From contig CALSNU010000002.1 of the NCBI GenBank assembly GCA_943787795.1, positions 608,001 through 672,000 on the forward strand: 64,000 nucleotides of DNA, written 5' to 3'. Position numbers and translations under genes: made by a program. The DNA is from an uncultured bacterium. GTDB lineage: Bacteria; Planctomycetota; UBA1135; GCA-002686595. Below, one piece after another: positions 1 through 64,000 of this stretch (positions are counted from its first letter, which is position 1; each line of letters opens with the position of its first letter). The notes under the pieces were generated by a model that was not told the DNA's origin, did no database searches, and was given only the letters and a program-made list of their open reading frames with translations.

Positions 1-213
1 ACCTATGACCAGCTCACGCCCTACATGGACGTGGCCTTCGAGGCCTTCGGTCCGAGGCGGCTGATGTTCGGTTCGGACTGGCCGGTGTGCACCCTCGCGG
101 CCCCCTACACCCGCGTGCACGAGGTCTTCTCCCGCTGGAGGGCGTCGCTCTCCATGGTGGGCGCGACGGTGGACAACGAGGCAGCTATCAAGGCGGCCTA
201 CGGGCTCGCCTGA
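1..213 (+). CDS. Amidohydrolase_2 family protein (sugar lactonase-like), 3' end only
   Basis: Frame open from base 1; C-terminal motif [18 protein letters not shown] typical of amidohydrolase_2/L-fuconolactonase-like enzymes; stop at 211-213. Confidence 0.8.
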
Positions 214-214
214 G

Positions 215-253
215 CGGGCCTTTCGGAGGAGCCTGTCGGGGGAGCCTGTCGGA
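215..253. repeat. 13-bp tandem repeat x3 (first copy degenerate) between convergent genes
   Basis: cgggcctttcgga / ggagcctgtcggg / ggagcctgtcgga. Confidence 0.5.
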
Positions 254-281
254 GGGGGCGAGACGCGACTCCTCCTCGAAG

Positions 282-1589
282 TCAGCGCGCGAGGATGCGC
301 TCGGCCTGGGCCCGCATGGGGTGACCGGGAGCCAGGGCCTTGGCGGCCTCAAGGGCCTCGACGGCCTCCCCGCGGCGGCCCGCGTTGAACAGCGCCATCG
401 CCCGCAGGTAGGCGGGCTCGGCCAGGGCGGGGGACGCCTTCCGCCACTGGTCGATGCGGAAGAGCGCCTCCTCCCAGCGGTTCATGCTGCCCAGCGCGGT
501 GACCCAGGCCTGGTAGCCGAGGTTGTCGAGGGGTGCGGAGCGCGCGACGGTCTTGAAGTGCCCGTCCGCCTCCTCGAAGGCGCCCGCCTCGGCGTCGAGG
601 AGTCCCAGCATCCGGTGGGCGTCGAGGTCGGCGGGGGTGGCCTCGAGGACGGCGTCGAGCTGGGCGCGGGACTCGGGGATCCGGCGCAGCTCCATCAGGG
701 CGCTCGCGAGATAGAGCCGCGCGGTGCGGTTGTCCTCGTCCACCGTCAAGACGCGCTGGAACTCCACGGCGGCGGCCGCGAACTCGCGGCGGCGGACCAT
801 GGCCTCACCGCGCTGGAAGTTCATGGCGGCGGACCGCGAGCGGGTCATGATGTCCCGGCGCACCGAGTCGCCCAGCTGAACCTTGGCCTCCTCGGCCGCC
901 CTCTGGCGCGCGGTCACCGCCGCGGCCTCGTCCACGCGCTGGAGCATGGTGAGCCCCTGGCCGAGGGCCGTGGCCAGCGCCGGGTCGCCGGGGAAGCGCT
1001 CGTGCAGCCGGGCCAGCCGCTCCACCGCGGCCTCGGCCTCTCCCTGGTCGAGGAGCGCCCGCCCGATGCCCAGCTCGGCGTAGTCGTACTCGTAGTCGAG
1101 GCCTTCCGAGACCTCTCGGGCCCGCTCGAAGGCGGCCAGGGAGCCGGCGGCGTCACCGCTCACCAGCAGGAAGTCGCCGAGGCGCGCGAAGATGGGGGGG
1201 TAGTCATCCCGTAGCTCGCCGGCCCGCTCGAAGCGAGCCGCCACCTCGCCGACCTCCCGCTCCAGCATGGTCCCCAGCACCGCGTGGTCGTAGACGGCCT
1301 TGAACAGGGTCGGGTCCAGCTCGATGGCCACAGACAGACACTCCTCCGCCTCCTCCAGGAAGAAGTGTGCGTCGAGGGCCAGGCCCAGCTCGCTCCACCT
1401 CTGAGCATCCCCTGGATCTGCCACGACCGCCGCCCGGGCAGCGCCGAGCGTCTCGGCCACCAGCGGCTCCATGGTGCTGGTGTCCAACACTGGCGGAGCT
1501 GGGCGCACCTCTGTGGGCGCTGTCCCTCCGCACGCGGTCAGCAGCAGGGAGAGGGCCGGGAGGATGAGAGTGAGCAGAGTTCGGGTCAT
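282..1589 (-). CDS. Tetratricopeptide-repeat lipoprotein
   Basis: Lipobox LLTAC after a hydrophobic N-terminus; repeated Ala-rich helical TPR units (LGLALD, AIELDP, LGDFLL, LASALM); ATGA overlap with the upstream gene. Confidence 0.85.
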   Translation of the reverse strand: MTRTLLTLILPALSLLLTACGGTAPTEVRPAPPVLDTSTMEPLVAETLGAARAAVVADPGDAQRWSELGLALDAHFFLEEAEECLSVAIELDPTLFKAVYDHAVLGTMLEREVGEVAARFERAGELRDDYPPIFARLGDFLLVSGDAAGSLAAFERAREVSEGLDYEYDYAELGIGRALLDQGEAEAAVERLARLHERFPGDPALATALGQGLTMLQRVDEAAAVTARQRAAEEAKVQLGDSVRRDIMTRSRSAAMNFQRGEAMVRRREFAAAAVEFQRVLTVDEDNRTARLYLASALMELRRIPESRAQLDAVLEATPADLDAHRMLGLLDAEAGAFEEADGHFKTVARSAPLDNLGYQAWVTALGSMNRWEEALFRIDQWRKASPALAEPAYLRAMALFNAGRRGEAVEALEAAKALAPGHPMRAQAERILAR

Positions 1590-3331
1590 CGGATGGCCTC
1601 GCCGCTGCCGCGGAGGAGCTGGTGCACACTTCCGGTCTTCAGCCCCACGAAGCGCTCCCGGAGGCCATTCGTCCAGCGCAGCTCGACGTCAACCTGTGCT
1701 CCCTCGCGGGTCCCGGGGACGCCGAAGTGCGCGCGGGGGTCGCGGCTGGACTGGTACCCGTCCGACGCGCGGGTCGTGCGCGTCAGCTCGAAGTCAGGCG
1801 CCGACACCTTGACCTGAACGCCGAGGCCGGTGGCGCTCGCACCATCGACCCGGGGGTCGATCGTGATCCAGTCGCCCTCGCGGGGCGCGTCGTTGCGGAG
1901 CACGCGCGCGGCGTTCTCGTTGCCGGTGACCACGAGGTCGACGTCACCATCGCCGTCCAGGTCGCCCTGGAACACGCAGCGGTCCACGAGTAGCGGGCCC
2001 GTGAGGGCGCGGGCTCGCTCCTTCTCGTCGGTGAAGCGTGCGCCGTTGGCCAGGAGCAGAGAATTCTCCTCGGCGAGCTGCGCCCAGGCCCCCTCGAGTT
2101 CGCAGCCCTCGGGGACCGGTCCGATGCGAACGCGCCCGTTGGCGATGGCGAGGTCCAGGTCCCCGTCCAGCTCCACGTCGAAGGCGGCCACGCCGAAGCC
2201 CGTGTTGGGCCGGGTCATGACCCCCAAGCCCGCCTGCCCGGTGCGGTCGCTGAAGGCGCCGGCGCCCCGGGCCCGGTAGAGGGTGTGCGTCTCCTCCTGG
2301 AGGTGCGTCATGAAGAGGTCCGAGAGCCCGTCTCGGTCCAGGTCCTCCACGACCACGCCCATGCTGGCCTCGGCGAAGCCGTTCTGGTTCAGGGCGATCC
2401 CGCGCGTCGCGCCCTCGTCGCGCCAACCGCCCTCCCCGTCGGGGACCCAGAGCTGGTTGGCCTGGCCGTCATTCGCGACGTAGACATCCAGCCGGCCGTC
2501 GCCCGTCAGGTCCTCGAGGACGACGCCGAGCCCCGGGGCGGGCACGGCCACGAGCCCCGCCTCGGCGCTCGCATCGCGGAAGGACCCGCCCTCGTTGATG
2601 AGCAGCACGTCGTGGACGGGCGCCCCGCTGCCCGGCGGGCAGTAGGTGCGCCGGCCGGCGGCGTCGTTGCAGATGATCTTCGAGTCGAGCTCGATGTAGC
2701 GAGCCACGAAGAGGTCGAGGTCGCCGTCGGCGTCCACGTCACCGAAGGCTGCCGAGGTGGACCACCCCGCCACGCCCGCTCCCCACTCTGCCGTCGCGTC
2801 CTTGAAGCGCCCGCCGCCGTCGTTCAGGAAGAGAGCGTCGGTCCCCTGTTGGGTGACGTAGAGGTCGACGTCCCCATCGCCGTCCACGTCGCCGGCCGCC
2901 GCGCCCATGGCGTAGCCGGTGAGGGGTGCGAACCCGGCGCCTTCGCTCACGTCCGTGAAGGTGCCCTCTCCATCGTTGCGGAAGAGCGCGTGCCCCTCGC
3001 CCGCCTGGGCGGCCGTGGCAGAGCCGGGGTCTGCGCCGCCCTGGAGGAGGAGGAGGTCGAGGTCTCCGTCGCCGTCCATATCGAACAGCGCGCCGCCGCC
3101 GCCCATGATCTCCGTCAGGATCCAGTCCCCGGCCGCCCCGGAGCCGTGGGAGAAGCGGACGCCGCTGGACGCCGTCACGTCGGTGAACAGCGGGCTCGTA
3201 GGCTCATCGGCGGCCTTCGATTCAGGCGTGCCTCCGGCGGGCGTGTCGCCCCCGCAGCCGTAGAGGCCCAGGCTGACCAACCCGAACCAGGCGAGGGGGC
3301 CGGCGGAGATTCTGCGATCGCGAGCCTTCAT
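1586..3331 (-). CDS. CRTAC1/ASPIC-UnbV family FG-GAP repeat lipoprotein
   Basis: FTDVTASSG, multiple DxDGDGDxDL repeats, EASMG, C-terminal GYQSSRDPRAHFG...W ASPIC/UnbV motif; lipobox LYGC. Confidence 0.9.
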   Translation of the reverse strand: MKARDRRISAGPLAWFGLVSLGLYGCGGDTPAGGTPESKAADEPTSPLFTDVTASSGVRFSHGSGAAGDWILTEIMGGGGALFDMDGDGDLDLLLLQGGADPGSATAAQAGEGHALFRNDGEGTFTDVSEGAGFAPLTGYAMGAAAGDVDGDGDVDLYVTQQGTDALFLNDGGGRFKDATAEWGAGVAGWSTSAAFGDVDADGDLDLFVARYIELDSKIICNDAAGRRTYCPPGSGAPVHDVLLINEGGSFRDASAEAGLVAVPAPGLGVVLEDLTGDGRLDVYVANDGQANQLWVPDGEGGWRDEGATRGIALNQNGFAEASMGVVVEDLDRDGLSDLFMTHLQEETHTLYRARGAGAFSDRTGQAGLGVMTRPNTGFGVAAFDVELDGDLDLAIANGRVRIGPVPEGCELEGAWAQLAEENSLLLANGARFTDEKERARALTGPLLVDRCVFQGDLDGDGDVDLVVTGNENAARVLRNDAPREGDWITIDPRVDGASATGLGVQVKVSAPDFELTRTTRASDGYQSSRDPRAHFGVPGTREGAQVDVELRWTNGLRERFVGLKTGSVHQLLRGSGEAIR

Positions 3332-3630
3332 GGTCGCTGGATCCTATCGGCCCGCCAGCGGTTCCGGCGCGAGTCACTCCTGGCCTCTCCCGGCGAGCGA
3401 CGGGCACGGCATCAGTTTGACGCAAGCGACCGCGACGTGAGCCGCCGCGGCTGCAGATCGAGGCCCCAGGTGGGGGGCGCGGTCGACGCCCGGCGGTTCG
3501 CGCGGCGCCCTTCGGGCTCCACCGGGTGGGTCGATCGGGGATCTCGGGTCCGGGACACGGGAAGGCCATCGTTGAATGGAGGGGCGTGGCTAGACTCGAA
3601 TGGGTCCCGCTCACTTGCCCCCTCAAAGCC

Positions 3631-5982
3631 ATGGCCTCCACCCGAATCGCGCTGCTCACCCTCCTCCTCGGCCTCGGGCTCGGCGCAGGGATCGGGTTCC
3701 TCCTGGGGGGTGATGGCCGACCGGCCGTTCAGGCCGCGGACTCGTCCATCGTTCGCAGAGCCGAGCTCGAGCGGGGAGGCTCGGCGGAGGCGCTGTCCCT
3801 CGCGGCCCTGGGTCCGGCGGACCGTGGGTCGAGTTCAGGGGTCAACACCGACGCCGCCGATCGCGTGTTGACGGCGGAGGCGGACGGTTATTCGGACGCG
3901 GCGCTCGCTCGTATCTCCATGGAGACGGAGGGCGCTGAGGATGGCCTGACCGGCGTCGGGACGATCACCGGGACGGTCTTTGACGGCGACGGAGCGCCCC
4001 TCGCGGGGGCCACGGTCGTGACCGTGAACTTCTACTCCGCGGGCGAGGGGAGCAACCGCGGGCGGAGCACGGAGAGCGTCGGGCGGGGATGGTCTGGACC
4101 GACGGAGGTCCGCGGGGCGCTCGCCGCCAACGCCAAGACACTGCTCGAGAAGCAGCGCCGCCAGCGAACCACGACGACCGACGCAGCGGGCGGCTTCGAG
4201 TTCGCGGATCTGCCTGCGGGGCGCTTCACTCTGAGGCCTTACCTCGAGGGGATGGTCTTCGAGAGCCAGACGGTCCGCGTCGGCGAGAGCGCCCAGTTCA
4301 TCGGCAAGCCCGTGTCGGAGTACCACCTCGACCTGCGTCTCCCCGACGGAACGGTCCCGGAGGAGGCGACCATCGCGCTCATCGGCGAGCGGAGGACCAG
4401 AGGGTCCTACCGCTGGACCAGCGACGACCCGACGATCCGCCTCACCCGCTCTACGGCCTCCTTGAAGGCCATGGTCGGCCGCGTGCAGGGCGGAGAATAC
4501 GGGCGAGCGGACTCCTCCGAGCTGGCCTCTGACATCAAGGTCATCGACCTGGAGCACGACGGTGAAGGGCCACACCTCTTCGAGCTCAAGGCGCGCTCGC
4601 TCCTGTGGGTCACCATCGAGGACGAGTCCGGCCTCGTGCCGCGGATCGAGCCCTGGGTGAAGATCGTTGAGGCGGCGAAGGCCGAGGGCGAGGACCCCGA
4701 TGACCTCTTTGACGAGAAGAGGTCTCTCGCCAGGACCCCGTCTGGCGCCTTCAGCGTGGCGGATCTGGACGCGGGCAGCTACCTGCTCGGCGCGGGGCTC
4801 GGCGCTGGACCCGTGCAGGTCACGGCCGAGGTGCTGCTCGATGGCGGACTCGTCGAGCAGTCGCTCACCCTTGGCGGGGTGGACATGGCCGAGTTCTTGG
4901 TCGTGCGTTGCACCGGGCCGTCCGGCAAGAATCTGCTCGACGTCTCCTTCTCACAGCGTGAGGAGCGCACCGGCGGTGGATCGGGTAGCGGACGGGTGAA
5001 GTCGATCGCCCGGGGGCCGGGGACGTACTGGCTGCCCATGAGCGAGGTCCTCGACGGCAACGAATGGAACGAGTTGACCTCGGTCGAGTTGACGGCGACC
5101 GCCGAGGGCTACGGCGAACTCATCCAGCCGCTGGTCCAGGGACAGAGTGAGGTCTCCATGTCGTTCCAGCGCAGCGCGGAGCTCCTGGTTCGGGTGACGG
5201 GGGATCTCTCGCCCGGGTTCATGGTCAGCGCGGTGTCCATCGTGAAGAAGGACGATGGCGGGGATCGGCGGCTGCGTTCCTCACGCAGCGCGACCCGTGT
5301 CAGCAGCGAGGGGACCGCTCGGATCCTCGGGCTCCAGCCCGGCCTCTTCCGGGTCGAGCTGAAGAGGGCATCCCAGGGCAACCGCGGAAGGGGCGGCGCG
5401 GCGATCGCCTGGCAGGAGATGACCGTTCGGCCGGGCGCCCAGGAGGTCTCGTTCCGCGCCCCGACCTTCCATCGATTCGTGGTCCACGCGCCGGACCTCT
5501 CGGAAGGAACCGGGTTCTGGCTGGAGCGGGAGGGGTCCCCGAACAGCGGCTGGTGGGGCGGCAGCGCGAGCGCAGAGCTCGACGATCAGCACCGCGCGAC
5601 CTTCGAGGACGTGGCGGCGGGCGAGTACAAGCTCAAGACCTGGTCGAACTCGGGGCAGTCCTCGATGGACGTCACCGTCCCCTCGGGCGAGGTCCTGTTC
5701 GAGGTCAAGACCGTCAATGCGTACCGCGTGGGGTCCGTGAGTGAGGGCAAGCTCGGCGAGGCGGCTGGCCTTCAGGTGGGGGACCTGGTGACCGCCGTCA
5801 ACGGCAAGGCGGTCGACCGAGACTCGTTCTGGAACCGCCTCACCCTGGACCTCGGCACCGAGGCGGTCCGGCTCACGGTGGACAGGAACGGCGCGGTGAT
5901 CGACGTCGAGCTGGGTCCCGGCAAGCCGGGCACGAACATCTCTCGGCAGATCGGCGTCAACTGGGAGCCGACCAGCCGCTGA
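3631..5982 (+). CDS. Membrane-anchored protein with carboxypeptidase-regulatory-like Ig domains and a C-terminal PDZ domain
   Basis: N-terminal TM helix; ITGTVFDGDGAPLAGATV and TTTDAAGGFEFADLPAGRFTL motifs; C-terminal AAGLQVGDLVTAVNG...LTVDRNG PDZ signature; ATG 3631 chosen over 3526. Confidence 0.7.
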   Translation: MASTRIALLTLLLGLGLGAGIGFLLGGDGRPAVQAADSSIVRRAELERGGSAEALSLAALGPADRGSSSGVNTDAADRVLTAEADGYSDAALARISMETEGAEDGLTGVGTITGTVFDGDGAPLAGATVVTVNFYSAGEGSNRGRSTESVGRGWSGPTEVRGALAANAKTLLEKQRRQRTTTTDAAGGFEFADLPAGRFTLRPYLEGMVFESQTVRVGESAQFIGKPVSEYHLDLRLPDGTVPEEATIALIGERRTRGSYRWTSDDPTIRLTRSTASLKAMVGRVQGGEYGRADSSELASDIKVIDLEHDGEGPHLFELKARSLLWVTIEDESGLVPRIEPWVKIVEAAKAEGEDPDDLFDEKRSLARTPSGAFSVADLDAGSYLLGAGLGAGPVQVTAEVLLDGGLVEQSLTLGGVDMAEFLVVRCTGPSGKNLLDVSFSQREERTGGGSGSGRVKSIARGPGTYWLPMSEVLDGNEWNELTSVELTATAEGYGELIQPLVQGQSEVSMSFQRSAELLVRVTGDLSPGFMVSAVSIVKKDDGGDRRLRSSRSATRVSSEGTARILGLQPGLFRVELKRASQGNRGRGGAAIAWQEMTVRPGAQEVSFRAPTFHRFVVHAPDLSEGTGFWLEREGSPNSGWWGGSASAELDDQHRATFEDVAAGEYKLKTWSNSGQSSMDVTVPSGEVLFEVKTVNAYRVGSVSEGKLGEAAGLQVGDLVTAVNGKAVDRDSFWNRLTLDLGTEAVRLTVDRNGAVIDVELGPGKPGTNISRQIGVNWEPTSR

Positions 5983-6181
5983 GGCCTCGCCCCTTGCCGG
6001 GTACGCCAGGCCAAGATCGTCCGGGCGAGAGGCCGCCAGTCACGGGGCGGGGCGAGCTCCGGTCGCGCTCGCTTCGACGCAGCTGCAAGCCCCGTCATGG
6101 ACCGGTCCGCGGGCCCGTTGTTCGAGGGCGTATCGGTCATGGGCCTCTCCTGTGGGGCACCGCGGAGGTGAGGGGGCTCCC

Positions 6182-7447
6182 TCAGGCGAGCGGCTCTCCT
6201 TGCCTGAGCTTCAGCCCGAGCAAGGCGGCGGTGCTCACCGCGGCGAGCCCGGTGAGGTAGTAGGCGGGGGCTGCGAGGTCGCCGGTCCGGGCGATCAGCC
6301 ACGTGCTCGCCAGCGGTGCCGTGCCACCGACGATGCCGAGGGTCACGTTGTAGGCGATGCCGATGGCGCTCGACCGGATGCGAGTCGGGAACATCTCCGC
6401 CATGAGGGCGGGGATAGGGCCCTGGTTGAGCGCGATGACCATCGCGAACACCAGCTGCGCGCTCAGGACGTAGGCGGTCACGCCTGTGTCAATGACGAGG
6501 AAGAGGGGGTAGGCGAGCACGGCCATCAGCACCATGCCGGCGAGGAGGACGCGCCGTCGGCCGAGCCGATCGGACAGGGAGCCAGCCACCGGGATCAGAG
6601 CCAGGAGCGCCACCATCGCGATCGAGTTCATCGCGTAGGAGTGGGGGACCGGGGGGTCGAGCATGTCCGAGAGGTAGGTGGGCATCCAGACGAACAGGAT
6701 GTAGAAGCCGCCGGCGAAGAGGAGGAGTAGCGCGCACAGGTGCAGGATCGGCCCCCTCGCCTCTCGCAGCGCGAGCACCACCGGCGACGGCCCGGCCTCC
6801 GGCTCGGCGCGCGCCTCGAAGACGTCGGATTCTGGCAGTCCCATGCGCAGCCAGAGCCCGGCCCCCGCGATGACGACTCCCAGGAGGAACGGGATCCGCC
6901 ACCCCCAGTCGGCCACGGCCTGGGCTCCCAGCGTGTCGCGCAGGGCGGTGACCAGGAGTGACCCCAGCAGGAGACCGCCGGTCGCGGTGAAGAGTGTCCA
7001 GCTCCCGTGGAGCCCGCGCTTCTTCGCCGGCGCCATCTCGACGAGGTAGGAGATCGAGCCGATCAACTCACCGCCGATCGACACGCCCTGGATGAGCCGC
7101 AGTAGAACCAGCAACAGGGCGGCCCAGCTGCCGATCTGTGCGTGGGTGGGGAGCAGCCCGACCAGGACGGTCGGGAGCGCCATCATCAGGATCGAGAGCT
7201 CGAGGGCGCGCTTGCGCCCCATGCGGTCGCCGATGTGGCCGAAGATCATCCCACCGAGGGGCCGCATCAGGTAGCCGGCCGCGAAGACGCCGTAGACCCG
7301 GATGAGGCCCGCCAGCGAGTCGTGGGCCGGGAAGAACTGGTTCGCCATGGCCGGGGCCAGGAAGCCAAAGACGGCGAAGTCATACCACTCGAGGATGTTC
7401 CCGAACGCGCCCGCGATGACGTGGTTTGATCTGTTGCTCTTGCTCAT
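6182..7447 (-). CDS. MFS transporter, metabolite:H+ symporter (ProP-like) family
   Basis: GNILEWYDF, RPLGGMIFGHIGDRMGRK, RLIQGVSIGGE, WGWRIPF motifs. Confidence 0.92.
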   Translation of the reverse strand: MSKSNRSNHVIAGAFGNILEWYDFAVFGFLAPAMANQFFPAHDSLAGLIRVYGVFAAGYLMRPLGGMIFGHIGDRMGRKRALELSILMMALPTVLVGLLPTHAQIGSWAALLLVLLRLIQGVSIGGELIGSISYLVEMAPAKKRGLHGSWTLFTATGGLLLGSLLVTALRDTLGAQAVADWGWRIPFLLGVVIAGAGLWLRMGLPESDVFEARAEPEAGPSPVVLALREARGPILHLCALLLLFAGGFYILFVWMPTYLSDMLDPPVPHSYAMNSIAMVALLALIPVAGSLSDRLGRRRVLLAGMVLMAVLAYPLFLVIDTGVTAYVLSAQLVFAMVIALNQGPIPALMAEMFPTRIRSSAIGIAYNVTLGIVGGTAPLASTWLIARTGDLAAPAYYLTGLAAVSTAALLGLKLRQGEPLA

Positions 7448-7699
7448 CTGGTCTCCCACCCAAGGTCACGCCAAAGGCGTTCAGCTCACGACGGCCAGCG
7501 ACGGGAGCCAACCGTGGTTCCACAGGAGACCATGAGCGACGGCACGCGGGGCCCTACGCGCGACGAGCGCGCCCGCGAAGTTCGACAGAAGTTATCCCGT
7601 CGGGCAGGAGCCTCGCGGGAACAACCCCAAGAGCCGCCGCCCTGGTTCGAGGTCGCGTCGGCCGTCCGTGCCCTGCCTCTAGGTCGACCCGCCGCTCCG

Positions 7700-8170
7700 C
7701 TACTGGACCCGCTTGTGCACGGCGACCGTGAACTGGGTCCCCGGCTCGCTGACGAGCTTGGTCGGGCGCGCCTCGCCCGGCGCCCCGAAGCTGATGGTCA
7801 GCCGGTCACCATCCACCTGGTAGATGCCCTTCAGCGTGCCCCCCTCGAAGCGCCCGTTGGCGACGAACTCGTCCATGCTCCTCGGGGTCGTCGCCGTGTC
7901 GACCGTGTACGCCCCTCGGATCGTCGTGCCGCTCATGGGCTCGATGCTGTACTCGCGGGCGCCGATATGGCGCACCGCCCCCTCGAGGTGATCGAGGTCG
8001 ATATCCACGCCGCCCCGGTTGATCTGGAGGAGCAGCCAATCGCCCACGATCGCGGGATCTCCGCCCTGGGGTGTGGTGGGATCCTCTGCGACTTTCGGGC
8101 TCCCGCAGCTGGCGAACAGAGCGATAAAGGAGAGGCCAGTGGCGGCTGCGCGCAATGGTGATCTCGTCAC
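7700..8170 (-). CDS. TIGR03067-type (planctomycete) lipoprotein
   Basis: Lipobox FASC; GxW...YTVD...PRSMD...GIYQVDGDRLTISF...RP pattern. Confidence 0.8.
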   Translation of the reverse strand: MTRSPLRAAATGLSFIALFASCGSPKVAEDPTTPQGGDPAIVGDWLLLQINRGGVDIDLDHLEGAVRHIGAREYSIEPMSGTTIRGAYTVDTATTPRSMDEFVANGRFEGGTLKGIYQVDGDRLTISFGAPGEARPTKLVSEPGTQFTVAVHKRVQ

Positions 8171-8476
8171 TTGTATAGATGGGCTCCACGGGAGCTGAGG
8201 TAGGGCAAGAGCGGGCTACGCTGCTTCGATTGGAAGCAGTGGGCATCAGCCAACCGACGATACCCGGGCACATGGCGGCTGACGAGTCCGTGACGCACAA
8301 CCCAAGTCCCCCTAGGAGTGGACGTGAGGGAGTCGTCGGGCCCGCGGGCCCGACTAGGGTGATGACTTGAAGGCTGATTGGTGCGAGCCGCGGAGAGGCT
8401 GGCGCCGGGGCCTAGGCGACGGGTCTTGTCGTCAGGGAGATCGTGCTCGAAGGGCCCGAAGGTCGAGAGTACTTCC

Positions 8477-10300
8477 CTAGTCCGCCGCGGATGGAGCCCA
8501 CAAGTCGATCGCCCGCCCCCCAAGCTCGAGGCGCTCTACGAGCCTGAATCGATCGAGCGCATTCGCGTGATCGCGGCCGAACCGGTCCAGAAACGCCGCG
8601 AGCGGCGGCGGGGCCTGACGGGCACCATCGAGATCGTCGGAGAACGCGAGGAACCAGCATGAGAAGAGCTCTTCCTCGGTAAATCGACTCAGGAGAGCGT
8701 CGGTGAACGCCCCGTTATCTGGCGTGACCACGGGCCATGGGGCGAGCGGCGGTCGGCCACCAAGGAGGATCGGCGCCATCTGGACTCGATAGGTCAGGTC
8801 AATGACGATCGGGCGCTCCTCGAGGTCACCAGTGAACGCGTGTCTGCGTACTGCCCGACAGAACCTAGCGGAGTTCGCCGCGAGGAGGAGTCGGTCGGTC
8901 TCGGTGACAGCAACCTCCTCCCTCGCCACGAAGAGACTGCCCTCGATGGCCCAGGGGTAAAGGGCGGTCAGGCTCGAACCCAGGGCGGTCATGATCGCTG
9001 CGGAGGCTATGAGTTGTCGTCGAGCCCAGCGCCCGAGTCCGTCTGGGGAGAGGGTAGAGGCGAGGAATGCTGCGGGGAGCGCCAGCATCATTCCAGGGCT
9101 ACGGAGGCCGCCTTGGAGGCTGAATGCCGAGCCGAATACCAGGGCGAAGGGGGCGGCGGCCAAGGTGATGACCGCCGTACACCTGAGTGCTTCTAGGCGT
9201 AGGTGCCTGAGCGCGGCGAGGCAGAAAACGAGGTGGAGGTTGAAGCCGGTCAGGAGTGAGGCCCACAGTTCGCCCTCTGAGGCTCCTCGACCCAGGAGAA
9301 GTGACGCCGTCACGCTGGCGGTCGCGACAGGCGGCAGCCATCGCATAGCGACCTGGATCAACCGAGGACTCCTCTGCCCTCCACCCCGGAGGTACTCGGA
9401 CGCGGCGTCGGTCGCCAGGTAGACCGTGGCGGGGTAGATCAGGAAGACCGCATTCTTCAGGCAGTAGAAGGAGTACTTGATGTAGTTCTTCAGCAGGAGG
9501 GGGAAGTCGAGGACCGACTGCTCCAATCCGTGCGTGTCGCTTTCCAAGTAAAGCTGTTGCCCGGCGCTCATACTGTGCCAGATGTGGCTGGTGCTGCCTG
9601 TTACCAGCTCGAAGCCAAGGAGGAACACGAGCATCCCTGCTGTCCAACCAGCGGCCACGCGAACCAAGTTGACGATGTGCCGGCCTTTAGGGCTGGCAGC
9701 GACGACCGCCGTTGGTGCGATCAGTGCCAGGGCAAGGGCGGTGGTACCCTTCGAGATTAGGATTGGAATCAGGAACAGGCCCCCGAGGGCGGCGAGGAGA
9801 GGCACTGCCCGGTGGTACGTCTCAGGTCGACCTTCCCCCAGGGTCCGGAGGAGCGTCGCGATGAAGAGGATCGTGCAGACTAGGTTGACGCTGTTGTAGC
9901 TGGGGTCCAAGACGCCGCGATGGAAAGCACCCATGCACGCCAGAGACGTGAGAGGGACTATGGCGCTCCGTCGGAGGCTTGGGCTGGCGATGCGCTGGAT
10001 GGAGGTCCCGAGCACCGCTCCTGCTCCAATGACGGCGATGACATTGAGGTATCGGTTGATCACGATCCCGTGATCGCCGACGGTGGAGTTCCACACTAAC
10101 CCGAAGTGAGTGAAGGTCGCCTCGAGGTCCAACGGGTGGCGAATCTGAATTAGGTACGCGGCCTGATCATGCAGGTCAAGACCGATACGGGCGGAGAGCG
10201 CGAGGATTGACGCGTACAGAGCGAGGCACGCAAGGAGAGTCGCAGTTGGTGCCAGCAACTCCAGCTTCTTCTTCACGGGGGTGTTCATCGGTGGACTCAC
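8477..10300 (-). CDS. Polytopic membrane protein, putative GT-C/GtrC-type glycosyltransferase
   Basis: Many TM segments, acidic DLHDQAAYL in the first loop, SYN and KGTT motifs, soluble C-terminal tail; atypical AT-richer codon usage like the nearby gtr cassette. Confidence 0.5.
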   Translation of the reverse strand: MSPPMNTPVKKKLELLAPTATLLACLALYASILALSARIGLDLHDQAAYLIQIRHPLDLEATFTHFGLVWNSTVGDHGIVINRYLNVIAVIGAGAVLGTSIQRIASPSLRRSAIVPLTSLACMGAFHRGVLDPSYNSVNLVCTILFIATLLRTLGEGRPETYHRAVPLLAALGGLFLIPILISKGTTALALALIAPTAVVAASPKGRHIVNLVRVAAGWTAGMLVFLLGFELVTGSTSHIWHSMSAGQQLYLESDTHGLEQSVLDFPLLLKNYIKYSFYCLKNAVFLIYPATVYLATDAASEYLRGGGQRSPRLIQVAMRWLPPVATASVTASLLLGRGASEGELWASLLTGFNLHLVFCLAALRHLRLEALRCTAVITLAAAPFALVFGSAFSLQGGLRSPGMMLALPAAFLASTLSPDGLGRWARRQLIASAAIMTALGSSLTALYPWAIEGSLFVAREEVAVTETDRLLLAANSARFCRAVRRHAFTGDLEERPIVIDLTYRVQMAPILLGGRPPLAPWPVVTPDNGAFTDALLSRFTEEELFSCWFLAFSDDLDGARQAPPPLAAFLDRFGRDHANALDRFRLVERLELGGRAIDLWAPSAAD

Positions 10301-10655
10301 TCTACCGCGAGCCCAACCTGTGGGGCACCGAGGCTAGCGTTGTGTCTGGATCCGAGGCTACACGGCGCCCGGTGATCGCTGCTTCGTCCGCCAAGACTCG
10401 CGTGATCTGGGTCGGGGACATCGTGTTCCCCGTGACGGTCTCGACGAGTGGGCGTTCACACTAGCTGGCTGGAGACCGACGAACCCTGCGGTCGATCTGA
10501 GTGGCGGCGTCTGGGCTTACAGGCTGGAGATACCCATCGTCCTCGCTTGGTTCGACCGCTTCGATGACTTGCTCGTCTGGCGCTTCCACCATCTTCGATA
10601 GGGGCACGCTGAATCAGAGGGTTGAGTCTTAGTGACCCGAGCGTGGGCTCGCATG

Positions 10656-11315
10656 TCACTCAGCTTGCCAGCCGAAGAGCCCGCCGTGCTTGGCCGCCCT
10701 GTGGCAGCGGATGCAGCTCTCCATCGCCCCCGCTCCTGTGACACGGCCGGCGGGGTCCACGGTGCCGAAGGCCCAGCCGTCCATCGTGTCGGGGGTGCCC
10801 TCGGGCAGGCGGAGCATGACGAAGAGGCCGCGAGAGGCGCCGGTCCGGTAGGTGAGCCCGTCGCGCTCGGCGAAGGGGATGTAGCCGTGGCTTGCGGCCA
10901 GCTCCCAGCCCGGGGTCGAGTGGGGGGAGGGCGCGTCCTCTCCCGCGTGGAGCACGGGGGTGAAGGCCTCCTTTATGAGCACGGTGAAGAGCGGGAGCTC
11001 CACCTCCTCCTCGGTGCCCAGCTTCATGTAAGGCCCGCCTTGGTTCGAGCGGAGCGCGTAGATCTTTGATCCGTGGCCGTCCTCGGCTTCCACCGTGGAG
11101 TGCAGCGCCCGGGCGGCCGGGGGCATCATGCAGAGGAACGGCGACCAGTTGAGGTGGGGCCCCACCACCGGTAACTCCGGGACCGAGCCCGCCGCGGCGC
11201 GGATCATCGCCTCGATGGCGCCGCTGGCACGCGCGGGCACGACCTCGTGCGCGCTGCACGCGCAGAGGAGGGCGAGCGCCGCGAGGCCGTGCGAGCGGCG
11301 GCGGGCGGGGCGCAC
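10656..11315 (-). CDS. Cytochrome P460 family c-type cytochrome (lipoprotein)
   Basis: GTG 1 nt after the upstream stop; lipobox LCAC; TVLIKE, GLFVM, DGWAF and C-terminal CIRCH in the order typical of the P460/c'-beta fold. Confidence 0.75.
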   Translation of the reverse strand: MRPARRRSHGLAALALLCACSAHEVVPARASGAIEAMIRAAAGSVPELPVVGPHLNWSPFLCMMPPAARALHSTVEAEDGHGSKIYALRSNQGGPYMKLGTEEEVELPLFTVLIKEAFTPVLHAGEDAPSPHSTPGWELAASHGYIPFAERDGLTYRTGASRGLFVMLRLPEGTPDTMDGWAFGTVDPAGRVTGAGAMESCIRCHRAAKHGGLFGWQAE

Positions 11316-11316
11316 G

Positions 11317-12618
11317 TCAGGCTCGCTCGAAGAACCAGACGGCGGGCGTGCGCTTCGTCGGAGGATCGAACACGTCGATCTTCTGCTGGAGCTCACTGCG
11401 CGCCTTGCGGGTGGCATCGAGGCGATCCTTGAACTCCCCGTAGACGCGATCGAAGGCGGCTTCCCTCTCCTCGTCCGTCCTCGCCTTCTCCTCCTCGGCC
11501 TTGAACTCCTTGTTGAAGGCCTTGGAGACCACATCCTCGGCGGCCGAGGCGGCCTCGTGCTCGACGCGCAGTCGGGCGAGCTCTGCGGTCTGAGCGTCGT
11601 CGAGCGTGGGCGCCTCGGCGCGCCAGCGGGAGTAGCCGCCGACGATCAGGTCCAGGTCCCCGTCCTTGTCCCAGTCCGCGACCTCGGGATAGAGCCCCTC
11701 GACGGGCCCTGTGGGCGACGTGGGGAGCTCCTCGCCGCGGACCTGGAGCAGGGTGCGGGGCGCCGCGAAGCTCGGGGCTCCGCGCGTTCCCTTGTTGATG
11801 AGCAGGTAGACGCCGGCGATGCCGTCGGACCCGCCGAAGGTCCCGTAGACGAGATCCAGGTCGCCGTCGGCGTCCCAGTCCACGAGGCGTGGCGCGGTCA
11901 TCTTGGCCTTGTCCTCGAGGGGGACTCCACCGGCCATCACGCGCACGTTCTTGCCCGTGAAGCGAGGTTCCGACGGGGACCCCTCGTTCATCTGGACGTA
12001 GAGATGGCCCTCCTCATAGCTCCCCTGGATGAGATCCATGTCTCCATCGCCGTCCCAGTCCATGGCGACGGCGGAGATGCCCCGGAGGTTCCTGGGCTTC
12101 CCGTCGGGCATGGAGCGCCCGGTCGTGAGGTGTTGGTGGATGTCGAAGTCGTAGTAGTACGACACGAGCACGGACTCACCGGCGCCATCGAGCAGGCGCT
12201 CAGGCTCCGCGAAGCCCGCCTCGCTCCCCCAGCTCACGTGGGGCGAGCCGTCGAAGGTGGCGGAGAGGTAGTCCAGCTGCCCGTCGGCGTTGAGGTCCAC
12301 GAACTGTGAACCCATGCCGATGCATCACCAGTTGTTGAAGCTCAGCTGCTTCCCGTCGGTGCGCTCCATCGGCTTCTCTGGTCCCATCCCGTCCGCCGTG
12401 CGCCGCGACCAGGTCACGCGCCCGCTCAACCCGCCGAGGACCAGGTCCTGGATCCCGTCCCCGTCCACGTCGAAAGCGGCGGGCGAGGGATACATCTTCT
12501 TGTGGCCCATCTCGGCATCGCCGGCCATGAACTGGACGGGCGCCTTGAAGAGGATGAGTCCGTCGTCGGCATCCCCGGAGGGCGCCAGGGCCGCGAGGGC
12601 CAGGAGGATGTGAGTCAT
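11317..12618 (-). CDS. Secreted FG-GAP beta-propeller protein with in-frame TGA (codon 98, 12327-12325); predicted selenoprotein (W-U-C motif), 433 aa
   Basis: ORFs 12325-12618 and 11317-12315 share one frame: AAC TGG TGA TGC ATC GGC ATG; signal peptide only on the first part; the second starts mid-blade; SECIS-like hairpin follows the TGA. Confidence 0.72.
12278..12324 (-). promoter_or_regulatory. Candidate bacterial SECIS hairpin
   Basis: After UGA: UGC-A-UCGGC-AU-GGGUUCAC-[AGUUC]-GUGGACCU-CAAC-GCCGA-CGG-GCA; 8-bp upper stem, 5-bp middle stem and 3-bp lower stem; 19 nt between UGA and loop, G at loop position 2. Confidence 0.68.
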
Positions 12619-12874
12619 GTTGAATCAGGTGGTGCGCGGGAAGATGAGGCGGGTCGACGGCTGCTCCATGGCTACCGACAATCTCCGTGGAGGTTGCCAG
12701 CAAGACCGGGGATTTGTTGGAGGAGAAAGCCACTGCGCGGCCCTCTGGGTCATGCGGAGGGGCCGCGACCGCGCCAGGGCCAGGGAGCCCAGGCTGACTC
12801 GCTGGTGCGTGGGGGCGACACGTGACCTCGCTTGGATCAAGTCGCCTTGACTGCCGGCAGCTCCTCGAGCGGAC

Positions 12875-14017
12875 CTAGGAGATCTTCTCGAGCACCCTCA
12901 GCGAGGACTCGATGACCCGGTCCTGGTGTGGCTCCAGCCCGAGCCACATCGGTAGGCGTACGAGGCGGCCTGCGAGCTCCTCGGTCGTGGCGATCTCCCC
13001 CGAGACCCTGCCAACCTCCTGACCCTTCGGAGCGCTGTGGAGCGGGATGTAGTGGAAGACCGTGAGGATGTCCTCTTCACCGCGCATGAGGTCGATGAAC
13101 CGATCCCGCCGTGCCCGGTCGGGCAGCAACAGGTAGTACATGTGGGCATTGTGAGAGCAGTGATCAGGAATGATCGGGCGACGGCACAGCTCCCCCTCTT
13201 CCGCTGCTGCGAAGGCCTCGTGGTACCGGTCCCAGATGGCCTTTCGCCGACGGGTGATCTCGTCGGATTCCTCCAGTTGAGCCCAGAGATACGCGGCGAT
13301 CAGATCGCTGGGCAGATAGGACGAGCCCACGTCCACCCAGGTGTACTTGTCGACCTGACCCCTGAAGAACGCGCGTCGGTTCGTCCCCTTCTCCCGGACG
13401 ATCTCGGCGCGTAGCGCGAGCTCGGGATCTCGGACAAGCAGCGCCCCCCCCTCGCCCGAGATGATGTTCTTGGTCTCGTGGAATGAGAGCGTCCCCAGGT
13501 CTCCCAGGCTCCCGAGTGGCTTCCCTCGATAAGTCGACCCGAAGCCCTGTGCAGCGTCCTCGATCACGGCGATGCCGTGGTCGCTCCCCACCCGCATGAT
13601 CTCGTCCATCTCGCAGCTCACGCCTGCGTAGTGGACAGGGACGATGCACTTGGTCTGAGGGGTGATGGCGGCCTCAACGAGCTCCTCGTTCAGGTTTAGC
13701 GTGTCCGGACGAATGTCAACGAAGACCGGCGTCGCTCCCAGCTTGGCGAACGCGTTGGCCGTTGAGACGAAGGTGTAGCTGGGCAGGATGACCTCATCGC
13801 CCGGGCTGATGTCTACGAGGATCGCCGACATCTCTAGCGCAGCCGTGCAGGAGTGAGTGAGCAGCGATCGGGCGATCCCGAACTGCTGCTCCATGAACGC
13901 CTCGCACTTGCGGCTGAACAGGCCGTCCCCCGCGAGGTGCCCCTGGAGGTGGGCCTCCGAGATGTATTGGAGCTCCTTGCCCGTCATGAATGGGCGATTG
14001 AAGGGGATGGTCTCCAT
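12875..14017 (-). CDS. wecE: dTDP-4-amino-4,6-dideoxygalactose transaminase
   Basis: IPFNRP start, SCTAALEM, SFHETKN (PLP Lys), REKGTNR...GQVDKYTWVD, FHYIPLH. Confidence 0.93.
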   Translation of the reverse strand: METIPFNRPFMTGKELQYISEAHLQGHLAGDGLFSRKCEAFMEQQFGIARSLLTHSCTAALEMSAILVDISPGDEVILPSYTFVSTANAFAKLGATPVFVDIRPDTLNLNEELVEAAITPQTKCIVPVHYAGVSCEMDEIMRVGSDHGIAVIEDAAQGFGSTYRGKPLGSLGDLGTLSFHETKNIISGEGGALLVRDPELALRAEIVREKGTNRRAFFRGQVDKYTWVDVGSSYLPSDLIAAYLWAQLEESDEITRRRKAIWDRYHEAFAAAEEGELCRRPIIPDHCSHNAHMYYLLLPDRARRDRFIDLMRGEEDILTVFHYIPLHSAPKGQEVGRVSGEIATTEELAGRLVRLPMWLGLEPHQDRVIESSLRVLEKIS

Positions 14018-14104
14018 CGGTTGCTTCTTAGTAGGCAGGCAGAGGTCTGTTTGTGGGGCGGCAGCTTGGGCCATCGGTGGTGCCCATTCTTCAGCCGTTG
14101 ACTC

Positions 14105-15076
14105 TTAGTCGTCAGAGACCATGTAGGTCGGGGCGCCAGAGGAGCGGCCGTGAATTCGACCGATGTACTCGCCGATGACACCGAGCGAGAATAGCTGCGC
14201 TCCGGAGAAGATTGAGATGACCGAGGCGAGGAACGGGAATCCAGGGACGGCGCTGCCATCAAGGAGGACACGGCTGACGACGTAGAGAAGGGTCAGAAGC
14301 CCAACAGCGGAGAGGGCCAGGCCGATGAAGGTGGCGAACTGGAGAGGAAGCGTGGAGAAACCCGTCATCATGTTCATCGCGTGCTTGATCAGCTTCGGCA
14401 CCGTGTAGCCCGAGTTCCCATGGGCTCGCGGCTCATGGCGCGCGATGACGAAATCGAAGGAAGCGGTGCCCCAGGTGAGGAGGACATCGATGTTGACGTT
14501 CGGGCCCTTGAAGTCGCCGAACGCGTCCCGCAGATCTGTTCGGAAGATTCTCCATGCGCTCACCCGTGCCGCAGCCTCGGCGCCCATGCCCGAGGAGAGC
14601 ACCCACTTGGTGATCCGCGATGCGAGCCCACGGGCTAGCCCGTGGGGCTGTGACGCGGGGGCGATGTAGAGGACATCAGTGCTCTTGCCGAATGCCTCGA
14701 GCAGCTCCGGGATCTTCTGTGGAGCGTGCTGGAGGTCATCGTCCATCGTCATGCAGATGGAGCCTTGCGCTGCCCGGATGCCGCAGAGGAGTGCCGCGTG
14801 TTGACCGTAGTTCCGGGCGAGCCGGATGCCGTGGATGTCGTCCTGCTCGCTGGCCAATTGTTGGATGATGGACCACGATCCGTCTGGCCCTCGATCCTCC
14901 ACGAAGACAATCTCAAAGCGCTGCTCTATCGACTCGAATGCGGACTCGATCCGATGCGAGAGCTCGCGGAGGGACGCCTCCGCGTTGTAGACCGGAATCA
15001 CCACGCTCACGAGATCGTTATCAAGAGGATTGGTGTTGGAGGAATTCAAGGTCATCGCCTTCGAGCACCGGTTCAA
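14105..15076 (-). CDS. GT2 polyprenol-phosphate glycosyltransferase (GtrB/ArnC-like)
   Basis: SVVIPVYN, RNYGQHAALLCG, MDDDLQH, two C-terminal TMs and LGVIGEYIGRI. Confidence 0.9.
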   Translation of the reverse strand: MNRCSKAMTLNSSNTNPLDNDLVSVVIPVYNAEASLRELSHRIESAFESIEQRFEIVFVEDRGPDGSWSIIQQLASEQDDIHGIRLARNYGQHAALLCGIRAAQGSICMTMDDDLQHAPQKIPELLEAFGKSTDVLYIAPASQPHGLARGLASRITKWVLSSGMGAEAAARVSAWRIFRTDLRDAFGDFKGPNVNIDVLLTWGTASFDFVIARHEPRAHGNSGYTVPKLIKHAMNMMTGFSTLPLQFATFIGLALSAVGLLTLLYVVSRVLLDGSAVPGFPFLASVISIFSGAQLFSLGVIGEYIGRIHGRSSGAPTYMVSDD

Positions 15077-15480
15077 GGGCCTTCTTTGGTATGGACTTGG
15101 AAGACCCAGTACTTCTGTCCAACGTACATGATCACGGCACAGGAGATGATCGTGATGGCCTGGGCGATGACGTGGTTCATGCCGACTTCATCGACCAGCC
15201 CGAGATGGATCAGGAGGGCCACCGCATACCCGGATGCGTAGAGCATGACGAAGCGAGGCAGTGTCGCGGCGTTCCGGCTACGGCCTCCGAAGGTCCAGGA
15301 TCGGTTGCCCAGGTAGGCAAAGGCGAGGCCTGCGACGTAGGCGATTGTCATCGCCCAGGTGTGGCTCCCGAGGGCTGGCTCAAGGACAAGATAGCCAGCG
15401 AAGCCCAGAGCATTCTGAGCGAGTCCAACCGCCCCAAATCTCAGGACGCGGGTGAACTCGTCCGTTGCGCCGAGTCTCAT
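15073..15480 (-). CDS. gtrA: GtrA family flippase
   Basis: 135 aa, 4 TMs, RFGAVG...NRSWTF...KYWVF pattern; overlaps the GT2 start by 4 nt. Confidence 0.85.
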   Translation of the reverse strand: MRLGATDEFTRVLRFGAVGLAQNALGFAGYLVLEPALGSHTWAMTIAYVAGLAFAYLGNRSWTFGGRSRNAATLPRFVMLYASGYAVALLIHLGLVDEVGMNHVIAQAITIISCAVIMYVGQKYWVFQVHTKEGP

Positions 15481-15511
15481 TGGAGCGTTCTCGCTCGGGA
15501 TTGCAGTGCAG

Positions 15512-15922
15512 TCACGGCCGACTCGGGGAGGGGCGATCGATCAATATGAATGGAACACCGCAGCGCTCGAAGAGCGCCTGGCTCCCCACGTTGTCGCGCA
15601 GAATCTTCGCCTTGGCATCAGGGAAGCGCCTGACAATCTCTCGGAGCATCTTCGCGCCAATGCCTCGCTTCTTGAATTCTGGATTGGTGCAAATCCGGAT
15701 ATCGTTCTCCACCACGCCCGCGTAGCCGACGGGCTCTCCTTCGGAGAGACAGACGATGTAGCTCGCCGCGTGAGCCTCCATGTAAAGCTGTTGGTCAGCT
15801 TCGGAGAATGAGCCCTGGTCGAGGAAACCCGCCCGGTTGGAGGGGTGCAGCCGCATCCTGCGGATCGGCTCGTAGTGCTCGGGCTTCACGTCCGAGATTG
15901 TGAGGGGGGGCTGTTGGCTCAT
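15512..15922 (-). CDS. GNAT family N-acetyltransferase
   Basis: Acetyl-CoA motif PEFKKRGIGAKML and NVGSQALFERCG; ATG 15922 chosen. Confidence 0.8.
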   Translation of the reverse strand: MSQQPPLTISDVKPEHYEPIRRMRLHPSNRAGFLDQGSFSEADQQLYMEAHAASYIVCLSEGEPVGYAGVVENDIRICTNPEFKKRGIGAKMLREIVRRFPDAKAKILRDNVGSQALFERCGVPFILIDRPSPSRP

Positions 15923-16181
15923 TGCGACATTGGAGGAGAGTTCGCCTTCTTCACCATCTCTCAGTGCCCTCGGCGACGGGCCAGCAGTATTGATGGCCAG
16001 GCACCTCTTGAACCGTGCTCGATTCCTGGCCCGGAGGTCCGGATGAAGGGCGAATGCCCCTCTGGCCGGGCATGCTAGCCTCACCCGCGGGGGCGTGAGT
16101 GCACCGCCCTGAACAGGGCAATCGACCGTCATACTCTATCTGTGCTCCGGCGTTGAGCCCGCCGAATTCGTCCCTCCCGAA

Positions 16182-17520
16182 GTGGTCCATCAACCCAGAC
16201 AGCCGAGAGCGTTGGCGCCGGTCGATCGTGGCGCCTCTGGTCTTCTTCAGGATCGCCTTCGGGGTCCTCCTCGCCTGGCACCTGCTCGACTACCTCCAGT
16301 ACGGGTGGGCCCGGCGGGTGTACGTGGACCCCGTCCTGCGGGTGCCCCACGTCGGGTTCGAGTGGCTCGCGCCGTGGCCGGGTGACGGGATGCTCCTGCA
16401 CTTCGCGGCCCTCCTCGCCGCCGCGGTCGCCTTCGCGGTCGGGCGCTGGACCCGGCTCGCCTCCTGGGTCCTCTTCGTCGGCCTGACGTACACGTTCCTC
16501 TTGGAGCGGACGCACTCGAACAACCACGACTACCTCATCGTCCTGCTCGCGTTCCTCGCCTGCTGGCTGCCCCTGGGCCGCGCCGGGTCCCGGGACGCAC
16601 ACGCCAACCCCTCACGGGCGGTGGACGAGGTGCCCGCCTGGACCCTCTGGCTCCTGCGGGGTCAGGTCGCGGTGCTCTACCTGTTCGGCGCGCTGTCCAA
16701 GTGGAACGCGGACTGGCTCCAGCAGGGCGAGCCCTTCGGTCCCCACGTGATGGCGATCGCGGAGGCCCAGGGGTGGCCCTTCGCCGAGGCCCTCGCGGGC
16801 CGAGAGGCCTGGGTGGCCCTCTCGTGGGCGGGGATGCTCTTCGATCTGCTGGTGATCCCGGGGCTGCTCTGGCGACGCACGCGGGCGGCGGCGGTGGTGG
16901 CCTCCGTGTTCTTCCACGGCATCAACCAGGTGCTGTTCCCCATCGGCATCTTCCCGATGCTGGCTCTGGCCCTCACCGTCCTCTTCCTCGACCCGGCCTG
17001 GGCGCGGCGGGTCCTGCGCCTCGGCGCGCCGGTCTCGCCCCCGCGGCGGTGGTCCCCCTCGGCCAGCGTGCAGCCCCTCGTGCTCCCTGCCCTCGGGCTC
17101 TGGTTCGCGGTCCAGCTGATCGTCCCGCTGCGCCCCTGGGTCCTCTCCGGTGAGCCCGCGTGGACCGAGCGCGGGGCGCTGTTCTCCTGGCGGATGATGA
17201 TCTCCAGCAAGGACTGCGAGCTCGACTTCGTCGTGACCGCTGGGGACCCGCCCCGGGAGGTCTCCATGGACTGGCGCCCGCTGCTCACGGACGACCAGTT
17301 CGACATCCTCGCCGGCAACCCCGAGCTCATCGCGTGGTTCGCGCGGGAGCTGCGGTCCAGGGCCGAGGCGCAGGGGCACGGCGACGTGGCCGTCCGAGCG
17401 AACGCCTACTGCGCCCTCAACGGTCGGCCCTTCCGGCCGCTCGTGGACCCCGAGGTGGACCTCGGCCGCGCCGATGGCTGGGACTGGATCGCGCCCCTGG
17501 AGAGCGTCGACGGCCCCTGA
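16182..17520 (+). CDS. HTTM-domain vitamin K-dependent gamma-carboxylase-like protein; probable single-base insertion near 16227
   Basis: FRIAFG, NNHDYL, YLFGALSKWNADWL, FPIGIFP, FSWRMM, LNGRP...DPEVDL; removing one base at about 16227 restores LAPVDVAPLVFFR from GTG 16182 (alternative start GTG 16228). Confidence 0.85.
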
Positions 17521-17547
17521 TTCCGGGGTCGGAGCGCCGGGCCGTTT

Positions 17548-17586
17548 GGCGAGGCGATCCGGCGAGGCAATCCGGCGAGGCGATTC
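17548..17586. repeat. 13-bp direct repeat x3 upstream of the SDR/enolase operon
   Basis: ggcgaggcgatcc / ggcgaggcaatcc / ggcgaggcgattc. Confidence 0.7.
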
Positions 17587-17662
17587 GGGTTCGGGCGGCG
17601 CGCGCTTCTCAAGGGGGTCGCGGCCACCGCGATCCGCGTTCAGCGGTTAGCTTCAGCGGGTC

Positions 17663-18646
17663 ATGAGTCAACGCACCTACCTCGTCACCGGAGCCCTCGG
17701 CTGCATCGGCGCCTGGGTCGTCGAGCGCCTCCTCGAGAAGGGCGACCACCCGGTGGTCTTCGACCTCGGCACGGAGCCTCGGCGGATCCGCGACCTCCTC
17801 GGCCCGGAGGCGCTGGCGCGGGTCTCGTTCGTGCAGGGCGACATCGCCAGCCCGGCGGCCCTGGGGGCCTGCATGGACGAGCACAAGGTGGATCACATCG
17901 TCCACCTCGCCGGGCTCCAGGTCCCCTTCTGCCGCGCGGACCCCATGGCCGGGGCGACGGTGAACGTCCTCGGGACGGTGAACGTGTTCGAGCAGGCGGC
18001 GAAGCGGGGCATCGGGCGGGTGGCCTACGCCTCCAGCGCGGCGGTCTACGAGCGCGAGGACGAGGACCGCGCGGGCGGCGCCCCCTGCGAGAACGCGTCC
18101 CCGACGCCCAACACGCACTACGGCGTCTACAAGCTGGCCAACGAGGGGACCGCGCGGGTGTCGTTCCTGGAGCACGGCACCTCGAGCGTCGGCCTGCGCC
18201 CCCTCACGGTCTACGGCGTCGGTCGGGACCAAGGCATGACGAGCGGGCCCACCAAGGCCATCAAGGCCGCCGTCGTCGGGCGCCCCTACACGGTGGGCTT
18301 CGGCGGTCGCACGGACTTCCTCTACGCCGGGGACTGCGCGGACGCCTTCATCGCCGCGGCGGATCGCGGCCCCGAGGGGGCCCACGTGTTCAACCTGGCC
18401 GGTGAGTCCATCGCCGTCACGGCGTTCGTGGAGGAGCTCTGCGCCCAGGAGCCCGCGGCGAGAGAGCTCGTGCGGGTCGAGGGCGGCGAGCTCCCCGTCC
18501 CCGGCGCCATCGACGGCGCCCGCATCGGCGAGGTCCTGCCTGGCCTGCCGAACACGTCCATCCGCGAGGGGATCGCCGAGACCCTCCGCCGCTTCCGCGA
18601 GCTCCACGCCGCGGGCACCCTCGACACCTCCGACCTCGACAGCTGA
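17663..18646 (+). CDS. NAD-dependent epimerase/dehydratase (extended SDR)
   Basis: TGALGCIG Rossmann motif, HLAG, ASSAAVY, YGVYK catalytic motif. Confidence 0.9.
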   Translation: MSQRTYLVTGALGCIGAWVVERLLEKGDHPVVFDLGTEPRRIRDLLGPEALARVSFVQGDIASPAALGACMDEHKVDHIVHLAGLQVPFCRADPMAGATVNVLGTVNVFEQAAKRGIGRVAYASSAAVYEREDEDRAGGAPCENASPTPNTHYGVYKLANEGTARVSFLEHGTSSVGLRPLTVYGVGRDQGMTSGPTKAIKAAVVGRPYTVGFGGRTDFLYAGDCADAFIAAADRGPEGAHVFNLAGESIAVTAFVEELCAQEPAARELVRVEGGELPVPGAIDGARIGEVLPGLPNTSIREGIAETLRRFRELHAAGTLDTSDLDS

Positions 18647-18659
18647 GCCACCGACGACC

Positions 18660-19778
18660 ATGGGCCCCAAGATCACCAAGGTGGAGACCGCGTTCCTGCG
18701 CGTCCCCCTCGAGCAGCGCCAGATCACCGACTCCCAGAGCAAGGTGGACGAGGTCGAGTTCCTCACCGTCCGCCTGCACACCGACGCGGGCGTGATCGGC
18801 GTCGGCACCAACTGGTCCTACACTCCGGGCCTGCGCGCGGCGCAGGTGATGGTGGAGGAGAACTACGCGCCGGTGCTCATCGGCAAGGACATCACGCTCC
18901 GCAAGGCGCTCGTGCAGGAGATGTTCCTCACGAACCACTTCGTGGGCCGCGTGGGCGCCTCGCGGGTCGGCATCGCCGCGGTGGAGTTCGCCCTCTGGGA
19001 CATCCAGTGCAAGCGGGCGGGCATGCCCCTCTGGCACTACCTCGGCGCCGCCAGGGACAAGGTGCTCGCCTACAGCACCGACGGCGGCTGGCTGACTTGG
19101 AGCCAGGAGGACCTGGTGCGGGACGCCACGGCGCTCATCGACCGGGGCTTCCACGCGGTCAAGATCAAGCTCGGCCGCGACGACCCCCGCGAGGACTACG
19201 ACCGCATCGGCGCCGTGCGGGACGCGGTGGGCCCGAAGATCCGGATCATGACCGACGTCAACTGCGCCTGGACCCTGAACACGGCGCGCTTCTGGGGCGG
19301 CAAGCTCGCCGACTTCGACGTGTACTGGCTCGAGGAGCCCATGGTGCCCGAGAACGTCAAGGCCCACGCCGAGCTGCAGCAGGCCATCTCGATCCCGGTG
19401 GCGGTGGGAGAGACGATCTTCACCAAGTACGCCTTCCGCGACTACATCGAGGCGGGCGCCGTGGGGATCGTGCAGGCGGACGCCACCAAGCTCCTCGGCA
19501 TCGACGAGTGGCTCGAGGTGGCGGCGCTCGCCGGCGCCCACGACCTGCCCATCGTCCCGCACACCAACGTGCAGCAGAAGCTCCACAGCCAGCTGGCGGC
19601 GGCGACGCCCCACTGCCCGATGCTCGAGAACTGCTACGAGTCCATCAAGGACATCTGGGTCGAGCCCATCGACGTGGTGGACGGCCACTACCAGCTGCCG
19701 ACCGCGCCGGGGGTGGGCCTCGAGCTGACCGAGGAGACCCTGTCGCGCTGCACGGTCGCGACGACCAGCACGGTCTAG
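18660..19778 (+). CDS. Mandelate racemase/muconate lactonizing enzyme family sugar-acid dehydratase
   Basis: ALWDI, KIK motif, metal ligands DVN / EEP / GE, PH, PGVG. Confidence 0.9.
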   Translation: MGPKITKVETAFLRVPLEQRQITDSQSKVDEVEFLTVRLHTDAGVIGVGTNWSYTPGLRAAQVMVEENYAPVLIGKDITLRKALVQEMFLTNHFVGRVGASRVGIAAVEFALWDIQCKRAGMPLWHYLGAARDKVLAYSTDGGWLTWSQEDLVRDATALIDRGFHAVKIKLGRDDPREDYDRIGAVRDAVGPKIRIMTDVNCAWTLNTARFWGGKLADFDVYWLEEPMVPENVKAHAELQQAISIPVAVGETIFTKYAFRDYIEAGAVGIVQADATKLLGIDEWLEVAALAGAHDLPIVPHTNVQQKLHSQLAAATPHCPMLENCYESIKDIWVEPIDVVDGHYQLPTAPGVGLELTEETLSRCTVATTSTV

Positions 19779-19808
19779 GTCGCGCGCCGGCAGCGAGGCT
19801 GCCCAAGA

Positions 19809-19850
19809 CAAGGAGCGCGGACCGCGAGTGATCGCGGCCCGCGCTCCTTG
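19809..19850. terminator. Long hairpin between convergent genes (probable bidirectional terminator)
   Basis: caaggagcgcgg-a-ccgcga-gtga-tcgcgg-c-ccgcgctccttg. Confidence 0.7.
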
Positions 19851-19878
19851 CACGGTCGGGCGGGGAGTTGGCTCGGGC

Positions 19879-20376
19879 TCAGTGCTGGTGGCCGCCGGGG
19901 CCGTGCACGTGGCCGTGCTGCTGCTCTTCCTCGGTGGCCTCGCGGATCTCCACGATCTCGATGGAGAAGTTGAGCGTCTGCCCGGCGAGGGGGTGGTTGA
20001 AGTCCACCGTGATCTCGTCGCCCTCGACCGCGGCGATGGTCCCCATCAGCGGGTTACCGTCCGGGTCAGTGGCCTGGAACTGGATGCCGGCCTCGAGGGT
20101 GGCGTCCTCGGGGAAGCGGTCCCGCGGGACCTTCTGGATGGCCTCGTCGATGCGCGGCCCGTAGCCCTCTTCGGGGGCGACGTTGACCTCGAAGGACTCG
20201 CCGGCGGTCTTGCCGCCCATGGCGGCCTCGAGGCCCGGGACGATGTTGTTTGCGCCGTGCAGGTACGCGAGCGGGTCCTGGCCTTCCGAGGAGTCGATGA
20301 CCTGACCGTCGGTGAGGGTCAGCTTGTAGTGCATCGTGACGACGGCGCCGTCCGCGATCGTGTTGGTGTCGCTCAT
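19879..20376 (-). CDS. slyD: FKBP-type peptidyl-prolyl isomerase SlyD
   Basis: VTMHYKL...PLAYLHG...GLE...DFNHPLAG...REAT; His-rich tail HGHVHGPGGHQH. Confidence 0.95.
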   Translation of the reverse strand: MSDTNTIADGAVVTMHYKLTLTDGQVIDSSEGQDPLAYLHGANNIVPGLEAAMGGKTAGESFEVNVAPEEGYGPRIDEAIQKVPRDRFPEDATLEAGIQFQATDPDGNPLMGTIAAVEGDEITVDFNHPLAGQTLNFSIEIVEIREATEEEQQHGHVHGPGGHQH

Positions 20377-20518
20377 GGGGGCACCCTAGCGGCCTTGGGG
20401 GCGCCGCTGGGGAGGAACTCGGGATCATGCTCCGAGCAGGTCTGGATCTGGCGGCTATGCTGGTCCGCCCGAAAACCGACGCCCCGCCCCGAACGAAGCT
20501 CCGAGCCCGCCCTGAATC

Positions 20519-21418
20519 ATGAAGATCGTCTCCTTCCTCCGCGACGACGCCCTCTGCACAGGGGCGCTCCTCGCCAACGACCTCGTGCTGGACTTCTCTC
20601 ACCCCGGGGCGGATCTCCCCGCCGCGGACGGGCCCTTGGACTGGTGCGACCTGGACGGCGCCCCGCACCAGGCCGCGCGGCGACTGGTCGATGCTGTGGA
20701 TAGCCGCAGGGATGAGCTCACCGCCTCGGGGGCGATCGTCCCCCTGGCGAGCGTCACCCTTGAGGCGCCGGTCCCCCGCCCCGGCAAGGTCATCTGCATC
20801 GGCCTGAACTACCGAGATCACGCCGAGGAGAGCGGCATGGACATCCCCGAGCTGCCGCTCGTGTTCAGCAAGTTCTCCAGCTGCGTGGTCGGCCCCGAGG
20901 CCAATGTCGTCCTTCCGCCGGGCGCCAAGGAGGTCGACTACGAGGCCGAGTTCGGCGTCGTGATCGGCCGCACTGCGAGCCGCGTGAAGGCGGAGGACGC
21001 CATGGATCACGTGCTGGGTTACTGCAACGTCAACGACGTGAGCGCTCGCGACTTTCAGTTCGCCGACGGCCAGTGGCAGCGCGGCAAGTCCTGCGAGACC
21101 TTCTGCCCCGCGGGCCCGTTCCTGGCGACGGCCGACGAGATCGCTGACCCCCACGCGCTCCGGATCCAGTTCCGCATGAACGGCGAGACGCTGCAGGACT
21201 CGAGCACCGACCAGCTCATCTTCGGCATCCCTGAGCTCATCGCGCACCTCTCGGGCTTCATCACCCTTGAGCCGGGCGACCTGATCTCCACCGGCACGCC
21301 CCCCGGCGTGGGCTTCGCCCGCAAGCCGCCCATTTACATTCAGCCCGGCGACGTGATGGAGGTCGAGGTCGAGGGCCTCGGCGTGCTCCGTAACCCCGCC
21401 TTCGGCGCGGAGGGATGA
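20519..21418 (+). CDS. Fumarylacetoacetate hydrolase family protein
   Basis: CIGLNYRDH, DYEAE, NDVSARD, GKSCETF, GDLISTGTP. Confidence 0.93.
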   Translation: MKIVSFLRDDALCTGALLANDLVLDFSHPGADLPAADGPLDWCDLDGAPHQAARRLVDAVDSRRDELTASGAIVPLASVTLEAPVPRPGKVICIGLNYRDHAEESGMDIPELPLVFSKFSSCVVGPEANVVLPPGAKEVDYEAEFGVVIGRTASRVKAEDAMDHVLGYCNVNDVSARDFQFADGQWQRGKSCETFCPAGPFLATADEIADPHALRIQFRMNGETLQDSSTDQLIFGIPELIAHLSGFITLEPGDLISTGTPPGVGFARKPPIYIQPGDVMEVEVEGLGVLRNPAFGAEG

Positions 21419-22413
21419 GCGGCGCGGGCCTCGTTACCGCGCGGCTCGGGCGCACCGATGTCGAGGTCACCACCCTCGGCCTTGGGACCGCGCCCATGGG
21501 CGGGCTCTTCGAGGCCGTGAGCGACGGGGACGCGGCGGCGGTCATCGACGCCGCCTGGGAGGGCGGCGTTCGCTTCTTCGATACGGCGCCCTGGTACGGC
21601 TTCGGGCGGGCCGAGACCCGCGTCGGTCCGGCGCTTCGCGGCCGCGAGGGCTGGAGCCTCTCCACCAAGGTGGGGCGCCTCTTGGAGCCGAGCGATCAGC
21701 CGCCCGGGCCCGAGAACGGCTGGCCCGATCCCCTGCCCTTCGCCCCGGTGCACGACTACGGCCGTGAGGGCGTGCTGCAGAGCTTCGAGGAGAGCCTCGC
21801 GCGCATGGGCCTCGAGCGGGTCGACACGCTCTTCCTCCATGACATCGGGCGCATGACCCACGGCGGCGAGCACGACCAGCACTTCGCTGACGCCATGGGG
21901 GGCGGGCTCGCGGCGCTCCAGGAGCTGAAGGCCGCGGGCCGTATCGGCGCTCTCGGGATCGGGGTCAACGAGACCGAGGTGCTGCTCGCCGCCATGGACC
22001 ACGCCGACTGGGACGTGTTTCTCCTGGCGGGCCGCTACACGCTGCTGGAGCAGGGAGCGCTGGATGAGCTGCTCCCGCGCTGCGAGCGCGCGGGCACCAG
22101 CGTGGTCGTCGGCGGCGCCTTCAACTCCGGCCTCCTCGCAGGTGGCCGCACCTGGAACTACGCCCAGGCGCCGACCGAGCTCATCGTGCGGCGGGACCGG
22201 CTCGCACGCGTGGTGCGGGAGTTCGACGTGGCCCTGGAGGCCGCCGCGCTCCAGTTCCCCCTGGCGCACCCCGCCGTGGCGTCGGTGCTGATGGGCTGCC
22301 GGACCCCCGAGGAGGTGCGCGCCAACCTCGCCCACTTTGCCGCGCCCATCCCCGCCGAACTCTGGCCGCGCCTGGTGGCGGACGGCCTGCTGGACGAGCG
22401 CGTCCTGGGCTGA
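21415..22413 (+). CDS. Aldo/keto reductase, D-threo-aldose/L-fucose dehydrogenase-like
   Basis: FDTAPWYG, STKVGRLL, LFLHDI, GIGVNE, LLAGRYTLL, FNSGLL; ATGA overlap with the FAH gene. Confidence 0.88.
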   Translation: MSGAGLVTARLGRTDVEVTTLGLGTAPMGGLFEAVSDGDAAAVIDAAWEGGVRFFDTAPWYGFGRAETRVGPALRGREGWSLSTKVGRLLEPSDQPPGPENGWPDPLPFAPVHDYGREGVLQSFEESLARMGLERVDTLFLHDIGRMTHGGEHDQHFADAMGGGLAALQELKAAGRIGALGIGVNETEVLLAAMDHADWDVFLLAGRYTLLEQGALDELLPRCERAGTSVVVGGAFNSGLLAGGRTWNYAQAPTELIVRRDRLARVVREFDVALEAAALQFPLAHPAVASVLMGCRTPEEVRANLAHFAAPIPAELWPRLVADGLLDERVLG

Positions 22414-22437
22414 TCGCCGCTCCCGGCGCGCCGTCGC

Positions 22438-23460
22438 CTAGAGGCGGATGCGGTCGCCGTCGTCGAGGATCGAGGAGCCTGCGGCCCGGACCGCGGCGGC
22501 GGCGTCGCTCGTTGGGTCGGTCGCGGGGTTCGAATGGTTGAGATGGGTGAAGACGACCTTCCCGCGCTCCGCCTTGGGGAGCGGCGCGATGCGGGCCAGG
22601 GTCTCGACGATGAACGGGTGGGGCACCTGGGACATGTCGCGGCCGGGGAGCTCGGCGGGCCCGTAGAAGGTGCCGTCCACCAACGCCACGTCCACGCTGG
22701 CGATCACGTCCTCGAGGGCCCGGTCCCACTTCTCCCACTTGTCAATGTCCGGCAGGTAGAGCACGGAGCGCTCGGGCCCGCGAATGAGGAAGGCGACGGT
22801 GTCGGTGAACTCGTCGCGGTGGGGGACCTGGATGGCGGTCACGGAGAGGTCCTCCGCGAGGTCCAGGGTCTCGCCGGGCTGCAGGACCTGGGGGCGGGCG
22901 TAGCCGCCGTCGAAGAGCAGGCTCCAGGGGCCGTTGGACCCGAGGAAGCTCGCCATGCGCTCGGTGCCGATGAGCGGGACCGGCGCCGAGCCGTAGGCCT
23001 CGCGGCCGAGCTGCAGCAGCCCGACCACGTGGCCGAGGTGGGCGTGGGTGATGAAGATGCCGTCGAAGAGCGCGGGGCGTCCGGGCGCGTCTTCGGGCGG
23101 CCCGCCGAGCCCGCGCGCCCGCTCCACCTGCCGCGCGATGTCCGGGGTCGCGTCGAAGAGCCAGCGGCGGCCGTCCCGGGGGTCCACCAGCAGGAGGCTC
23201 GTCACGAGGCGCGCCCGGGAGGGGTCCTCGCGGGCCGCGACGCAGCACGCGCGGGCGCAGCCGATCTGGGGGAGTCCGCCGTCTTGAGCCGTGCCCAGCG
23301 CGACCACGTAGGGGGAGCTCGGATCCACGAGCCCGGGGCCCAGCGCATCGAGGTCGCCGTGGGCGGCGCAGCCGATGAGCGAGCCACTCCAGAGCCCCAC
23401 GCCGAGCAGCAGGGCGGGGTCTGTGGCGATGTGATGGAGGCGTCGCAGGAGGGTGATCAC
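22438..23460 (-). CDS. MBL-fold metallo-hydrolase, PqqB-like
   Basis: GTAQDGG.PQIGC, DATPD, THAHLGH, PHRDE, PDIDKW, DGTF, HLNHSN. Confidence 0.85.
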   Translation of the reverse strand: MITLLRRLHHIATDPALLLGVGLWSGSLIGCAAHGDLDALGPGLVDPSSPYVVALGTAQDGGLPQIGCARACCVAAREDPSRARLVTSLLLVDPRDGRRWLFDATPDIARQVERARGLGGPPEDAPGRPALFDGIFITHAHLGHVVGLLQLGREAYGSAPVPLIGTERMASFLGSNGPWSLLFDGGYARPQVLQPGETLDLAEDLSVTAIQVPHRDEFTDTVAFLIRGPERSVLYLPDIDKWEKWDRALEDVIASVDVALVDGTFYGPAELPGRDMSQVPHPFIVETLARIAPLPKAERGKVVFTHLNHSNPATDPTSDAAAAVRAAGSSILDDGDRIRL

Positions 23461-23519
23461 CTCTGAAGTATCGCACAGGCTCGGGGATTCGTCGCACCCG
23501 GCATGTTCTCATCGGCTCC

Positions 23520-24077
23520 ATGGAAGGGGGCACGAACTCGCGACTGGAAGAGGTGCTGCGGCTAGGCACGGAGGCCTGGCATGACTTCTGCGCCCAGCGG
23601 GCCGGCGAGTTCCACCGGGTGATCCCGGCGGATCAGCGGCTGGCCATCGACATGCTCAAGGACCAGCGCAATCGGGCGAACACCTTCCTGGAGCTGGGGT
23701 CCGCCACGGGCGTGATCACCGTGCTCGCCGACATCATCGGCTTCGAGGCGGTGGGGATCGAGATCGAGCCGGCGCTCATCACGACCGCCGAGGACCTCGC
23801 CGAGGAGGTGGGCTCGGGCGCGCGTTTCGTGGAGGGCAGCTTCGTCCCGCCGGACTACCGCGACGAGGTGGGGCTCCTCGAGAGCGACTACATGACGCCC
23901 ACCGAGGGCGCCGACGCCTACGGCGAGCTCGGCATGGACATCGCGGACTTTGACCTCGTGTACGCCTACCCGTGGCCTGGCGAGGAGGACTGGCTCATCG
24001 AGATGGTCCGCCGCTTCGGCGGGCCGCGCACGTCCCTGATGATCTACACGGTGCGCGACGGCTACGAGCTGCTCTGA
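23520..24077 (+). CDS. Class I SAM-dependent methyltransferase
   Basis: FLELGSATG motif I, GIEIE, FDLVYAYPWP. Confidence 0.8.
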   Translation: MEGGTNSRLEEVLRLGTEAWHDFCAQRAGEFHRVIPADQRLAIDMLKDQRNRANTFLELGSATGVITVLADIIGFEAVGIEIEPALITTAEDLAEEVGSGARFVEGSFVPPDYRDEVGLLESDYMTPTEGADAYGELGMDIADFDLVYAYPWPGEEDWLIEMVRRFGGPRTSLMIYTVRDGYELL

Positions 24078-24158
24078 GGACTCCTGCCCGAGGACCTCGA
24101 TCCACCCCTTAGCGTCGCGTTCGCGACCGTCCTCGACCCGCTTCGGGGAAGAGAGGGA

Positions 24159-24233
24159 TGGAGGCGGCACCCGGACTCGAACCGGGGAATAATGGATTTG
24201 CAATCCATCGCCTTACCACTTGGCTATGCCGCC
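24159..24233 (-). tRNA. tRNA-Cys (GCA)
   Basis: GGCGGCATAGCCAAGTGGTAAGGCGATGGATTGCAAATCCATT...GGTTCGAGTCCGGGTGCCGCCTCCA; encoded CCA. Confidence 0.97.
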
Positions 24234-24427
24234 TCTGCGCTCAGTATCGCCAGGACAAGTCCCGGGACTGAAGTCGCCGGGGAATCATAGGGGCCCCCCG
24301 GCGCCCGTCAACCCGAGCGGGCGCCCCAGTTGGCGACACGCACCATGGAGGCCTGGATACCGGGCGAGCCGAGAAGCGCCGGGCTCGGCGCAGAGGACCC
24401 GGCGCCCCTGCTAGGATTCAGCGCGGA

Positions 24428-24512
24428 GGGGATGTGGCGGAATTGGTAGACGCATCGGACTTAAAATCCGAAGGCCTTGGCCGTCCGGGTTCGATTCCCG
24501 GCATCCCTACCA
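24428..24512 (+). tRNA. tRNA-Leu (TAA)
   Basis: GGGGATGTGGCGGAATTGGTAGACGCATCGGACTTAAAATCCGA...GGTTCGATTCCCGGCATCCCTACCA; variable arm; encoded CCA. Confidence 0.97.
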
Positions 24513-24522
24513 GCACTGGCTC

Positions 24523-26089
24523 GTGGGCCGGGAGGCCCGACGGGGCCGCGGCGTGCCTGGTCCTGGGGCTCCTCCTGGGGACCGGTGGCTGCGCGGGGCC
24601 GGGCGCCGGCGGAGGTGAGGCCTCTGCGGCCAACTCGGGAGCGGACGCCACGGGCGAGCTGCTCGAGGTCGATGAGGCGGAGCTGCGCGACCGGATCCGC
24701 GGGGCGTGGCTTGGACAGATGATCGGCGTCACCTGGGGTTTCCCGACGGAGTTCTATGCCCGCTACATCTGGGAGCTCTTCCCCGACCTTCACCAACGCG
24801 ATGGTGAGCCGGCGAATATCTACCTGGCCTTCGAGGGACAGCCGATCCCCCTCGACCTCCTGCCCGCCTGGACGCCGGAGCTCATCAACGGCGCCTACAC
24901 CCAGGACGACCTCTACGTGGAGGTGCCCTTCATGGAGGCCCTCGCTGAGCACGGGGTGAACGCGGGTTGGGGCCCCCTGGGTGAGGCCTTCGCGGCCTCG
25001 GAGTTCCCCCTCTACCACGCGAACCTCGCGGCGCGGGACAACCTGCGGCGCGGGCTCCCCCCTCCGGCCTCGGGGCACTGGTCCAACACGGGAGAGAGCG
25101 ACGACATTGACTGGCAGATCGAGTCGGACTTCGTGGGCCTGATGGCGCCGGCTCAGCCGGCGGCGGCGGTGGACCTCGCCTTTCGAATGGGCCACGTCAT
25201 GAACCACGGCGACGGCGTCTATGGCGGGGTCTTCGTGGCGACCATGCTGTCCACGGCCTTCACCGCGGGGTCCGTGCTTGAGATCGCGGAGGCCGGCCGC
25301 GACGTGCTCCCGCCGGGGAGCGGCTACCGCCAGGTCATTGATGATGTGTTCGACATGTGGGAGGGCGGTGAGCCCTTCGACGTGAACCTCGACGCTCTCT
25401 ACAAGCGCTACGGCGCCCTGGATCGGTGCGCCGAGTGGGCCGGCGCCGCGGACCCCCTGAACATCGACGCCCGCCTCAACGGTGCCTTCATCCTCCTGGG
25501 ACTGCTCTACGGAGAGGGGGAACTCGCCCGCTCCATGCGCCTCGCCATGGCGGCGGGCCAGGACAGCGACTGCAACCCCTCCAACGTCGGCAGCATCCTC
25601 GGGGCGTTCATGGGCGCGGAGGCGCTGGCCCAGGACGATGACCGCTGGCTCTCGGCCCTGGACGAGACCCAGACGTTCGAGACCACCCCGCACCGGCTCG
25701 ATGAACTCGTGCGGCTCAACCTCGAGCTCGCCCGCGGCGTCGTGGAACTGCGCGGTGGGGAGGCGCCGAGGGGAGGTCGCTGGCGGATTCCCGTCGGGCC
25801 CAGCGCGCCTCCCTTGCTCCTGGAGCAGTGGCCCCTGGTCCCGAACGAGGCCCCGATCTTGCAGGTGCAGGTCGAGCGAACGGACGGGCGCGCTGTCCGC
25901 GTCCGCGCCCGGGCCGACGACGCGGACGGCGGGCTGAGCTACCAGTGGTGCTTCGGCGACCTCGCCTTCGCCCGCGGCCCGGACCACGTGCATCGCTACC
26001 GCGCGCCGGGCACCTACGAGCTCATTGCCCTCGCCTCCGACCGCACCGGCAACACGACCATCGTCACGACCTCGATCCAGGTTCCTTGA
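24523..26089 (+). CDS. ADP-ribosylglycohydrolase family lipoprotein with C-terminal PKD domain; probable extra G at 24542-24545
   Basis: GAWLGQMIGVTWGFPTEF, QDDLYVE, DDIDWQIESD, GQDSDCN; PKD motif YQWCFGD...HRYRAPGTY; the signal peptide is restored by removing one G. Confidence 0.8.
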
Positions 26090-26125
26090 CTCGACCGAGG
26101 TGCCGGCGCCTTCGGCTCAGGACGG

Positions 26126-27528
26126 TCAAGCGAGGACGTCGCGGATGACGCGGCCGTGGACGTCGGTGAGGCGGTAGTCGCGGCCCTGGAAGCGGAAGGT
26201 GAGCTTCTCGTGGTCGAGGCCAAGCTGGTGGAGGATGGTGGCGTGGAGGTCGTGGACGTCCATGGCGCCTTGTACGGGGGCGAAGCCGATCTCGTCGGTC
26301 TCGCCGTAGGAGTGGCCGGGCTTGATGCCGCCGCCCGCCATGAAGAGCGTGAAGGCGCTCACGTGGTGGTCGCGGCCCACGAAGTCGCGCACCTCGCCCA
26401 GCGGCGTGCGCCCGAACTCGCCGCCCCAGACCACCAGCGTGTCCTCGAGGAGGCCGCGGCGCTCGAGGTCGAGGATGAGCCCGGCGGTGGCGCGGTCCAC
26501 CTCCTTGCAGCGTCGCTCCAGGGGTTCGCCCAGGTGGTTGCCGGGGTCCCCGTGGTGGTCCCAGTCGGTGTGGTAGAGCTGGACGAAGCGCGAGCCGCGC
26601 TCCACGAGGCGCCGGGCGAGCAGGCAGTTGCGGGCGAAGGAGGGGCGGCCGTCGCCGAGGCCGTAGAGGTCGCGGGTCTCCTGGGTCTCGCCGGTGAGGT
26701 CGATCAGGTCCGGCGTGCTGGTCTGCATCTTGTGCGCCAGCTCGTAGGTCTTCACCCGGTCGCGGAAGGCGGGGTCGCCGGTGCGGTCCGCCGCGATGCG
26801 GTCGAGGTCGCCCACGGCGTCGAAGAAGTCCGACTGCTCGTCGGCGCCCACACCCTCGGGGCTCGCGAGGTCGAGCACCGGGTCGCCCTGGGCGCGGAAG
26901 GGGGTGCCCGCCACGTTGGTGGGCAGGAAGGCGTTGCCCCACAGGGGCGCGCCGCCCCGCGGGCCGCGGCCGCCGGAGCGCAGCACCACAAAGCCCGGCA
27001 GGTCCTCGGCCTCGGAGCCGAGGCCATACAGGCTCCAGGCCCCCATGCTCGGCCGGCCGAACTGGCCGGAGCCGGTGTTCATGAACAGCTTGGCGGGGCC
27101 GTGGTTGATCTCCTTGGCCTGCATGCCGCGCAGGAAGCAGAGCTTGTCCACGATGCCCGCAATGTTCGGCAGCAGCTCGCTGACCGGGGCGCCGCACTCG
27201 CCGTGGCGGGCGAAGGTGCGCTTGGTGCCCAGGAGCTTGGCGCGCTCCCCGTCGATGAACGCGAAGCGCTTGCCGGCCGAGAGGCTCGGGGGGAGGGGCT
27301 GGCCGTCGAGGCGCTGGAGGGTCTCCTTGGGCTCGAACAGCTCCAGCTGGCTCGGGGCGCCGGCCATGAAAAGCCAGATCACGCGCTTGGCCTTCGCGAC
27401 CGGGAGCTGCGCGTGCCGTACGTCGGCCAGGCCGTCGCGGGCGAGCAGGTCGCCCAGGGCCAGGGCGCCGATGCCGCTGGCGCCGGCGCGCAGGATGGAG
27501 CGGCGCGAGAGGTGGTGGAGGGGGTCGC

Positions 27529-27532
<4 letters not shown>
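26126..27532 (-). CDS. DUF1501 sulfatase-like protein (Tat signal)
   Basis: SRRSIL, AKRVIWLFMAGAPSQLELF, CLLARRLVERG.RFVQ, WGGEFGRTP, GRDHH, RLTDVHG. Confidence 0.93.
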
Positions 27533-30322
<2,790 letters not shown>

Positions 30323-30456
30323 GAAATGACGATAGCAGAGCGCTCAGGAGCCTGTGGGGCCCACTCCCGAGCGATCTTGGAGGTCGGATGAAAGTCGCCG
30401 GGCCCCTTCCCTAAAGATTGGTGGATCCCCTCCCCTCAACGACAGCACCTTTCCCC

Positions 30457-31068
30457 ATGCGTTTCATTCTTCTGCTCGCCGTCCTCCTCGCCGGCATCTT
30501 TGCCTACAAGTTCTCAGGTTCATTTGTCTCGTTCCAATCCAGTGGCCCCTCGATCGCGGGCGACCACCACGGCGCGAGGTACAAGCTGACAGGCCACTCG
30601 GAGAAGTCCATTGAGGACGGATCCTCGGTCTTGATATGGACGACCGCCACGTTCCCTGGCGGACCCCAGGGGCTCGCCTACGCCGTCATCGTCCGGGGCC
30701 TTGACCGGGAGGACGGAGCCGGGTGGAGCGCGAGTCGAAAAGGTCGGACCTACTCGGATCAACAGGGCATCAAGGCCGAGTTCAATGCGACCAGTGGCGG
30801 CGCCGAAATGTCCCTCTCCTACGCTGTCGACATGGTCCCTCCCGGGCCTGACGGTCCGCGGGGGGCAGTGGAGAGCACGGAGCGGCTCCTCGGGTCCTTT
30901 TCTCCCGGTGCGAGCCTGGCTCCTCTGGACCTCGAGAGCGGACGACTGTTCGTGGTGGAGATGTCCGAGGGCGGAGCCAGCATGGAACAGTTCAAGGTGG
31001 ACCTCCCGGCCATCGAGGGCGACGACATCGATGAGAACCAGCTGTTGAGCGTGATCTCGGGCGAGTGA
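30457..31068 (+). CDS. Hypothetical protein with N-terminal membrane anchor
   Basis: MRFILLLAVLLAGIFAY hydrophobic N-terminus; fills the gap between known genes. Confidence 0.6.
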   Translation: MRFILLLAVLLAGIFAYKFSGSFVSFQSSGPSIAGDHHGARYKLTGHSEKSIEDGSSVLIWTTATFPGGPQGLAYAVIVRGLDREDGAGWSASRKGRTYSDQQGIKAEFNATSGGAEMSLSYAVDMVPPGPDGPRGAVESTERLLGSFSPGASLAPLDLESGRLFVVEMSEGGASMEQFKVDLPAIEGDDIDENQLLSVISGE

Positions 31069-31085
31069 GCGGACAGGACGAACAG

Positions 31086-31122
31086 AGCGCGCCCGCCCCG
31101 GTCAGACCGGGGCGGGCGCGCT
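31086..31122. terminator. Perfect 18-bp inverted repeat between convergent genes
   Basis: agcgcgcccgccccggtc-a-gaccggggcgggcgcgct. Confidence 0.75.
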
Positions 31123-31139
31123 GTCATTGCGGGTTCAGA

Positions 31140-33623
31140 TCAGCGGAAGAGCATCGTCACCCCGTTGGTGAAGTTCGACGTCGGGACGCCGCCGCTGCTG
31201 TCGCGGTGCCAGGCCTGGAACTGCCAGACCTCTCCGGCCGTCACGGCGATGGGGCCGGTCGGCTGGGGCAGGTCCGTCGGGTCGATCTCGAGGCCGAAGG
31301 TGCCGGTGGCCCCTGAGCTCTTGATCTGGCCCGCCGCTACGTAGCGGCCGATGGAGCCGCCGACGAGGAGCACCCCCTCGCTGCCGCCCGGGTTCGGGAC
31401 GTTGTTGAAGCTCGGTCCGCAGATGAAGAACCCGAAGGAGTTGGCCGGGAGGGCCGAGGCGCGCAGGGTCTTCAGGGCGGTGGTCGAACGGTCGCCGTAC
31501 ATCGTCAGGAAGCTGCGGTCGCCGGTGCTGTTGGGGTTGCCATAGCCGTACTGGAAGGCCTGGGCCAGGGGCGCGTCAGCGATGAACCGGGCGCCGTGGG
31601 CGTTGAGGTCCGTGCCGTCGAACTCGGACCATCCGAGGCCGGCGATGCGGCTGGCCCCGTAGCCGCCCGAGAAGCGGGAGGCGATCGGCGCGTCGCTGAA
31701 GAGCGCGGGGAGCTCCGTCACCAGGGTCCGGCGCTCCGAGATGGCGATGAAGCGTCCCTCGGTCAGGTCGAAGGTCGTGATGAAGGTCGTCGGGTCGAGG
31801 GCGTCGGACTCCTGGTAGGTCACGATGAAGTCCTCGGCCGTGGTCCCGATGCGGGCGGCACCCTGGGGCAGGTCCATGTCCGCGTTCTCGCTGAGCTGGA
31901 GCTCGCGGAGCGTCCCGACCCGGTTGCCGTTCCGGCAGAACATCACGAGGGTGTCCTCCACCAGCGACGGAGTGCGCTCGAAGACGATGGCGTAGGTGGG
32001 GTCCAGAGCGTCCAGATCGAGGGCGTCAGAGACGTCGATCTCGCTGACCTGGTCGCCGGCGGGCGCCGTCCAGAGGTCCTCGGGCGAGCCGATGATGCCG
32101 CCGGCGGCGTCCAGCTGGACACCGCGCACGGACTCGATGCCCGTGGCGTTCTCGACGGACCGGTAAGCCACGTTCCAGACGTTGACCGTGCTGGGGTTAC
32201 CCGTGGACGGGGAGATGACCACGTTGGTGCGCTCGTACGCGCCGTTGTCGAAGAAGCTCACCGGGCCGAGCGTGCCGTCGGCGGCGACGGTGCGCAGCCG
32301 CGGCAGGGTCGAGGTGGAGAACTGGCGCTCCCAGACCACGGCGAACACCGAGCCCGCAGCGGTCGTGCTGTTGCCACCGACGTCGGGCCGGAAGTTGTCC
32401 CAGGACGCGGTGGCCTCTCCGATCACGATCGCCGGACCGAGCACGTCGGTGGGGACGTCGAGGATGCGCCCCATGATCTCCGAGTAGCCGGTGATCAGGT
32501 GCTCGCGCTCGGCGACCACGAGGAACTTGTCGGAGCTGTTGAGGTTGGCGATCTCCGGGTTGGTCCAGTCCTCGTCGCTGCTGTCGATGTACCGGCTGCT
32601 CACGTCCAGCCCGGCCGAGTCGACGGTCGTGCTGTAGATGTCCATGTCGGTCCCCGAGAAGGTGTCCTCGTAGACGTAGGTGAAGCTGTCCGTGGATCGG
32701 TCGTAGGCGAGCGCGATGTTGGCCTGGTCTCCCGCGACGTCGTCGACCACGAAGGTGGAGAGGATCGGGTCCACGACGATGGGGCCCTGCGCGGTGCGGA
32801 GGAAGTCCCCGGAGACCGTCAGCGAGAGCTTGTCGCCGTCAAGAGAGGCGGGCACCGAGGCCGTCCGGCCCGTGCCGTCGAGCACGATGGCGGCGCTGTA
32901 GGTCATGCCGCCGCGGGCACCGGAGAAGTGGAAGCCGCCGCCGTCGGCGGCCTTCTGGAGGTCACTCTTGACGTTCAGCTCGAGGACGAGGTCGCCCTGT
33001 GCGCCGGCGGCGTCGAGGATGAAGGACTGCTCTACCGACTGGTTGTCGATGTCATAGACGACGTCGACCGGGCCGCGATCCAGCACGATGCGGTCGCCGT
33101 CTCGTGAGACGGCGGCGTCCGCGTCGAGGTCGAGCCTGCGGCCGTCGAGGACCGCCGACTCGAGGCGGAACTCCACCGGCCAGTTCCGCTCGGCGTCGGC
33201 GCCGAGGAATGGGATGAAGGTGAAGCCGTCGCGGGAGGCGCGGGCCTTGTAGTCGCGGCCGCGGATCCAGGTGCCGTCGGCGTGCTGGGTGTAGTGGACA
33301 CGGGAGCGGTCCGGGGCGAGGCTCGGGGCCGCGGCTTCGGCCGCAGCGAGCTCCTCGTCCGAGAGCCCGGTGAAGACCTCGGGGGCCGCCGCGTCGAGGA
33401 AGCGCTGTCCCTCTCTGGCGGGGCTCGCGAGGTCGAGCCCGTGGCCGAGGTCCGCGCGGCGGGCCTCGGTCTTCTGGCCGGCTTCGCTGGCGATGGCTCC
33501 GAGGGTCGGGCCCTTCAACGGCGAGGTGGGGAGCTGCTCTGCGGTGCGCTGACCGAAGGCCGGGAGGGCCAAGCAGGCGGCGGCGAAGGAGAACAGGGTG
33601 GTGGTGTGGAGCTTGGTGTTCAT
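31140..33623 (-). CDS. Large secreted beta-rich protein with conserved C-terminal PNSTG...FQAWHRD domain
   Basis: Signal peptide MNTKLHTTTLFSFAAACLALPAFG; EQSF...VVDP module; beta-repeat middle; about 136-aa CTD similar to that of the giant protein. Confidence 0.8.
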   Translation of the reverse strand: MNTKLHTTTLFSFAAACLALPAFGQRTAEQLPTSPLKGPTLGAIASEAGQKTEARRADLGHGLDLASPAREGQRFLDAAAPEVFTGLSDEELAAAEAAAPSLAPDRSRVHYTQHADGTWIRGRDYKARASRDGFTFIPFLGADAERNWPVEFRLESAVLDGRRLDLDADAAVSRDGDRIVLDRGPVDVVYDIDNQSVEQSFILDAAGAQGDLVLELNVKSDLQKAADGGGFHFSGARGGMTYSAAIVLDGTGRTASVPASLDGDKLSLTVSGDFLRTAQGPIVVDPILSTFVVDDVAGDQANIALAYDRSTDSFTYVYEDTFSGTDMDIYSTTVDSAGLDVSSRYIDSSDEDWTNPEIANLNSSDKFLVVAEREHLITGYSEIMGRILDVPTDVLGPAIVIGEATASWDNFRPDVGGNSTTAAGSVFAVVWERQFSTSTLPRLRTVAADGTLGPVSFFDNGAYERTNVVISPSTGNPSTVNVWNVAYRSVENATGIESVRGVQLDAAGGIIGSPEDLWTAPAGDQVSEIDVSDALDLDALDPTYAIVFERTPSLVEDTLVMFCRNGNRVGTLRELQLSENADMDLPQGAARIGTTAEDFIVTYQESDALDPTTFITTFDLTEGRFIAISERRTLVTELPALFSDAPIASRFSGGYGASRIAGLGWSEFDGTDLNAHGARFIADAPLAQAFQYGYGNPNSTGDRSFLTMYGDRSTTALKTLRASALPANSFGFFICGPSFNNVPNPGGSEGVLLVGGSIGRYVAAGQIKSSGATGTFGLEIDPTDLPQPTGPIAVTAGEVWQFQAWHRDSSGGVPTSNFTNGVTMLFR

Positions 33624-33892
33624 CGGATTGGGGGAGGCTTGAGGTGGGGTGTTGGGTTGGGCCCGTTGGCCCGGACACCCCCAAGTGCGCTCCACCGATC
33701 GAACCGGACCGGCGATCCCAAGATCCGTCCCTCGGAAGCCGTAAGTGGCTGTGAGGTCATGGTCTATTGACGGTGTGGTCCCCCCTGAAGCGGCGCTCCG
33801 GGTTCAGACCTTGCCCCCTCGAGCCGCCCAAGGGCGAGAGACACGTCTCGATCTGGGGCCACAGGCCCCTCGGGAGCTGGCGTCGGGCGGCC

Positions 33893-35467
33893 TCAGCAGG
33901 TGCCGCAGGAACCGCCGCCGCAGCCCGCGGCCAGTTCGGCCTCGATGGCGCGCGATGTCGGCGTGACCGACAGGCCGCCCAGGGCGGTGCAGCGCAGCTC
34001 GCGGGCCATGCGCTCGGACACCTCACGGTGGGCGTCCAGGACCTCGTCCAGGGGGATGAGGTGGAGGAAGCCCGAGAGGGCGATGTTGGCGCTGGCGATG
34101 GCGTTGGCGGCGCCGGTGATGTTGCGGCCGAGGCAGGGCGCCTCGACCCGGTTAGCCACGGGGTCGCAGATGAGGCCCAGCACGTTCTGGAGGGCGTGGC
34201 TCGCGGCGCCCAGCGCCGTGGCGGCGCTGCCGCCCGAGAGCTCCACCAGTGCTGCTGCGGCCATGGCGGCGCCCGCGCCAGTCTCGGCCTGGCATCCGCC
34301 GACCTCCGCCGCGAAGCTCGAGCGCGTGGTGACGAAGACCCCGATGAGCCCCGCGGCGAGCATGGCGCGCAGGGTCAGGTCCTCGTCGGCGTTCATGGCC
34401 TCGGCTGCCGCCACGCAGGTGGCCGGGAACGTGGCGCAGGAGCCCGCGGTGGGGGCGGCAACGATCACGCCCATGGAGCTCTTCACCTCCATGAGCGCCG
34501 TCACGTAGAGGATGGCCTGATTGAGCACGCCGCCGTCATGGAGCTCGCCCGCGGCGAGCTTCTCCGCGAACCGGTGGCTCTGGCGCGGGAGCACGCGGTC
34601 GGCGTACTCGGTACCCGCGAGGCCCTCCCTGATTCCCCCTCGGACGATCTGGAGGATGCGCCGCATCTGGTCCATGACCTCCGCCTCGCCCAGGCCGCCG
34701 CGGGCGCACTCGTACTCCAGGGCGAAGGACGAGAGGGGGCGGGTGTCGGGGTCGGCGGTCTCCACCATTTCGCCCGCGTGGAGGAAGGGGACGGTCATGC
34801 CGGCCCTCGAGCGCACCGGGAGGACGGCGGCCATGCGACGTACACGCCGAACACCCGCGAGCCCGGCGATGTCGTCGTCGGAGAGGGCAGCCTTCCCTTG
34901 CGCCGCGACCATGGCGTCTCCGGCCGTCGCCGCCACGTCCACGTCGGACCTCTCCGCCAGCGCCTCGGCGCACCGGGCCGCGTTCCCGTCGAGGTCGATC
35001 AGCGTCACGTCGTAGTCGCCCCGCAGGCTCACCGGGGCGCCGTCGATCTCGATGACCTCGATCATCCCGCCGCCGGTGGAGATGGCGACCATCCGGTGCG
35101 CCTCGCCGCCGCGCCAGAGCGTCATGCGGTAGGTGTTGGGGTGAGGGTCATCGAGGCGGGCGATCTTGATCTCCAACTCGACCCCGGCCGCCGCCAGGTG
35201 CTCCGCTGACTCGCCCAGCCGCGGGTCGTCCGCGTCCCAGCCGAGCAGCCCACCGAAGAGGCCCATGTCCGAGCCCTGGCTGTCGTGGGTGGTGGCCAGC
35301 GACCCCTCGGTGTCGAACTCCACCAGGACCCTGTCGGGCTGGCCGCCGACAAGGTCCCTCGCCATGCGGGCGATGCGCACCGACGCCGCAGAGTGGGAGC
35401 TCGACGGCCCGCGCATCACCGGACCGACCACGTCGTTGAAGATGCTGGGGGGGAGAGTCGTGGCCAT
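33893..35467 (-). CDS. sdaA: Fe-S L-serine ammonia-lyase, fused beta+alpha type, with Cys-rich tail
   Basis: GPVMRGPSSSH, HPNT, STGGGMIE, APTAGS, GGCQAE, GLICDPV, APCLGRN, ELRCTALGGL. Confidence 0.9.
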   Translation of the reverse strand: MATTLPPSIFNDVVGPVMRGPSSSHSAASVRIARMARDLVGGQPDRVLVEFDTEGSLATTHDSQGSDMGLFGGLLGWDADDPRLGESAEHLAAAGVELEIKIARLDDPHPNTYRMTLWRGGEAHRMVAISTGGGMIEVIEIDGAPVSLRGDYDVTLIDLDGNAARCAEALAERSDVDVAATAGDAMVAAQGKAALSDDDIAGLAGVRRVRRMAAVLPVRSRAGMTVPFLHAGEMVETADPDTRPLSSFALEYECARGGLGEAEVMDQMRRILQIVRGGIREGLAGTEYADRVLPRQSHRFAEKLAAGELHDGGVLNQAILYVTALMEVKSSMGVIVAAPTAGSCATFPATCVAAAEAMNADEDLTLRAMLAAGLIGVFVTTRSSFAAEVGGCQAETGAGAAMAAAALVELSGGSAATALGAASHALQNVLGLICDPVANRVEAPCLGRNITGAANAIASANIALSGFLHLIPLDEVLDAHREVSERMARELRCTALGGLSVTPTSRAIEAELAAGCGGGSCGTC

Positions 35468-35593
35468 GGGGCCCATGGTATCGCGCCTCGCTGTCCGGTC
35501 TCCCGGGTCCCCCGCGAGGGGGCGTCGCCCGCAGGGCTCGCCTCCCAGGCCATATCCCCCGTCGTGGACTCGGAGAGTCGATATGTTCGCCCC

Positions 35594-36571
35594 GTGAACT
35601 TCCTCATCCTCTCCGAGCGGGACCTCCATGAGGCGCTTCCCATGCGCGACGCCGTGGAGGCCATGAAGGGCGCCTTTGGTGCGCTCTTCGCAGGTGACGC
35701 GGTCGCCCCCCAGCGGATCCACCTCTCCGTGGAGGACCAGGGCGCCGTCTCGTTCCTGATGGGCGCGTATGTCCCGTCCATGGGGCTCGCGACCAAGGTC
35801 GTGTCGGTCTTCCCTCGCAACGAGCGGGCCGGCCGGCCTGTGGTCACTGGGTTGGTGGAGGTCCTCGACCCCGAGACCGGGGAGCCCGACGCGCTCATCG
35901 ACGGGACGGCGTTGACCGCGTGGCGCACCGGCGCCGCCAGCGGCGCGGCCACGGACCTGCTCGCCCGCCAGGACGCCTCGATCGGGGCTCTGATTGGCTG
36001 CGGCGGACAGGGCCGCACCCAGCTGCTGGCCATCGACGCGGTGCGCGACCTCACCGAGGTGCGCGTCGCCGCCCGCAGCCTCGACTCCGCGGAGCGCTTC
36101 TGCAGCGGCATGCAGGACCAGGTGCAGCCCCGCCTGATCCCGGTGGCCTCCGCCGCGGAGGCGGTGCGAGATGCCGACGTGATCTGCGCGGCGACCACCT
36201 CCAGGACCCCGGTGCTCGACGGCGCTGACCTGAAGGATGGGGCGCACCTCAACGGCGTGGGGAGCTTCACCCTCGACATGCTCGAGCTCGACCCGCGTTC
36301 CATCGAGCGATCCACCATCTTCGTGGATGACGTGGAGGCGGCCCTCGAGGAGGCCGGAGAGCTGGTGGCCGCCGAGCGCGCTGGGCTGACCGCGCGGGAC
36401 CAGTGGACGCCCCTCGGGGCCGTGGCCCGTGGCGCCGCGCCCGGACGGAGCCGCGAGGACGAGATCACGCTCTTCAAGTCGGTGGGGCACGCGGTCCAGG
36501 ACGTGGCCGCCGCGTCCCGGGCTTTGGCCCGGGCGCGAGAGCTGGGACTCGGCCTCACCGTGGACCTCTGA
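35594..36571 (+). CDS. Ornithine cyclodeaminase/mu-crystallin family protein
   Basis: KVVSVFPRN, LTAWRTGAASG, IGCGGQG, ATTS, FKSVGHAVQD. Confidence 0.92.
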   Translation: MNFLILSERDLHEALPMRDAVEAMKGAFGALFAGDAVAPQRIHLSVEDQGAVSFLMGAYVPSMGLATKVVSVFPRNERAGRPVVTGLVEVLDPETGEPDALIDGTALTAWRTGAASGAATDLLARQDASIGALIGCGGQGRTQLLAIDAVRDLTEVRVAARSLDSAERFCSGMQDQVQPRLIPVASAAEAVRDADVICAATTSRTPVLDGADLKDGAHLNGVGSFTLDMLELDPRSIERSTIFVDDVEAALEEAGELVAAERAGLTARDQWTPLGAVARGAAPGRSREDEITLFKSVGHAVQDVAAASRALARARELGLGLTVDL

Positions 36572-36608
36572 GTGCGGGCGTCACCGCCACCGACCCGAAC
36601 CCCCAGCC

Positions 36609-37052
36609 ATGAATCGACGCTTCGCCCTCTTCCTCTGCGCCTCCGTCATCGCGCTCAGCTCCTGTCTGGAGTTTGGAGAGGACGTGAGCACCACGAGCCC
36701 GTCGCCCGCCCAGGTCGACAGGTGCCGGCGCGTGATGTACCTCTCCAGCGGGCAGGACATCACTCCCCTCGGCTTCGAGCTGCAGGACAGCCTCGACGAC
36801 CTGATCCACTTCAAGTTCCGCACCGACGCGTCCGCGCCCGCGGAGATCTTCGACCCGTCCATGGTGGACCCCGCCGCGTTCGATCCCGGGCCCTTCGACC
36901 CCGCCGCGTGCACCGAGGATTGGTGGGGCGGCGCCGAGGGGGAGCTGTTGGTGCTGGACCACCTCGAGCCCGCCCCGGCGCGCGTCCTCAGCGCGTGGGT
37001 CCGGCAGGAAGCGGAAGGGGCGACCGTCTGGGTCCAGTGGATGACCCTCTGA
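36609..37052 (+). CDS. Hypothetical lipoprotein
   Basis: MNRRFALFLCASVIALSSC lipobox. Confidence 0.6.
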   Translation: MNRRFALFLCASVIALSSCLEFGEDVSTTSPSPAQVDRCRRVMYLSSGQDITPLGFELQDSLDDLIHFKFRTDASAPAEIFDPSMVDPAAFDPGPFDPAACTEDWWGGAEGELLVLDHLEPAPARVLSAWVRQEAEGATVWVQWMTL

Positions 37053-37120
37053 GCTCCGTTCGGTTCGTTCTCGCTCTCCTCGGTTGCGATCCAAGAGACC
37101 CACGGTGATCCTCTTCCGGC

Positions 37121-37855
37121 ATGGGGGACGCCACCTTCCACTCCACGCATTGGTCCGTCGTCCGCGGCGGGGCCAGCTCCGACGCCGAGCTTCGCCGCGT
37201 GTCCCTCGAGCGCCTCTGCAACCAGTACTGGTTCCCGCTCTACGCCCACCTCCGCCGGAGGGGCCGTGATGCCGACCGGGCGGCCGACCTCGTGCAGGGC
37301 TTCTTCGCCCAGCTCCTCTCACGAGACGGGCTCTCGACGGTCAAGGATGACGTCGGCCCCTTCCGGGCGTGGCTGCTGGGCGCTCTCAGGAACCATGAGC
37401 GGGACGAGGTCGCCCGCGAGCGGGCGCTCAAGCGTGGTGGGGGGGCGGTGCCTATCCCCATCGACCCTGCGGAGGGGGAGCGCCGGCTCGAGCTCGCGGG
37501 GGAGTCCCTCGACGACCCCGCCTGCGCCTTCGACCGGGCCTGGGCCCTGAGTGTCCTCGACCAGGGCCTCCTGCTGCTGGAGCAGGAGATGAAGCGAAGC
37601 GGAGACACCCGCACGTTCGAGGTCCTGGGCCCGCTGCTGTCGATCCAGGGCGATGACCGTCCCCGGGAGCAGCTGGCTCGGGAGCTGGACATGAAGCCCG
37701 TGGCCCTGCGGGTCACCCTGATGCGGCTCCGCCGGCGTTACCGGGAGCTCTTGGTCCAGGTGGTGACGGACAGCGTCGGGTCCGCCGAGGAGGCGGGCCA
37801 GGAGCTCGAGCTCCTCTCCGCGGCGCTCTCGGGCGAATCTCGAGATCCGGTGTAA
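37121..37855 (+). CDS. ECF sigma factor (kinase-associated type)
   Basis: FHSTHWSVV N-terminus, YWFPLYAHLRRRG...AADLVQGFF, FRAWLL, KRGGG, C-terminal region 4 RLRRRYR. Confidence 0.88.
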   Translation: MGDATFHSTHWSVVRGGASSDAELRRVSLERLCNQYWFPLYAHLRRRGRDADRAADLVQGFFAQLLSRDGLSTVKDDVGPFRAWLLGALRNHERDEVARERALKRGGGAVPIPIDPAEGERRLELAGESLDDPACAFDRAWALSVLDQGLLLLEQEMKRSGDTRTFEVLGPLLSIQGDDRPREQLARELDMKPVALRVTLMRLRRRYRELLVQVVTDSVGSAEEAGQELELLSAALSGESRDPV

Positions 37856-37964
37856 CGGGGCAGCGGGCCTCCCGTGTGTCACCCTGTCCAGCCTCGGGCG
37901 CCCCCTAGCGGGGGACCCCGAGGGTCGGACCTCTCGCTCCACGCCACGCCCGCCCAACACTCCC

Positions 37965-40076
37965 ATGCTCCTCGTGCTCGCCCAGGCCTCCGACAGTCAG
38001 TCCTCCCCCATCTTCGATCGGGTGGCGCCATGGATCCAGGCCGGCCTCCTCTTGCTCTTCCTGATCCTGATGACGGGCGTCGTGATCTGGGTCCTGCTCC
38101 AGCTCGCGCGTGCCTCGAAGGGTCCCGCGGGCGACGCGGAGCCGCCCTCCGCGCCCCCGTGCGGGACGCCCGACCGCCCTGTGGTCGAAGCACCCCCCTC
38201 GGACCGTGTTGAGCCGGCTCCTGGGCCGGGACTCGAGCCTGGAAGGGTCGTCCCAGCTGAACGCCACCCCTCCGGTGCGGACCATCTGGAGGCCGCTGCG
38301 AAGGCGCGGGTCTCGTCGGAGGAGCTCGAAGCGCTGCGCGACAGAGTGCAGGCCGAGCTCGACGACTACGAGTTGTTCGAGAGCCTCGGCCGGGGCGGCA
38401 TGGGGGCCGTCTTCCGGGCGCGGCAGGTGAAGCTCGACCGAGAGGTCGCGATCAAGGTGCTGCTGCCCCCCCCCGGCGAGGTCGAGGGGTGGTCCGAGCG
38501 GTTCCAGCGCGAGGCCCAGGCGCTCGCTCGGCTGGTGCACCCCGGCATCGTCTCGGTGCACGACTTCGGCCAGGGCGAGGACCTCGCCTGGATCGTCATG
38601 GAGCTCGTGGACGGGGCCGATCTGCGCCAGATGTTGGAGGAGGGACGGCTGCCCCAGGCGGAGGCCCTGGCCATCGTCCCCGCCCTGTGCGAAGCGCTCC
38701 AGTACGCCCACGACCAGGGCGTGGTGCACCGGGACATCAAGCCCGAGAACGTGCTCTTCGATCGCTTCGGCGGCGTCAAGCTCGTGGACTTCGGCCTCGC
38801 CAAGCTCACCGGCGACGACGGCGCCCTTCAGCTGACCCGCACGGACCAGGCCATGGGCACCCCCCGCTACATGGCGCCCGAGCAGCTGGAGCGCCCCCGG
38901 GAGGTGGACCACCGCGCGGACCTCTTCTCCCTCGGGGTGATCTTCTACGAGATGCTCACGGGGCACGTGCCCGCCGGTGTCGTCGAGCCGCCCTCGCGTG
39001 TGGCCGGCGTCGACGCGGGGATCGACGACGTGGTCCTCTCCGCTCTCGAGCGGGAGCCTGGCCGGCGGCCCCAGAGCGCCGCTGACATCGAGCGTCAGTT
39101 GAAGGGGGTCCGGGACGGCGAGGGGGCGCGAGTCGCGCGGGAGACCCCCGTGGATCACGGGCAGTCCAGCGTCAGCGAGGTCGACGAGATGGAGGCGGCG
39201 CCCCGGCCCTGGAGCGCCCCCAGCCTGCTTCGAAGCTTCGACTGGCCGGACCTCGTCGCGCTGCTGGCCTACCCAGTCAGTGTCATCGCAGCGCTGGTAA
39301 GTCGCTTCGAGGGCGACGGCATCGATCGGGCGATGGGGCGGTTCGACCGGGGCCTCAGGGATTTTGACGCCACCCTCAACTCGGACTATGCGGTCCCGCA
39401 GGACTCGGTCTTCATCCATCAGTGGGCGATGGCCGCATCCCTCCTGCTGCTCGCCGTGCCGGCCTTCTCGATCCTGCTCTGGGCCTTCCAGCGCTGGACG
39501 AAGGCACAGCCTGGCCCCGCGCCCTATCGGTTCCTCTGCTACGTGCCGCTGATCCGCGTCGGGGTCGTGTCGCTCTTCGTCTGCATGTCCTGGGGGCTGG
39601 GCGTCCTGGCTCTCCGGGGGGCTCCCCGCGCGAGCACCGAGGTCGCCGTCCTTGTGTCATTGCTCCTCTCCACAGCCTTCTGCCAGCGCGGCGCCCTTCA
39701 GGCGCGCTGGTCCCGGGCGACGCGACGGACGTTGCTCTATGGGGCCTGGGCCGCCGCGTCGACCGGCGGGCTCACCATGCTGCTGGTGTGGCAGGGCGCT
39801 GGTGGCAGCGTCGGGGCGGAGTCGCTGGTGCCCCTGGCGCCGATGCTGGTCCTCGGGGTCGTCTCCGTTCTGTTTCACCGGGCGGGGCGCCTCCACCTCG
39901 CCACGGTCGCGATGGGAGCAGCCGGTGCCTTGGCCCTCGCCCTCCGCTCGGCGCTCCCGACGACCCTCGGTCTGTCCTTGAGCGGTCCCCGGATCTTGGT
40001 GGGCGCCAGCCTCCTCGCGGCGTTGATGATCTCCGTCATCTCCGCCGCGGGCTCCGCGCCCCGCGAGCGGAGCTGA
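37965..40076 (+). CDS. Membrane Ser/Thr protein kinase
   Basis: GRGGMGAVF, VAIK, HRDIKPEN, DFG, GTPRYMAPE; N-terminal TM and multi-TM C-terminus. Confidence 0.93.
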   Translation: MLLVLAQASDSQSSPIFDRVAPWIQAGLLLLFLILMTGVVIWVLLQLARASKGPAGDAEPPSAPPCGTPDRPVVEAPPSDRVEPAPGPGLEPGRVVPAERHPSGADHLEAAAKARVSSEELEALRDRVQAELDDYELFESLGRGGMGAVFRARQVKLDREVAIKVLLPPPGEVEGWSERFQREAQALARLVHPGIVSVHDFGQGEDLAWIVMELVDGADLRQMLEEGRLPQAEALAIVPALCEALQYAHDQGVVHRDIKPENVLFDRFGGVKLVDFGLAKLTGDDGALQLTRTDQAMGTPRYMAPEQLERPREVDHRADLFSLGVIFYEMLTGHVPAGVVEPPSRVAGVDAGIDDVVLSALEREPGRRPQSAADIERQLKGVRDGEGARVARETPVDHGQSSVSEVDEMEAAPRPWSAPSLLRSFDWPDLVALLAYPVSVIAALVSRFEGDGIDRAMGRFDRGLRDFDATLNSDYAVPQDSVFIHQWAMAASLLLLAVPAFSILLWAFQRWTKAQPGPAPYRFLCYVPLIRVGVVSLFVCMSWGLGVLALRGAPRASTEVAVLVSLLLSTAFCQRGALQARWSRATRRTLLYGAWAAASTGGLTMLLVWQGAGGSVGAESLVPLAPMLVLGVVSVLFHRAGRLHLATVAMGAAGALALALRSALPTTLGLSLSGPRILVGASLLAALMISVISAAGSAPRERS

Positions 40077-40200
40077 GCCGGCCAGGTTCGTCCTCTGCGG
40101 CGCTGCTGAGCGAGCTCCGTGGGCATCGATCAGCCCCGCTAATCGGTGCCCTTTGCGGAGATGAGATGCTCGTGAGCCAGGGGAGGACGAGAATAGCCCC

Positions 40201-40386
40201 ATGCGCTACTTCCTCCTCATCCCCGCCGGGGCGCTCCTCCTCTTTGCCCTCTACGGTTTCCTCCACTCCGGGGAGGCGAGCACTCCTGATTTGATCCTCA
40301 GGTGGCGGGCCGCCTACTCGGCCCTTGGCGCCGCGGTGGTGCTGGTCACCGTGTGGCTCTGGCGACGCATGATCCCCGGCCGCTGA
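40201..40386 (+). CDS. Small two-TM membrane protein
   Basis: 61 aa, two hydrophobic helices, sits in an intergenic gap. Confidence 0.55.
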   Translation: MRYFLLIPAGALLLFALYGFLHSGEASTPDLILRWRAAYSALGAAVVLVTVWLWRRMIPGR

Positions 40387-40443
40387 GGCGCAGGGCCCTC
40401 GAGGGGCAGAGCCCGCCGGTCACCCCTCCGGGTCACGCGGGCC

Positions 40444-41256
40444 TTACTCGTAGACCTTGACCGCGACGCTCTTGAACTCGATGGGGTGGCTCTCCGCCTG
40501 GAGGGAGATGGTCCCCCGCGAGAGCATGGCCGACTGGCCGAGGTTCATGAGCAGGCGGGCCTTGTCGTCACCCGGATCGAGCTGGGGCTTCTGGTAGGCG
40601 AGCACCGGCTCGCCGTCGATGAGGTGGGTGATGCTCTCGTTGCCGCGGACCTGGAACTCCACGGTGACCCACTCGTCGTCCATGTAGGTCTTGCTCGTGG
40701 AGTTGGTGCAGTGCCGGGTGTGCAGCTTGTCGTCCATGACCACGTGGGTGGCGGGGGTGCACAGGTTGGCCGTGGGCCGGTCGCCGCCGCCGGTGACCTG
40801 GCCCAGGAACTGACCTTCGATGGAGACGGGGAACTCCTGGTCCTTGGGCACGCTCTCCGCGGACTGCCCGTGGAGCATGACGCCGCTGTTGCGGAAGGCC
40901 CAGCCGGGGCCGCCGGGGCACTGCTCTCCGACGAAGCGGTAGGTCACGCGCAGGTCGTAGGAGGAGAGAGGCTCCTCGTAGAAGATGTGCCCGAACTTGC
41001 CGTCGAAGCTCTCGTACTGGTCGTAGCTGACCTTCAGCAGGCCGTCCTCCACGCGGAACGTGTCCCCGTGGTTGTCGCCCAGCTCGTACCCGCGGATCTT
41101 CACCTGCCAGCCGGTGAGGTCCTGGCCGTTGAAGAGCTCGGTCCACTGGGGTCCGGAGGCCACCGGGTCCGCGGTCGGGCCCTCTCCGGAGGAGGCGCAG
41201 GCGGCGGCGAGGGAGGCGGCGATGAGGGCGCAGGGGGCGAGCGGGCGGAGAGTCAT
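40444..41256 (-). CDS. DUF1080 (3-keto-disaccharide hydrolase-like) lipoprotein
   Basis: LFNGQDLTGW, RNSG, E.Q, G.ISLQAESHPIEF; lipobox AAAC. Confidence 0.9.
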   Translation of the reverse strand: MTLRPLAPCALIAASLAAACASSGEGPTADPVASGPQWTELFNGQDLTGWQVKIRGYELGDNHGDTFRVEDGLLKVSYDQYESFDGKFGHIFYEEPLSSYDLRVTYRFVGEQCPGGPGWAFRNSGVMLHGQSAESVPKDQEFPVSIEGQFLGQVTGGGDRPTANLCTPATHVVMDDKLHTRHCTNSTSKTYMDDEWVTVEFQVRGNESITHLIDGEPVLAYQKPQLDPGDDKARLLMNLGQSAMLSRGTISLQAESHPIEFKSVAVKVYE

Positions 41257-41403
41257 GGAAGCTGTATGGGGGTGAGGGCCGGGCCGGGATGGGCGGACTG
41301 GATGGTAAGCCACCCCCGGCGATCGGGGTGACCCGCAGGGGGATCACCCGCGCACCGCGCGGGGCCGTCTAAGCTGACCCTCCTCCGCGGCGGCACGCCG
41401 CCC

Positions 41404-42519
41404 ATGCCTCACTCCACGCCACCGATGCGACTGCTCCCTCTCGTCTCCCTGTTGCTTGCTGCCTGCGCCTCCGGACCAGCCACCGTCGAGGACCAGGCAC
41501 CTCCCCTCAACGAGACCTCGTCCGCCGACCTCGTGGAGCCACGGGTCATCTCCCGGGTGGCCTTCGGGTCCTGCGCTCGCGAAGACCGGGACCAGGACAT
41601 CTGGTCGTCGATCGTTGGCGTGGAGCCGGACCTGTTCCTGTTCGCCGGCGACAACGTCTACGTGGACCTGCTCGAGGTGCCGACCCGGCGGGAGGAGTTC
41701 ACGGCCTCCTACGCCGCGCTGGGAGCCAAGCCCGGCTGGCAGGCGCTCCAGGCGACCTGCCCGGTGCTCGCCACCTGGGACGATCATGACTACGGCAAGG
41801 ACGACGCCGGGGTGGAGTGGGCGCTCAAGGGCGTCGCCCAGGAGGCGTTCCTCGACTTCTTCGGGGTGCCCGAGGCCTCGCCGCGCCGCGCTCGGGAGGG
41901 GGTCTATCACTCCTCGCTTCACGGGCCGGAGGGCAGGCGTCTGCAGGTCATCCTGCTCGACACCCGGACCCACCGCACCGCGCTGACCCGCAACCCTGGC
42001 GATCGTGGAGGACGCGGCCCGTATCTCCCCGGGGACCGGCCGGATCAGTCCGTGCTCGGGGCGGAGCAGTGGAGCTGGCTCGAGGACCAGCTCCGGACCC
42101 CCGCCGACCTGCGCCTCATCGTGTCCTCGATCCAGGTGGTGCCCGACGAGCACGGCTGGGAAGGCTGGTGCAACATGCCCGCCGAGCGCGCGCGGCTGTT
42201 CGGCCTCATCGAGGACACCGGCGCCGCAGGCGTGATCTTCCTCAGCGGCGATCGCCACCTGATCGAGCTCTCGCGTCTGGACGGCGGGGCCTATCCGCTC
42301 TGGGACTTCACCTCGTCGGGCTTCAACTGGGGCTCGAAGGCCATCGAGGAGCCCAACCGCTTCCGGGTCGGCCCGGTGATGCGGGTGCCGAACTTCGGGG
42401 TGATCGAGGTCGACTGGGAGCGCGCGGACCCGACGGTGGCGCTGTCCGGCCGCGGCCTCGGTGGCGAGCCGCTGCTGGGCGCCACGATTCCCCTGAGCGC
42501 GCTCCAGCCAAGGCCCTGA
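41404..42519 (+). CDS. phoD: PhoD-like alkaline phosphatase
   Basis: AFGSC, GDNVY, TWDDHDYG, LLDTR, SGDRH. Confidence 0.9.
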   Translation: MPHSTPPMRLLPLVSLLLAACASGPATVEDQAPPLNETSSADLVEPRVISRVAFGSCAREDRDQDIWSSIVGVEPDLFLFAGDNVYVDLLEVPTRREEFTASYAALGAKPGWQALQATCPVLATWDDHDYGKDDAGVEWALKGVAQEAFLDFFGVPEASPRRAREGVYHSSLHGPEGRRLQVILLDTRTHRTALTRNPGDRGGRGPYLPGDRPDQSVLGAEQWSWLEDQLRTPADLRLIVSSIQVVPDEHGWEGWCNMPAERARLFGLIEDTGAAGVIFLSGDRHLIELSRLDGGAYPLWDFTSSGFNWGSKAIEEPNRFRVGPVMRVPNFGVIEVDWERADPTVALSGRGLGGEPLLGATIPLSALQPRP

Positions 42520-42544
42520 CGCTGGCCGCTATGCTCGGGAGTCC

Positions 42545-43240
42545 ATGAAGTGCTCCACGCTGCCCCCGCTCCTCCTCGCCCTCTCCGCCTGCGCCGCCCC
42601 CCAGCAAGAGACCCGAACCGCCGTGCCTGAAGGGATCAACGACAGCTTCCTGGCCGAGGACGCCGACGTGGACCGCTTCGCGGGCCGCTGGGAACTGGAG
42701 AGCCGCGAGGTGTACGCGAACCGCGAGGAGATCCTCGCGACGCTCCAGATCCAGCCCGGCGAGACCGTGGCGGATATCGGCACGGGGACCGGCCTCTACG
42801 TGGAGCCCTTCGCGGCCGCGGTGGGGCCCGAAGGCCGGGTCCTGGCCGTGGACATCTCCCCGAAGTTCATCTTCCACGTGCGCGAGCGCGCCGAGGCGGC
42901 GGGCCTTGATCAGGTGGAGGTGATGCTCTCCACGGAGCGCTCGGCGGAGCTCCCGGAGGGGTCGGTGGACGTGGCGTTCCTGTGCGACGTCTACCACCAC
43001 TTCGAGTACCACGAGGACATGCTGCGCTCGATCCGCCGCGCCCTGAAGCCGGGCGGCCGCTTCGTCGTCATTGACTTCGACCGCGTGCCCGGCGTGACCC
43101 GCGAGTGGCTCATGGGCCACATCCGCGCCGGCAAGGACGTCTTCGTGGGCGAGATCGAGGCGGCTGGCTTCCGCATCGACCAGGAGATCGAGATCTCCGG
43201 CTTCGAGGAGAACTACTGCGTGCGCTTCATCCGGGACTGA
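42545..43240 (+). CDS. Class I SAM methyltransferase with lipoprotein signal
   Basis: VADIGTGTG, AVDI, DVYHH, ALKPGG; lipobox LSAC. Confidence 0.88.
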   Translation: MKCSTLPPLLLALSACAAPQQETRTAVPEGINDSFLAEDADVDRFAGRWELESREVYANREEILATLQIQPGETVADIGTGTGLYVEPFAAAVGPEGRVLAVDISPKFIFHVRERAEAAGLDQVEVMLSTERSAELPEGSVDVAFLCDVYHHFEYHEDMLRSIRRALKPGGRFVVIDFDRVPGVTREWLMGHIRAGKDVFVGEIEAAGFRIDQEIEISGFEENYCVRFIRD

Positions 43241-43337
43241 GGAGCAGCGCGAGCCGCGGTCGATTCGCGCCGCGATGCGACCTCCTCAGCGGGACTTTGG
43301 CCCGCCTCGGGCCGTCTGGGCCGATGATGTGGTGGTC

Positions 43338-44363
43338 ATGAGGAACCTGCGAACACGCCTGCGCGCTGCCATGCGCCCCGTGCTCTCCCGAGCCATCCCT
43401 GCCCTGTTGGGCGTCGCCGCCCTCGTCGGCGGCGCCCACGCGGTCGCGGCCGAGTCGGACCGCCTCCTGCCGAACCTGGCGCTGCCGACCCTGGGCGGGA
43501 GCCAGCTCTGGGCGGACCTCGCTGTTGACGGTGGCTGGCGCGTTCAGCGCCACGTGTGGACCGGGCACGCTCGCCTCCTGGACGGGGACAACGTGCGCCG
43601 GGCATGGGGCTCCAAGGCGGCCTGCCTCGCGGCCCTGCGTGACCACGGCAAGGCGGTGGAGGGCCATGGGCGCCCGGTGGTGGTGGTGCTCCACGGGCTG
43701 TGGCGGACCCGCCGCTCCATGTCGTCCCTCGCGGCCTCCTTCCGGGGAGCGGGCTACGAGGTGATCGACGTCACCTACCCGAGCGCCCGCGCGTCCATCA
43801 AGGAGCACGCGGCCCAGGTCGCAGGAATCTTGGACCGACTGAGCGGCTCGGATCGCGAGGTCTCCTTCGTGACCCACAGCCTCGGGGCGCTCGTGACCCG
43901 CCAACTGCTCGCCCGCGAGGGGGACCCCTGGAGGGGCCGCCACCGGGTGCACCGCGCCGTGTTCATCGCGCCCCCCAACCGGGGCGCGCGCCTGGCGGAG
44001 ATCGGTCGGAAGGTCCCGCTGCTCTCGTGGATTTACGGCGAGCCCATGCGGCAGATCGCGGGCGGCTTCGCCCGTGAGCTGGCGGGGCCGGGGATCCCCT
44101 TCGCCACCATCGCCGGCGGCTGCGGGGACGATGAGGGCTGGAACCCCTTGATCCCCGGGGACGACGACGGCGTGGTGGCCGTGGCCGAGACCCGCCTCCG
44201 GGGCGCCGCGGGTGAGCTGGTCGTGCGCAGGCTCCACACGACGATCATGAAGGACCCCGCGGCCATCGACGCGGCCGTCGAGTTCATCCAGCGGGGGGTG
44301 TTCCCCGCCAGCGGGGCGGCCGCAACGGGGACGGCTCCGGCGGCGCCGAAGCGGTCCAGGTGA
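43338..44363 (+). CDS. Alpha/beta hydrolase (lipase/esterase-like)
   Basis: LHGL oxyanion motif, THSLG nucleophile elbow, DDGVV Asp, LHTT His. Confidence 0.85.
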   Translation: MRNLRTRLRAAMRPVLSRAIPALLGVAALVGGAHAVAAESDRLLPNLALPTLGGSQLWADLAVDGGWRVQRHVWTGHARLLDGDNVRRAWGSKAACLAALRDHGKAVEGHGRPVVVVLHGLWRTRRSMSSLAASFRGAGYEVIDVTYPSARASIKEHAAQVAGILDRLSGSDREVSFVTHSLGALVTRQLLAREGDPWRGRHRVHRAVFIAPPNRGARLAEIGRKVPLLSWIYGEPMRQIAGGFARELAGPGIPFATIAGGCGDDEGWNPLIPGDDDGVVAVAETRLRGAAGELVVRRLHTTIMKDPAAIDAAVEFIQRGVFPASGAAATGTAPAAPKRSR

Positions 44364-44418
44364 GCCGCTGAACCCCGGCGTGGGGCGGCCTTGGACCTAG
44401 GCCTGTCGCCCCATGGGT

Positions 44419-46125
44419 TCAGTCGCGCTGGAAGAGGACCTCGCCGCCGACGACGGTGAGGTCCACGCGGGCGTCGAGGATCTCGTCGTCGGGGCAGGCG
44501 AGGATGTCCTTGGAGAGGACGACGACGTCGGCGAGCTTGCCGGGCTCGAGGGAGCCCTTGAGGTCCTCCTCGAAGGCGGAGTAGGCGCAGGCGATGGTGT
44601 AGGAGCGCAGGGCCTCCATGCGGGTCATGCGCTGGTCCGGGAAGAAGACCATGCCGTCGGAGCGCCTGCGGGTGACCGTGGAGTAGTAGCTCGCGATGGG
44701 ATCGAGGTCCTCCACCGGGGCGTCGGTGCCGTTGGTGACCACGGCGCCCGAGTCCAGGAGGTCGCGCCACATGTAGGCGCCGCTCTTCGCGCGCTCGGGG
44801 CCAAGGCGCCGCAGGACCCAGGGGGCGTCCGAGGTGCAGTGGACGCCCTGCATGGCCGCGATGACGCCGAGCTGGGCGAAGCGTGGGAGGTCGTCGGGGT
44901 GGATGTGCTGGGCGTGCTCCACGCGCCAGCGCAGGTCGGCCTTGCCGCCCTCTCCGTCGGGCGCTTCAGGCAAGAAGCGCTCGAAGATGTCGAGGGTCTC
45001 GCGGTTGGCGCGGTCGCCGATGGCGTGCACGCACAGCTGGACGTCGTGCTCGAGGGCGAGCCGGGCGCAGGCCTCGACCTCGTCGATGGGGACGGTGTTC
45101 AGGCCGGCGCTGGTCGTGAGGTCGGCGTAGGGCTCCAGGAGCCACGCGCCGTGGGAGCCCAGGGCGCCGTCGATGGAGCGCTTGATGCCGCGCACCGTGA
45201 GGTGGTGGTTGGCGTGGCCGACCACGCGCGTCGCGGCGAGCCGCTCGGTGAGCTCGGCCACGGGCTCGCGGAGCATCATCCACACGCGCACGTCGAGCTC
45301 GCCGCGGTCGGCCATGCGGCGCAGGAGCTCAGCGTCCTCGAAGGAGCTGCCCGCGTCCTGGAAGGAGGTCACGCCCTTGCGCAGGCACTCCTCCACGGCG
45401 TAGGCGGCCATCTCGCGCGGGTCCGCGCCGCGGGAGCGGAGGTAGGCCGGCTCCAGCAGGTAGGCCGCCGTCTCGCGGAGGGCGCCGGTGGGGGCGCCGC
45501 CTGGGTCGCGGATGATCTCGCCTCCCTCCGGCGGCACGGTGTCCCCGTCGATGCCGCTGAGCTCCATGGCCTTGGCGTTCGCGAAGGCGGCGTGTCCGCT
45601 GGCGTGGGTCAGGATCACCGGGTGCTCGGGGGAGGCGGCGGAGAGGTCCTCGTGGCGGGGCAGCCCGTCGATGGCGCCGCGGGGGGCGGTGGTCCACTTC
45701 TCCTGGTGCCAGCCGCGGCCGCGGATGAGGGTCCCGGGCTCGAGGGTGGCGGCGGCCTTGGCCACCAGCGCGACGATCTCGTCCCAGGTCTTGGCCTGGC
45801 GCAGGTCGAGCTGCATGGCCGAGTCGCCCACGCCGAGGAAGTGGCCGTGCCCCTCGATGAAGCCGGGGATCGCGAGGCGCCCCTCAAGGTCGATAACCCG
45901 CGTCTGCTCGCCGATCAGCCGTCGGATCTCCTCCTCGCTCCCCACGGCGAGGACGCGGTCCCCGCGCATGGCGATGGACTGCCCCTCGGTGCGGTTGGGG
46001 TCCACGGTGACCACGCGGCCGCCCGCGAGGACGAGGTCAGCCAGCTGGCCGGGGCCGCCTTCCTGGAGGCTGGCTCCGGAGACAGGGAGGGAGAGGAAGA
46101 GCGCGGTCAGGGGGGCGAGGATCAT
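44419..46125 (-). CDS. Secreted amidohydrolase_3 (YtcJ-like)
   Basis: PGFIEGHGH, DGALGS, HAIGD, EHAQ, GTDAP, GKLADVVVL; signal peptide. Confidence 0.92.
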   Translation of the reverse strand: MILAPLTALFLSLPVSGASLQEGGPGQLADLVLAGGRVVTVDPNRTEGQSIAMRGDRVLAVGSEEEIRRLIGEQTRVIDLEGRLAIPGFIEGHGHFLGVGDSAMQLDLRQAKTWDEIVALVAKAAATLEPGTLIRGRGWHQEKWTTAPRGAIDGLPRHEDLSAASPEHPVILTHASGHAAFANAKAMELSGIDGDTVPPEGGEIIRDPGGAPTGALRETAAYLLEPAYLRSRGADPREMAAYAVEECLRKGVTSFQDAGSSFEDAELLRRMADRGELDVRVWMMLREPVAELTERLAATRVVGHANHHLTVRGIKRSIDGALGSHGAWLLEPYADLTTSAGLNTVPIDEVEACARLALEHDVQLCVHAIGDRANRETLDIFERFLPEAPDGEGGKADLRWRVEHAQHIHPDDLPRFAQLGVIAAMQGVHCTSDAPWVLRRLGPERAKSGAYMWRDLLDSGAVVTNGTDAPVEDLDPIASYYSTVTRRRSDGMVFFPDQRMTRMEALRSYTIACAYSAFEEDLKGSLEPGKLADVVVLSKDILACPDDEILDARVDLTVVGGEVLFQRD

Positions 46126-46192
46126 CGGGGGGCTCCGTCGTGGTGGACGGTTCGAGGATAGCGACCCGCGGCCTCGCCGCTCGATTCCCGGC

Positions 46193-46237
46193 GGCCCGCC
46201 CTCTGGAGGCCCGCCCTCTGGGGGCCCGCCCTCAGGG
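46193..46237. repeat. 15-bp tandem repeat x3
   Basis: ggcccgccctctgga / ggcccgccctctggg / ggcccgccctcaggg; the last copy overlaps the cytochrome stop codon. Confidence 0.75.
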
Positions 46238-46576
46238 AGTGCGGCCCGCGGCCTCGAAGACGTAGGACGCAACGTCCTCCATCTCGCCGGCCTTGAGCAC
46301 CTCCTTCTGCGTCGGCATCACGCCGACGCCCTGCTGGACCGAGCGCAGGATCTTGTCGCGGGAGGGGCGCATCACGTCGAGGTTTGGGCCCACGTTGGCG
46401 ACGGTGCCCGCGTCCTTGAGCGTGTGGCAGGTGCCGCACTTGGGCTCGGAGTGCTTCAGGAACACCTCTCGGCCCCGGAGGGCCGCCTTGCTGAAGGGCT
46501 TGGGGCCGTCACTGCACGAGACGGAGGCGCTGGCCGCCGCGAGGGCGGCCAGGGCGAGGGCGGAGGCGAGTCGCAT
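46232..46576 (-). CDS. sorU: SorU-like monoheme cytochrome c (sulfite dehydrogenase electron acceptor)
   Basis: CGTCHTL..AG...VGPNLD...GVMP; exported lipoprotein-type signal; directly downstream of the SorT-like gene. Confidence 0.78.
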   Translation of the reverse strand: MRLASALALAALAAASASVSCSDGPKPFSKAALRGREVFLKHSEPKCGTCHTLKDAGTVANVGPNLDVMRPSRDKILRSVQQGVGVMPTQKEVLKAGEMEDVASYVFEAAGRTP

Positions 46577-46580
46577 GGGC

Positions 46581-47774
46581 TCAGCCGACGTTGACGGTGA
46601 TGCTCGGGTCGCTCCAGCCGTTGTGGGCGTACCCGCGGTGGTTCTCGACCCGCTTCTCCGGCTGGACCTTCCCGTCCGCGGAGGTGGCGCGAGAGGCGAT
46701 CTGGTGCTGGCCCGGAGAGGCGTCCCAGCGGTAGCTGAACCGGCGCCATGCGTAGGGGCCCATATCCGTGCCGACCATTTCGGCGGGGGCCCAGTTCGCG
46801 CCGCCGTCGGTGGAGACCTCCACCGATTGAATGGGTGACTCGCCGCAGAACGCGACCCCGGTCACGTCCACGATGCCGACCTTGAGCGCCTTGTCGCCGA
46901 GGGGGTCGTCGACCCAGGACTTCACGTTCATGGCCCACATGGAGGGCTGGTCCGCCGCGCCCTTCTCGCCGATGGGGCGGACGCGGTACTTGGACACCTG
47001 GATCTTGGCGTCGGACTCCTCGGCGGTGGCGGCGAGGCGCTTGAGGTACTTGACGTTGTTGACCCCGTAGAAGCCGGGCACCACGAGGCGCAGGGGGCCG
47101 CCGTGGGAGATGTTCACGGGCTCACCGTTCAGCTCCCAGGCGAGGATGGCGTCCTCCATTCCCTTCTCGAGCGGGATAGAGCGTTCGACCACGAGGTCCC
47201 GCTCGTTCAGCGCGGCGGGGATCGCCTCACCGCCGGTCCCTGTCAGGAATTTCGTGCCGCTGGCAGCTCCGCCCATGGCCTCGAGGACCTTCTTCACAGG
47301 CACCCCGGTCCACTGCACGTTGGCCGCGGCGCCGACGCCCCATGCCGAGCCTGAGGGGCCGTGCTCGAAGAAGAAGCGCCCGTTGCCCGAGCACTGCAGC
47401 ACGGCGGTGATCGTGGTGGAGCCCAGGGCCTTGAGCTCCTTGATGGTCATCGAGCCGGGGTTCGCGACCCCGTCGATCTCCAGGGACCAGGCGTCAGGGT
47501 CCTTGAGGATGGCCTTATCCGGGAAGCCGAGGTTGCCCCGGACGAAGACCTTGTCCGTGGGGGTGATCTCGTCCCGCAGCACGCTCCGCTTGGACTCGAT
47601 GGTCATCGGCCCGTGGACGATGAAGTTCTTCGGGTCCATGCCGTCGGGCAGCATGGTCACGCTCTCGCTGACCTCGGACCCGCAGGAGGCGAACCAGAGG
47701 GCCCCGGCGGCGACGCCGAGGGTGGAGCCGAGGAAGCGACGGCGGTCCTGGAGGAGGCGTGATGCGGGCGTCAT
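46581..47774 (-). CDS. sorT: Molybdopterin sulfite dehydrogenase/oxidase (SorT-like), Tat-exported
   Basis: RRRFL Tat motif, LQCSGNGR Mo-Cys, HGGPLRLVVPG.YGVNNVK, SRAT, N..GYAHNGW. Confidence 0.85.
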   Translation of the reverse strand: MTPASRLLQDRRRFLGSTLGVAAGALWFASCGSEVSESVTMLPDGMDPKNFIVHGPMTIESKRSVLRDEITPTDKVFVRGNLGFPDKAILKDPDAWSLEIDGVANPGSMTIKELKALGSTTITAVLQCSGNGRFFFEHGPSGSAWGVGAAANVQWTGVPVKKVLEAMGGAASGTKFLTGTGGEAIPAALNERDLVVERSIPLEKGMEDAILAWELNGEPVNISHGGPLRLVVPGFYGVNNVKYLKRLAATAEESDAKIQVSKYRVRPIGEKGAADQPSMWAMNVKSWVDDPLGDKALKVGIVDVTGVAFCGESPIQSVEVSTDGGANWAPAEMVGTDMGPYAWRRFSYRWDASPGQHQIASRATSADGKVQPEKRVENHRGYAHNGWSDPSITVNVG

Positions 47775-48012
47775 GGGCGATGTGGGAAGGGGGCCGGAGA
47801 CCCACGGGGCGATGGGGCCGCCGAGGGGCGACCGAATGTACGCGAAGGGTCACAGGTGCGCTCAGGGAGTGTCCGGAGGTCCTGCAAATCGGCGACCCGG
47901 TTCGCGTGGCGATCCGGATTGCGACCGGCGACCCGGAGGGGGTCGCCCGCCTGCATCCAGCCGCGGGCCCCGTGCGATTTGTCACAGGTAGCCCCGCAAC
48001 CCTCCCGCTGAC

Positions 48013-49326
48013 ATGACCATCCTCACTCTCCTCGCGCTCCTCCCCATTTCCGGAGTCCCCTCGGCCACCGTTCACGTGCCCGTCGCGTCCACTCCCGACG
48101 CCACTGCGGCGGATGAGGTGAAGGACTACACCGTCTGGAACCAGTGGCGAGGCGCCGCTCGCAACGGGGTCGTCGGTGGGCAGGAGTGGCCCGCGACCCT
48201 GACCCAGGAGAACGTGACCGAGGTCTGGTCCATCAAGGACCTCGGCGACAGCTACGCGACGCCCCTGGTCGCCGGGGACCGTGTGTTCACGGTCTCCACC
48301 GTCGACAAGAAGCAGGAGGTCGCTCAGGCCTACGACCGTAAGACCGGCGAGGAGGTCTGGGAGACCCGCTGGGACGGCGCCATGAAGGTGCCCTTCTTCG
48401 CCGCGAAGAACGGCTCCTGGATCCGCAGCACCCCGGCCTTCGATGGGGAGGCCCTCTACATCGGCGGCATGCGCGACGTCGTGGTCTGCCTGAACGCCAG
48501 CGACGGCTCGGTGCGCTGGCGCGTGGACTTCGTGAAGGAGTTCGACGCCAAGATGCCCTCCTTCGGGCTGGTGTGCTCGCCGCTGATCGTGGGGGACGCC
48601 CTCTACATCCAGGCCGGCGAGTCCATCGCGCGCCTCGACAAGGACACCGGTGAGACGGTCTGGCGCTCCACCGGCGGCAGCAACGCGGGGGGTATGGACA
48701 GCGCCTTCAGCTCGCCCATCCTGACCACCCTCGCGGGGCGCGAGCAGCTGGTGGTCCAGTCCCGTAGCCACCTCAGCGGCATGGACCCCGAGACCGGCGA
48801 TGAGCTGTGGACCCAGCCGGTGAAGGCCTTCCGCGGCATGAACATCCTCACGCCCCAGCCCTACGGCGACGCGATCTTCACGTCAGCCTACGGCGGCCGT
48901 GCGCACCTCTACTCCGTCGCCAAGGGCGAAGAGGGGATGGAGGTCAACGAGGCCTGGACCGCCAGAGCCCAGGCCTACATGACCTCCCCCGTCGTCGTCG
49001 GGAGCCACGCCTTCCTCTTCCTGCGGAGCAACCGCTTCACCTGCGTCGGCCTCGAGGAGGGCACGGACGGCTGGGTCTCCGGGCCCACCGGGGACGAGTA
49101 CTGGTCGCTGGTGGCCCAGGGCAAGCGCATCCTGGCCCTCGCCAACACGGGCTCCCTGCGCCTGATCAACGCCGACCCCGCCGAGTACGACGTGGCAGGC
49201 GAAGTTGATCTGGTCGAGGGCCCCAGCTGGGGCCACCTCGCCGTGACCGCCCCGGTCGAGGGAGAGGCGGGCACGATGATCTTCGTGCGCGCCCAGAACT
49301 CCCTGCACGCCTTCAGCTGGAAGTGA
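48013..49326 (+). CDS. PQQ-like beta-propeller secreted protein
   Basis: WNQWRGAARNG, repeated TGE.VW and SSP motifs. Confidence 0.88.
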   Translation: MTILTLLALLPISGVPSATVHVPVASTPDATAADEVKDYTVWNQWRGAARNGVVGGQEWPATLTQENVTEVWSIKDLGDSYATPLVAGDRVFTVSTVDKKQEVAQAYDRKTGEEVWETRWDGAMKVPFFAAKNGSWIRSTPAFDGEALYIGGMRDVVVCLNASDGSVRWRVDFVKEFDAKMPSFGLVCSPLIVGDALYIQAGESIARLDKDTGETVWRSTGGSNAGGMDSAFSSPILTTLAGREQLVVQSRSHLSGMDPETGDELWTQPVKAFRGMNILTPQPYGDAIFTSAYGGRAHLYSVAKGEEGMEVNEAWTARAQAYMTSPVVVGSHAFLFLRSNRFTCVGLEEGTDGWVSGPTGDEYWSLVAQGKRILALANTGSLRLINADPAEYDVAGEVDLVEGPSWGHLAVTAPVEGEAGTMIFVRAQNSLHAFSWK

Positions 49327-49354
49327 TTCCACGGCCCCTGGGCCACCCATCCCC

Positions 49355-50686
49355 ATGATCCTCTCCCTACTCGTCGCGGCGCCCGCCGCCCTCGCGCCCC
49401 TCCAGGACGCCACCTGGCCGTCCTTCCGCGGCCCCTCTGGCAACGGGGTCGTCGCGGCGCACCCGCTCCGCTGGAACGACGAGGAAAACCTCGCGTGGAA
49501 GGTCGAGGTGCCCGGCGGCGGCTGGTCCTCCCCCGTGGTCGTCGAGGACCGGGTCTTCATCACCACGGCGGTGCAGCCGGACAAGGAGGGGGGCGGCCGG
49601 CCCCTGGGCTTCATGGGCGGCGTGCGCATGCCCGAGAGCCGCGGCGGCGGCGCGAAGGCGCCTGAGAAGCCCATGTCCTTCCAGGTTCGGGCTTACTCCC
49701 TGGAGAGCGGTGAGCTGGTCTTCGAGAAGGAGCTCGCCAGCCGCGCCCCGGCCCACGGGATCCACCCCTGCAACACCTACGCCACCGAGTCCCCCGCCAC
49801 CGACGGTGAGCGGGTGGTGTGCTACTTCGGCGCCATCGGCCTGGTGGCCTGCGTGGACCTCGAGGGCGAGCTGATCTGGGAGCAGGAGCTCGGCATGTTC
49901 GAGATGAACGCCGACTTCGGGACCGGGAGCGCGCTCGCGATCGGCGGCGGCAACGTCTTCATCCAGAACGACAACAACGAGTCGAGCTTCGTGGTCGCCT
50001 TCAGCATGGAGGACGGCAAGCAGGCCTGGCGCGTGGAGCGGCCGAAGGGCACCGCCTGGGCCAGCCCCACCATGTGGACCCACGGGGACGCCACCGACCT
50101 TGTGGTCTGCGGCCCCGACTCGGTGACCGGCTACGCGCCCAACAGCGGAGACGTCCGCTGGCGCGTGGAGGGCATCGGCGGCACCTTCAGCGCTTCGGCG
50201 GCGGCCTCCGGCGACCGCCTGATCTTTGGCAACAGCGCCCAGATGCGCCGCGGCCCCCTGATCGCCATCGACGCCACGGTCGACGGCGTGGTGGACGTGG
50301 ACGCGGAGGACGAAGAGAGCCCCGTGCTCTGGAACATCGGCCGCGCCGGCCCGGGCTTCTCGTCGCCCGTGACGGTCAACGGCCTCGTGTGGGTCGCCAA
50401 CTCCCAGGGCATCCTGACCTGCCGCGACGCGGCCACCGGAGAGGAGCTCTACGACGAGCGGCTCCCCGGCCTGCGCAACGTGGTGTCCTGCCCGTGGACC
50501 GACGGCGAGCACGTGTTCGTCCTCTCCGAGGGCGGCACCACCGTCGCCGTGAAGGCCGCGCGTGAGTTCGAGATCGTGGCCACCAACGAGGTGGACGGGA
50601 TCTTCTGGGGCACGCCTTCCGCGGCGGAGGGCAGCCTGCTCTTGCGCAGCGCCGACTCTCTCATCTGCGTCCGCGCCAAGGACTGA
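49355..50686 (+). CDS. PQQ-like beta-propeller secreted protein
   Basis: WPSFRGPSGNG, GWSSPVV, YATESPATDG, WASP. Confidence 0.88.
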   Translation: MILSLLVAAPAALAPLQDATWPSFRGPSGNGVVAAHPLRWNDEENLAWKVEVPGGGWSSPVVVEDRVFITTAVQPDKEGGGRPLGFMGGVRMPESRGGGAKAPEKPMSFQVRAYSLESGELVFEKELASRAPAHGIHPCNTYATESPATDGERVVCYFGAIGLVACVDLEGELIWEQELGMFEMNADFGTGSALAIGGGNVFIQNDNNESSFVVAFSMEDGKQAWRVERPKGTAWASPTMWTHGDATDLVVCGPDSVTGYAPNSGDVRWRVEGIGGTFSASAAASGDRLIFGNSAQMRRGPLIAIDATVDGVVDVDAEDEESPVLWNIGRAGPGFSSPVTVNGLVWVANSQGILTCRDAATGEELYDERLPGLRNVVSCPWTDGEHVFVLSEGGTTVAVKAAREFEIVATNEVDGIFWGTPSAAEGSLLLRSADSLICVRAKD

Positions 50687-50709
50687 GCGCCCCCAGCTGC
50701 GCCGGCCGC

Positions 50710-51651
50710 CTACGGGCGCGGCGCGAGGCGGGCGCCTCCGCCGGGTTGGCGCCCGGCGAGGACATCGAGGGTCCCTGTGACCGCTGAGGCGCACAGCGCC
50801 GCGTAGGTCCGGCCCGTGAGGGCCGCCACGTGGGGCGTGACGATCACGCCGGGGTGCCGAAGCAGCGGATCACCGGCAGGGGGCGGCTCGGGGTCGAAGC
50901 CATCCACCGCGTAGACCGCGACGTGCTCGGCCTCGAGCGCCGAGAGCATGGCGTTCCGCTCGACCACGCCGGGCCTCGCCGTGTTGACGACGACGGCGCC
51001 CGAGGCGAGCAAGGCGAGCCGGTCCGTGTTCATGAGCCCGCGGGTCTCGTCGTCGAGGGCCACGTGGAGGCTGACCACCTCGGCGCCTGAGAGGGCGCGG
51101 TCGAGGTCCGCTTCGAAGCCGTGCACCTCCCGCGGGGAGCGGTTCCACGCCGTCACCTCGGCGCCCAGCGCGACCATGAGGGCGCGGGTCCGCTCGCCGA
51201 TGGCCCCGAGCCCGACCACGGTCACGCGCGAGCCGGCGAGGGACTCGCCGCTGAAGTGATCTCGGTCTCCCCAGCGACCCTCGCGGGCGGAGCGCGCGCT
51301 GGACACGACCTCCCGGCGGCCGGCGAGGGCCAGAGCCAGCGCGTGCTCGGAGACGGTCTCGGTCAGGGCGTTGGGGACGTGGACCACGGCGACCCCGCGG
51401 GCGGCGGCGGCGTCCCGGTCAACGTTGTCGAGGCCAACCCCCGCGCGGGTCACAACCCTGAGGGCGGGGCAGCGTGCGAGGAGCGCGTCGGTGACCTGAC
51501 CTCGGCCGCGGGTGACGATCCCCTCGATCCCGGCGAGCACGTCGTCGCCGACGGGCTCATCGGGCGCGTCGAGGGCGACGACCTCGGCGTCCGCATCCAG
51601 CGCGGCGCGGGCCGCGTGGTGCAGGGACTCGAGCAGGAGGACCTTGGGCAC
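50710..51651 (-). CDS. D-isomer-specific 2-hydroxyacid dehydrogenase
   Basis: GVGLDNVD, GLGAIG, NTAR, EP, TPHVA. Confidence 0.9.
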   Translation of the reverse strand: MPKVLLLESLHHAARAALDADAEVVALDAPDEPVGDDVLAGIEGIVTRGRGQVTDALLARCPALRVVTRAGVGLDNVDRDAAAARGVAVVHVPNALTETVSEHALALALAGRREVVSSARSAREGRWGDRDHFSGESLAGSRVTVVGLGAIGERTRALMVALGAEVTAWNRSPREVHGFEADLDRALSGAEVVSLHVALDDETRGLMNTDRLALLASGAVVVNTARPGVVERNAMLSALEAEHVAVYAVDGFDPEPPPAGDPLLRHPGVIVTPHVAALTGRTYAALCASAVTGTLDVLAGRQPGGGARLAPRP

Positions 51652-51666
51652 GGCGCGGCTCCCCCC

Positions 51667-52833
51667 TCAGACGGGGACGGTCCACTCCTCGAGGAGGTCC
51701 CGGCGCGGGCGAAAGCCCAGGCCGGGCTCGGTCGGGGCGTCGACGCCGCCGTCGGTCACGGCGGGCTCCACCTCCGGGAGCTGGCGCAGCAGCGGGTTGC
51801 CCCCGAGGGACACCTCGAGGATGCGCGCGGCGGGGCTCGCGAAGGCCACGTGGAGGCCGGCGAGGTACGAGACAGCCGAGCCCCAAAGGTGCGGTGCGAG
51901 CTCGACCTGGGCGGTCTCCGCCAGGGTGGCGACGCGCGTCGCCTCGGTGATGCCGCCCACCAGGGCGACATCGGGCTGGAGCACGTCGGCAGCGCGCAGG
52001 CGCAGCACGTCGGCGAAGTCGAAGCGGGTCGAGAGGCTCTCGCCGATGGCGATGGGCACATCCGTGGTGGCGCGCAGCTCGGCTGCGGCGACGTGGTCGT
52101 CCAGGGGCGTGGGCTCCTCGAACCAGCGCAGGTTGGCGCTCTCCACGAGGCGCATGAGCCGCTTGGCCTCGGGGAGGCTGCAGGTGCCGTGGGCGTCGAT
52201 CATCAGCTCGATATCGGGGCCCAGGGCCTCGCGGGCGGCGAGGATCCGGGCGGCGCTGGTCTCGACGCGCCGGTCCATGGCGCCCACTCGCATCTTCACG
52301 GCCCCGAAGCCGAGGTCCACGAAGCGCTGCAGCTCGGCGCCGATGCCGTCGGCGTCAGCCCACCCGCCGGAGGCGTAGGCGGGCAGCCGGTCGTGGCAGG
52401 CGCCGCCGAGCAGCTCCACCACGGGCACCCCGTGGGCCTTGCCCGCCAGGTCCCAGAGCGCCGTGTCGATGGCGCCGATGGCCGCGACCCGGGGGCCGCG
52501 GCGGGCCACGTCCGGGAAGCTGCGCCCGCGGGAGAGGGCGAGGTCGCCCCGGCTCCCGCAGTACATGCGCTCCCAGGCGCGGGTGATGTGGCGCGGGTCC
52601 TGGCCGATCAGCGCCGGCCCGAGCTCACGCTCCACGATGGTCACCAGGGAGGCGCAGTCCCCCGCGCTCCCCACGGCGGCCTTGGCCTCGCCGAAGCCCT
52701 CGGCCCCGTCCTTGGTGCGGACGGTGACGAGCACCGCGTCGAAGGTCCGCAGCCGCCCGAAGTCGGACGTGTGCTGCTTCTCCTCGGGGATAGGTGCCCG
52801 CAGCCAGCGGGCCTCGACGGCGGCGATTTGCAT
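51667..52833 (-). CDS. Mandelate racemase/MLE family enolase
   Basis: ALWDL, YASGG, KMR, DAH / EEP / GE ligands, PHLW, PGLG. Confidence 0.9.
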   Translation of the reverse strand: MQIAAVEARWLRAPIPEEKQHTSDFGRLRTFDAVLVTVRTKDGAEGFGEAKAAVGSAGDCASLVTIVERELGPALIGQDPRHITRAWERMYCGSRGDLALSRGRSFPDVARRGPRVAAIGAIDTALWDLAGKAHGVPVVELLGGACHDRLPAYASGGWADADGIGAELQRFVDLGFGAVKMRVGAMDRRVETSAARILAAREALGPDIELMIDAHGTCSLPEAKRLMRLVESANLRWFEEPTPLDDHVAAAELRATTDVPIAIGESLSTRFDFADVLRLRAADVLQPDVALVGGITEATRVATLAETAQVELAPHLWGSAVSYLAGLHVAFASPAARILEVSLGGNPLLRQLPEVEPAVTDGGVDAPTEPGLGFRPRRDLLEEWTVPV

Positions 52834-52836
52834 GGG

Positions 52837-54360
52837 TCAGGTGCTCTCTGAGGTCAGCTCGACGGCCTTGTAGCCCCCGCGTGAGCGGAAGTAGAGGATC
52901 AGGAGCAGGTAGCAGAAGAGCATCACGACGGGGAAGGCCGCGGTGGTCTTGAGCGCGTTCTTCTTCGCGCCGGCCTCGATGCCTTCGATCGCTGCCTGGT
53001 CCTTCTCCGGAGCGGCTGCCACCCGCTCGGGATCCACCGCCGTGTAGGCACCGAGCACGCTCTCCTTGTCAAGGGTGACGTACTGCTCGACCAGCTGCGT
53101 GTTGTTCGCGGCGTCGTAGCTCGCGAGGTCGGTGGAGACCTGCTTGTCCTGGATCGCGCCCAGGAACACCGCGCCCACCACGCCGACACCCAGCATCCCC
53201 ACGCCGCCAGCGGCGTTGAGAGTCAGGGCGCCGCCGCGCGGGAACTGCTCGGCGACCACGCCGAGCATGGTCGGCCAGAAGAACGACTTGCCCAGGCCGT
53301 AGAGCGTCGCGGCCACCAGGATCATGATCCCGCTGGCCGAGGACAGGGTCACCAGGCCCACGGCTGCGATGACGGAGGAGACCGCCAGCAGGCCGAGGGG
53401 GGAGATCCTGTGGACGATTGGGCCCGCGTTGAAGCGCAGCACCATCATCACGAAGGACGTGTAGACGAGGACCCAGCCGGCCTGCAGCCCGATCTCCTCC
53501 ATCGCCGGCCCCATCAGCGCGGTGATCCAGCTGTCGACGCCGAGCTCGGTGGTGGCGAGCGGGAGCATGATCAGCAGCAGGAACACGAACAGCAGGTTGC
53601 CGATCGACTGGACGTAGGCGCCGAAGCCGAGGGTGGAGACCGCGATGAGCGCCCACATGGTCATGTCGCTCCAGCCGAAGACCTTGCTGACCTCGGCGAA
53701 CATCAGGTAGTTCACCACCAGGGCGCCGAGCAGCCCGACCTCGGCCAGCATCGCCTTGAAGGACACGCCCGCCGCGACCCGCTCGTTCACGGGGAAGGTC
53801 CGGCCGAACATCATGATCGCGTAGGCGACCACGGGGATGAAGATCAGGCCGACCTTGATCTGCCAGGAGGTGTCGGTGCCGAGGGCGATGGTGAGCAGCC
53901 CGCCGAGGACGAGGCCGCCCGGCCACCCGGCGTGGAGGATGTTGAGCCACTTGGTCTTGTTGCGCACGAACATCGTGGCGACCACCGGGTTGATCACGGC
54001 CTCGACCGTGCCGTTGCCCAGGGCGACGATGAAGTTGCCGATCCACAGGTCCCAGTAGCCCTGCGCGCGGATGGTCACGACGGCGGAGACCACGTGGCAG
54101 AGGAAGGCGAAGACCATCGCGCGCCCGTAGCCGATCTTGTCGATGATCAGGCTGAACAGGACGATGCTGATGGCGAAGGGCCACAGGCCCACGCCGAAGA
54201 TCTCGCCCTTCTGGGTCTCGGTAAGGTTGAACTCTGCGGCCCAGTCGTCGATCACGAGCGCCCTGACGATGAAGCCGAAGGCGGTGGCGATGAGGGCGAT
54301 GAAGCAGGCCCAGAAGAGTCTCTTGTCGCCGTCGGAGACGGCGTCGGTTTGGTCACTCAT
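52837..54360 (-). CDS. MFS sugar transporter
   Basis: LFWACFIALIATAFGF, GNGTVEAVINP, LHAGWPGG, FFWPTMLG; about 12 TMs. Confidence 0.88.
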   Translation of the reverse strand: MSDQTDAVSDGDKRLFWACFIALIATAFGFIVRALVIDDWAAEFNLTETQKGEIFGVGLWPFAISIVLFSLIIDKIGYGRAMVFAFLCHVVSAVVTIRAQGYWDLWIGNFIVALGNGTVEAVINPVVATMFVRNKTKWLNILHAGWPGGLVLGGLLTIALGTDTSWQIKVGLIFIPVVAYAIMMFGRTFPVNERVAAGVSFKAMLAEVGLLGALVVNYLMFAEVSKVFGWSDMTMWALIAVSTLGFGAYVQSIGNLLFVFLLLIMLPLATTELGVDSWITALMGPAMEEIGLQAGWVLVYTSFVMMVLRFNAGPIVHRISPLGLLAVSSVIAAVGLVTLSSASGIMILVAATLYGLGKSFFWPTMLGVVAEQFPRGGALTLNAAGGVGMLGVGVVGAVFLGAIQDKQVSTDLASYDAANNTQLVEQYVTLDKESVLGAYTAVDPERVAAAPEKDQAAIEGIEAGAKKNALKTTAAFPVVMLFCYLLLILYFRSRGGYKAVELTSEST

Positions 54361-54587
54361 CGTTGCGGAGGCCGGCCGATGGGGGCCGGTACTGGTGGGG
54401 GCGCCAGGGGGAAGGGGTGAGAGTGAGCCTACTGGACACGGCTTTGATTGATCGGCGCTGGATGTATAGCTGCCCGTACCGCGCCGCAGATCGCGCGGGG
54501 TCAAGAGGAGGCGCCGGCGCCCCCGAGTGGGGAGCGCCGGCGCCATCGTGTCGCGCGGCCCGTGGACGGGCCAGGGCGGCGGATCGA

Positions 54588-56006
54588 TCAGATCAGGTAG
54601 CGCAGATAGATGTAGACCGTCGCGATTGCGACGGAGAACAGCATCAGCGGGAAGGCGTGCTTCAGGAAGGTCACGAAGCGGATCGGTGAACCCGCCCGCT
54701 CGGCGAAGCCCGCGACGATGAGGTTCGCGCTGGCGCCGATCAGCGAGCCGTTGCCGCCGAGGCAGGCGCCCAGGGACAGGGACCACCAGATGGTGTGCTG
54801 CTGGTCGAGGTCCAGGGTGGATCCCTGTTCGGAGAGCTGGATGAACGCCGTCTTCAGCGTCGGGATCATGGTCGCCACGAAGGGGATGTTGTCCACGATG
54901 GCGGACGCCACGGCGGAGACCCAGAGCACGGCGATGGAGAGCCGCGAGGTGACCTCGGCGCTGTTGGCGGCGCCCTCGGTAAACCCGACGACCTTCTCCG
55001 CGAGGATGTCCAGCGCGCCGGCGTTCTCGAGACCGTGGACGATCACGAACAGGCCGACGAAGAAGAAGATCGTGACCCACTCTACCTCACCAAAGGTGTG
55101 GTGGACGTTCTCGGACTTCTCCTCGGGCGTGCGGGAGAGGTTATCCAAGAGGAGCAGCAGGGCGCCGCCGACCATGGCCACCGTCGCGGGCTCGAAGCCC
55201 AAGGGGTGCCCGACCATGAAGCCGAGCAGGACGAAGGTCAGCACGGCGAGGGACTTCTTGAGGAGGGGGACGTTGGTGATCGCCTCCCTCGCCTTGAAGT
55301 TCATCACGCGGGCCATGGCCTCGTCGCTGGCGGTCAGCTTGCGCCCCCACATGACGTAGATGGGCAGCAGGGTCATGAGGAAGATGAGCGGCACGATGGG
55401 CGCCACCTCCGTCAGGAAGCTGTTGAACGTGATCGTCTCCACCTGGGAGCCGATCAGGATGTTCGGAGGATCACCGATCAGGGTCGCCGTGCCGCCGATG
55501 TTCGAGAAGAGGATCTCCGCGAACAGGAACGGATAGGGGGCGATCTCGAGCTCCTCGGTGATGAGCAGGGTCACCGGCGCGATCAGGAGCACCGTGGTGA
55601 CGTTGTCCAGCAGCGCCGATAGGACGGCCGTGACGATGGAGAGCATCACCAGGATGCCCCATGGTCGGGCGTTCACCTTCTTGGCGGACCAGATGGCGAG
55701 GAACTGGAAGACGCCGGTGCGCTGGGTCACCGCGACGATGACCATCATCCCGGTCAGGAGCCCGATGGTGTTCCAGTCGATGCCATGGATGGCGGCGGAC
55801 TGATTCGGGTAGACGCCGAAGAGGATCATCGCGCCTGCGCCCAGGAGGGCGACGACGGCGCGGTTGTACTTCTCGGTCATGATGACCCCGTACGTCAGCA
55901 CGAAGATCACCCCCGAGATCCAGAGCGGGTCCCAGCCGAACAGGGGCTCGACGCCGTGGCCTTCGCCGCCGCCGCCGAGGAGCGTGGTCGCGAGTGAGAG
56001 GATCAC
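54588..56006 (-). CDS. ArsB/NhaD (P-protein-like) family anion/Na+ transporter
   Basis: IDWNTIGLL, SALLDNVTT, SNIGGTATLIGDPPN, VDNIPF, LGGNGSLIGASAN. Confidence 0.92.
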   Translation of the reverse strand: MILSLATTLLGGGGEGHGVEPLFGWDPLWISGVIFVLTYGVIMTEKYNRAVVALLGAGAMILFGVYPNQSAAIHGIDWNTIGLLTGMMVIVAVTQRTGVFQFLAIWSAKKVNARPWGILVMLSIVTAVLSALLDNVTTVLLIAPVTLLITEELEIAPYPFLFAEILFSNIGGTATLIGDPPNILIGSQVETITFNSFLTEVAPIVPLIFLMTLLPIYVMWGRKLTASDEAMARVMNFKAREAITNVPLLKKSLAVLTFVLLGFMVGHPLGFEPATVAMVGGALLLLLDNLSRTPEEKSENVHHTFGEVEWVTIFFFVGLFVIVHGLENAGALDILAEKVVGFTEGAANSAEVTSRLSIAVLWVSAVASAIVDNIPFVATMIPTLKTAFIQLSEQGSTLDLDQQHTIWWSLSLGACLGGNGSLIGASANLIVAGFAERAGSPIRFVTFLKHAFPLMLFSVAIATVYIYLRYLI

Positions 56007-56461
56007 TTCTGGTCCTCCAGGATGCGCCCGATGATGTCCCAGTAGCTGACGATGCCGATCAGCTTCCCGGTGGCCTCGTCGACGACCGGGAGGTTGTTGC
56101 GAGACTCGGTCAGGTTGGCCACGACCTGGGAGATGGCCGTGTCCGGGTGGAGCACCGGGCCGATCTCTTCCGCGTACTTGCCGACCGGTTGGTCGTGCTC
56201 TTCCACGAGGCGACGCTGGAGATCAGCGAGGTCGTCGTTCAGATAGCGGAGGTTGGAGAGGTTGTCGTCCGCCACGGCGGCCTTGGGGAGGATCAGGCCG
56301 AGGAGGGCCTGGATCCCGAACTGGCCGATCATCTTTCCGCCGTCGTCCACCACCGGGACGCTTCGGAAGCGGTTGTCTCGGAGAAGCGCCGTCGCGGCGG
56401 CGACGGGCTGATCTTCACGGACCGTCACAGGGTCCGTGGTCATGATTTCACTGCAGGTCAT
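56003..56461 (-). CDS. Stand-alone CBS-pair protein
   Basis: IMTTDPVTV, VPVVDD, LPVVD...LIGIVS..DI; 4-nt overlap with the transporter. Confidence 0.9.
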   Translation of the reverse strand: MTCSEIMTTDPVTVREDQPVAAATALLRDNRFRSVPVVDDGGKMIGQFGIQALLGLILPKAAVADDNLSNLRYLNDDLADLQRRLVEEHDQPVGKYAEEIGPVLHPDTAISQVVANLTESRNNLPVVDEATGKLIGIVSYWDIIGRILEDQK

Positions 56462-56739
56462 AGTCGTGCGGGACAGTTGACGCCTGAACGCGACGGGAGA
56501 TGCGAAGTTGCATTGGTGGGGTGAGTCCCCCCCGTCTTGGGAAGATTCATCGGCAGGTCGGCATCACTTCACGGGAAGAAAGCCGGAACCCCTCGGATCT
56601 CGACCAAGTTCATGGCGCCTTCAGCCTCCCCCGCATTGAAGTCGGAAAGTCCCGCGAGGTCATGGTCCCGGAGGTTCCGGGTGAACGCGGCCCCGAGGGG
56701 GCTCGCCGCGCCGTGACTCCCCTGCCTGGGGAGGACCGT

Positions 56740-59700
56740 TCACTGGAGGGTCACGGAGATCCCGTCGGTCAGGTTCGACGTGATGCTCGGATTTGCGTCT
56801 CGGTACCAGGCCTGGAAGTTCCAGGTCTCCCCCGGCGCCGCGGAGACGAAGCCCGTCGGGCTGGGGAGGGAGCCGAGGTCCAGGGTCAGGCTGAAGGTCC
56901 CGGTGTTCCCCGCGGACTGGATCTCTCCGGGGCCGACGAACCGCCCGATGGCGCCCCCGAGGCAGAGCGCTCCCTGGCTTGCGGGCACCGGGAAGGTGAA
57001 GCCCTGACTCTGGGACGTGAGGAAGAACCCGAAGGAGCTGCTCGGGACCGACGTGGCGGTGATCTCCAGGCTGTTCCTGGAGCGGGTGACACTCCCGATG
57101 GCGCGGACCGTTGCGGGGCTCCCCGTTGAGTTCGGAACGGCAGGCGAGCAATAGCGGACACCGACCTCCTCGCAGGAGTCCAGCTCGCCGTTCCCGTTGG
57201 CGTCCAGACCGGGGTCCGCCGCGATCTCGCAGGCGTCAAGGATGGCGTTCCCGTTGCAGTCTGCGGCTCCCGCGGCGATCTGGCACTCGTCGGGTACACC
57301 GTCGAGGTCGCAGTCTGCGCTCGTACCGGTGGCAATGTCGAAGGCGTCCGCGAGCCCGTTCCCGTTGCAGTCGATGCTGCCTGACCGATTCTCGTACCAG
57401 ACGATCCGGTCGCCGGTCAACGAGGCCGCGGCCACGTCGATGTCCCCGTCTCCGTCGAGGTCCGCGAGCTCGATGGCCGTCGCGCCGTCCAGGTCGTCGG
57501 CGATCACCGCCGCGGCCCCGAAGGTGCCGGCGCCGAGGTTCTCGAACCAGAGGACCTGGTCCAGCAGGAATGACGTGGCGACGACGTCGGCGTCGCCGTC
57601 GCCGTCGAGGTCGGCGGCCTCTGTCGCGAAGGCGGCCTCGACGTTCATTCCGATGGATGTTTGAGGCCCGAATATGCCGGCTCCAAGGTTCTCGAACCAG
57701 ACGACCTCGTCGTCGCCCCCGAGGGCCGCCAGGACGTCGACCAGGCTGTCTCCGTTCAGGTCCACCCCGCGCACGTACTGTGCGCCGCCCGCGCTGCCGG
57801 AGAGGATCGTCCCGTTGCCCCAGGAGTTCCCAGGGAGGTTCTCGAACCACGTGATGCGGTTGTCGAGGAACGAGGCCGCCAGGATGTCGGGGTCGCCGTC
57901 GCCGTCGAGATCCGCCGTATCCACCGACCTCGGAAAGTCGACCGAGGAGGTGACCTGACCGGGGGGCGCGAAGGAGGCACCACCCTGGTTACGAAGCGTT
58001 GAGATCGAATTGGTACTGGGAGAGCTCACCACCAGATCGACCCGGGTGTTGCCGTTGAGATCCGCAGCCGCCAGCGAGAATGGCCCGGTGATGGAGGTGG
58101 AGATCACCTGCTCAGGCACGAACGACCCGCCGACGTTCTCGAACCAGGCGACCTTGTTGTCACCGCCGGATACGGACACCACGTCGGTGTCGCCATCTCG
58201 GTCCAAATCCGCAACCTCTACAGCCCAGGCTTGGAGCGCGTTGTTCGTGAGCACCTGCTGGGCGCCAAAGGTCCCTGTCCCGAGGTTCTCGTACCAGGCG
58301 ATCGTGTTGTCGCCGCTCGACGCGGAGACGAGGTCGAGGTCGCCGTCGCCGTCCACGTCGAGGGATCGAATGGAGCTCGGCGCGTCGGTCAGGTCCGTGA
58401 TCAACCGCTCACCCCCGAAGAGCGCAAGTTCGCACTCGTCGGGGATCCCGTTGCCGTTGGTGTCGAGCGACGAACCGGCCGCGAGGTCGCACTGGTCCAG
58501 GATGCCGTTACCGTTGCAGTCAAGGCTGGTCCCGGCCGCAAGCTCGCAGCTATCGGGGATCATGTTCATGTTGCAGTCGACCTCGAGGCCGGCCGCGATG
58601 TCACAGCGGTCCGGGACCCCGTTGCCATTGCAGTCGTTGGCCGATCCCGAGCTGAGCTCGCAGAGGTCGAGGAGGCCGTTGGCATCGCAGTCTGCCGCCG
58701 TCCCGGCCGCGATCTCACAGGCGTCGATCAGGCCGTTCCCGTTACAGTCGTTCGCGCTACCGCTGGCGATCTCACAGCTGTCCAGCACGCCGTTTGCGTT
58801 GCAGTCTGATGCCGCACCGCTGGTGATCTCGCACTCATCCGGGATGCCGTTGGCATTGCAGTCAGCCGAGGATCCCGATGAGACGTCGCACTGGTCGAGG
58901 ATGCCGTTGCCGTTGCAATCGCTCGCGGTGCCCGCGCGAAGCTCGCAGCTGTCCAGCACACCGTTGCCGTTGCAATCTTGCTCCGTACCGCTGGCGATCT
59001 CGCACTCGTCCGGAATGCCGTTGGCGTTGCAGTCTTCAGAGACTCCCGAGGCGATGTCGCACTCATCGGGGGCCGAGTTCCCGTTGCAGTCCTGGGAAGA
59101 GCCTGTGGTCAGGTCGCACTCATCGAGGACTCCGTTCCCGTTGCAGTCGCTTGCGGTCCCGGCCGCGAGTTCGCAGCTGTCGAGGACCCCGTTCCCGTTG
59201 CAATCCTGCTCGGCGCCGCTGGCGATCTCGCACTCGTCCGGAATGCCGTTGGCGTTGCAGTCTTCAGAGACTCCCGAGGCGATGTCACACTCATCGGGGG
59301 CCGAGTTCCCGTTGCAATCGCCTGCGGTGCCGGCCGCGAGCTCGCAGCTGTCGAGCACGCCATTCCTATTGCAGTCCTGCTCGGCGCCGCTGGCGATCTC
59401 GCACTCGTCGGGGGCGGAGTTTCCGTTGCAGTCCAGGGAGGTGCCAGCGGCAAGGTCGCACTCTCGAGGACCCCGTTGCCGTTGCAGTCGAAGGCTGTCC
59501 CGGCCGCAAGTTCACAGCTGTCGAGGACGCTGTTCCCGTTGCAGTCCTGCTCGGCGCCGCTGGCGATCTCGCACTCGTCGGGGATCGAGTTTCCGTTGCA
59601 GTCCAGGGAAGTGCCAGCGGTCAGGTCGCACTCATCGAGGACGCCGTTCCCGTTGCAATCACTCGCGGTCCCGGCCGCGAGCTCGCAGCTGTCGAGCACG

Positions 59701-62700
59701 CCATTCCCGTTGCAATCCTGCTCGGCGCCGCTAGCGATCTCGCACTCGTCCGGGATGCCGTTGGCGTTGCAGTCTTCCGAGGTCCCCGAGGCGATGTCGC
59801 ACTCGTCGGGGATGGAGTTTCCGTTGCAGTCCAGGGAGGTGCCAGCGGCAAGGTCGCACTCATCGAGGACTCCGTTCCCGTTGCAATCGCTCGCGGTCCC
59901 GGCCGCGAGCTCGCAGCTATCGAGGATGCCGTTCCCGTTGCAGTCTTGCTCGGCGCCGCTGGCGATCTCGCACTCGTCCGGGATGCCGTTGGCGTTGCAG
60001 TCCGCAGAGGAGCCGGCGGCGATGTCGCACTCGTCGGGGATGGAGTTTCCGTTGCAGTCCAGGGAGGTGCCAGCGGTCAGGTCGCACTCGTCGAGGACTC
60101 CGTTCCCGTTGCAATCGCTCGCGGTCCCGGCCGCGAGCTCGCAGCTGTCGAGCACGCCATTCCCGTTGCAGTCCTGCTCGGCGCCGCTAGCGATCTCGCA
60201 CTCGTCCGGGATGCCGTTGGCGTTGCAGTCCGCCGAGGAGCCGGCGGCGATGTCGCACTCGTCGGGGATCGAGTTTCCGTTGCAGTCCAGGGAGGTGCCA
60301 GCGGCAAGGTCGCACTCGTCGAGGACGCCGTTCCCGTTGCAATCGCTCGCGGTCCCGGCCGCGAGCTCGCAGCTGTCGAGCACGCCATTCCCGTTGCAGT
60401 CCTGCTCGGCGCCGCTAGCGATCTCGCACTCGTCCGGGATGCCGTTGGCGTTGCAGTCCGCCGAGGAGCCGGCGGCGATGTCGCACTCGTCGGGGATGGA
60501 GTTTCCGTTGCAGTCCAGGGAGGTGCCAGCGGCAAGGTCGCACTCGTCGAGGACTCCGTTCCCGTTGCAATCGCTCGCGGTCCCGGCCGCGAGCTCGCAG
60601 CTATCGAGGATGCCGTTCCCGTTGCAGTCTTGCTCGGCGCCGCTGGCGATCTCGCACTCGTCCGGGACGGTGTTCCCGTTGCAGTCCAGCGAGGTGCCAG
60701 CGCTCAGGTCGCACTGGTCGAGGACGCCGTTACCGTTGCAGTCTTGCTCGGTGCCGCTGGCGATCTCGCACTCGTCAGGAACGGCGTTTCCGTTGCAGTC
60801 CAGCGAGGTGCCAGCGGTCAGGTCGCACTCGTCGAGGACGCCGTTGCCGTTGCAGTCGCTCGCGGTCCCGGCCGCGAGCTCGCAGCTGTCGAGGACGCCA
60901 TTCCCGTTGCAGTCCTGCTCGGCGCCGCTGGCGATCTCGCACTCGTCGGGATCGCGTTTCCGTTGCAGTCCAGGGAGGTGCCAGCGGTCAGGTCGCACTC
61001 GTCGAGGACGCCGTTCCCGTTGCAATCACTCGCGGTCCCCGCCGCGAGCTCGCAGCTGTCGAGCACGCCATTCCCGTTGCAGTCCTGCTCGGCGCCGCTG
61101 GCGATCTCGCACTCGTCAGGAACGGCGTTCCCGTTGCAGTCCAGGGAGGTTCCAGCGGCCAGGTCGCACTCGTCGAGGACTCCGTTCCCGTTGCAATCGA
61201 GAGCCGTGCCTGCGGTGAGCTCGCAGCTATCGAGGACGCCGTTCCCGTTGCAGTCTTGCTCGGCGCCGCTGGCGATCTCGCACTCATCCGGGATGCCGTT
61301 GGCGTTGCAGTCCGCCGAGGAGCTGGCGGCGATGTCGCACTCGTCGGGGATGGAGTTCCCGTTGCAGTCCAGGGAGGTGCCAGCGGCAAGGTCGCACTCG
61401 TCGAGGACGCCGTTCCCGTTGCAATCGCTCGCGGTCCCGGCCGCGAGCTCGCAGCTGTCCAGCACGCCATTCCCGTTGCAGTCCTGCTCAGCTCCGCTGG
61501 CGATCTCGCACTCGTCCGGAATGGCGTTTCCGTTGCAGTCCAGGGAGGTTCCAGCGGCCAGGTCGCACTCGTCGAGGGCTCCGTTCCCGTTGCAGTCGAG
61601 AGCCGTGCCTGCGGTGAGCTCGCAGCTGTCGAGGATGCCGTTCCCGTTGCAGTCCTGCTCGGCGCCGCTGGTGATCTCACACTCGTCAGGGATGCCGTTG
61701 GCGTTGCAGTCGGCCGACAGGCCCGACGAGATATCGCACTCATCGGGTATGGCGTTCCGGTTGCAGTCCTCGGAGGTGCCAGCGCTCAGGTCACACTCGT
61801 CGAGGACCCCGTTGCCGTTGCAGTCGCTCGCGGTCCCCGCCGTGAGCTCGCAGCTGTCGAGTACGCCGTCCCCGTTGCAGTCCGGTTCTGCGCCGCTGGC
61901 GATCTCGCACTCGTCCGGGGTGCCGTTCGCGTTGCAATCGGCTGAGGAGCCCGACGAGATATCGCACTCGTCGGGGATGGAGTTCCCGTTGCAGTCCTCG
62001 GACGATCCAGCAGCGAGGTCGCACTCATCGAGGACGCCGTTGCCGTTGCAGTCCAAGGCCGTTCCGGCGGCGAGCTCGCAGCTGTCGAGGATCCCATTCC
62101 CGTTGCAGTCCGGCTCGGATCCGCTGGCGATCTCACACTCGTCGGGGACCGAGTCTCCATTGCAGTCCAGGGAGGATCCGTTCCGAATATCGCACTCATC
62201 GAGCACACCGTTCCCGTTGCAGTCGAAGGCGGTTCCAGCGGCGAGCTCGCAGCTGTCAAGCACGCCGTTCGCGTTGCAGTCCTGCTCCGAGCCGCTGGCG
62301 ATCTCGCACTCGTCGGGGATGCCGTTGGCGTTGCAGTCCGCCGAGGAACCCGACGAGATGTCGCATTCATCGGGGATGGAGTTTCCGTTGCAGTCCTCGG
62401 AGGACCCAGCAGCGAGGTCGCACTCATCGAGGACGCCGTTGCCGTTGCAGTCGAAGGCCGTCCCCGCGGCCAGCTCGCAGCTGTCGAGGACCCCGTTCCC
62501 GTTGCAGTCCGGCTCGGATCCGCTGGTGATCTCGCACTCGTCGGGGACGCCGTTGGCGTTGCAGTCGGCCGAGGAGCCAGACGAGATATCGCACTCATCG
62601 GGGATCGAGTTCCCGTTGCAGTCCCTCACGGAGCCCCCCGCGAGCTCACAGCTGTCTAGAACGCCGTTGCCGTTGCAGTCCTGCTCGGCGCCGCTGGCGA

Positions 62701-64000
62701 TCTCGCACTCGTCGGGGATGGAGTTCCCGTTGCAGTCGCTGGAGGACCCGGCGGCCAGATCGCAAGCGTCCGGAACGCCGTTGCCGTTGCAGTCGACCGA
62801 TGTCCCGGCTGCGATGTCGCAGCTGTCCGGGATGCCGTTGCCGTTGCAGTCTTGCTTGGAGCCGTTCGCCAGTTCACAGCTGTCGGGGACGCCGTTGCCA
62901 TTGCAGTCCACCTCGAACCCCTGCGCGATCTCGCAGCTGTCGGGGAAGCCGTTCCCGTTGCAGTCTTGCGCGCTGCCGTTGGCCAGATCGCAGTCGTCGG
63001 GGATCCCGTTCCCGTTGCAGTCTCGGGAGAAGCCGGAGGCGATGTCGCATTCATCCAGGATGCCGTTCAGATTGCAATCAGTGGCCGCGCCGCTGAAGAC
63101 CTCGCACCGATCCGGGACCCCGTTCGCGTTGCAGTCCACCTCGGACCCGTTCGCGAGCTCACAGCTGTCCAGTTGTCCGTCGCCGTCGCAATCGAACTCG
63201 GTCCCCGCGGCGATCTCGCAGCGGTCGAGGATGCCGTTGCCGTTGCAGTCGAAGGCGGTGCCCGCGGCGAGCTCGCAGCTATCGAGGACTCCGTTGCCGT
63301 CGCAGTCGGTCTCGAAGCCGGCGTTCACTTCGCAGATGTCCACAAATCCGTTGCCGTTGCAGTCTGCGGCGGCGCCGGATGCGAGCTCGCAGCTGTCCGG
63401 GACGCCGTTGCTGTCACAGTCCCTCAGGAGGCCGGAGGCGATGTCGCATTCGTCGGGGATGTTGTTGCCGTTGCAGTCGAGCGCGGCCCCAGAAGCCAGC
63501 TCGCAGCTATCGGGGACGTCGTTCTTGTTGCAGTCCTCCTCCAGGCCCGCGTTGATCTCGACGATATCGTTGATCCCGTTGCCGTTGCAGTCGGGGAACG
63601 GCGTGAGGTTCTCGAACCAGCTCACCGTGTCATCGCCCAACGAGGCCACGATCACGTCCGGGTCGAGGTCCCCGTCGAAGTCACCGATCCCGAGGCCCAC
63701 AGGGAAGTCCTGCGCCGTTGAGATGATCTGTTGAGGGCCGAAGGACCCTGCTCCATTGCCCTGGTACCAGGCGACCTTGTCGTCCAGAGCCGAGACGGAT
63801 ATCACGTCCAGGGAGCCGTCCGCGTCGACGTCCGCGGCCTCGACCGACTCGACGAGGTCCGCGTTCAAGGTGATGATCTGCTGGGGTCCAAATTGACCCG
63901 CTGTGTTCGAGTACCAGGCCACCTTGTCGTCTCCAAGGGACGCGGAGATCACGTCGAGGTCACCGTCGCCGTCGAGGTCGGCAGTACGCACTGCCTCCGG
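56740..64000 (-). CDS. Giant secreted FG-GAP + Cys/Asp-rich DCNGNG repeat protein with conserved CTD; 5' end outside the window; two apparent 1-nt deletions (about 60948 and 59463)
   Basis: Three ORF segments (63991-60818, 61025-59109, 59358-56740) join into one repeat phase; frame open at 64000. Confidence 0.85.
58429..63592 (-). repeat. Coding tandem array of about 90 57-bp (19-aa) units with 228-bp higher-order periodicity
   Basis: Unit consensus DCNGNG(I/V)(P/L)D(E/S)C(E/D)(I/L)xxGxxx; the ttggcgttgcagtc landmark recurs at 59761, 59989, 60217 and 60445. Confidence 0.95.

Follow-up and report, generated by a model that had tools for sequence, protein, structure and literature searches.

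The window, meaning the whole stretch of 64,000 nucleotides that was analysed, carries on its minus strand a frame of 433 codons whose translation is interrupted once, by a TGA at codon 98 (Table 1). The ORF listing holds both halves, one of 97 aa (12325-12618) and one of 332 aa (11317-12315). A sequence-only reading of this DNA had noticed that the two share one frame and are joined by W-*-C-I-G-M, and translation confirmed it. Around the codon the product would read NNW-U-CIGM, with TGC ATC GGC ATG lying directly 3' of the TGA, and the GC content of third codon positions was 0.92 upstream of the TGA vs 0.90 downstream. The signal peptide that had been assigned to the first part stood as far as a hydropathy heuristic reaches (best 8-mer mean of 3.14 for the window N-terminus), and a Met plus a hydrophobic stretch was found at the N-terminus of 95 of the 102 homologues examined.

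The TGA at codon 98 is not an assembly error. The sequence-only reading had asked for the codon to be confirmed in raw reads; assembled contigs of three runs keep it unchanged. Contigs from two RNA-library runs (X15 and X16), which come from the study that may also have supplied the DNA, span it, which alone is no proof of transcription. A DNA run of another study (X3) yielded two contigs that cover it near their ends, with a flank of less than 31 letters on one side. The raw-read run X21 had no read over the site. Runs containing the stretch were mostly marine.

Table 1. Features of the propeller gene in the window, and thioredoxin-like motif sites elsewhere in the source genome (G000)
Feature	Position	Strand	Basis or remark
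Whole gene, predicted exported five-bladed FG-GAP propeller	11317..12618	-	433 codons, TGA read as Sec
Probable signal peptide (about residues 1-17)	12568..12618	-	Hydropathy heuristic; pLDDT <50 for residues 1-19
Blade 1 DxDxDG loop, probable Ca site	12454..12471	-	Sequence, column conservation, Pfam FG-GAP_3
In-frame TGA, proposed Sec98	12325..12327	-	TGA at 131/133 homologous loci, Cys at the other 2; same codon in contigs from 3 runs
Cys99, vicinal partner of proposed Sec98	12322..12324	-	Cys in 119/121 distinct TGA sites; Cys-Cys in 120/120 Cys-clade proteins
Bacterial SECIS-like hairpin	12284..12320	-	Fold and comparison across homologues
Hairpin upper stem, conserved	12310-12306 with 12300-12296	-	Five pairs
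Hairpin loop AGUUC	12305-12301	-	5 nt
Blade 2 DxDxDG loop, overlapping 3' arm of hairpin	12280..12297	-	Pfam, column conservation
Blade 3 DxDxDG loop	12043..12060	-	Pfam, column conservation
Blade 4 DxDxDG loop	11863..11880	-	Pfam, column conservation
Blade 5 DxDxDG loop	11659..11676	-	Pfam, column conservation
Long helical hairpin, residues 341-417, before closing strand	11368..11598	-	DSSP on model
U-x-x-C / C-x-x-U sites	G000 C1:189924, C1:576892, C1:589883, C1:1014756, C2:496831, C4:534942, C4:789560, C6:69376, C6:70103, C7:99960, C8:38656		Crude screen

Read through the TGA, the protein is modelled as a five-bladed FG-GAP propeller. AlphaFold2 (11 sequences) gave a pLDDT of 87.8 and a pTM of 0.82, and the best structural matches were five-bladed GH62/GH43 propellers (Z 18.8, rmsd 3.5 over 262 residues, 8-10% identity). 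Pfam FG-GAP_3 (PF13517) matched five stretches at 1.3e-19, over its cut-off, and the Pfam scan gave no GH match. Repeated DxDxDG motifs and the propeller fold are thus both present by Pfam, model and structural search, as in members of the FG-GAP/VCBS propellers, and the blade loops, judged by their motif, may bind calcium. Thioredoxin-fold oxidoreductases differ: here the fold is a propeller and the pair a vicinal U-C, with no thioredoxin fold bearing a CxxC-type motif. Known FG-GAP/VCBS propellers (integrin alpha heads, CRTAC1, ITFG2 and the fungal lectin PVL) share the DxDxDG blade loops and gave weak sequence and Foldseek matches, whereas the window protein has five DxDxDG blades, the U-C pair and a long helical hairpin, with Foldseek TM-scores of 0.27-0.40. 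No solved close relative was found, the best E being 9.5e-9 over 27 positions.

In the model U98-C99 precede the first (inner) strand of blade 2. If integrin blade topology applies, as we assume, the loop with the pair would lie on the face opposite the calcium loops, and the pair may stand at the mouth of the central channel. The helical hairpin is dispensable in part of the family: a count with a rough regular expression gave 20 sites at which it is shortened or missing. Four distant members among the metagenome loci (L148, L166, L179 and L194) have the same TGA site and no helical insert; their C-terminal tails resemble what we take to be secretion-signal or FlgD-like domains, and the motif of L194 is U-C-C.

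Homologues were collected in two ways. A relatives search with the read-through protein gave a match in 23 of 41 genomes, the source genome included, and a profile search over the phylum found matches at 116 places in at least 85 of 401 genomes, a lower bound because only four candidates per genome were scored. Part of these matches, together with 13 close loci, made up the 133 loci compared (L008-L140); close relatives were mostly Planctomycetota MAGs. As had been anticipated, the homologues keep TGA or Cys at the codon-98 column: TGA in 131 and Cys in 2, with TAA, TAG or any other residue in none. Once duplicates were removed, 121 distinct TGA sites remained, the most distant sharing 23% identity with the query. 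The residue after U is Cys in 119 of these, Glu in one and Arg in one. Because the residue before U varies (W 91, G 18, S 5, Y 3, A 2, T 1, V 1), we name the motif U-C; this part of the W-U-C motif first described holds, and the invariant W, present in only 91 of 121 sites, does not. Among 92 sequences of less than 62% identity, U or C stands at position 98 in all 92 and Cys at position 99 in 90, and these two are the only invariant reactive residues besides the Asp and Gly of the blade motifs.

Departures from the pair are few. Two paralogues, L031 (U-E) and L137 (U-R), keep the TGA and the hairpin behind it with Cys99 replaced, each beside a U-C copy in the same genome, and metagenome locus L180 keeps TGA and hairpin with U-A in place of U-C. 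The family is strongly expanded in genome G040, which has 20 matches at E <= 1e-15; seven of seven copies inspected there (L051, L032, L093-L096 and L118) share U-C and the hairpin region. At L099 and L100 the U-C propeller genes stand in tandem pairs. The source genome holds no paralogue of the family, its one other match being weak (105 bits) and devoid of U-C or C-C. Of 68 metagenome loci, 13 show TGA at the site and 2 show Cys-Cys; the loci were retrieved with generic blade patterns, so most of the rest are unrelated FG-GAP proteins. A profile search of 1.84 billion representatives likewise returned 2 full-length family members among its best 150 matches and 148 generic FG-GAP proteins.

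A hairpin is expected behind a UGA that encodes Sec, and one was found, covarying across the homologues. Counted from the T of the TGA, nucleotides 18-22 pair with 28-32. Folded alone, the hairpin stood weakly above shuffled sequences (z -2.25 for 53 nt; -0.54, -1.11 and -1.20 for three longer windows), and it is the comparison across homologues, not single-sequence folding, that supports it. All five pairs are intact in 106 of the 121 distinct sites vs 3 of 122 control blades with the same motif in the same genes. In an alignment of 110 distinct rows, 97.3% of cells were paired, with 26 double-sided changes; none of 500 shuffles scored as high, a count that is no probability because kin are not independent, and slid controls reached 24-48%. 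The third base of a Pro/Ser codon tracks the Val/Ala codon three on, CCA or TCA going with GTG at 92 sites and CCG with GCG at 18, while CCA makes up 119 of the 1879 Pro codons elsewhere in family genes. With a loop of 5 nt that begins 19 nt past the UGA and has G at its second position (115 of 121 sites), the hairpin agrees with the bSECIS consensus in section 5 of PMC13188914, which has a loop of 3-9 nt, G in the first two loop positions and a distance of 16-37 nt past the UGA. All 121 sites also fall below the -7.5 kcal/mol of the SECIS model, a value that is uninformative because of the GC content here. Neither of the two genome-derived Cys forms retains the hairpin.

The Sec machinery that the sequence-only reading had singled out for checking (selA, selB, selC and selD) is present in the source genome, all four genes above curated cut-offs: selA at 457 bits (cut-off 268), selB at 328 (242), selD at 327 (125) and tRNA-Sec at 69 (47), with the anticodon loop CTTCAAA. 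Its selD has an in-frame TGA of its own, in C-A-G-U-A-A-K. Across the genomes of the phylum, a selA match was found in 83 of the 85 that bear the family vs 288 of 401 overall. One of the two exceptions, G377, is a complete genome with no selA, selB or tRNA-Sec over cut-off, and its copy is Cys-Cys with the hairpin absent. The other, G102, is a MAG (90% complete, 410 contigs) with the TGA form, no selA match and a marginal tRNA-Sec at 49 bits, which speaks against the link to Sec. The second genome-derived Cys form comes from G408, which nevertheless retains the Sec machinery.

Judged from sequence, the TGA at codon 98 is very probably decoded as Sec, and the frame is very probably one gene, not two. 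SelB with Sec-tRNA would bind the hairpin, beginning 14 nt past the UGA, and selenocysteine would enter at codon 98. The decoding is of the ordinary SelB/bSECIS kind: the gene resembles known bacterial selenoprotein genes in its in-frame UGA, short upper stem, G-U at loop positions 2-3 and loop 19 nt past the UGA, with SelA, SelB, SelD and tRNA-Sec present. The protein scaffold is not one listed for selenoproteins.

It is most improbable that the TGA is a true stop, leaving either a pseudogene or two coupled genes with a restart at the Met four codons on. This Met is retained in the subfamily of the window protein, and databases annotate it as a start; because all 120 of the best close-profile matches begin there, the gene is split in annotation, as had been predicted of gene callers. 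However, other subfamilies lack a Met at this place (CTSST, CVGFG, CIASS), the stop codon is invariably TGA, the hairpin is under selection and uninterrupted Cys-Cys orthologues exist, while the second piece would lack the signal peptide and one blade. The ATG within TGATG was also considered as a coupled start and rejected: the frame that starts from it is a different one, about 40 codons long, and the ATG is absent in the U-E and U-R members. A reading of the TGA as Trp, Cys or Gly, through an altered code or leaky read-through, is scarcely credible. Nothing specific speaks for such decoding, and TGA still terminates the window gene and 56 of the 121 family frames; the site aligns to Cys, and the hairpin and the co-occurrence with selA are specific to Sec. 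Even taken together, the readings other than Sec are very unlikely.

The databases also hold a large clade of Cys-Cys (IYCC) proteins, in which both Cys are present in 120 of 120. It includes named cultured species, with P0415 from Lacipirellula parvula and P0414 from Allorhodopirellula heiligendammensis. These orthologues have the same architecture as the window protein but differ in having Cys for Sec, an invariant His pair (blade 1 in 118 of 120, blade 4 in 120 of 120) and, in 15 of 120, a DsbD-alpha-like tail. They are annotated as FG-GAP/VCBS repeat proteins only, and the papers searched held no description of their function. A FastTree tree was built from 99 rows after masking of the U column. 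It places the Cys forms at two points among the Sec forms, with the IYCC clade as sister to a Sec clade; the tree is unrooted and so mute on the direction of change between Sec and Cys.

As a whole explanation we propose, with a probability of roughly 0.55, an exported Sec propeller whose vicinal Se-S redox pair is recharged through DsbD. The product would be exported and fold as a calcium-stabilised five-bladed FG-GAP propeller that presents Sec98-Cys99 in the loop ahead of the inner strand of blade 2. The pair would alternate between a selenolate/thiol state and a vicinal selenylsulfide. Attack on an oxidised substrate in the propeller mouth would come from the selenolate, and Cys99 would resolve the intermediate. 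A DsbD-alpha domain or a TlpA-like thioredoxin, as the fusions suggest, would then return the pair to its reduced state, the electrons coming from the DsbD pathway.

The first reading had left the role of the pair between redox chemistry and metal binding, and fusions to DsbD-alpha and TlpA-like domains favour redox. Locus L017 encodes a propeller, DsbD_N and a second U-propeller; L113 encodes a propeller with DsbD_N, and the two lie in separate parts of the tree. In L062 a ResA/TlpA-like domain with its own W-U-G-P-C is fused ahead of the propeller, this partner being the only part with a thioredoxin fold. A DsbD-alpha-like motif ends 15 of the 120 Cys-clade proteins, which are kin and may represent one event, and it was found in none of 148 generic FG-GAP proteins. 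In an Atlas cluster of 56 similar propeller proteins, 57% of the members carry DsbD_N, which we count as a lead. The DsbD of the source genome has a C-terminal thioredoxin-like motif that reads U-V-V-C.

Several observations weigh against redox. The fusions amount to 3 proteins among 121 TGA sites, mostly outside the NW-U-CIGM subfamily of the window protein, and the DsbD-alpha motif occurs in none of the 120 closest database fragments. Cys99 is absent from the three U-E, U-R and U-A members, and the alternation of His, Met and Cys at equivalent blade positions would also fit a metal site. Complex prediction for the P0124 propeller with its DsbD-alpha-like domain scored 0.07 (mark 0.32), gave no verdict and counts for neither side. 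No conserved redox neighbourhood was seen in 356 flanking ORF segments, mostly from flanks of 1.5 kb, and nothing in them is conserved beyond the genus.

Two neighbours were recorded in their own right. The next gene in the window (10656-11315, minus strand) begins at or just past the propeller stop codon. Its product is a probable lipoprotein with a single C-x-x-C-H, and its match to cytochrome P460 is weak (E 0.002, under cut-off); the two genes keep this order in three relatives from within the genus. At L046 and L061 a nickel superoxide dismutase gene adjoins the propeller gene on the opposite strand.

Sec98-Cys99 might instead be ligands of a soft metal (Cu(I), Hg, Ag, Zn or Ni) bound at the mouth of the propeller, the protein serving in the periplasm as chelator, chaperone or metalloenzyme, with DsbD merely keeping the ligands reduced. 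We regard this as a serious but doubtful alternative. The invariant His residues in blades 1 and 4 of the Cys clade would suit a metal site, as would the occurrence of His, Met or Cys at positions 43, 102, 180 and 240, at least once in 88 of 92 sequences. Catalogued vicinal CU/UC families, namely SaoL, SaoC, SaoB, HgcA, MbdU, KCU-star, ferredoxin-thioredoxin reductase (CU) and CopZ-family (2Fe-2S)-binding form 1 (GxUC), include the metal handlers SaoL, HgcA, MbdU and the CopZ-family form (PMC13188914, Table 1). Nevertheless, the family as a whole shares no conserved third ligand, Tyr43 and Gly180 standing in the window protein itself, and no metal-resistance neighbourhood recurs.

We consider it unlikely that the Sec is a catalytic nucleophile or covalent capture site, as in a hydrolase, transferase or covalent lectin or adhesin, set in a five-bladed active-site pocket. 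The glycoside hydrolases of families GH62, GH43 and GH32, which supplied the best fold match, are alike in the general geometry of the propeller (Z up to 18.8). Lectins and integrins are among the FG-GAP relatives, and polar residues specific to subfamilies (His, Ser, Arg, Gln) are conserved. However, identity to the hydrolases is 5-14%, a shared fold shows no function and no acid or base is conserved apart from the blade Asp residues. A nucleophile or capture site would also leave the strict second Cys and the DsbD and TlpA fusions unexplained.

Other selenoprotein candidates occur in the source genome. Its DsbD (L142; G000:C2, minus strand, TGA at 479457) has two DsbD-alpha-like domains and a membrane domain, with a hairpin behind the TGA in the C-terminal motif N-F-T-G-H-T-U-V-V-C, and is a candidate Sec-containing DsbD; in the literature found, no description of such a protein went beyond a review. 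A further candidate selenoprotein (L141:1405-3030; G000:C6, TGA at 581711) is exported and has DsbD_N followed by a TGA in S-G-Y-I-U-I-C-M, a hairpin behind it, at least 300 further open codons and no NCBIfam match. A crude screen of the genome for other TGAs in frame yielded 71 rows, clear false positives among them, and about eleven U-x-x-C or C-x-x-U sites (Table 1), whose contexts we take to be thioredoxin-like, with families named from their motifs. Together these sites suggest a large selenoproteome. The sole other row in the window, a TGA at 51669 (50710-52836, minus strand), was rejected as a junction of two ordinary genes, presumably enolase-superfamily-like and dehydrogenase-like. 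We advance only tentatively the possibility that the vicinal Sec-Cys propeller is the terminal reductase of an almost wholly selenium-based envelope electron chain in Planctomycetota (Sec-DsbD, Sec-TlpA proteins and Sec-propeller), expanded to many paralogues with different substrate pockets.

Mammalian thioredoxin reductase ends in a C-terminal Cys-Sec, and the window family is like such vicinal selenoproteins in having Sec and Cys adjacent. It differs in the order U-C, which a single family has in Table 1 of PMC13188914, and in its scaffold, an exported beta-propeller with no NCBIfam match. That 2026 catalogue comprises 119 prokaryotic selenoprotein families, and its Table 1 contains no FG-GAP, VCBS or propeller family name or domain identifier. 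NCBIfam assigned no family to P0002, its two halves or three Cys forms. Term searches in the main text and four supplementary files of PMC12013277 gave no match to the propeller family, and the main text of PMC4807772 does not mention FG-GAP or VCBS, though its selenoprotein candidate table may bear on novelty. A full-text literature search found no paper on the family; subscription journals and bioRxiv supplements lay mostly outside its scope, so absence from print is not proven.

The Sec propeller would add a new fold class to the bacterial selenoproteome, in which thioredoxin-like and metalloenzyme folds dominate and no propeller is named among the 119 catalogued families (PMC13188914). The family is common in the phylum, and many 'VCBS repeat' database entries are truncated because its genes are cut in two. 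Because Cys-Cys orthologues occur in cultured planctomycetes, in part as fusions with DsbD-alpha, the function can be tested with ordinary proteins. Adhesion and calcium binding are what this scaffold is known for, and the findings suggest that it may carry out redox or metal chemistry outside the cytoplasm. If the tentative reading of a selenium-based electron chain is true, the Sec-Cys propeller would be a terminal reductase and represent a new class of cell-envelope selenoenzyme.
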